A DNA stretch of 32,000 nt from Candidatus Korarchaeum cryptofilum OPF8. GTDB taxonomy: Archaea; Korarchaeota; Korarchaeia; Korarchaeales; Korarchaeaceae. The notes under the pieces are model-generated. The model was not told the origin of the DNA. It did no database searches and saw only the letters and a list, made by a program, of their open reading frames with translations. A program made the position numbers and the translations under genes. Where the stretch lies: positions 660,001 to 692,000 of the forward strand of contig NC_010482.1 in NCBI RefSeq assembly GCF_000019605.1, written 5' to 3'. Shown one piece after another: positions 1 through 32,000 of this stretch. Numbering within the stretch: the stretch's first letter is position 1; each line of letters opens with the position of its first letter.

Positions 1-1
1 G

Positions 2-781
2 CTCAAGATAAGCGTTTATAAGTGCGGGTTCATTTACTCCAAGCTGAGGAGACCTCAGATAGAGAAAGTCGGAGTCGTAGCTAATGATATAGATTACTCC
101 CTGTCCTTCGATATGATAAGGGATGCCTTTGAGAGGAGGGGAGTCGGAGTCGACTACTTAGGGAGCGGGGCGAGGGCTCTGATAGCGGCCCAGAAGTACA
201 GGGCCGTCATAATACTCGGAGGTCCTAAGGCGCCTATCGTGGGGAGAGGGGTCATCCCGATAATGGGTGAGGAGAGGAAGGAGCTAGGGGAGAGGGGATG
301 GGTCATAGTGACGAGGCCCTGGGGAACTGGAATTGCGGTAGTCATAGCTGGAGCTGATAGGTACTTGACCAAGGAGGCCGTGAAGAAGTTCCTATCGAGC
401 GAGCTCTTCGATCAAGTGGTTAAGGTGGTGAAGGAGGGGAGGGAGATGAAGAGCATCTCAGAGAAGAAGGGCTTAGTTGAGCTGGTATCCTCCTCCGGGA
501 GATGCGGTTATCAGGAGGGCCCCAGCCTGAGCGTGAACGTCAGGGGGAGCTATGCTTACGCTAACTACAGCCTGGGGCACGCTAATCCCTGCGCTAAGTT
601 CGTCCTGAGGGGATACAAGATGGAGGGTAACAGGATAACGATCGAGCTGAGCACGGAGGAGACCGCTGAGATATGCGTCCAATGCATCGGAGTGATATAC
701 GCCAACCTCGTCATAGGGCCCCTGCCCCCTGGAAGCTATGAATTATGCATAGGAGGGTTGTGCGTACCATTCAGGGTCTAA
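2..781 (+). CDS. hypothetical protein, 5' end probably outside the window
   Basis: The frame of track ORF 113..781 stays open with no stop back to base 2 (..LKISVYKCGFIYSKLRRPQIEKVGVVANDIDYSLSFD-MIRD..). The C-terminal half is Cys-rich. No family recognised. Confidence 0.5.
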   Translation, partial: LKISVYKCGFIYSKLRRPQIEKVGVVANDIDYSLSFDMIRDAFERRGVGVDYLGSGARALIAAQKYRAVIILGGPKAPIVGRGVIPIMGEERKELGERGWVIVTRPWGTGIAVVIAGADRYLTKEAVKKFLSSELFDQVVKVVKEGREMKSISEKKGLVELVSSSGRCGYQEGPSLSVNVRGSYAYANYSLGHANPCAKFVLRGYKMEGNRITIELSTEETAEICVQCIGVIYANLVIGPLPPGSYELCIGGLCVPFRV

Positions 782-782
782 T

Positions 783-1577
783 CTACTCAATTTTTTCGTA
801 AATATATATTATAGGTGAAATTATTGATGAAATTGACGTGAGGATATAGAGGACTAGGATCACGTGGAGGGGCATCAGAGTACCGGTGTGGAAAGCTAGC
901 GTGAGGTAGAGGAAGGATGCGTAGAGGGCTGCAGTTGGTACCACTATGTATGGATTCGCCAAAACACCTAGATACTTGCGAGCCACCCCCTCATCTAGCT
1001 CCCTCAGTACGAGGAACTGCACAGCTATCGAGAAAAGAGGGGCTAGGAGGAACAGGGGAAGGAATAAGTTCGTCGATAGATCCCTCAATTCATTTTCCAG
1101 CGCTGAGATATTTGTTTTATCTTTCTCTATAGCTTTCTCTATCCTGCCTATAGTGTCCAGAGTATCCTGAACTGCATAAGCGAGCTCCTCCTCGTAGAAG
1201 CCCTTGAGGGTGTACCTGTAGGGCATCCCCACTATCTCCGAGACTACCCTGCTGTCCTCGAGCTTGAATCTGATCTGACCGAAGTTCTCCAGATCGTATG
1301 TGAAGTTCAGGTCCTTGAGATCTCCCCTCCATATCTCATTACCCGCGAAGGATATCCTAATGGATTCCCCCTCCCTGGAGTAGCTGAAGAGCCTCAGGAC
1401 TAGAGGGGCTATGGCTTCCCTCCTCAGGTCGGCCTTTATGCTCAGATAGTTTATCTCGTTCCTCAGTACATCTATCTTCTTTGATGTCTCCCAGATGCGC
1501 TCCATCTCGAAGAAATAAGATCCGAACGCAGTGTATATTGCTATTATGGACAGGAGGAGTATTATGAGTCCCTTCAT
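783..1577 (-). CDS. hypothetical membrane protein (N-terminal TM, central helical/coiled segment, about 3 C-terminal TM helices)
   Basis: 264-aa ORF with hydrophobic N-terminus MKGLIILLLSIIAIYTAF and a hydrophobic C-terminal third. Its ATG overlaps the stop of the upstream DUF763 gene by 4 nt (1574..1577), which implies co-transcription. Confidence 0.55.
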   Translation of the reverse strand: MKGLIILLLSIIAIYTAFGSYFFEMERIWETSKKIDVLRNEINYLSIKADLRREAIAPLVLRLFSYSREGESIRISFAGNEIWRGDLKDLNFTYDLENFGQIRFKLEDSRVVSEIVGMPYRYTLKGFYEEELAYAVQDTLDTIGRIEKAIEKDKTNISALENELRDLSTNLFLPLFLLAPLFSIAVQFLVLRELDEGVARKYLGVLANPYIVVPTAALYASFLYLTLAFHTGTLMPLHVILVLYILTSISSIISPIIYIYEKIE

Positions 1578-2650
1578 CTCGATCCACCCGAGAGCCTGAG
1601 AAGGGCTTCCCTCTTCTCATAATCAGATAGCCTGGATTGAATTATCCCGGAGCGGAGGACCTCTACAGCTCTATCCATGAGCTTGGGCCTCACTGGGAAG
1701 GGGACCCCGTCCTTGCCCCCGAATGCGAAGCTGTACCTAGCTGGATCCCTCCTGCTAGCTGGGGCATCGTAAATCACCTCAGCTACTAGGGAGAGGGCCC
1801 TGAGTAAGGAGGGCCCTATGCCCCTTATCAGCAGGAGCTCCTCATAATCCCTCGGATCCATCTGATTAGCTACCTCAACGGCCTTCCAGTCTATCCTGAG
1901 GGGCATCTTGAGGTACCTCACGCCCAAATAGGGGCTCAGAGGTCCTGCCCTCATCTCCTCGATGAGGCCCTCAAGCTTGGATCTGCCCTCCCTTATCAAG
2001 TCCAAGGAGGCCCTTCTATTCTCCTCCGATTCCCCAGCAGCTAGGTTGAGGACCTCCTCCCTGCTCTCAGCTATCACACCGTAATGCGGGTCCATCAGGA
2101 ACCCCCTGATATTTTGGGAGATCCAGTGATACCTCCTCGCCGTCCTCTTCTCCACGTTCATCCCCTGCTGTATCACCGCCCACTCACCGTCCTCGGTGAA
2201 GAGGAGGGCGTGATGGTATATGGTGTGGCCGTCCTGGACCGCCGCATTATCTACTTTAGCTGCGAGCCTGCTCACCCTTTTAAGCTCCTCTATAGATTGA
2301 TACCCGAGGGAGAGGGCTTCTCCTTTCCTCTCTATCTCATCAGGAGTCTCTAAAGCCCTCTTCCCCTTACCGCCGCAGAGAGCTATCCCCAGATCCTCCT
2401 CATCCAGGACCTCCCTTATAACGGCTGTCAGGACTGTGGTAACGCCAGATGAGTGCCAATCGTATCCTAAGACGCAACCCAGGGATTGGAACCAGTAGGG
2501 ATCGCTTATCCTGAGCAGGAACTCCCTCCTGCCGAACTCATTCACAATAGTCCTTATTATCTCCCTCCCCAGCGCTTTCATCCTGGAGTAGAGCCAGGGA
2601 GGGGCTTTCCCCTCGTGCAAGGGGAGCTCAGCTTCTCCGACTATCCTCAT
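1574..2650 (-). CDS. DUF763 domain-containing protein
   Basis: 358 aa. The N-terminus LPLHEGKAPPWLYSRMKALGREI...LLRISDPYWFQSLGCVLGYDWHSSGVTTV matches the conserved DUF763 N-terminal signature as I remember it. An A/T box sits about 27 nt upstream of the ATG. Confidence 0.7.
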   Translation of the reverse strand: MRIVGEAELPLHEGKAPPWLYSRMKALGREIIRTIVNEFGRREFLLRISDPYWFQSLGCVLGYDWHSSGVTTVLTAVIREVLDEEDLGIALCGGKGKRALETPDEIERKGEALSLGYQSIEELKRVSRLAAKVDNAAVQDGHTIYHHALLFTEDGEWAVIQQGMNVEKRTARRYHWISQNIRGFLMDPHYGVIAESREEVLNLAAGESEENRRASLDLIREGRSKLEGLIEEMRAGPLSPYLGVRYLKMPLRIDWKAVEVANQMDPRDYEELLLIRGIGPSLLRALSLVAEVIYDAPASRRDPARYSFAFGGKDGVPFPVRPKLMDRAVEVLRSGIIQSRLSDYEKREALLRLSGGSR

Positions 2651-2689
2651 CCCGAGAATTTCGAAAGATGGCCTAATAATCTTTTTCCA

Positions 2690-3076
2690 TCAGTGACTGA
2701 TGCGTATGAACTCGCTCAAAATCTTCAGGAGGAGGGAGAATAGGAGGGAGGATACTAGGATAAAGAGGGAGCTGAGCACAGAAGTAGTTAGGAGGTAGCT
2801 GGAGAGGAACCTGAACTCTAGGGCATCCTCAATCCCTCTAAGATACCAGGAACTCAGGAGGAGCTGGACTAAGAGGAGGGGAAGGATGAAGGAGAGCAGG
2901 TAAATGGGTATTTCCTCAAGATCATATCGGAAGGCCAGTATCGATAGAGCTAACGCTATTAGAATATAGATCTCGAGTATTGGAAGCTTCATAGAATTCA
3001 GGATCCATATGAGATCTCCTACTGAAGCTCCAGCTACAGCGTAGTAAATGAACGTTATTCGAGCCCTGATCAGCAT
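2690..3076 (-). CDS. small hypothetical membrane protein (about 4 TM)
   Basis: 128-aa strongly hydrophobic ORF. Its ATG overlaps the nitroreductase stop (ATGCTGA, 3070..3076), suggesting an operon. Confidence 0.5.
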   Translation of the reverse strand: MLIRARITFIYYAVAGASVGDLIWILNSMKLPILEIYILIALALSILAFRYDLEEIPIYLLSFILPLLLVQLLLSSWYLRGIEDALEFRFLSSYLLTTSVLSSLFILVSSLLFSLLLKILSEFIRISH

Positions 3077-3648
3077 CCCTCCCTCAGTAACTTCGGCATC
3101 GTAGGCTTATGCACGAAGGGGGCTCCATGCACCTCCGAGAAGACGAAGCTCTCCATCTTCCTCCTCCTAGTTGGCCTCTCGACCTCCCTAGTCTTCCCTA
3201 TAACTATTATAGCGACTGGCCTCCTATCGGGAGGTGCCCTCACTACCTCCATCACCTTGGAATCATCGAAGGCCCCTATCCAGCATGTTCCGTAGCCCAG
3301 GGCATGAGCTGCTAACATAGCGAAAGTAGCGGCTATAGTGGCATCTTGGAGTGAGTAGAGCTCAGCTCCCCTCCTCCCGTACCTCGTCGAGGATCTCTGC
3401 GGGACTGAGAGGAAGACTAAGTGAACTGAAGCGTTTATCATGAAGTTCTGATTGTAAGAAGCTCTTGCTAATAGTTTCTTCCTATCAGGATCCCTCACCA
3501 CAACTATCTCGTAGGCTTGTAAGTTTCCGGCTGATGGAGCGCTGCATGCGGCTTCCAGTATTATGTTAAGGTGATCCTCGCTCACCTCCTCCCCGGTGTA
3601 ACTCCTGATGGACCTCCTCTCGGAGAAGACATCGAATATATCCGGCAT
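3070..3648 (-). CDS. nitroreductase family protein (FMN-dependent)
   Basis: 192 aa with RRSIRSY near the N-terminus, NLQAYEIVVV and CWIGAFD-type motifs typical of the NfsA/NfnB-like nitroreductase fold. TATA-like ttaaaaataaaa lies about 24 nt upstream. Confidence 0.8.
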   Translation of the reverse strand: MPDIFDVFSERRSIRSYTGEEVSEDHLNIILEAACSAPSAGNLQAYEIVVVRDPDRKKLLARASYNQNFMINASVHLVFLSVPQRSSTRYGRRGAELYSLQDATIAATFAMLAAHALGYGTCWIGAFDDSKVMEVVRAPPDRRPVAIIVIGKTREVERPTRRRKMESFVFSEVHGAPFVHKPTMPKLLREGC

Positions 3649-3766
3649 CGTATTATTGTGAATGTTAAAAATAAAAGGATTTCTGAATTTTTGAGGGATT
3701 ATCCTATTTATAGGGCCCTCTATCCCATCGAGGTATTGTTAAAATGCATCTTTAAATCACGCATGG

Positions 3767-4897
3767 ATGATCGCTGGGATGGGCAGCTGCGCGGTATGCG
3801 GTAGGTCCTCGGACCTCATAGCGAGAGCTGTGGGGGTCTGCCTAGATTGCCTAAGGAGCGATCCTAAATCTGTTGAATACGCTCTCTCGACTCACAGGAG
3901 GGAGAGAGCCAGGATAGGGCTGCCGCCGGAGCCTCCCAGAGGGGAAGGGATTAAGTGCGGGCTCTGCGACTCTGAGTGCGTGATCCCGGAGGGAGGGCTC
4001 GGTTACTGCGGGATAATGATGAACGATAATGGGAAGCTCATTAACTTAGCTGGATGCCCTGAGAGCGGTCTCCTGGAGTATTATTATGATCCGATCCCGA
4101 CCAATTGCGTCGCCCACTGGTTCTGCCCAGCATCTACTGGCATAGGCTACCCGAAGTGGTCCGCTAGGAAAGGATCCGAGCTCGGATACTACAATTTATC
4201 GGTTTTCTATGGAGCTTGCAATCTGGATTGTCTCTTCTGCCAGAACTGGTTCTTTAGAGATCTTACTATAAGTAAAAGACCTTTAGTGAACTTCAGGGAG
4301 CTGATTGAGGCTTCCTTGAGGAGACCAGTCACTTGCGTCTGCTTCTTCGGCGGGGATCCATCCCCTCAAGTATCCAACGCTCTCCTAGTGGCTAATGAAC
4401 TGATGAGGATGGGGAAGATAATGAGGATATGCTGGGAGATGAACGGGCATCTGAATCAGAGGACTATGGTAGCTGTGCTCAATAGCTCCCTCAGGAGCGG
4501 GGGGATAGTTAAATTCGATCTCAAGGCGTGGAACCCGAGCGTCTACTTAGCCCTGACCGGCAGGGATATAGGGAGCGTATATGAGAACGCTAAATTAGCT
4601 CTTAATCTCTCCCTGGAGAGGCCAGAGGTACCTCTATTCACAGCCAGCACTCTACTGGTCCCGGGATACGTAGATGAGGAGGAGGTCAGGATGATAGCTA
4701 GGTTCATAGCTTCCATAAACCCCGACACACCTTACAGCCTCCTAGCATTCCACCCGAGCTATTTAATGACGGATCTACCGAATACGAGCAGGAAGCACGC
4801 TATGGAAGCTTTTAGAGCGGCTAAGGATGAGGGGCTCACTAGAGTGCATATAGGGAATCCCTGGCTCCTCACTAGGGAGGATTATCAGTCTCAATAA
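3767..4897 (+). CDS. radical SAM enzyme, pyruvate formate-lyase-activase-like (AmmeMemoRadiSam-system type)
   Basis: 376 aa. CxxxCxxC radical SAM motif GACNLDCLFCQNW. N-terminal CAVCG...CLDC and CGLCDSEC...GYCG cysteine clusters, as in the TIGR04337-like family. Confidence 0.75.
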   Translation: MIAGMGSCAVCGRSSDLIARAVGVCLDCLRSDPKSVEYALSTHRRERARIGLPPEPPRGEGIKCGLCDSECVIPEGGLGYCGIMMNDNGKLINLAGCPESGLLEYYYDPIPTNCVAHWFCPASTGIGYPKWSARKGSELGYYNLSVFYGACNLDCLFCQNWFFRDLTISKRPLVNFRELIEASLRRPVTCVCFFGGDPSPQVSNALLVANELMRMGKIMRICWEMNGHLNQRTMVAVLNSSLRSGGIVKFDLKAWNPSVYLALTGRDIGSVYENAKLALNLSLERPEVPLFTASTLLVPGYVDEEEVRMIARFIASINPDTPYSLLAFHPSYLMTDLPNTSRKHAMEAFRAAKDEGLTRVHIGNPWLLTREDYQSQ

Positions 4898-5576
4898 TAT
4901 CTAAGAGCTGCCAGAGGCTCTCTATCCTCGGCAAATTCCCGCAGTTCACTTTAGATCCTCTGAGCTCAGCTAGTTTAGTGTAGTGAAATGCTCTGAGCCC
5001 CGACCTCATGGCACCTATGACGTCCTGGTAGCACGAATCCCCCACGTGAATTATCTGACTCCCATCTAAGCCCAGTTCACTCTTCAGAGTCCTGAAGATC
5101 TCAGCCTGAGGCTTGATCAACCCCAGGTCCGATGATGATAGTATCACATCGAACAGATCTAATCCGACGTTCCTCAATATCCCCCTTATGCTCCTGGCTG
5201 AGAAGGATGTGTTAGAAACTAGAGCTAACTTAATCCCCCTCCTCTTCAGCTCCCTCAGCACCTCTGGAGCCTCTTGATTCAACCTGGGGGTGAATCCATC
5301 AGTGGATTCCTCGTAAGCTCTCACTAGGCCATCTACATCCAAGCTCACGCCCAATCCCATTAAAACCATGCCCAGCAATTCCCTCGCGGGCAAGAGCATC
5401 CTGAATTCCTTAGTGGCTGCGTAAGCTTCCCTTATCACGCTCTCCTCTATATCATATCCTGAGCTTCTGAGGAAATCCTTTATCGCCCTGACCCTCATTC
5501 CCACATATATTTCCTCGTCCTCCTTAGTCTCCCATATCAGAGTGAACCATAAGTCGAAGGAGACGGCCCTTATCAA
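4872..5576 (-). CDS. HAD-superfamily hydrolase (subfamily IA / haloacid-dehalogenase-like)
   Basis: 234 aa. Motif I VSFDLWFTLI, motif II LVSNTS, motif IV HVGDSCYQDV. The 3' end overlaps the convergent radical SAM gene by 26 nt. Confidence 0.75.
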   Translation of the reverse strand: MIRAVSFDLWFTLIWETKEDEEIYVGMRVRAIKDFLRSSGYDIEESVIREAYAATKEFRMLLPARELLGMVLMGLGVSLDVDGLVRAYEESTDGFTPRLNQEAPEVLRELKRRGIKLALVSNTSFSARSIRGILRNVGLDLFDVILSSSDLGLIKPQAEIFRTLKSELGLDGSQIIHVGDSCYQDVIGAMRSGLRAFHYTKLAELRGSKVNCGNLPRIESLWQLLDIIETDNPP

Positions 5577-5603
5577 ATCGACCCCCTCGATAATATCGTT
5601 GCA

Positions 5604-5897
5604 TTAAAAATTCTTGAGCTTCCTCTCCAGCTCGAAGATAACGGTACCGCCGCAAGTATATGGTGGTCCGGGGTCGGGGCATTGCACGTAACCCAGATCT
5701 CCGCTCCCTATACCCAGGAGCTCCGCTTTAATGCCCTTCAGGAAGGGACTGAGGAGAGTAAGCATAGAGGAGAGGGCGTGTATGCATACCCTTCCCTCTA
5801 CGCAGAATCCTATTATGGAGAAGGAATCACCCTCTGAGTAACCGGCGGCGCATCTCCCCCTGACCTCCTTGACCCTAACTACGACCTCGTAGCTCAT
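5604..5897 (-). CDS. TIGR04076 family small Cys-rich protein
   Basis: 97 aa. The pattern GRCAAGYSEGDSF...GFC..ALSS..P......VQCPDPG....V.FEL resembles the TIGR04076 family as I recall it. Confidence 0.55.
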   Translation of the reverse strand: MSYEVVVRVKEVRGRCAAGYSEGDSFSIIGFCVEGRVCIHALSSMLTLLSPFLKGIKAELLGIGSGDLGYVQCPDPGPPYTCGGTVIFELERKLKNF

Positions 5898-5914
5898 GCT
5901 ATAACCTCCTCAAT

Positions 5915-6406
5915 TCAGTGCGAGAAGATGAGCTTAAGGATATCTGAAGGCTCTAACCTCATTCTCACCCTTCCACCGAATCCCACTTCCCTCTCCAAGT
6001 CTATGAGGCGATCATTTATTATTATCCTGGGCTTGCCGACTTTCCCCACCATGAACTCCAGCTCAGCGTAACGCTTGGAGATATTGGAAGCGCGGAAGGG
6101 TCCCCCCTCATGACAGAGGTAATCCAATTCCTCGGGATCGACTTGGGGCTCCTTCTCACCATTAGGATCCTCGTAAACTAATTCGAAGAGCTTAAAGGAT
6201 CCATCGCTCACTAGGAAAGTTTCTGTCACGTTCAGCCCGAAGAGGGAGTTCTTCCACTTGTATATGATAGCCTCTCCCTCATCCAGGAAGGAAGAGTATA
6301 TCAGCTTGCCCCTCTCGACATCGAGGAGCTCAACTAAGTAGCTTTCAGGTATCAAGCAATAATTGGAGAATAAGAGAAAAAAGATTATAGGAATTGCCCA
6401 CTTCAT
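5915..6406 (-). CDS. DUF1850 domain-containing protein (TRAP-TAXI associated)
   Basis: 163 aa with an N-terminal signal/anchor. It abuts the TAXI receptor gene with a 0-nt gap. DUF1850 genes are characteristically found beside TAXI TRAP transporters, so the call rests on size, position and context. Confidence 0.5.
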   Translation of the reverse strand: MKWAIPIIFFLLFSNYCLIPESYLVELLDVERGKLIYSSFLDEGEAIIYKWKNSLFGLNVTETFLVSDGSFKLFELVYEDPNGEKEPQVDPEELDYLCHEGGPFRASNISKRYAELEFMVGKVGKPRIIINDRLIDLEREVGFGGRVRMRLEPSDILKLIFSH

Positions 6407-7489
6407 CTATCCCTTTATCACTCCCATCTCCTTGAAGAACCTCTCAGCTCCGGGATGTATGTACTTGCGAGCTTCCTCGCTGGCTTGCATGTAAGCTTTC
6501 TCTGGCGTTAGCTGAGTTGCCTTCTTCCAAGCTGCTGCTAGCTCATCCAAGTGGCCGAATATGGCTTTAGCGATCTCATACAATCTATCCTCCGGGAAGT
6601 CCTTCATCACAGCGATTACGGCAGTGATGCCTATAGTCTCCACATCCTCCTCCAGCCCGGGATACGCGCCCTTAGGTATCTTGGTCTTGTGGAATACCGC
6701 CGGATACTTCTGGATTATCTTATCAGCTATCTCTCCTGAGATCGGTATGAACTTTATCTTGAAGCCCGGTGTCGTTGCTAAATCGACTATCGAGGAAGTG
6801 GGCACAGCGCCGCTCCAGAAGAAGGCATCCAGCTTCCCATCCTTCAAAGCCTCTCCTGAATCCGCTGGAGAAAGCTTCTCCCTTACGATATCTTTATTAG
6901 GATCTATCCCCAGGGCTGATAGCACATATAAGGCCTGCTCCTCAGTGCCGCTAGCTGGAGGGCCTGTGCTAACCCTCTTGCCCTTGAGATCGTATATGGA
7001 GTTTATCCCGGAACCCTCATATGTCACTACATGGAGGGGTTGCTCATATAAAGCCAAGAAAAGCCTCGCAGGTTCCGATTTATTCGATACTATGGAGAGC
7101 TTGCCCTGATTGAGCAGCACTATGTGATAATCGTAGCAGAAGGCCATACCGGCTTTCCCGCTCACTAAGAGCCTGAGGTTATCCCCTGCTGCCGTCGTGA
7201 CCTCAGCTGTCGCCTCGGTATCTGGGACGTACTTCGTTATGACTCCGGCTATCGCTCCGCCCAGTGGGTACCAGACACCTCCCGTCGTCCCCGTAGCTAT
7301 GCTGAAGGACATCCTCTCCCTCTTAGTTGTAGTCGTTTCAGTTGGAGTCGTCCCGGTCGGGCTAGTTCCGGTTGGCGTTGTCGGAGTCGTTGGGGCTGGA
7401 AGCGTGAGATAATAGCCGAGGGCCACTAGGATAATTAGGATAACGACTATTATCAGGGCGAGGACCCCTCTCGATATACCTCTCGTCAT
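6407..7489 (-). CDS. TRAP transporter solute receptor, TAXI family, membrane-anchored with Thr/Pro linker
   Basis: 360 aa. TAXI signature IATGTTGGVWYPLGGAIAGV. N-terminal TM helix followed by PAPTTPTTPTGTSPTGTTPTETTTT. GAGGTGG Shine-Dalgarno-like element 4-10 nt upstream of the ATG. Confidence 0.85.
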   Translation of the reverse strand: MTRGISRGVLALIIVVILIILVALGYYLTLPAPTTPTTPTGTSPTGTTPTETTTTKRERMSFSIATGTTGGVWYPLGGAIAGVITKYVPDTEATAEVTTAAGDNLRLLVSGKAGMAFCYDYHIVLLNQGKLSIVSNKSEPARLFLALYEQPLHVVTYEGSGINSIYDLKGKRVSTGPPASGTEEQALYVLSALGIDPNKDIVREKLSPADSGEALKDGKLDAFFWSGAVPTSSIVDLATTPGFKIKFIPISGEIADKIIQKYPAVFHKTKIPKGAYPGLEEDVETIGITAVIAVMKDFPEDRLYEIAKAIFGHLDELAAAWKKATQLTPEKAYMQASEEARKYIHPGAERFFKEMGVIKG

Positions 7490-7525
7490 AGGACCACCTC
7501 GGCCCCACTCCCCAGACCGGTGATA

Positions 7526-7537
7526 CTTATAAATATT
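7526..7537 (-). promoter_or_regulatory. internal TATA-like box upstream of the TAXI receptor gene
   Basis: The minus strand reads aatatttataag about 42 nt upstream of ATG 7489, followed by GAGGTGG. This suggests separate, stronger expression of the binding protein. Confidence 0.4.
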
Positions 7538-7550
7538 GTGTTAAGAAGGC

Positions 7551-7570
7551 CCCGGAAATAAATAAAAATG
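7551..7570 (-). terminator. oligo-T tracts after the TRAP permease stop
   Basis: The minus strand reads catttttatttatttccgggg directly after stop 7572..7574. Confidence 0.35.
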
Positions 7571-7571
7571 T

Positions 7572-9491
7572 TTAATGTTTTTGCGCCGAGCTCTTCAATC
7601 CCTTATATGCCCTGAAGGCTACTATCGCAGCTGAGATTATGTAGATGGGTATAGCCCAGATCGAGAATATCCAGAAGGCGAGGAGGGAGCCCGATACTAT
7701 CAGCAAGAACCTCTCTATTTTCGAGAAATCTACCCCGATGTGACCCACGCTGCCTATGGCCAGGAGTAGTAGGGAAGCTATAGATACAGATGTGGCGATC
7801 AGGAAGCCCTCCGGATCCGAACCAACTATAAGTAAGTTGGAAGCCAATTTATTCGATGAGAACATGAAGGGAACGAGGAAAGTGGGCAGAGTGTACTTCC
7901 AAGCTTGCATCATGGCCTTGTAGACATCAGCTCCCGTGATGGCTGCAGCAGCTGAGGGAGAGAGGGCCACCGGCGGCGAGACCTCGGACAGGACTGCGTA
8001 GTAGAATATCAGCAGATGGGCTGCATGAGCGGGTATGCCCACGTGTACGAGGGCAGGAGCTATTATCGGGACGCAGACGACGTAAGTTGCCGTTATGGGG
8101 AGGCCGAGTCCTATTATTATCGCTGATATCGCCGCAAGTATCATGACGAACACGTGTATGCCGCCGCTCAGCTCTATTATCATATGCGATATCTTGAGCC
8201 CCAGCCCAGTTAGAGTGAAGGCCCCCGTTATTATACCAGCTGCAGCCAGTAGAACAGCTATTGAAACGAAAGATTTCGCAGCGTCGTAAAAAGCTGAGAT
8301 AAGCCTTCTAGGTGTGAGCCATTCCTCCCTGTTCTTGCTCAGGAAACTCGTGAGTATCACTACGAGTATCGCCCATAGTGCGGATGTCGCCGGGGATCTG
8401 CCTAGCCCCACTAAAACTACGAGAACTATTAAGGAGATCAAATGATAGCCCTTCGTCTTGAAGACATGCTTAAGGCTCGGCGCCGATATCTCGGGGGGCT
8501 TGAATGCGTACTTCCTCGCTTCAACTTCCACCATGAAGAGCATGGCTAAGTAATAGAGGACAGTGGGCATCAGCACCATCAATATTATGTCCCAGTAACT
8601 CACATCGAGGAATTCCATCATCAAGAAGACGGCCGCTCCCATGAGGGGAGGGGATATCACTGCCCCTATGCCGCCGGCCGATATCAAGCCAGCTGCCATC
8701 TCAGCAGTATATCCCGCTTCCTTCAGCGTGGGCCAGAGGACGGGGGTTAGGGACATGGTGGTAGCGACCCCGCTCCCCTGGGGCCCGCCCAGGAGGGCTG
8801 TAGCTAGTACAGCCCCCCTTCCAGCGCTAGAAGATTTCCTCCCCATCAATGAAGTAGTCAGATCTATCCAGAAGCTTCCGGCACCAGCTGCATCCATTAA
8901 AGCCCCATACAAGACGAATAGGGACACATAAGAGGCAGCAACGCCGAGAGGGACGCCGTATACACCATCTAAGGTCATCACCAAGTGGCCTACTATCCTC
9001 TCTATATCGTACCCCTTGTGGGATAGCGGGCCGGGTATGTAGTAACCGAAGTACATGTAGGCTATGAAGAAGATGACTATTACCGTGAAAGCCTTCCCGA
9101 TAGACCTCCTTGTGGCCTCTACCAATATTATGAGGAGGATTATCCCGAAGAGCACATCGTAGAAGTTGGGTATTGTCGACCTATATGCGTAGTACTCATC
9201 AGCTACGGCATAAGCTATTGAGATTACCGCTAGCGCTCCCAGTATCAAATCAATTATGAGAGCGAGTCTGCTCCTGAAGAGCTTTTTTGATGGCGGATAT
9301 TGGAGGAGCATGAATAGGAGAACTAAAGCCAGGAATATCATCCTGAAGCGGTAAGTTTCTATAACGAACAATGCCCCTAGGATGCACCACAGGATCATGG
9401 AGATTCCAACTGCCATAACAGGGTACTTTGAGATCCCTCTGAACTCTCTAACGGCTCCCTCTTCCTTCTCAGCCTCGCTCATAGGAGCCAC
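7572..9491 (-). CDS. TRAP transporter fused permease subunit (4TM/12TM, TAXI-type)
   Basis: 639-aa polytopic membrane protein directly upstream of the TAXI receptor gene. The track start is GTG at 9491. ATG at 9482 (MSEAEKEEG) fits a leaderless start about 26-30 nt from the A/T box at 9507..9526. Confidence 0.8.
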   Translation of the reverse strand: MAPMSEAEKEEGAVREFRGISKYPVMAVGISMILWCILGALFVIETYRFRMIFLALVLLFMLLQYPPSKKLFRSRLALIIDLILGALAVISIAYAVADEYYAYRSTIPNFYDVLFGIILLIILVEATRRSIGKAFTVIVIFFIAYMYFGYYIPGPLSHKGYDIERIVGHLVMTLDGVYGVPLGVAASYVSLFVLYGALMDAAGAGSFWIDLTTSLMGRKSSSAGRGAVLATALLGGPQGSGVATTMSLTPVLWPTLKEAGYTAEMAAGLISAGGIGAVISPPLMGAAVFLMMEFLDVSYWDIILMVLMPTVLYYLAMLFMVEVEARKYAFKPPEISAPSLKHVFKTKGYHLISLIVLVVLVGLGRSPATSALWAILVVILTSFLSKNREEWLTPRRLISAFYDAAKSFVSIAVLLAAAGIITGAFTLTGLGLKISHMIIELSGGIHVFVMILAAISAIIIGLGLPITATYVVCVPIIAPALVHVGIPAHAAHLLIFYYAVLSEVSPPVALSPSAAAAITGADVYKAMMQAWKYTLPTFLVPFMFSSNKLASNLLIVGSDPEGFLIATSVSIASLLLLAIGSVGHIGVDFSKIERFLLIVSGSLLAFWIFSIWAIPIYIISAAIVAFRAYKGLKSSAQKH

Positions 9492-9506
9492 CGATCCCCA
9501 CGCGAG

Positions 9507-9526
9507 TTTAATAATATAAATATTTT
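9507..9526. promoter_or_regulatory. shared A/T-rich TATA region between the divergent TRAP permease and HD-domain genes
   Basis: tttaataatataaatatttt is the only A/T box in the roughly 35-100 nt between the two divergent starts. Its centre lies about 30 nt from ATG 9482 on the minus strand. Confidence 0.5.
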
Positions 9527-10416
9527 GTGAAAAATTTTGAGGTTAATGGGCATGATATCTCAGGCTCGCTTCCTACTTACATCCACATGATGGAGGAAGC
9601 CGAGGCGACTATCTCAGAGCTATTAACTGGACATCCTAAGACCTCGAAGATGTGGAACCTCCTTAAAGATGATCCAGAGGTCAACGCTGACTGGGACATG
9701 TCCAATTACATAGCTGTAGCGAAGCTCGGCTATAACGAGCATGGTGAGATCCATGCGAAGATAGTAACTGCTAACGCCCTCAAGATGCTCAAGCTACTCT
9801 TAGAGCATGGGATAATGCCGAGCGTAATCAAGGAGAGGGCTGGTGATGAGGACGATGCTCATTTGATAGTCCTAACCGCTTCCTTACTCCACGATATAGG
9901 GAATCAAGTCCATAGGGAGGGTCACCCCTCATACAGCGTTTACCTAGCGATTCCACTCCTGAATAGGCTCCTACCTGAGATATATGAGGATGAGGAAGTG
10001 ATGTACGAGATCAGAGGCACATATTACATTGCATAGTATCGCATGAAGCGGATACCAGGGATCTCACCGAGGAAGCTAGTATAGTGGGCATAGCCGATGG
10101 CACTGATATGACTAAGGGCAGGGGGAGGCTCGCTTTCGATAAGGGGAACGTCAACATACGTACTGTATCAGCGCTAAGCATAGAGGAAGTTCATATGAGG
10201 GAAGGGGAGAGGGCGCCCATAAGGATAGAGGTCCACATGAACAACAGCGCTGGCATATTCCAAGTGCAGGGGACCCTGGGTAAGAAGATAAAGGACAGTC
10301 CAATAGAGGATTACGTTGAAGTAGTAGCTTTGACTATGCCGGATGAACCTAGGATGGATCAGAGGATAGTGAATCAGTTAGTCATAATGGAAGGGAAGTT
10401 CAAGCCCAAGGATTAG
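9527..10416 (+). pseudogene. HD-domain phosphohydrolase, disrupted by a 1-nt frame change near 10018
   Basis: ORF 9527..10036 carries LLHDIGN (the HD motif) and stops 6 codons after ..YEIRG. The frame of ORF 10084..10416 is open back to 9994 and reads HILHCIVSHEADTRDLTEEASIVGIADGTDMTKGRGR from base 10018. Joining at G10016-C10018 gives a continuous ..EIRG|HILHCIVSH.. protein. The true start is more likely ATG 9587 (MMEEAEA). Confidence 0.6.
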
Positions 10417-10817
10417 CCCACTACAGTCACTACCACATTCCTCTCCCTCGGGCCGTCCAGCTCGATCAACAGTATGCTCTGCCAAGTCCCCCTCAGGATC
10501 CTGCCCGAGGAGACGGGGAAAGCTCTCGAAGGTCCTATGAAGGATGAGGCTAGATGAGCGTAGGCGTTATCATCAATCCTGTCATGCTCCCATCCCTCCC
10601 TCACGAACTCCTCCCTTATCTTCCTGATTATATCATTTATCAGGCCCCTCTCATTCTCATTAGCCACTAGAGCGGCTGTGGCATGAGGGAGGTGCACTAA
10701 GCAGATCCCCTCGCTTATCCCGGATCTCCTAACTATTGCTTCTACGTCCCCAGTTATATCTATAACTTGGATCCTCTCCTTGCTCCTGACCCGCAGGGTC
10801 TCGATGTAGGAAGCCAT
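10413..10817 (-). CDS. YjbQ/UPF0047 family protein (secondary thiamine-phosphate synthase-like)
   Basis: 134 aa. Motifs HATAALVANENE, AHL.SSFIGPS and GTWQSILLIELDGPRERNVVV are typical of UPF0047. Confidence 0.8.
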   Translation of the reverse strand: MASYIETLRVRSKERIQVIDITGDVEAIVRRSGISEGICLVHLPHATAALVANENERGLINDIIRKIREEFVREGWEHDRIDDNAYAHLASSFIGPSRAFPVSSGRILRGTWQSILLIELDGPRERNVVVTVVG

Positions 10818-11014
10818 AAGCCTTCAGAGATTACGGGATAAAAAATCTTCCCCGATGCGGGCTCGGATTCAGATGTACCATTTGCATTTAGATGGATCTA
10901 CTCATGCGGGATAGCCCGAACTCAATTCCGAAAAACTCTCCAGACACGCTCCTTAAGCCCTGGAATGAGTGATCGAGCGATAAGTTCTTCAGGGGTCAGC
11001 TCCCCATAAGGGGG

Positions 11015-12109
11015 ATGGAGTTCTACGCCACGTGCACCCCCGGACTGGAGTTCATCTCAGCCAAGGAGATAGAGGGGAAGGGGCTGGGGAGATTGATTGA
11101 ATTGAGGGAGGGGAGGGGGAGAGTGATCTTCGAGTCGGAGTACGATATGATTCCCTCGCTGAACTGCTCCCTCAGGAGCGTTGAAAGAATAGTGCTCCTA
11201 CTGGCCAGGGAGAGGACCTCTGAGCTTGATGGGATATACAGGGCCGTTAAGGGGATAGATTTCAGCTTCATGAGACCTGAATGGAGTTTCGCCGTGAGAT
11301 CGAATAGGTTGGGGGAGCATGACTTCACTTCAGTTGACATAGGGAGGGTGGCGGGGCAGGCTGTCATAGATAGCTACATGGAGGCCAGGGGGGTCAGGCT
11401 CAAGGTGAACCTGGATTCTCCGGATGTCATAGTGAGGTGCGATCTTATAAAGGACGAGCTTTTAGTCGGTATAGATATGACTGGAGATGAGGGCCTTCAT
11501 AAGAGGAATTACAGGGTTTATCAGCATCCAGCTCCCCTGAACCCTACGTTAGCTTCCTCTCTGATCTACTTATCCGAGTGGAGTCACGAGCACTCCCTCC
11601 TCGATCCCTTCTGCGGCAGCGGGACCATACTCTTCGAGGCCGGGATGATAGCTAGAGGCACTCCGGTATGCAAGTTCAGGAGGGACTTCGCTTTCCTGAA
11701 GTTCTTCGGGGAGCTTCCGAGTTTTGAGGAGAGGGATGTCGAGCTGAAGCTTTATGGAGTCGAGAAGTTCAGGAAGCACATAGAGGGAGCTGAGCTGATA
11801 GCTAGATACGTCGGGATATACCCTGAGTTCATCCAGGGGCACGCTGAGAGGATAGGGGAGTACTTCGATAGCGTGGATTTCATCGTCACAAATCCACCGT
11901 ACGGCTTGAGGATCGGGAAGAAGGGGATTATAGAGAAGATCTACGCTGGATTCCTGAGGGCCGCTAGCTCGATACTAAAGAGGAGGATGGTAGTCATAAC
12001 TTCCGAGACGTCTATATTTGAGAAGCACGCCCGAGATAACTTCGAAAAAATTGAGAAGCTCGAGGTCATGTACGGTGGCCTGAGGACGGGTGTCTATATC
12101 GTGAGGTGA
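11015..12109 (+). CDS. THUMP-domain class I SAM-dependent RNA methyltransferase (Trm14/RlmL-like, COG0116)
   Basis: 364 aa. N-terminal ferredoxin-like plus THUMP region, SAM motif I LLDPFCGSGTILFEAG, catalytic motif IV IVTNPPYG. Confidence 0.8.
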   Translation: MEFYATCTPGLEFISAKEIEGKGLGRLIELREGRGRVIFESEYDMIPSLNCSLRSVERIVLLLARERTSELDGIYRAVKGIDFSFMRPEWSFAVRSNRLGEHDFTSVDIGRVAGQAVIDSYMEARGVRLKVNLDSPDVIVRCDLIKDELLVGIDMTGDEGLHKRNYRVYQHPAPLNPTLASSLIYLSEWSHEHSLLDPFCGSGTILFEAGMIARGTPVCKFRRDFAFLKFFGELPSFEERDVELKLYGVEKFRKHIEGAELIARYVGIYPEFIQGHAERIGEYFDSVDFIVTNPPYGLRIGKKGIIEKIYAGFLRAASSILKRRMVVITSETSIFEKHARDNFEKIEKLEVMYGGLRTGVYIVR

Positions 12110-12130
12110 AGAAATGAATTTATCTTCGCG

Positions 12131-12757
12131 ATGCCCTCATTCATGATGCCCTACAGCTTCAACTTCGACCTCTCATCCCTGCCTAAGAGCTTCTTCTCAG
12201 AAATAATCAGAGCTTCTTATAGAGCCAGGATCCACAGGAAGCTCACTTCCACAGCCAGGAGGATAGTGAAACTCTTCAAGCTGGAGGAAATAACGGGACT
12301 GGATTTGGAGAAAGCCATATCATTAGTTGAGGACCTCATCGAGATATTCATGCTCAATGAGATGAACAGGGGGAGGTTCGAGGGGGTGAGGAGGAAGGCC
12401 CTATTCCTCCCCCATTGCTCGAGGAAGTACATGGATTCGAGGTGCAGGGCTGAGTTCAGGGAGGATCTATCTACTTACGTCTGCGGGAAGTGCTCCGATG
12501 ACTGTCTCATAAGGAGGGCCAGCGAGCTCGCTGAGGAGAGGGGTTACGATGTCTACGTGGTCCCGGGGGGATCCTGCTTACCTAAGATAATAGAGAAGAT
12601 GAATTACGAAGCTGTAGTAGGTGTCGCTTGCGGCATGGAGCTCCTCTTGGCTTACCGATACTTGAAGGACTTCCCAGCCCAAGGTGTACCTTTAATGAGG
12701 AATGGATGCTCTAGAACTATCTTTGACCTCGAATCCCTTGAGAACTCCCTTCTCTGA
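12131..12757 (+). CDS. DUF116 domain-containing Cys-rich protein
   Basis: 208 aa. ALFLPHCSRKYMDSRC...YVCGKCSDDCLI...YDVYVVPGGSC matches the DUF116 cysteine pattern. It lies 21 nt downstream of the THUMP methyltransferase gene. Confidence 0.7.
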   Translation: MPSFMMPYSFNFDLSSLPKSFFSEIIRASYRARIHRKLTSTARRIVKLFKLEEITGLDLEKAISLVEDLIEIFMLNEMNRGRFEGVRRKALFLPHCSRKYMDSRCRAEFREDLSTYVCGKCSDDCLIRRASELAEERGYDVYVVPGGSCLPKIIEKMNYEAVVGVACGMELLLAYRYLKDFPAQGVPLMRNGCSRTIFDLESLENSLL

Positions 12758-14185
12758 TTTTCGAATCGTCCTATTCAGGGGGAGCCTAGATGTTGAGAAG
12801 AGCATCGCTGATGCCATTATCAACGATTGAAATTTGAAGGTCTCGCTCAGAGCCCTCGAGAGCAGATTCACATTCCCCAGATCTATCGGATTCGTTAACT
12901 CGGCAGCTATGAGCTTCGAGGCTAAGTCGTAGGGGATGAAGCCTGTCATAAGGAGGACGCTCAGGTTCAAGCTGGCTGCAAATCCTATGTTGAAGGATAG
13001 AGCCCTTATGGATGAGGCGACCCCCCTCCTCTCCTGAGGGGCCCCTGCCATTATCGAGCTGGCGTTTGGAGTGACGAAGAGGCCGGCTCCGCAGCCCAGG
13101 AGGAGCATAGTCGCTACTATGAACCTTATTGATGTCTGAGTGGAGAAAAGGGACATCATATAGAGGGAAGTTGAGGAGAGAGCGAGACCCAGCATCGTTA
13201 TAGGGGCATATCCGTATTTATCGGAGAGCTTACCTCCCAGAGTCCCGAATATGAGGAAGGAGAACTCGAAGGGGAGGAGGAGCATCCCGGTCAAGGATGC
13301 GCTCAACCCCTTAACTACTGAGAGGTAGATGACTAACAGCACTGTGACGGAACCGAAGGCGAGGGAGTAGAGGAACTGAGCTACTATTCCCCCTGCGAAC
13401 TGCCAATTCCTGAAGATCCTCAGATCTAGGGCTGGTGAAGACGACTTCAGCTCGAGATAGATGAAGAGGAGGAGTATCAGGGATCCCAGGGAAGCTAAGA
13501 TGAGCGATGCCCTGAGGTAAGCGCTACCGTATGCGGCGAGCGTGAGGGATAGTAGTATCAATGAGATCGCGGAAGTGAAGGAGAGGAAGCCCGGATAATC
13601 TATCTTCGCTTTAACAGGCCTGTAAACTTCCTTGAGCCTCATCTTAGACCAGAAAACTGAGATGAGCCCCAGGGGGACGTGAACCCAGAAGACCCACCTC
13701 CAGCCTAAGTTATCTATTATCAGACCCCCCAGAGTCAGGCCTATGAGGGAACCGAGCCTGAAGGCTATCTGATTGACCCCTATCCATGTCCCCAGCTGTC
13801 CCTTGGGCACAGAATCTGTTATTATCGTCAAGCTCAAGCTCATGAGGAAAGCTGCCCCGATCCCCTGGATTAGCCTCAGGGAGATCAATTGAAATACGTT
13901 AGAGGAGAAGCCGCAGAGCAATGAGGATAGTGAGAAAAAGGCAAAACCCATTGAGAAGAGGTTAACTCTCCCGTAGATATCGCTCAAGCTCCCGACAATC
14001 AATTGTACAGCTGTAGAACCGAGCATATAAGCTTGAGTCAACCATATCACTTGCTCGACATCGGCCCCTAAGGAGTGGGCTAGCTCAGGTATCCCGACCA
14101 CAAGTATCCTGGCGTTTATTCCTGTGAGGAAGGAGGCTAAGGTGGTGACTGAGAGCACGTGCAGTATTTCTCTTCTTTCGCTCAT
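12692..14185 (-). CDS. MFS transporter, 14-TM DHA2/EmrB-like drug:H+ antiporter type
   Basis: 497-aa polytopic protein. MFS motif A-like GSLSDIYGRVN and motif-like LIQGIGAAF. About 14 hydrophobic segments. Confidence 0.8.
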   Translation of the reverse strand: MSERREILHVLSVTTLASFLTGINARILVVGIPELAHSLGADVEQVIWLTQAYMLGSTAVQLIVGSLSDIYGRVNLFSMGFAFFSLSSLLCGFSSNVFQLISLRLIQGIGAAFLMSLSLTIITDSVPKGQLGTWIGVNQIAFRLGSLIGLTLGGLIIDNLGWRWVFWVHVPLGLISVFWSKMRLKEVYRPVKAKIDYPGFLSFTSAISLILLSLTLAAYGSAYLRASLILASLGSLILLLFIYLELKSSSPALDLRIFRNWQFAGGIVAQFLYSLAFGSVTVLLVIYLSVVKGLSASLTGMLLLPFEFSFLIFGTLGGKLSDKYGYAPITMLGLALSSTSLYMMSLFSTQTSIRFIVATMLLLGCGAGLFVTPNASSIMAGAPQERRGVASSIRALSFNIGFAASLNLSVLLMTGFIPYDLASKLIAAELTNPIDLGNVNLLSRALSETFKFQSLIMASAMLFSTSRLPLNRTIRKSEKGVLKGFEVKDSSRASIPH

Positions 14186-14201
14186 TTCAGCTCACATCCC
14201 T

Positions 14202-14396
14202 TCACATATAGTTTCGCCTGGGATGACAATCTGATTGAGATAAAAAGGTATCATCGCAAGGTATGAGCGTCTTATCTTCCTCCTTCAGGAGGAGGATGTA
14301 CTTATCTTTGTAAAGTACCCTGGCTGCGAGGGCGGCCGTGAACCCGCTCGCGCCCCCACCAACGATTATTGTATCGCGTGCCCGCACCCTGAACAC
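14202..14396 (-). pseudogene. N-terminal stub of an FAD/NAD(P)-binding pyridine nucleotide-disulfide oxidoreductase
   Basis: A 64-aa ORF carrying only the dinucleotide-binding beta-alpha-beta motif DTIIVGGGASGFTAALAARV followed by ILLLKEEDKTLIPC, then a stop. Full-length relatives are several hundred aa. The MFS gene starts 17 nt downstream. Confidence 0.5.
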
Positions 14397-14412
14397 CTTC
14401 GCATGGATTGTG

Positions 14413-14425
14413 TTTTAAATTTAAA
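14413..14425 (-). promoter_or_regulatory. TATA-like box (ttttaaatttaaa) upstream of the oxidoreductase stub / MFS unit
   Basis: Centred about 24 nt upstream of the GTG at 14396, which is leaderless spacing. Confidence 0.45.
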
Positions 14426-14804
14426 CTTTTCAATTGCATGAAGGCCATCTGACCAGTATCCACTTAAAATGATTAGATACATCCAGTATATCATTAAAAT
14501 ATGAACGCTATATATCATAGATATCTTTATTTTTACCTAAAAAGCGGATCGATGCGGAAATCTCGGAATGTTGAAGATATATGGGAATAGTAGGGAGTTT
14601 GAGGATCAGATCCCTCTGATAGGCATCGCTCTGGATATCTTTTTAAATATTGGAGCCCTTTAGCTCGTGATGAAAACCTCGGGCTAGCGGCCGAGGGGCT
14701 GTGAGAACCCAACTAAACGCAATAGAAAGTAGCTGAGAGATCGGCTAGGAAGCCTCTGGTTTCTGCGAAGGAGATCCAAAGAGTTTTAAGTTCTGGTATT
14801 CAGC

Positions 14805-15926
14805 TCATCTCACCTTCAACCCCATGCCAGTCAGTATCACGAGGGAAGGCCCATCTACCTTACCCAACCACTTCTTGTAAGCTGCGTAAGCTACAGCGGA
14901 GCTGGGTTCGACGTATAAGCCCTGGAGAGCTAGCTCCCTATGGGCTTCTATTATCTCTTCCTCCTCAACTATCTCGGCATCACCCACTCCCCTCATCTCC
15001 TCGACCATCATATTTAGCAGGGGAGGATTCGGGCTTATCAAGGCATCAGCAACACTCTTAACTACCTTGGGCGGGGAATAAGTCAAGCCCTTGAGCTTAT
15101 GGTATAGAGGAGAGATTAACTTAGTCTGACAAGCCACTACGAATGGCATCTCATCTATCTCGCCTGAATCCAGGAGGTGCTTGAATCCCCTCAGAGTACC
15201 GAGCAATAAGGTACCGGCTGAGACGGGTAAGAATATATATTTTGGAGGCCTCCAGTTGAATTGCTCAGCTATCTCGTATGCGACGGTCCTCATAGCGTCC
15301 CAGTATATGGGATGGTAGACGTGACCGACGTAGAACTTCCCCTCCTCGGGAGCCATCGCTTCAGCAGTAATTTCATCCCTTCTCCCCTCAACCCTTATTA
15401 TTTCAGCTCCGTAAGCCTTTATCTGCTCAACTTTAGGGCCGCTAGCCGTTGAAGGCACGTAAATCCTGGCTCTAATTCCTGATGCTGCTGAGTAAGCTGC
15501 TACAGAGGCCCCAGCGTTTCCCGAGGAGTCCTCGCTTATGTAACCCGATCTGACCCTCCCAGCTAGAGTCGAGAGGAGTATCGAGGAACCCCTATCCTTG
15601 AAGGATCCAGTCGGATTGAGGAAATCTAGCTTGAAGTAAGCATCTTTCCCCTTTATTATGGGGGTCCATCCCTCCCCCAAGCTCACCCTCTCCTCTACGT
15701 GAGGGAAGAACTTTCTGTACCTCCAGATCGTTTGCTCCTCCCTCTCTATGAGTTCCCTCTCGAAATGGAAATCTAGGATGAGCTCCAGAGGGGAACCGCA
15801 CTTGCACCTGAACTCAAGGGGGTCAGATGTCTCGTAACCGCAGGATCGACATCTAGCGGTATACATGCTCCCCCCTCTCATTATATAATAATAAGATAAT
15901 AATTTTGATGCATCCCAAATTTTCAC
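14805..15926 (-). CDS. thrC: threonine synthase with N-terminal zinc ribbon
   Basis: PLP-lysine motif FLNPTGSFKDRG and glycine-rich SSGNAGAS. N-terminal CRSCGY...CKCGSP. The biological start is probably M21 (ATG at 15866, MYTARCRSCGY), preceded by a GGGGGGAG purine run. Confidence 0.85.
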   Translation of the reverse strand: MKIWDASKLLSYYYIMRGGSMYTARCRSCGYETSDPLEFRCKCGSPLELILDFHFERELIEREEQTIWRYRKFFPHVEERVSLGEGWTPIIKGKDAYFKLDFLNPTGSFKDRGSSILLSTLAGRVRSGYISEDSSGNAGASVAAYSAASGIRARIYVPSTASGPKVEQIKAYGAEIIRVEGRRDEITAEAMAPEEGKFYVGHVYHPIYWDAMRTVAYEIAEQFNWRPPKYIFLPVSAGTLLLGTLRGFKHLLDSGEIDEMPFVVACQTKLISPLYHKLKGLTYSPPKVVKSVADALISPNPPLLNMMVEEMRGVGDAEIVEEEEIIEAHRELALQGLYVEPSSAVAYAAYKKWLGKVDGPSLVILTGMGLKVR

Positions 15927-15999
15927 GCATTCCCCTTCCCATGAAAGATCGGTGCGAAGGGGATAAAAATACCCTGAGACGTCTCAAGGCTGTGATACC

Positions 16000-17184
16000 A
16001 TGAGGTCTTACGTCCCGCTCCTCGTCCTCATCCTAGCATCATTCGCCATCCTCTATCTAGCTCTCACGAGCAATCCGGATCTCAAGGCTTCTTATGACTC
16101 TCTCAAGAAGGAGCATGAAAAACTCCTATCGGAATATAAAAAGCTCAATTCAACCTACAATGATCTCAAGAGAGAGCATGAGAACGCTCTGAATGAGTTA
16201 AAGGAGCTTAAGGCCTCATATGAATCCCTGAGGAAGGAGCATGAAAAACTCCTATCGAGCTACAATGCGCTTAATTCCAGCTATAGCGCACTCAGGAAGG
16301 AGCATGAAGCTACCCTGAGTGAGTTAAGGACGCTGAGGAGCGAGTACGAATCTCTCGCGAGAAGATACAATGAGCTGCAGGAGGACTTCGGTGCACTCAA
16401 GAGAGAGCATGAGAACACTTTGAATGAGTTGAGGAATCTGAGAAGCGAGTATGATGATTTAATGAGCAGATACAATAAGCTGCAGGGAGATTACAACGAT
16501 CTTTTGAATGCATACAATCTCCTGAAGGGCTACCATTCCTCAGCCAAGCAAGTGAGGTGGTATGAGAAAGTAGCTTATGAGAAACTGAGTACGAATTGGT
16601 TCAAAACTGAACTAGCCCTTTGGAGGAGTTGGTACATCCTAAAATCTGATTTAAGGGTCTTGCTCCTCTCAGATGACTATGGGCAGGCTGGAGCGACTAT
16701 GTTCGCTGAGATGGTGAGGAGGGATCTCTCATACAACAGCGATCTCTACAGGGGGATCATCCATGAGTGGCTGAGGGATCACCCAGCTAGGAATGAGGTG
16801 GAGCTCGCGAATGAGATAGCCAGGCTCTTCTACTCATTGGATCATAAATACGCTTATCCTGGTGTGGATGAGCCCAACGCTGGGCTTCCCCTATTCCCAG
16901 TAGAGCTCCTAGCTTACAATTTAGGGGATTGTGAGGATCATGCCATGCTATTAGCTGCCCTCTACAAAACAGCGGGTTTCAGAGTCAGGATGATAACAGT
17001 TCCGAGGCATGCTGCCCTTCAGATATATTTAGATGGAAGATGGCGTTTCCTCGAGGCTACAATACACTTCGACGATGGGGGAGATGCTCCTTGCTCCTTC
17101 TACTCCAGTTTGACCGTGGATTATCTTGAGAGGACCTTCCTTAATGGGTACAGTGGTGTTACTTATTACTACGATGAGGTCTAG
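16000..17184 (+). CDS. membrane-anchored coiled-coil protein with C-terminal transglutaminase-like cysteine protease domain
   Basis: 394 aa with an N-terminal TM (LLVLILASFAILYLAL). About 21 uninterrupted heptads span aa 28-176. TGase-like core: NLGDCEDHAMLLAALYKTAGFRVRMITVPRHAALQIYLDGRWRFLEAT (candidate triad C311/H337/E352). Confidence 0.75.
   Translation: MRSYVPLLVLILASFAILYLALTSNPDLKASYDSLKKEHEKLLSEYKKLNSTYNDLKREHENALNELKELKASYESLRKEHEKLLSSYNALNSSYSALRKEHEATLSELRTLRSEYESLARRYNELQEDFGALKREHENTLNELRNLRSEYDDLMSRYNKLQGDYNDLLNAYNLLKGYHSSAKQVRWYEKVAYEKLSTNWFKTELALWRSWYILKSDLRVLLLSDDYGQAGATMFAEMVRRDLSYNSDLYRGIIHEWLRDHPARNEVELANEIARLFYSLDHKYAYPGVDEPNAGLPLFPVELLAYNLGDCEDHAMLLAALYKTAGFRVRMITVPRHAALQIYLDGRWRFLEATIHFDDGGDAPCSFYSSLTVDYLERTFLNGYSGVTYYYDEV
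16081..16527 (+). repeat. in-frame heptad repeat array (Y-x-x-L-[KR]-x-E-H-E type) with exact DNA duplicates
   Basis: EHE recurs at aa 38, 59, 80, 101 and 136 (spacings 21, 21, 21, 35). Y/F..L recurs every 7 residues. The exact 24-mer aaggagcatgaaaaactcctatcg occurs at 16108 and 16234, and the 21-mer ctcaagagagagcatgagaac at 16165 and 16396. Confidence 0.85.
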
Positions 17185-17425
17185 CGATCACTTGATCTCA
17201 ATAAATTCGCCACTGATCTCCTTATTTTTATACATTCACTCCATCTATGGTATAAATGCGATCGCTAAAAGAGAAGATTCTGTTTCAATCCTCTTCTCAT
17301 GAATACGCATGAAGGTCCACTATCTCAGCCTTCTTCATTGATCCGATGTATTGCTACGTTCAAGATGCTCGGGTAAATTTATATATCTCCGTTAAGCCCG
17401 CCTCCCCTAGCTCAAGGGATAAGAG

Positions 17426-19123
17426 ATGCGAAAAATTGAGAAAATATTCAGGTTCAATAAGATAGATAATTCATGGGTCCCGAAGCTCATACTCGGCGAT
17501 GTGAGGGAAGTGCTCCCCCGCCTCCCGGATAATTTCATCGATTGCGTTATCACCTCCCCGCCGTATTGGATGCAGAGGGACTACGGGCATCCGGATCAGA
17601 TAGGTAGGGAGGGGACGCCGGAGGAATACGTTAAAACAATAGCTGATATATTTGAACTCATTCGGCCAAAGCTAAAAAGAACAGCGACGATCTTTCTCAA
17701 TGTTGGTTACAAATATTTAAACGAACGCCTCATTCTTATCCCTGAAATGATAGCTTTAGAGATGGAAAGGAGGGGTTTCTTACTGAGGAATAAGATAATC
17801 TGGTGGAAGCCTAATGCGATGCCTACTCCCGCTAGGAACAGGCTCAACAATGTATACGAGCCAGTCCTCTTTTTTATCAGGGACGACGGCAAGGAAGTAT
17901 ACTATTTCAACCTCGAGGAGATATCACCAAAGAGCAGGACGCTCGATCATTACGCTAATTTGTTTTCCTTCACTCCACAGGAATTAATAGGCGTTAGAGC
18001 GATAGATTCTCTCTCAGGGAGGGAGACTAAAGAAGGTAAAGTTATTGGAGTCAGATTCACTCAAAAGAAGATCCTTGAGGTCCTGATTCAATGGGAAGAT
18101 GGGGCCGAATGGTTGCCCTTCGGCGACCCGCTGAAGAACTACCCCGAGAGGATAAGCTTCTCATGCCCTGAATGCGGGGCCTCGATAAACGAATGGGACA
18201 TAAGACTATCCTTCGCGAATCTAGGGGAAATGATATGCCCGGAATGCGGAGCATTGCTCTGCTCAGATCCCGAGACATTTCCGATACCATCGTTCCCGAA
18301 TTCTCCATACGAGGGCCCACAAGAGATAAAAGAAATAATAGACCCATCCGTTAAAATAAAAAAATATGTCACAAAAATCCCGAGAAACAGTAAATTCGTG
18401 AGGGCTGAATTGGATAAGATCCTCACAGCTTCTCCCGCTGGGAGGCTCGCGGTCCAGGGGGAGTACATCTCGATCAAGCGCAGATGGGAAGCTCCCCAGC
18501 CCTTAATAGCAAAATTTTTAAGATATTGGAGGAACCTCAAAAGAGTATCAATAGAAGATATAGATATAGAGTTAGGTTACTCTTACACAGCGGGACACTG
18601 GTTTAGACTCGACTTCGGTTGGTGGGGGAAGGGGGGCTCCGTACCGCGACCCGGTGATTGGGGCCGCCTGAAGAAACTGCTAGGCTTCAACGACATCTAT
18701 GATAAATTAGTTACTGAAAGGGTGGCAGTGCTTCAGACAGTTAAACCTCATGAAACGGGGAAAAATCCCGGGGATGTTCAGGGGATTGAGGTGGAGGAGA
18801 TACTCGAAGATTTCAAGAGGAATTATGAGATAATGGGAGAAGCCGGGGATATTTGGAAGATAAAACTCGAGCCCTATCCGGAGGCCCATTTCTCAATCTT
18901 TCCGACGAAATTAGTTGAGACAGCTATGCGTATGGGCTGCCCGCCGAGAGGTGTCGTTTTGGATCCCTTCGCGGGCTCTGGGACAGTTGGGGAAGTGGCT
19001 ATGAGGCTCAATAGAAAGGCTATTTTGATAGAGTTGACCCCCGAATTCGCTGATCTCATTAGAAAGAGATGCGGAGGGAAGGTTGAAATTATAAGCTATG
19101 AGGATCTAGTTAATGCGAAGTAG
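17426..19123 (+). CDS. beta-class N4-cytosine/N6-adenine DNA methyltransferase with about 300-aa central insertion containing a 4-Cys zinc ribbon
   Basis: 565 aa. Motif IV ITSPPY (17555..17566 encodes SPPY) lies N-terminal. Motif I VLDPFAGSGT and HFSIFPTKL lie C-terminal, the IV-then-I order of the beta class. CPECG(x21)CPECG is encoded at 18164..18262. Confidence 0.85.
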   Translation: MRKIEKIFRFNKIDNSWVPKLILGDVREVLPRLPDNFIDCVITSPPYWMQRDYGHPDQIGREGTPEEYVKTIADIFELIRPKLKRTATIFLNVGYKYLNERLILIPEMIALEMERRGFLLRNKIIWWKPNAMPTPARNRLNNVYEPVLFFIRDDGKEVYYFNLEEISPKSRTLDHYANLFSFTPQELIGVRAIDSLSGRETKEGKVIGVRFTQKKILEVLIQWEDGAEWLPFGDPLKNYPERISFSCPECGASINEWDIRLSFANLGEMICPECGALLCSDPETFPIPSFPNSPYEGPQEIKEIIDPSVKIKKYVTKIPRNSKFVRAELDKILTASPAGRLAVQGEYISIKRRWEAPQPLIAKFLRYWRNLKRVSIEDIDIELGYSYTAGHWFRLDFGWWGKGGSVPRPGDWGRLKKLLGFNDIYDKLVTERVAVLQTVKPHETGKNPGDVQGIEVEEILEDFKRNYEIMGEAGDIWKIKLEPYPEAHFSIFPTKLVETAMRMGCPPRGVVLDPFAGSGTVGEVAMRLNRKAILIELTPEFADLIRKRCGGKVEIISYEDLVNAK

Positions 19124-19178
19124 CAGTTTAGATATATGAGTTAGAGCGAATAAATCGTAATGTAAAAAAGAGGGGAGA

Positions 19179-20813
19179 TTACTCCGGAGGGAGCTCCTTC
19201 CATGCTAGATCTATATCTATGCCCTCCTTCTTGTTCTTCCACCTCCAGTAGTACCACCATAGGACCCCGCCTATCCATACGAATAGGAAGGCTATGATGC
19301 CCTCTATCGTTATGGCTCCCAGCTCCGGCGTAGTGTAGTAATAGTACTCCACTATCCCTATGTTTATCAGATCAATTACAGCGGCTATCGATACTATAGG
19401 TATGCCGGCCAGGACCCAGTTCTTATAGGGAGAGGTCTCCCATATCGATCTCACTTTCTTCCTGAATGGGAATATCAGAGCAGCTATTGCCGTCATGAGC
19501 CAGAAGGATATGCCCTCGGTAGCAGGGCAATCTAAGAATGAGAGAGGGCTGGCTCCGCTCAGTATATTGTAAGCTATGCCGATCTGGGATGTCACGTAGA
19601 AGAATATCAGGTTCTTGACTGGAGATGCCCACTTGGGATGAACTTCAGAGAACCACTTGGGCCCCATCCTGTCCATGCCCCACGCTACGGCTATCCTGCT
19701 TGCGAAAACGAAATCCAAAACTGAGTATATGTAGATGTTCAGGGCGAAGCTGAGGAACATCATCACAGCTAATGCTATACCTAGCGGACTGCTCGTGTCT
19801 ATGAACACCCTGAGGATCCCCATGAAGTTCGGTGGGAAGGGCATTTTGTAGCCCTCGATACCGACGTTATTAGCAACTGCCAAAGCGTACATGAATTCCT
19901 TCCCGACGACCGCAGGATATATCAGTGAGAAAGCGAAAACTATTATTGCCGGCCCGAGGACTGAGGCTATTTGAGCTATCATTATGTTCCTCTGGGGCCT
20001 CTTTATCTCCCCTCCTATTATGTTTATCTCGACCCCGTAGCGAGTCCACCAGGAGTGGACAGCCACCAAGCCGAATGTACCAACAATGAGCCCTGCCATA
20101 GGAGCGAAAACCCTTGGATCAGCTTGCATAGCTGCCTTGATCATGCTATCGTAATCCAGGGATCCGTACTTAGCTGCGAGGCTGTTCCATGAACTTATGA
20201 ACTCAGCCTGGCTGTGCGTACCTATGACGAAACCTATCAGTATGAGGAAGACTGTAGATAGAGTTGCCAGTATCCTCTGATGAATTAGATATATCCTGAG
20301 ACCGAAGAGCGTGAATAGGAATGCTATAGTTCTCACTATAGTGGCTATTATGAACTTACCATACGGGGAGGCGCACCACTCAGCCGCTTCACGCATATCT
20401 AGCATACCGAAGAGCGTAGTCAATCCGGGATCAGCCACCCAAGGAGATAAAATCACGCCCCAGAGCCACCAGATGAAATAATCAGCGAAACTGACGGCCA
20501 TCCCTATCGCTGGATGCAGTATCCTGCTGTTATAGACGTAGCTACCTCCACTCCTGGGCATAGATGCCCCTAGGATGCCCCAGGTCAGGGCGGCTCCGAA
20601 GACACCTAGAGCTGTAGCTATCCATATCGAGCTCAGCAGATCCCCGGATGGGAAGAGCCATATTCCCCAAGCGAATACAGTCAATAAAGCTGTAGGAGGA
20701 CCCTGATTCATGAATCCAACATAGAAAGCATCTAAAAGACTGGCTTCCCTTACTAGACCGCTCGCCCTCCTCGCGAAAACTTCCTTAGGCACTACATCCT
20801 TTGAATCGGACAT
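19179..20813 (-). CDS. APC-superfamily amino acid/polyamine permease
   Basis: 544 aa, about 12-13 TM. Carries an MPRSGGSYVY motif typical of APC permeases. Confidence 0.75.
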   Translation of the reverse strand: MSDSKDVVPKEVFARRASGLVREASLLDAFYVGFMNQGPPTALLTVFAWGIWLFPSGDLLSSIWIATALGVFGAALTWGILGASMPRSGGSYVYNSRILHPAIGMAVSFADYFIWWLWGVILSPWVADPGLTTLFGMLDMREAAEWCASPYGKFIIATIVRTIAFLFTLFGLRIYLIHQRILATLSTVFLILIGFVIGTHSQAEFISSWNSLAAKYGSLDYDSMIKAAMQADPRVFAPMAGLIVGTFGLVAVHSWWTRYGVEINIIGGEIKRPQRNIMIAQIASVLGPAIIVFAFSLIYPAVVGKEFMYALAVANNVGIEGYKMPFPPNFMGILRVFIDTSSPLGIALAVMMFLSFALNIYIYSVLDFVFASRIAVAWGMDRMGPKWFSEVHPKWASPVKNLIFFYVTSQIGIAYNILSGASPLSFLDCPATEGISFWLMTAIAALIFPFRKKVRSIWETSPYKNWVLAGIPIVSIAAVIDLINIGIVEYYYYTTPELGAITIEGIIAFLFVWIGGVLWWYYWRWKNKKEGIDIDLAWKELPPE

Positions 20814-20866
20814 GTAGCGACCCCCGGGATGCGGTTCCCGTTCCTCTAACCTCTTTAATTTAAACT

Positions 20867-21889
20867 TTACTTATCATTGAAGCTGCTCAGGAACTCCTTG
20901 AGCTGTAAAAATATTTTATACTGTCTCGTCCCCTCCTCCAGTTCGCCCCCGACCCCCTCGCCTCCCATGCCCGAGATACCCTTGAGGAAGGAGGGCAGCC
21001 CCTTCCTCAGCCCGATCGAGTATCCTCCCTCCAGTATGACAGCGAACCCCTTTACACCCCAGTTCTCACCCAACTCCTTCAGGAGGTTCCCCATCCTCCA
21101 GTAAGCCCTTGAGCTCAGGCTTATGTACCCCATCCCCTCCCCGGCATATGCATCGAAGCCGGCCGAAATTACGAAAGCTTTGGGCCTGAATTTCTCCATC
21201 AGGAAATTCAATATGTCCTCCAGCATGAAGATATATCCCTTATCTCCGGTCTCCGGGTATACCGGGATATTGACCTTAGTCCCCCTAGCCGCCCCTCCCC
21301 CGAGGTCGTTGGGCCATCCAGTGCCTGGATATTCGAAGGCATCATGGATATCGATGTGCAGAACCTCAGGATTGTACCATAATATCTCCTGAGTCCCATT
21401 ACCATGATGAAGGTCGAAGTCGAGTATCGCCACTGGCATCACGCCTCTCCTCACGAGTTCTATAGCAGCTATGGCTGCATTATTGAATATGCAGAAGCCA
21501 AGTGTCCTGCAACCCATAGCGGCTCCGCTCCTCCCCGCATGATGTCCCGGAGGCCTAGCCAGGGATATTGAGAGGAATTCCCCTCTGGCTACTCTATCAG
21601 CGGCCTCTACAGCGCAGCTCGCTGCTGCCAGGGCCGCTTCGAAAGTCCCCTCCGTGGAGTAAGTATCCGCGTCTATGTAGCCCTTCCCCCTCCCCCTTAT
21701 GTACTCTATGTAAGCCCTCTCGTGGACGATCGTCAGTATCTCAGCATCCCTCATACCTGGATCCACTATATTGGGCTCCAATCCTTCCTCCTTCATTCCC
21801 TTTATCGCTATCTCTATCCTCTCAGGTCTCTCAGGATGATAAGAAGGGGGGCAATGCATCTTATGAACGCTCGGGACCAGCGCGTCCAT
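20867..21889 (-). CDS. histone deacetylase-family (arginase fold) deacetylase / acetylpolyamine amidohydrolase-like
   Basis: 340 aa. Motifs RPPGHHA, DFDLHHGNGTQ, SAGFDAYAGE and EGGY. TATA-like ttataa lies about 25 nt upstream of the ATG. Confidence 0.85.
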   Translation of the reverse strand: MDALVPSVHKMHCPPSYHPERPERIEIAIKGMKEEGLEPNIVDPGMRDAEILTIVHERAYIEYIRGRGKGYIDADTYSTEGTFEAALAAASCAVEAADRVARGEFLSISLARPPGHHAGRSGAAMGCRTLGFCIFNNAAIAAIELVRRGVMPVAILDFDLHHGNGTQEILWYNPEVLHIDIHDAFEYPGTGWPNDLGGGAARGTKVNIPVYPETGDKGYIFMLEDILNFLMEKFRPKAFVISAGFDAYAGEGMGYISLSSRAYWRMGNLLKELGENWGVKGFAVILEGGYSIGLRKGLPSFLKGISGMGGEGVGGELEEGTRQYKIFLQLKEFLSSFNDK

Positions 21890-22077
21890 ATGGGTTATAG
21901 GGGCGCTACCTTATAACTGAAAACCTCTAGGGCGGGATGAGGGAGCCTCGAGCCATCGGACCTCCAGATGAGGCCGGAAGCGTAAAGCTCCATCTAAACG
22001 GGGAAGTTTCTACCTTTAGGGCGGAGTAGCTAGCATCTGCACTGCAAGCTTATATATTGGAGCTCTAAGCCCCCTCT

Positions 22078-22725
22078 ATGCTAGGCACAATAATCAACGC
22101 TTTGGCCGTGATATCGGGTTCCTCATTAGGGCTGCTGATGAGGAGGAGCATAGGGGAGGATCTTAAGGGCAAATTATTGAGCGTAATAGGGCTCTTCACC
22201 TTATACCTTGGTGCGGATATGATGCTGAGGGCAGATAAGCCACTAGGCCTCATAATAGGCCTCCTCCTGGGTACTTACATAGGACATATTATGAAGCTGG
22301 ATGAGAGGCTCGAGAGACTCTCTAATATCAGAGAGAAATCTGCTGACGGTCTCCTAGTCCCATTCCTAACTTTCTGCATAGGTCCCATGACCGTAATAGG
22401 GTCGCTCAGGGACGGTATGGGGGATCCATCCATAATATTAGCTAAATCCGTCATGGACGGCTTCAGCTCAATAGCATTCGCTTCAGCCTTCGGTTTCAGC
22501 GTATTACTCTCAGCCATACCCCTCCTCCTGTTCCAGGGATCCCTCTCCTTACTCGGGAGGTTCATAGGCAATTCCCTGCCCCTATCAGCCTTGGGGGAGA
22601 TGACAGCGGCCGGAGGTATCATACTGCTCGGACTCGCCCTCAGGATCCTCGGAATTAAGAGGATGAACGTCGCAGATATGCTGCCCAGCCTCTTAATAGC
22701 TCCCCTGATATCCCAATTCCTCTGA
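22078..22725 (+). CDS. DUF554 (YqgA/YdfK-like) membrane protein
   Basis: 215 aa. The N-terminus MLGTIINALAVISGSSLGLL and overall hydrophobic pattern are typical of DUF554. TATA-like cttatatatt lies about 24 nt upstream. Confidence 0.7.
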   Translation: MLGTIINALAVISGSSLGLLMRRSIGEDLKGKLLSVIGLFTLYLGADMMLRADKPLGLIIGLLLGTYIGHIMKLDERLERLSNIREKSADGLLVPFLTFCIGPMTVIGSLRDGMGDPSIILAKSVMDGFSSIAFASAFGFSVLLSAIPLLLFQGSLSLLGRFIGNSLPLSALGEMTAAGGIILLGLALRILGIKRMNVADMLPSLLIAPLISQFL

Positions 22726-22765
22726 AAATTAGCTGGCTGTAGGAGGGGATGGAATTGAGTATCAT

Positions 22766-24346
22766 TCAGGAGCAGCTCTCAAGGATCTCCCTCAGGCTCA
22801 GCACCATCTTCCCTCCGGTTATCCTCTTCCCCATCTCTATTAAGCTCGTCTCCCTTATCTTCCCAGCCCTCAAGTAGTCCTCATTAGCTAGGACGCTCCT
22901 CGTAGGGCCATCAGCTATAATGCGACCGTTCGAGAGTATTATGGTCCTATCTGTGTACTCCACAGCCAGATCGGTATCATGCGTTATTATTATGAGGGTC
23001 TTAACGCTCCCGAATAACCCCATTATGAAGTCCATGAATTGAGTATAGCTAGCGTAATCCTGCCCCGCCGTGGGCTCATCCAATATCAGTATCTTGGGCC
23101 TCATAGTTAGTATGGAGGCTACGGAAATCCTCTTCTTCTCCCCGTGGCTGGTGGCGAAGGGGGAGTACTTGAGTAGATGCTCCAGCCCGCACTTCGCCGA
23201 TGCTTCCATCACCCTCTCCCTCACCTCATCGCTCCCGACCCCAAGATTTCTGGGTCCGTAGGAGAGCTCCTCCTCAACGCTTCTGGCGAAGAGCATGCTG
23301 AAAGGATCCTGGAATACCAAGCCGACGTAATTTGCTAGCTCATAGACCTCCCTCTCCCTGGTGTCCATCCCGTAGACTAAGATCCTTCCCCTCCTGGGCT
23401 TCAGTATGCCCAATATCAGCTTAGCCAAAGTGCTCTTCCCAGCCCCGTTATTACCGAGCAGAGCTATCCTCTCCCCCTCCCTTATCTCAAGATTCACATC
23501 CTTTAGAGCTTCCTTACCGTCGTAATCGAAGCTGACCCCTTCCATTTTGATTGAGATCTGACCTAGCTCCCTCCTCTCGCTCCTCACCCTCAATTCCCCG
23601 CACTCCTCAATTAGCACCCTTGAAGGCACCTTTATCACTCCAAAAAGGTCTTTCAGCTCCCTCTCTTCCCTCATTTCCCTCAATATCTTTCCATTTTCCA
23701 TGAAGATTATTCTATCTACACCTACATCCAATATCTCCTCCGTCCTGTGCTCAGCTATGACCAAAGTTTTGCCCCTATCCTTCATCATCCTGATCTGCTC
23801 CTGAACTAACCTCACCCCCTCACTGTCCAGGTTAGCTAAGGGCTCGTCCATCAGTATTACAGGAGGATCCAGAGCCAATATGCCGGCTATAGCGATCCTC
23901 TGCTTCTCCCCTCCGCTCAACTCATTCACATCCCTCCCCCTGAGATGAAGAGCGTTCACGCTCCTCAGGGAGCTCTCGACTCTAGCTATAGCTTGATCCC
24001 TGGGGAAGCATAGGTTGCAGGGACCGAAGGCCACATCATCCTCGACGTTCGGCAGGACCAGCTGCTTCCCCACTTCCTGCATTACGGTACCGACCAGCCT
24101 GGAGAGGTGTGAGAGGCTCGCCCCCCTCACTAAAGTGCCGAGAACTTCAACCTCGCCCTCATAATGGCCCTCGTATCTGTTCGGTATTAGACCATTTATC
24201 GCTTTTATCAGAGTCGATTTGCCGCTCCCGCTCCTGCCAGCTAAGAGTACAGTTTCTCCCTCCTCTATCCTCATGCTCACTTTCCTCAGGGCCGGTTCCT
24301 CCTTGTTCGCGTACCTGAAAGTGAGATCCCTGACCTCTACCGCCAC
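22766..24346 (-). CDS. fused double-NBD ABC ATPase (ECF/CbiO-like)
   Basis: 526 aa. NBD1 has Walker A GRSGSGKST, signature LSGGEKQR and Walker B ILMDEP. NBD2 has Walker A GNNGAGKST, degenerate signature TSHGEKKR (23129..23152) and Walker B LILDEP. GTG start. Confidence 0.85.
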   Translation of the reverse strand: MAVEVRDLTFRYANKEEPALRKVSMRIEEGETVLLAGRSGSGKSTLIKAINGLIPNRYEGHYEGEVEVLGTLVRGASLSHLSRLVGTVMQEVGKQLVLPNVEDDVAFGPCNLCFPRDQAIARVESSLRSVNALHLRGRDVNELSGGEKQRIAIAGILALDPPVILMDEPLANLDSEGVRLVQEQIRMMKDRGKTLVIAEHRTEEILDVGVDRIIFMENGKILREMREERELKDLFGVIKVPSRVLIEECGELRVRSERRELGQISIKMEGVSFDYDGKEALKDVNLEIREGERIALLGNNGAGKSTLAKLILGILKPRRGRILVYGMDTREREVYELANYVGLVFQDPFSMLFARSVEEELSYGPRNLGVGSDEVRERVMEASAKCGLEHLLKYSPFATSHGEKKRISVASILTMRPKILILDEPTAGQDYASYTQFMDFIMGLFGSVKTLIIITHDTDLAVEYTDRTIILSNGRIIADGPTRSVLANEDYLRAGKIRETSLIEMGKRITGGKMVLSLREILESCS

Positions 24347-24367
24347 ACCGGAGGGTTGAAAGGATCC

Positions 24368-24402
24368 TTAAAAAGCTTGCCCCGCTATACCTTTTTAATT
24401 TT
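24368..24402. promoter_or_regulatory. pair of divergent TATA-like boxes for the ABC ATPase (minus) and GT2 (plus) genes
   Basis: ttaaaaag (24368..24375) is about 27 nt from GTG 24346 on the minus strand. tttttaatttt (24392..24402) is about 24 nt from ATG 24421 on the plus strand. Confidence 0.5.
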
Positions 24403-24420
24403 CGGTCGTATCCAACGCCG

Positions 24421-25317
24421 ATGAAAGCTGCCCTCATACCGGCCTACAACGAGGAAGCTAGGATAGCTCCTGTCATAGTGAAGGCCAGGAGGCACGTTGA
24501 TTTAGTAATAGTTTGCGATGATGGTTCCGATGACCTAACAGGGGAAATAGCTAGAAGCTTAGGGGCTGAGGTCGTTAGGCATGAGAGGAACATGGGTTAC
24601 GGGGCCGCCCTCCTTACCCTATTCAAGAAAGCGCTGGAGATGAACGTGAGTCTCGCGGTCACGATAGATGCAGATGGCCAGCACGATCCCGATCTCATCC
24701 CTGCTCTCTTCAAGCCCATAGAGGAGGGGAGAGCCGATTTCGTGATAGGTTCGAGGTTCATGGAGGGGAGCTCGACTCCCGGCATCTCCCCCTTCAGGAA
24801 GCTGGCTCTGAAGATCCTCAACTTCCTGGGCAGGAGGGCTACGGAGCTGAGAGTATCCGATACCCAGAGCGGGATGAGGGCTTACTCGAGGAGGGCCCTC
24901 GAGATAGCTGCCGGGGCTATAGAGAGGGGGATGGGCGTGAGCCTCGGGATACTGAGGGAACTGAGCAGCCACGGGCTCAGGGTAGCTGAGGTGCCGATAA
25001 GTGTCAGCTACATAGGGAGCAAGTCCTCGAAGAATCCCGTTTTGCACTTCTCCGAGCTTATAGCCACGATACTGAGGATCGTACTGGAGGAGAGGCCCCT
25101 CCTCTACCTCGGGGTCCCCGGGGCTGCCATGCTAATCGTAAGCCTATACTTCGGCCTCTTCCTCCTCAACCTCTACTTCTCCACGAGGTACTTCAGCGTT
25201 CCCATGGCTTTCATCTCCCTGGGCTCCCTCATGCTGGGGATAATACTCATAATAGCCGCCCTGCAGCTTTACTCGATAGCTAGGATAAGGGCCGAGCTGA
25301 GGAAGATCAGGCGCTAA
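24421..25317 (+). CDS. family 2 glycosyltransferase (dolichyl-phosphate sugar synthase-like) with 2 C-terminal TM helices
   Basis: 298 aa. Motifs IPAYNEE, VIVCDDGSDD and DADGQHDP. Hydrophobic C-terminal hairpin. Confidence 0.8.
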   Translation: MKAALIPAYNEEARIAPVIVKARRHVDLVIVCDDGSDDLTGEIARSLGAEVVRHERNMGYGAALLTLFKKALEMNVSLAVTIDADGQHDPDLIPALFKPIEEGRADFVIGSRFMEGSSTPGISPFRKLALKILNFLGRRATELRVSDTQSGMRAYSRRALEIAAGAIERGMGVSLGILRELSSHGLRVAEVPISVSYIGSKSSKNPVLHFSELIATILRIVLEERPLLYLGVPGAAMLIVSLYFGLFLLNLYFSTRYFSVPMAFISLGSLMLGIILIIAALQLYSIARIRAELRKIRR

Positions 25318-25769
25318 CCCCTCAACTTCCCAATTATCTCCGAGATGAGGGAGTTCAGGGAGTTGAGCTGACCCGGTATCTCCTCCTTCGAGGCCCAGGG
25401 ATCGACCCAGCTGATGTTGATCCCGTCGTAGGAAAGGGAATAGGAGAAGAAGTCTGCTACACCTTCCTTGGGCTTATACTCAACGCTACCGATGGCCCTC
25501 AATTCCTCCAAGATCTTTTGAAGGGCTCTCATATCCTCCTCACTCACCTTCCCCTTGATCACTTGATTCTTGGAGCTGAGAATGGCCTCCCCATCTTCGT
25601 ATATCACGAGCTTATCCGCGAAGCCCGCTACACCGCCGCTCCTAGTGTAAGTTAAGACGGGCTCCTTCCCCCTCTCCACTATGAAGTAGGCCAGTATGAT
25701 TACGGAGGCGGAGATCAGGATCAACAAGAAGATTATGGCCCATCTGGGGGCTCCTATCCAGTGGAACAT
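25314..25769 (-). CDS. membrane-anchored hypothetical protein, possibly emfourin-like domain
   Basis: 151 aa. N-terminal TM (WAIIFLLILISASVIILAYFIV) followed by LTYTRSGGVAGFADKLVIYEDGEA. This resembles the RSGGFAG...DG core I recall for emfourin (protealysin-inhibitor) family proteins. Confidence 0.4.
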   Translation of the reverse strand: MFHWIGAPRWAIIFLLILISASVIILAYFIVERGKEPVLTYTRSGGVAGFADKLVIYEDGEAILSSKNQVIKGKVSEEDMRALQKILEELRAIGSVEYKPKEGVADFFSYSLSYDGINISWVDPWASKEEIPGQLNSLNSLISEIIGKLRG

Positions 25770-25823
25770 ACATCATCGATGGGAAGGGCAATAAAAAGAT
25801 ATTTCACTCTGAGGCGAATGCAC

Positions 25824-25964
25824 TCAATCCCTGCGTTCTAGTTGAGAATGGTAGACAAGCTCATTTAAAAACGGGAGGAATTCCCTCCCAATGATTCTTG
25901 TCTTCCCAACTCCTTCATCGAGCTCCGATCTTTGATCCAAGAGAACCTGTCTTATCCTAATCAT
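25824..25964 (-). CDS. small hypothetical ORF (46 aa), candidate leaderless transcript from the palindromic TATA element
   Basis: Hand-translated as MIRIRQVLLDQRSELDEGVGKTRIIGREFLPFLNELVYHSQLERRD. It is below the track length cutoff. Its ATG at 25964 lies about 25 nt from the centre of the palindrome at 25975..26004. Confidence 0.25.
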   Translation of the reverse strand: MIRIRQVLLDQRSELDEGVGKTRIIGREFLPFLNELVYHSQLERRD

Positions 25965-25974
25965 TCTAAGTGGT

Positions 25975-26004
25975 ATTGCGAAGTTTATATATAAACTTCG
26001 CAAT
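25975..26004. promoter_or_regulatory. perfect 30-bp palindrome containing a symmetric TATA box (attgcgaagtttatatataaacttcgcaat)
   Basis: I verified by hand that the 30-mer equals its own reverse complement. The core tttatatataaa reads as an archaeal TATA box in both directions, flanked by GC-containing arms ttgcgaag/cttcgcaa. Confidence 0.6.
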
Positions 26005-26224
26005 GGTAGTGCGAATAACCATGTTCAATGCCCTCTCATTGGCACTCCCTTCCTGCGATCTCTATCTTGATCTCATCGAAATCTCCATCTTCTCCCCGGT
26101 GAGCTCAGAAAGATAAACTCATGGCTCCGTGGCATTCGTACAGTTTTCCTCTATCCCTCATTCGATAGTAGCGATCTGACTCCCTAACGGTGCCTTATTT
26201 CCCTTCCCTGAATTTAGCTAACTA

Positions 26225-26431
26225 TTATCCAATTCCAACTTCCCTTTTTAGGTGTAGGACTTCCTCTTTGAGACCGAATTTCTCCCCAAGTCTCTCCACC
26301 TCGTCCCATTCGATTCTAATCCCTCTCAACCTTTCCACGGAGATTGGCCTTATCCCCCTAGCCGCTTCTAACGCAGCATAGGCCTCAACGGTGAGGGAGA
26401 TGAATCCCCTCCCCCACCTGCTCACCTCCAC
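26225..26431 (-). CDS. hypothetical protein, possibly the C-terminal part of a frameshifted nucleotidyltransferase-like gene
   Basis: 68-aa GTG-initiated ORF. Its frame is open upstream to 26503 and overlaps the 3' end of ORF 26464..26748 in a different frame. Confidence 0.3.
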   Translation of the reverse strand: MEVSRWGRGFISLTVEAYAALEAARGIRPISVERLRGIRIEWDEVERLGEKFGLKEEVLHLKREVGIG

Positions 26432-26463
26432 TATCTGATCCGGGAATACCGATAGGGGATCCC

Positions 26464-26748
26464 CTAGAGGGGTTGTCGTAATATCTCTATGGGAATCGGC
26501 TTCTCATCGAGAGGATAGTATATCGTGAGGACGTGCCCCCTCCTGGACTTTATGAGCTTCCTCATCTCTTCCCTCCCGGGGGACTCTGTATAAGCCTCCT
26601 CTATAGCTTTTAACGTGACGTTAGGACAAAGAAGGTCTATGTCCTTGCTGCTGACATCGATCCCCTGAGTGACAGCTATTATCTGAGATCCGTAGTAGGC
26701 ACTCTCGCGTGAAGGGCTGGATAGAAGGATAGGAAGACCGGGAGCCAT
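26464..26748 (-). CDS. hypothetical protein with pol-beta/minimal nucleotidyltransferase-like G-S...D-I-D motif
   Basis: 94 aa. AYYGSQIIAVTQGIDVSSKDIDLLCPN resembles the hG[GS]-x(n)-D-h-D NTase signature, but the spacer is 14 residues, longer than canonical. Confidence 0.35.
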   Translation of the reverse strand: MAPGLPILLSSPSRESAYYGSQIIAVTQGIDVSSKDIDLLCPNVTLKAIEEAYTESPGREEMRKLIKSRRGHVLTIYYPLDEKPIPIEILRQPL

Positions 26749-27180
26749 TCCTCATACGAATTCCTCCGCCCAGAGAGCCGGAACTGAGTTGAACATCCTC
26801 CTAAGTAAGAGGAGATCCGATATCGGTAGGTCCGTCCTCTCCGGCCTGACCCCTAGCTTGAGATAGGCCTCCCTTACGTCCTTACATGAGGGATTACCCA
26901 GTAAAAATCAAGTGGCTTGAGTTATATGCGATGGAGAGCTGCCTTCTACTGGATACCCTCTACCACTATGAAAATCTAAGGGGAAGAGAGGAACCTGACT
27001 TTATACTTCTCTTCCATGAAAACCCATTGCTTACGATACTGAACGCAAACTGGGAGGAGTTGAAAGCTTTTACTGTATAGGGGATGAGAGGACTTTTCAT
27101 TCAACAATTATCCTTACTAACTTAAGTTCTCCCTTCTTTTAAATAAACCTACATGGCGAAGCAAGTCCTCTTACTGGGGA

Positions 27181-27195
27181 TATATTTATATTTTT
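27181..27195 (+). promoter_or_regulatory. TATA-like box upstream of vapB, with downstream SD-like AGGGGGA
   Basis: tatatttatattttt is centred about 38 nt upstream of ATG 27226. AGGGGGA at 27213..27219 lies 6 nt before the ATG. Confidence 0.45.
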
Positions 27196-27225
27196 GGGGC
27201 AAAAAGGGTAATTAGGGGGATAAAG

Positions 27226-27486
27226 ATGGCATATGTGGTTAAGGCAGATGATAGGGGGAGAATAAAGCTGCCGAAGGACGTTGTATCCCCCGGGGATAGA
27301 ATTCTGGTTATACCGGCTGGAAGAAGAATTTTACTGATAAAAATACCCCCGAAACCTGTTGAGGCCAGCTCTTCATGGCTGAAAACTGAGAAGGACAAAA
27401 AGGAGCTAAGAGCTCTGGCTGAGTCTTATGCAATTGAGGAGGTTGAGATGAAGCTGAGGAGGAGAGATCTTGCTGGTGGAGACTGA
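27226..27486 (+). CDS. vapB: AbrB/MazE/SpoVT-family antitoxin (VapB-like)
   Basis: 86 aa. The N-terminal swapped-hairpin motif KADDRGRIKLPKDVVSPGDRILVIP is followed by a charged C-terminal tail. It overlaps the downstream PIN gene by 17 nt. Confidence 0.8.
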   Translation: MAYVVKADDRGRIKLPKDVVSPGDRILVIPAGRRILLIKIPPKPVEASSSWLKTEKDKKELRALAESYAIEEVEMKLRRRDLAGGD

Positions 27487-27892
27487 TGTAATATTAGCTC
27501 ATGTGAAGGAGAGGGACTGGCTAAAACCTTACGCAGATAAGATACTAAGAGCAGCAGATAGCGGGAGGATAAAGCTCTGTGCGAGCTGTGAGGTCATTCT
27601 TGAGCTTTATTATATGTCCATTAAACTCGGCATCGATATGGAAACCCTGCTTAGCAAGGTAGCTGCCCTCATAAGCATAAACATGGATTGGATTCCAGCA
27701 ACTGTTGAGATCTCTCTGACAGCAATGACTTTGATGCTAGAGTACAATCTGAGCTCAATATTCGATGCATATTATGCAGCTACAGCTCTCCTCTCCGATC
27801 CGGATAGAACTGTAATATCGACGGATTCGATCTACGGGAGAATACCTGGTATAAAGAGGAAGGATCCAAGGGAGGTCGCTGAGCTATTATAA
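27470..27892 (+). CDS. vapC: PIN-domain ribonuclease toxin (VapC-like)
   Basis: 140 aa. The acidic residues have PIN spacing: VETDVIL (D6), CEVILEL (E), IFDAYYAATA (D), VISTD (D). TTG start at 27470, or GTG at 27476. Confidence 0.8.
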   Translation: MLVETDVILAHVKERDWLKPYADKILRAADSGRIKLCASCEVILELYYMSIKLGIDMETLLSKVAALISINMDWIPATVEISLTAMTLMLEYNLSSIFDAYYAATALLSDPDRTVISTDSIYGRIPGIKRKDPREVAELL

Positions 27893-28041
27893 CAACTAAA
27901 ATAACTCGGATCTTCTTATTGCGGGAATTTTGACGCACTGCATACATTCTGAGGACAGCTGAACTCACGGCTGAGGGGACTGGAGAAGAGAGGAGCTAAA
28001 ATTTCTCCAAAAAAAGTTTTAATGTTTACTCTCAATCCATT

Positions 28042-28938
28042 TTATGATATAATTCTGTATCTTACATTATACTTATCACGAATTTTTGTTGCCCTCTCCT
28101 CAAGTTTATCTTCATACTCCTTCGGAGGTTTGAAGGAAGCTCTAAACAGGCTCCTGTATTTGGGTATGAGATTGGGAAAATGTCTCTCCAGAAATCTATA
28201 GTAAAGCGTCTTGCAATCAGCTGGCCCATCTCCAAATAAAGTCAGGGTGCCGACGAAGGCATAATCTGCCCCATAATCCTTCGCAGCTTTTATCATTCTA
28301 TCTATCTCTTCCTCCGTGTCGGAGATGAATGGTAAAGTGGGTGCATAACAGACTCCCGTGAGGAACCCCTCTTCCTTGCATCTCATCATGGTCTCCAACC
28401 TTTCCATCGGTGCGGGTGCCCCCGGCTCAAGAGCTCTCGCGAGCTTCTCATCGAGAGTGGATATTGAGAATGTGATCATTGCTCCACGATTCAGCTTCTT
28501 CAGGTCATCGGGCAGGATAGCTGTTTCGTCTATCTTCTTCAGTATATCAAGATCCCTCAGCACAAGCTTAGATTTCGTAACTATATGAACCGGAAACCTA
28601 TACCCGAGGATTATCTCAAGGGCTTTCCTCGTCAGCCCCAGCTTCTCCTCTATGGGCATGTAAGGCTCTGTCGAGGTTGCAATGCATATTATTCCGTATT
28701 CTCTCCTTCTAGCCCTCAGAGAGAGCTGCCTTCTCAGTACCTCCGGTAGATTTACCTTAGCTGATAGAGTTCTTTCCATGTTCTCCCCGTACTTGCTCCC
28801 CCTTATGTAACAGTAGATGCAGTTGAAGGCGCATCCCTCATACGGATTTACCGAGTAATCATCCAGAAACCAGTCATCCCTCCTCTTATGCTTGTTTAAG
28901 ACAGATTTTACCTGAATCTCATTGACCATTTCGCTCAT
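28042..28938 (-). CDS. radical SAM protein, SPL/COG1533 (spore-photoproduct-lyase-like) family
   Basis: 298 aa. Motifs VNPYEGCAFNCIYCYIR (CxxxCxxC), TSTEPYMPIE, VTKSKLVLRDLDIL, SISTLDEKLARALEPGAP and ERLE are typical of this family. Confidence 0.8.
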   Translation of the reverse strand: MSEMVNEIQVKSVLNKHKRRDDWFLDDYSVNPYEGCAFNCIYCYIRGSKYGENMERTLSAKVNLPEVLRRQLSLRARRREYGIICIATSTEPYMPIEEKLGLTRKALEIILGYRFPVHIVTKSKLVLRDLDILKKIDETAILPDDLKKLNRGAMITFSISTLDEKLARALEPGAPAPMERLETMMRCKEEGFLTGVCYAPTLPFISDTEEEIDRMIKAAKDYGADYAFVGTLTLFGDGPADCKTLYYRFLERHFPNLIPKYRSLFRASFKPPKEYEDKLEERATKIRDKYNVRYRIIS

Positions 28939-29124
28939 CAGAGGGACTTTATCTCATCCTGCCTCTCCTTCGGCAGCTTCTTCATTCCATCCCTTATTAT
29001 CTATCTTGCATTTTTATCCTGTTTAGCCCATTTCTGCAGGAATTTGAAAACCGCTTTTCGAATATGAGTATGTAAATGCCCGGCATAATGCGATATTTTG
29101 CGGAGAATAAAGTTCCTCTTCCTC

Positions 29125-29835
29125 TCAATCCCCCTTTCCGATTTTCGGGTTTTCTCCTCCCGTTTCGATAGCCCTAACTCTGGCTAATAACCATATATAA
29201 ATTAAGTCGAAGACCGAGCAGAATACACCGAGCGCGAGGATCAATGAACTCGGTCTAGCATAATCTGTACCTAAGAGGCCGAATGAGATAGTGGGGGCCA
29301 GAGTGCCGAGCCACTTGCTAACGGCTATTAGCATACTTTGACCTTCGCTGCTCTTACGCTGGACAAGCATATTGATGAAGAGTACTGACATCAGGAGGTT
29401 CTGAAGGAAGGCGGAGTAGCGTGCACCCATAAACCCGAGCTCAGTGAAGAAGAGGATCTGTATGACGAACGCGACAGTCAAACCGAGCATACTCCAGGCA
29501 TAAAACCAGTGGAATGGGAAAATTGCGGGGAAGTACTTTTTCCCGAAACGGAAATAAGTGTAGAGGATGCCGATGTCAAGGATGAACCAGATTGAGGTGA
29601 TAATTGGCTGCAAGGCCAGAACTCGCGCTTGCATCATATATTGCATCCCGATGACGGAATAAACACCTTCCCACGCTATATTCAGGGCCAATGCCCAGAA
29701 GGGCATGGCATATGTTCTCTGTCGAATGCCCAAGCGGATGCAGTCAATGTAAACGATCGTCCAACATAAACCGCTGGATCCGGTGAGAAATAAAGAGAGT
29801 AATTCATGTTGAGGGATGACCGTTAAATTAAGCAC
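29125..29835 (-). CDS. 7-TM integral membrane protein, candidate Pyr4/PaxB-like transmembrane-type terpene cyclase
   Basis: 236 aa with about 7 hydrophobic segments. Motif TYAMPFWALALNIAWEGVY (E56) and a late acidic residue in VFDLIYIW (D210). Size, topology and acidic-residue spacing match my recollection of membrane terpene cyclases. Not verified by any search. Confidence 0.4.
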   Translation of the reverse strand: MLNLTVIPQHELLSLFLTGSSGLCWTIVYIDCIRLGIRQRTYAMPFWALALNIAWEGVYSVIGMQYMMQARVLALQPIITSIWFILDIGILYTYFRFGKKYFPAIFPFHWFYAWSMLGLTVAFVIQILFFTELGFMGARYSAFLQNLLMSVLFINMLVQRKSSEGQSMLIAVSKWLGTLAPTISFGLLGTDYARPSSLILALGVFCSVFDLIYIWLLARVRAIETGGENPKIGKGD

Positions 29836-29837
29836 CG

Positions 29838-30110
29838 CTATCTACCTCCGATATCCTCCAATCCCCTCAATTCCCTGACAGCAGCAGCTGCATCAAGCCC
29901 TATAGGCCTGCTTCTCGGGATCTCCGATTCCGTTGTGGGCTCGAGATCGCCGAGGCCCAGCTCCTCGCTGAGAGCTTCAACCCACCTCTCGAAGACCAGG
30001 CATTCCAAATATTCCTCAGTGATACTGCCTAAGCTCCTGCCCCTGATGGCAGCGATCTTCTTAACCTCATTCGGCAAGCCATCCACGATCAGGGGCTTCT
30101 CCTTGACCAT
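29838..30110 (-). CDS. ribbon-helix-helix (CopG/VapB-like) antitoxin-like small protein
   Basis: The track ORF runs to 30170, but M21 (ATG 30110, MVKEKPLIVDGLPNEVKKIAAIRGRSLGSITEEYLECLV) gives a typical RHH beta-strand plus two helices. The C-terminal tail is ..PIGLDAAAAVRELRG. Its stop lies 2 nt before the ATG of the 7-TM gene. Confidence 0.5.
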   Translation of the reverse strand: MVKEKPLIVDGLPNEVKKIAAIRGRSLGSITEEYLECLVFERWVEALSEELGLGDLEPTTESEIPRSRPIGLDAAAAVRELRGLEDIGGR

Positions 30111-30585
30111 CCGGATCCATGTATACGGATATGAGACATAAAAGATTTTCTGATGGAAGATGCTCCGCATGGAGATGAGGATTCGGGAAGTATTTTAAGC
30201 TTAAAAATGACTACTGTGAGGAGAATCGTACGGCATTGGGTTTATTGTGGGCAGCTTAGTTCTTCGAATGAGAGTAATAGAGATCATTGCTGCTACTTTA
30301 GAGGCGAGACTAATACTCGAGGAGATTGAGAGCTAAAAACTCTGGAATCGCTCAATTATCATTTGGATGCCCCTGCGGGATTTCGGATTACATGTCAACA
30401 GAGACCTACGCGGAGCAGGATTTAGCTGAGGGATTTTCTGGAAAAAGCACTACTGATTCACGGGATGAGATAAATGAAAGAGGAAGAGCTTCGGAATTCA
30501 TGCCGGAAGGATTCAAACGGAGAGCCCGGCCGATCCTAGAAGGTTCATTAAGATGTGAAAGTTAAGGGATTACCGATTCAGCATC

Positions 30586-30606
30586 AATTAAAAATAACGA
30601 AAAGGG
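30586..30606 (-). terminator. oligo-T tract downstream of the surface protein gene
   Basis: The minus strand reads cccttttcgttatttttaattg immediately after the stop at 30618. Archaeal termination typically occurs at T-runs. Confidence 0.4.
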
Positions 30607-30617
30607 TAGCTGCCCAC

Positions 30618-32000
30618 TCACGCCGGAGGCTTGGCCCTAATGCGTAGCAGGAGGATCGCTATTATGAGGGCTATCGCCACTACCGCTATGAGGAGCAGCC
30701 CCGTGAGGTCGAGTGAAAGCGGGGGCTGAGACGGGGAAGGTGAGGGAGCTGGAGATTGAGTTTGAGTAGTTGATGTTTGAGTTGAAGTTGGGGGCTGGGT
30801 TTGAGTAGTTGAGGATGTTTGGGGCTGGGGGGTTGAAGATTGAGTTTGAGTAGTTGATGTTTGAGGCGGGACTTGAGTAGTTGAAGTTGGGGTCTGGGTG
30901 GCCTGGGAGGTTGGAGGTGAGATTACCTGCAGCTGGAATGTCTTCCTATCCATTATGTCCCACCTACCCGCGGATTGATAGCAGGCCCTTATCTCGTATG
31001 TGTAGCTGCCGGGTGAGGATGGAGCGTTAAATGTCGCTGTATATGATAGATCACCAGTCCCGCTTCTAGAGACTGAGCTGTCAGGATTGCCCCAGACACA
31101 GTCCCAGTAGCTATTGGTCCACCTGCATATCGATACTAACACGCTCGTGCTTCCGATTATCTCATAGTGGACTGTGACCGGAACCGGTACGCTGCTGCCC
31201 GCTGAAGCCGTGGGTGGTGCAGCGAAGTTCATGATTATCACTTTCGCTACTATCGGTACCTGTATGCTGAAATCCCTGCTATCGTTCACTGTAAAACTGG
31301 ATAGAGAGGGCCCATAACCGACTTCCAACCTGTATGTGTAGCTGCCGGGGGAGGATGGAGCGTTAAATGTCGCTGTATATGATAGATCACCGGTCCCATC
31401 CTTAGATCCGAAGTCGTAACTCCAGACCTCGGTAGCGCCTGAGGTTATCCTCGCGAGGACGTGCGTGGGTGCTAAGGTCTCGTAGTGGATCGTCATCGGG
31501 ACCGATACCCTAATTCCAGGTGGAGCTGTAGCCGGGGCACCGAGGCTTGAGATGCTCACCTTGATCCGCAACAGAGGGGTCATGGGAGGAACTGTTATGG
31601 GAGTGCGGAAGTAGAGCCCGCGGGGCAGGTAGTCAATGTTATTAGGATTGATACTGTATGGAGTATCCACGATACCATCGGATCCACTCTGATCCTGGTT
31701 TGGACCTTTCTTCGCATCAGTTCCCCTGCAATCGCTCCAGTAGTTCCCTCCCGTTGGATAGCTAGCGTTCCAGTAGTTTTGCTCCATCGTAGCGGACACT
31801 TGCACGTTGTTGTTGGTGAAGTTATTGAGCCAAAATCTGTTTCCGGAGGAGCTGGAGAGGTAGACCCCATTACCGTTGTTTGTTATGTTGTTCTCGTGAA
31901 TATTATTTCCGTTGGAGCCCGTGAGGTAGATACCATATCCGTTCCCCCTTATCGTGTTCCCGGCTATCGTGTTACTATTGGAGGAGGAAAGCCTTATGCC
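30618..32000 (-). CDS. cell-surface protein: parallel beta-helix (PbH1/NosD-like) repeats, two Ig/CARDB-like domains, Thr/Gln/Pro stalk and C-terminal TM anchor; 5' end outside window
   Basis: The frame of track ORF 30618..31805 stays open to base 32000. Hand translation gives ..GIRLSSSNSNTIAGNTIRGNGYGIYLTGSNGNNIHENNITNNGNGVYLSSSSGNRFWLNNFTNNN.., typical beta-helix repeats. The C-terminus is LLLIAVVAIALIIAILLLRIRAKPPA. Confidence 0.8.
   Translation of the reverse strand, partial: GIRLSSSNSNTIAGNTIRGNGYGIYLTGSNGNNIHENNITNNGNGVYLSSSSGNRFWLNNFTNNNVQVSATMEQNYWNASYPTGGNYWSDCRGTDAKKGPNQDQSGSDGIVDTPYSINPNNIDYLPRGLYFRTPITVPPMTPLLRIKVSISSLGAPATAPPGIRVSVPMTIHYETLAPTHVLARITSGATEVWSYDFGSKDGTGDLSYTATFNAPSSPGSYTYRLEVGYGPSLSSFTVNDSRDFSIQVPIVAKVIIMNFAAPPTASAGSSVPVPVTVHYEIIGSTSVLVSICRWTNSYWDCVWGNPDSSVSRSGTGDLSYTATFNAPSSPGSYTYEIRACYQSAGRWDIMDRKTFQLQVISPPTSQATQTPTSTTQVPPQTSTTQTQSSTPQPQTSSTTQTQPPTSTQTSTTQTQSPAPSPSPSQPPLSLDLTGLLLIAVVAIALIIAILLLRIRAKPPA
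30720..30920 (-). repeat. low-complexity Thr/Gln/Pro/Ser-coding stalk with 84-bp-spaced exact 28-mers
   Basis: Encodes SPPTSQATQTPTSTTQVPPQTSTTQTQSSTPQPQTSSTTQTQPPTSTQTSTTQTQSPAPSPSPSQPP. The 28-mer gattgagtttgagtagttgatgtttgag occurs at 30754..30781 and 30838..30865. Confidence 0.85.
30996..31061 (-). repeat. copy 1 of a 66-bp near-identical intragenic direct repeat
   Basis: 64/66 identical to 31332..31397. Encodes GTGDLSYTATFNAPSSPGSYTY in the second Ig-like domain. Confidence 0.9.
31332..31397 (-). repeat. copy 2 of a 66-bp near-identical intragenic direct repeat
   Basis: 64/66 identical to 30996..31061, offset 336 bp (112 codons). Encodes the same 22-aa patch in the first Ig-like domain. 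Confidence 0.9.

Follow-up and report, generated by a model that had tools for sequence, protein, structure and literature searches.

Pyr4-like transmembrane terpene cyclases (Pyr4, PaxB, AndB and AscF in fungi; XiaH, TylF, GroF and the zigralone cyclase in bacteria) are membrane enzymes of fungal, and of a few bacterial, natural-product clusters. A homologue of these enzymes, Kcr_0678, lies directly behind an antitoxin gene in the 32-kb stretch of DNA of Candidatus Korarchaeum cryptofilum OPF8 analyzed here (the window), which raises the question of how such a gene came to be there and what it does. A literature search found no paper connecting cyclases of this type to archaea, Korarchaeum included.

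An initial annotation, made from the sequence alone, had described three co-oriented genes on the minus strand, coding for an RHH protein, a 7-TM protein and an SPL-type radical SAM enzyme, and all of the ORFs are present (Table 1). The true start of the RHH gene was placed at the ATG at 30110 on the basis of its homologues and of the conserved DNA upstream. Kcr_0678 begins with a GTG, the sole canonical start upstream of its conserved N terminus, 2 nt past the RHH stop codon, so that the tight coupling of the two genes described at the outset holds. The locus sits within a variable region rich in toxin-antitoxin (TA) genes, and scanning the window for tRNAs and Rfam families gave no matches.

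Table 1. Features of the Kcr_0678 locus (positions are those of the window)
Feature	Coordinates	Strand	Remarks
Promoter-like region of RHH gene	30111..30151	-	BRE/TATA-like AGAAAATCTTTTATG at 30137-30151, then eroded palindrome remnant at 30111-30128
RHH/DUF6364 VapB-type antitoxin gene	29838..30110	-	90 aa; mechanical ORF 29838-30170, 110 aa
Kcr_0678, Pyr4-like transmembrane terpene cyclase homologue	29125..29835	-	236 aa, 7 TM, E56 and D210
AlkD-like DNA-alkylation repair gene remnant	28941..29057	-	Last 39 codons, internal stop; deletion scar
SPL-family radical SAM gene	28042..28938	-	298 aa; Radical_SAM domain, CX3CX2C motif

Family, conserved residues and model of Kcr_0678

The 7-TM protein had been put forward as a putative Pyr4-type cyclase, to be checked by a profile search, which, when run, gave a full-length match to PF25129 (E = 1e-20; 74.8 bits, gathering cut-off 27), with residues 12 to 220 aligned to positions 15 to 224 of the 227 in the profile. 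RefSeq already names the protein "transmembrane-type terpene cyclase" (WP_444876895.1, found via cluster look-up); the exact 236-aa product is absent on record, the gene callers having chosen shorter starts that give 170 and 193 aa. Kcr_0678 shares with the known Pyr4-like cyclases a size of ~230 to 245 aa, seven TM helices, the full-length profile match and a conserved intramembrane Glu and Asp. It differs from them in its archaeal host and in its place behind an antitoxin gene.

The two acidic residues singled out initially, E56 and D210, proved to be invariant in 45 close homologues and conserved at 96% and 95%, respectively, in 111 representatives of the PF25129 family (25 to 59% identity; median, 37%). 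D87 is conserved alongside them in Kcr_0678 homologues and belongs to a wider set of conserved polar residues in the representatives (N52, D87, N146, S150, R160, Q166, K174 and Y213). The active-site pair of Pyr4 is E63/D218 (PMC6486709), and its spacing of 155 residues compares with 154 in Kcr_0678, which, together with the co-linear Pfam match, suggests that E56/D210 are the equivalents of E63/D218. The AlphaFold2 model (pLDDT, 92.4) has helices at residues 9 to 38, 46 to 70, 75 to 101, 109 to 160, 168 to 188 and 197 to 225, which fit seven transmembrane segments; we read the long helix at 109 to 160 as two putative transmembrane spans. Both E56 (TM2) and D210 (TM7) are buried and in the middle of their helices in this model. 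In comparison with an 84%-identical Korarchaeal copy, Kcr_0678 has a dN/dS of 0.10 at a dS of 0.80 and is therefore a functional gene.

Searches of the PDB with Kcr_0678, by sequence and by profile, found no relative. Foldseek against the PDB, which holds no solved structure of the Pyr4 family, returned cystinosin, SWEET and the KDEL receptor (TM-score, ~0.5), and these matches to 7-TM transporters and receptors were weak (E of at least 2e-3; rmsd, 5 to 8 Å).

Relatives, gene contexts and origin

We recovered 2264 homologues of Kcr_0678, which form 1398 clusters at 50% identity, and PF25129 was present in 120/120 of those listed. All 22 matches of a genome scan of GTDB were bacterial, with no archaeal genome among them, the best being from Anaerolinea (72%) and Thermoflexus (70%), and 79 of the 80 metagenome loci with a homologue were non-Korarchaeal. 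Prenyltransferase, polyprenyl synthase and epoxidase genes, which accompany the characterized Pyr4-like cyclases, were found neither beside the homologues in ~105 bacterial loci nor within the window. The clade of Kcr_0678 is thus large, mostly bacterial and stand-alone, outside terpenoid gene clusters. A 2026 survey of bacteria (PMC13307353) listed 1107 candidates, 264 of them with terpenoid neighbors; Kcr_0678 is of the stand-alone kind that the filter of that survey removed. The neighbors that do recur in the ~105 bacterial loci are unrelated (PEP mutase, GNAT, aspartyl and PDZ proteases, DUF4440, TetR and YjbR), and their recurrence is largely a matter of common ancestry among Acidobacteriota. 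One Acidobacteriota homologue carries a SET domain fusion.

Given that the nearest genomic relatives are Chloroflexota (70 to 72% identity), a lateral acquisition is probable. A neighbor-joining tree (without support values) nested the Korarchaeal pair among the bacterial sequences, next to Chloroflexota as its sister, and most likely the gene entered Korarchaeia by lateral transfer, with thermophilic Chloroflexota as the sister group. The GC content of the gene (0.48; GC3, 0.58) is among the lower values in the window without being an outlier, and its base composition gave no sign of recent transfer.

Since there are no terpenoid neighbors in the ~105 bacterial loci, the cyclase role is inherited from distant characterized relatives only, and the stand-alone clade might conceivably have lost cyclase activity or never have had it, its members being transporters, receptor-like proteins or non-isoprenoid lipid enzymes built on the Pyr4 fold. 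The absence of terpenoid gene context throughout the clade loci examined would fit such a role, as would the SET domain fusion and the identity of the nearest solved folds, while the conserved polar residues beyond the acid pair suggest a polar ligand. Against this stand the strong, full-length match to the Pyr4 terpene cyclase profile and an acid pair kept at ~95%, and the Foldseek matches that point to transporters and receptors are the weak ones given above. We consider a noncyclase function unlikely. That the clade retains the catalytic acid pair without any cluster context, and that with some 1400 clusters it extends to an archaeon with an isoprenoid-based membrane, makes this small-genome organism a clean setting for asking what the stand-alone proteins do.

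A cyclase gene in a VapBC toxin slot

The small protein upstream of Kcr_0678 had been described as RHH antitoxin-like, with a VapB-type tail, and its identification as a VapB-type antitoxin is supported by its orthologues, which lie directly upstream of PIN genes called VapC in RefSeq and either overlap them or end within ~20 nt of them. The protein itself has a weak match to Pfam DUF6364. As for the RHH fold, its best PDB profile matches (CopG, Arc and E73) are non-significant (CopG and Arc with E of ~0.1), and its AF2 model (pLDDT, 69) gave non-significant Foldseek matches. Among the listed homologues with a Pfam entry, 19/19 had PF19891 and one of them also RHH_1. Identity to the PIN-linked orthologues is ~72% for the OPF8 protein and reaches 92% for that of the second cyclase-carrying contig.

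The partner of the RHH gene is a PIN gene in L026, L027, L117, L118 and L119 and a cyclase gene in OPF8, L115 and L002/L003. When L002 (cyclase) was aligned to L026 (PIN), identity was 91% across the RHH gene and 86% on the downstream side; the cassette alone differed. The RHH proteins of these two loci, cyclase-linked in L002 and PIN-linked in L026, share 92.5% identity and the same C-terminal tail, and in L002 the RHH gene overlaps the cyclase gene by 8 nt. The position of the 7-TM gene where a PIN toxin would be expected, noted at first, is thus a clean PIN-to-cyclase swap with flanking DNA that aligns on both sides: in a locus of the VapBC type, the cyclase gene stands in the toxin slot in place of the PIN gene. 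A tblastn search with the orthologous PIN protein found no match in the window, and the best 120 matches included no close orthologue of VapC from the OPF8 chromosome. Close strains that carry either a VapC gene or the gene of an unrelated enzyme behind one antitoxin gene are a documented case of toxin replacement and indicate that TA loci can serve foreign genes as landing pads and expression sites.

The OPF8 locus resembles type II VapBC loci, which are complete pairs at the orthologous loci of sister Korarchaeia, in its antitoxin family (RHH, DUF6364), its BRE/TATA-like block and the tight coupling of its genes. It departs from them in having a membrane enzyme gene instead of the PIN toxin gene, in the erosion of the operator-like palindrome and in the damage to the N-terminal strand of the antitoxin. 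A block AGAAAAG-TTTTTATG is found upstream of every RHH orthologue, and this BRE/TATA-like sequence is a putative promoter. In a comparison of four PIN-linked and three cyclase-linked loci, some of them close kin, the operator-like palindrome was 20 to 22 bp long with 10/10 to 10/11 pairs at the former and had just 6 to 8 pairs at the latter, including OPF8; the perfect form is CCGTATATACGTATATACGG, of which OPF8 has an eroded version. Within the strand/helix at its N terminus, the OPF8 protein has lost two codons and gained two prolines. The RHH gene has a dN/dS of 0.16 to 0.25, and purifying selection covers the toxin-binding tail.

Such a pair could be a noncanonical toxin-antitoxin or abortive-infection system in which the membrane protein is toxic, for instance through changes to isoprenoid membrane lipids, and is neutralized or repressed by the RHH protein. 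The 7-TM gene is exactly in the toxin slot and tightly coupled (2 nt in OPF8, an 8-nt overlap in L002); an RHH gene is upstream in 3/3 known Korarchaeal contexts and is under purifying selection (dN/dS, ~0.2), and the variable region around the locus is TA-rich. However, no RHH partner accompanies the bacterial orthologues (50 to 72% identity) in ~105 loci, and neither RHH nor radical SAM genes occur in the ~670 kb around these homologues. The catalytic-type residues and the strong purifying selection on Kcr_0678 resemble those of an enzyme. The RHH tail is the same in PIN- and cyclase-linked copies, which differ by 6 scattered substitutions in 94 residues, and therefore shows no adaptation to a membrane partner. 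Moreover, the erosion of the operator palindrome and of the DNA-binding strand in OPF8 runs contrary to what a live toxin would demand, and PADLOC, run on five proteins, gave no matches. Taken as a whole, we regard a toxin-antitoxin pair as distinctly improbable. Its more specific form, a TA-like or defense module in which the cyclase would attack polyprenyl carriers or unsaturated intermediates of isoprenoid ether lipids in its own cell, seems to us very doubtful; if true, the cyclase would represent a new class of toxin that can trade places with VapC at one locus.

We favor instead, with a probability of about 0.6, the reading of Kcr_0678 as an acquired Pyr4-like membrane enzyme that occupies the toxin slot of a VapBC locus and is run from the former antitoxin promoter. 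As the gene sits in that slot, 2 nt after the RHH stop codon, the former antitoxin promoter probably drives its expression, and the RHH and cyclase genes would be transcribed together, as an operon of two genes. At most, the RHH protein may act as a weakening autoregulator. By analogy with the family, E56 and D210 would protonate a double bond or an epoxide of a membrane-embedded isoprenoid, which may begin a cationic cyclization or a related reaction. The persistent purifying selection on the RHH gene, tail included, is unexplained by simple promoter capture.

The radical SAM gene and the deletion scar

The third gene had been assigned to the SPL-type radical SAM enzymes, in agreement with its RefSeq name ("SPL family radical SAM protein"), its Radical_SAM domain (PF04055 at 4e-12) and the sequence CAFNCIYC, read in the translation as the CX3CX2C motif shared with SPL/COG1533 proteins. 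Its best NCBIfam similarities are to the PA0069 and Rv2578c models (5e-50), yet it falls below their curated cut-offs, and its conserved partner in Korarchaeia is an AlkD-like gene and not the cyclase. In Korarchaeal relatives, the radical SAM gene comes after this DNA-alkylation repair gene, with no cyclase nearby. In L026, the copy that is 96.6% identical to that of OPF8 lies 5 nt past the DNA_alkylation gene, the product of which matches PF08713 at 1e-31.

The 186-nt spacer between Kcr_0678 and the radical SAM gene has the length first reported, but it is not empty, as it contains the remnant of an AlkD-like gene. This scar was found by tblastn with residues 188 to 226 of the L026 PF08713 protein (89.7% identity) and was also read directly in the sequence, and the homology of OPF8 to L027 picks up again at ~29056. 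A deletion took the PIN-side genes and most of the AlkD-like gene, and it is because of this deletion that the radical SAM gene adjoins the cyclase gene; the former is an independent gene, functionally unrelated to the latter.

The proposal that RHH regulator, membrane cyclase and radical SAM enzyme form one module for isoprenoid or lipid cyclization and modification had in its favor the shared orientation and the adjacency of the three genes, seen in OPF8 and the 97.7%-identical contig L115; it is largely refuted by synteny and extremely improbable, given that the trio is broken everywhere else, that its adjacency is the product of a deletion in what is an AlkD-radical SAM operon in relatives, and that bacterial homologues have no radical SAM gene nearby. 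What looks like a three-gene "cluster" is an artifact of a deletion, a caution for the reading of gene clusters in general. At the second cyclase-type contig, a retropepsin-like gene lies downstream of the cyclase gene, in the place of the radical SAM gene.

A Pyr4-like membrane protein with a public name

Of ten window proteins compared by exact sequence, nine have identical counterparts in Candidatus Korarchaeum cryptofilum OPF8 (ACB07404 to ACB07429; 1.59-Mb chromosome). All three minus-strand ORFs were found where the initial annotation had placed them, and its length of about 90 aa for the RHH protein agrees with the true start, an ATG at 30110, indicated by homologues and conserved upstream DNA. 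Gene calls for the middle gene, Kcr_0678, conflict (170 aa in the original GenBank record, as a hypothetical protein; 193 aa at JGI; 236 aa in current RefSeq), and the conserved N-terminal helix is included only when translation starts at the GTG at 29835.

Features of the cyclase region (window positions)
Feature	Position	Strand	Remarks
RHH ORF	29838-30170	-	110 aa as mechanical ORF
7-TM cyclase gene Kcr_0678	29125-29835	-	236 aa; GTG start 2 nt past the RHH stop
AlkD-like gene remnant	28941-29057	-	last 39 codons, 89.7% identity, internal stop; inside the 186-nt spacer
Radical SAM gene	28042-28938	-	298 aa; separated from the cyclase gene by the 186-nt spacer

The Pyr4-type identity proposed for the 7-TM protein was borne out by a full-length match to Pfam PF25129 (E=1e-20; score 74.8 bits, cut-off 27). 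A protein search returned 2264 homologues, with PF25129 in 120/120 of the matches listed, and an exhaustive profile search gave 1398 clusters (50% identity, E<=1e-3). The two acidic residues singled out initially, E56 and D210, are invariant among 45 close homologues and conserved at 96% and 95%, respectively, in 111 full-length representatives (25-59% identity), in which D87, N52, W55, N146, S150, R160, K174 and Y213 show comparable conservation. E56 and D210 are probably equivalent to the active-site residues of Pyr4, E63 and D218 (PMC6486709), with a spacing of 154 residues compared to 155 in Pyr4. The AlphaFold2 model (pLDDT 92.4) has helices consistent with seven TM segments and places E56, D87 and D210 mid-helix. 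Searches with the protein found no Pyr4-family structure in the PDB, and the closest folds (cystinosin, SWEET and the KDEL receptor) were weak matches. Kcr_0678 thus belongs to the Pyr4-like family. Since RefSeq WP_444876895.1 (236 aa) already carries the name "transmembrane-type terpene cyclase", this assignment is correct, yet not new; the novelty lies in the gene's evolutionary context.

Bacterial relatives and possible function

All 22 homologues retrieved from GTDB, in a search that took in one-genome-per-species contigs, were bacterial, with the top matches in Anaerolinea (72%) and Thermoflexus (70%), many in Pyrinomonadaceae and Blastocatellia at 49-58%, and others in Chlorobiaceae and Thermoanaerobacterales. 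Likewise, 79/80 metagenome loci with homologues were non-Korarchaeal, and a neighbor-joining tree, built without support values, placed the two Korarchaeal versions as sister to a Chloroflexota group nested in bacterial diversity. The gene was probably acquired laterally from bacteria. It is functional in Korarchaeia, being under purifying selection (dN/dS of 0.10 at dS 0.80 between OPF8 and a hot-spring copy, 84% identical).

No prenyltransferase, polyprenyl synthase, epoxidase or P450 gene was found beside the homologues in ~105 bacterial loci, where the neighbors were PEP mutase, GNAT, aspartyl/PDZ proteases, DUF4440, TetR and YjbR. Of 1107 candidates in a 2026 survey of Pyr4-like cyclases from bacteria, only 264 had terpenoid neighbors (PMC13307353), and the Kcr_0678 clade corresponds to the stand-alone fraction that this survey put aside. 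Kcr_0678 would probably protonate a membrane isoprenoid, in an acid-initiated cyclization or a related reaction; that this stand-alone clade has a non-cyclase membrane function instead seems rather unlikely. The only context seen with a hint of an isoprenoid-related neighborhood was in a Thermoflexus MAG (CAZLOF010000189.1, L001/L012:88-4291), where genes for a DoxX_2 membrane protein and a PhyH-family (phytanoyl-CoA dioxygenase-like) protein come after two tandem Pyr4-TMTC paralogues. In an Acidobacteriota MAG (JBKOYD010000093.1, L010:367-1395), one ORF carries a cyclase homologue (PF25129, 1.4e-22) and, C-terminal to it, a SET domain of lysine methyltransferases (PF00856, 4.7e-8), a fusion that may be an assembly artefact.

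Exchange of PIN gene for cyclase gene

The RHH protein family comprises 21 proteins; all 19 with a recorded Pfam entry carry PF19891/DUF6364, and one member additionally matches RHH_1. The top PDB profile matches (CopG, Arc and E73) were not significant. In sister Korarchaeal contigs (L026, L027, L117, L118 and L119), RHH orthologues lie directly upstream of a PIN gene, named VapC toxin in RefSeq, overlapping it or within ~20 nt. The cyclase-type contig L002 aligns with the PIN-type contig L026 both across the RHH gene (91%) and downstream (86%), the sole difference being L002 1647-2469 versus L026 2963-3405, and their RHH proteins are 92.5% identical. PIN gene and cyclase gene were exchanged as a clean cassette, which puts the cyclase gene exactly in the toxin slot; the initial annotation was right about this odd position of a Pyr4-type gene behind an antitoxin gene. 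No VapC orthologue on the OPF8 chromosome was present among the best 120 homologues of the VapC from PIN-linked loci.

Strains differ to the left of the RHH-cyclase cassette, where the region is a recombination mosaic, with a 124-aa ORF at L115:1-445, L116:100-675 and L002:5-582 and, in OPF8 (window 30171-30617), a NosD-like surface protein gene common to L027.

A BRE/TATA-like block, AGAAAAG-TTTTTATG, is common to all RHH loci. The cyclase gene would probably be co-transcribed with the RHH gene from the antitoxin promoter. Between block and start codon, PIN-linked loci have a 20-22 bp palindrome, perfect in L117, that is reduced to 6-8 of 10-11 pairs in the cyclase-linked loci (four PIN-linked versus three cyclase-linked loci, some related). 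Compared to L115/L116 (97.7% identical overall), the OPF8 RHH gene has two single-codon deletions and ~9 amino-acid changes, two of them to proline, and every one of these lies in the N-terminal half (window 29960-30110, minus strand), which includes the putative DNA-binding strand/helix. In the C-terminal half there is a single silent change, and only 4/236 residues differ in the cyclase. These are signs that regulation at cyclase-linked loci is relaxing. Across deeper comparisons the RHH gene is still under purifying selection (dN/dS of 0.16-0.25), which pure promoter capture leaves unexplained. That the cyclase acts as the toxin of a genuine toxin-antitoxin pair is unlikely, as the C-terminal tail of the RHH protein is unchanged between L002 and L026, the bacterial cyclase orthologues stand alone and the operator palindrome is eroding.

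A deletion scar before the radical SAM gene

The radical SAM gene of L026 and L027 comes immediately after a PF08713 AlkD-like DNA-alkylation repair gene. OPF8 and L027 align at 97-99% on both flanks of L027 3622-5605, a segment with the PIN gene, three small ORFs and most of the AlkD-like gene, replaced in OPF8 by window 29057-29863 with the cyclase gene. The AlkD-like remnant in the spacer is a deletion scar. Downstream of the cyclase gene, L002 has a retropepsin-like ORF, and tblastn found no radical SAM or RHH homologues in ~670 kb of bacterial loci. The clustering of the three genes is thus an artefact of deletion, and the three-gene module of the initial annotation is highly improbable.

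Convergent with the radical SAM gene is a pair of overlapping genes at 27226-27892 (plus strand), an AbrB/MazE-like antitoxin gene (86 aa), which is intact, and a PIN VapC gene (140 aa); the region is TA-rich, like related contigs. Elsewhere in the window, a DNA methyltransferase gene (N6_N4_Mtase; 17426-19123, plus strand), cytosine-N4-specific by its UniRef name, has its methylase domain split by a zinc-ribbon insert, and in some related contigs this protein cluster is represented by a 324-aa zinc-ribbon version alone. Positions 16000-17184 (plus strand) encode a 394-aa protein in which a long coiled coil occupies the N-terminal part and a transglutaminase-like core domain the C-terminal part.
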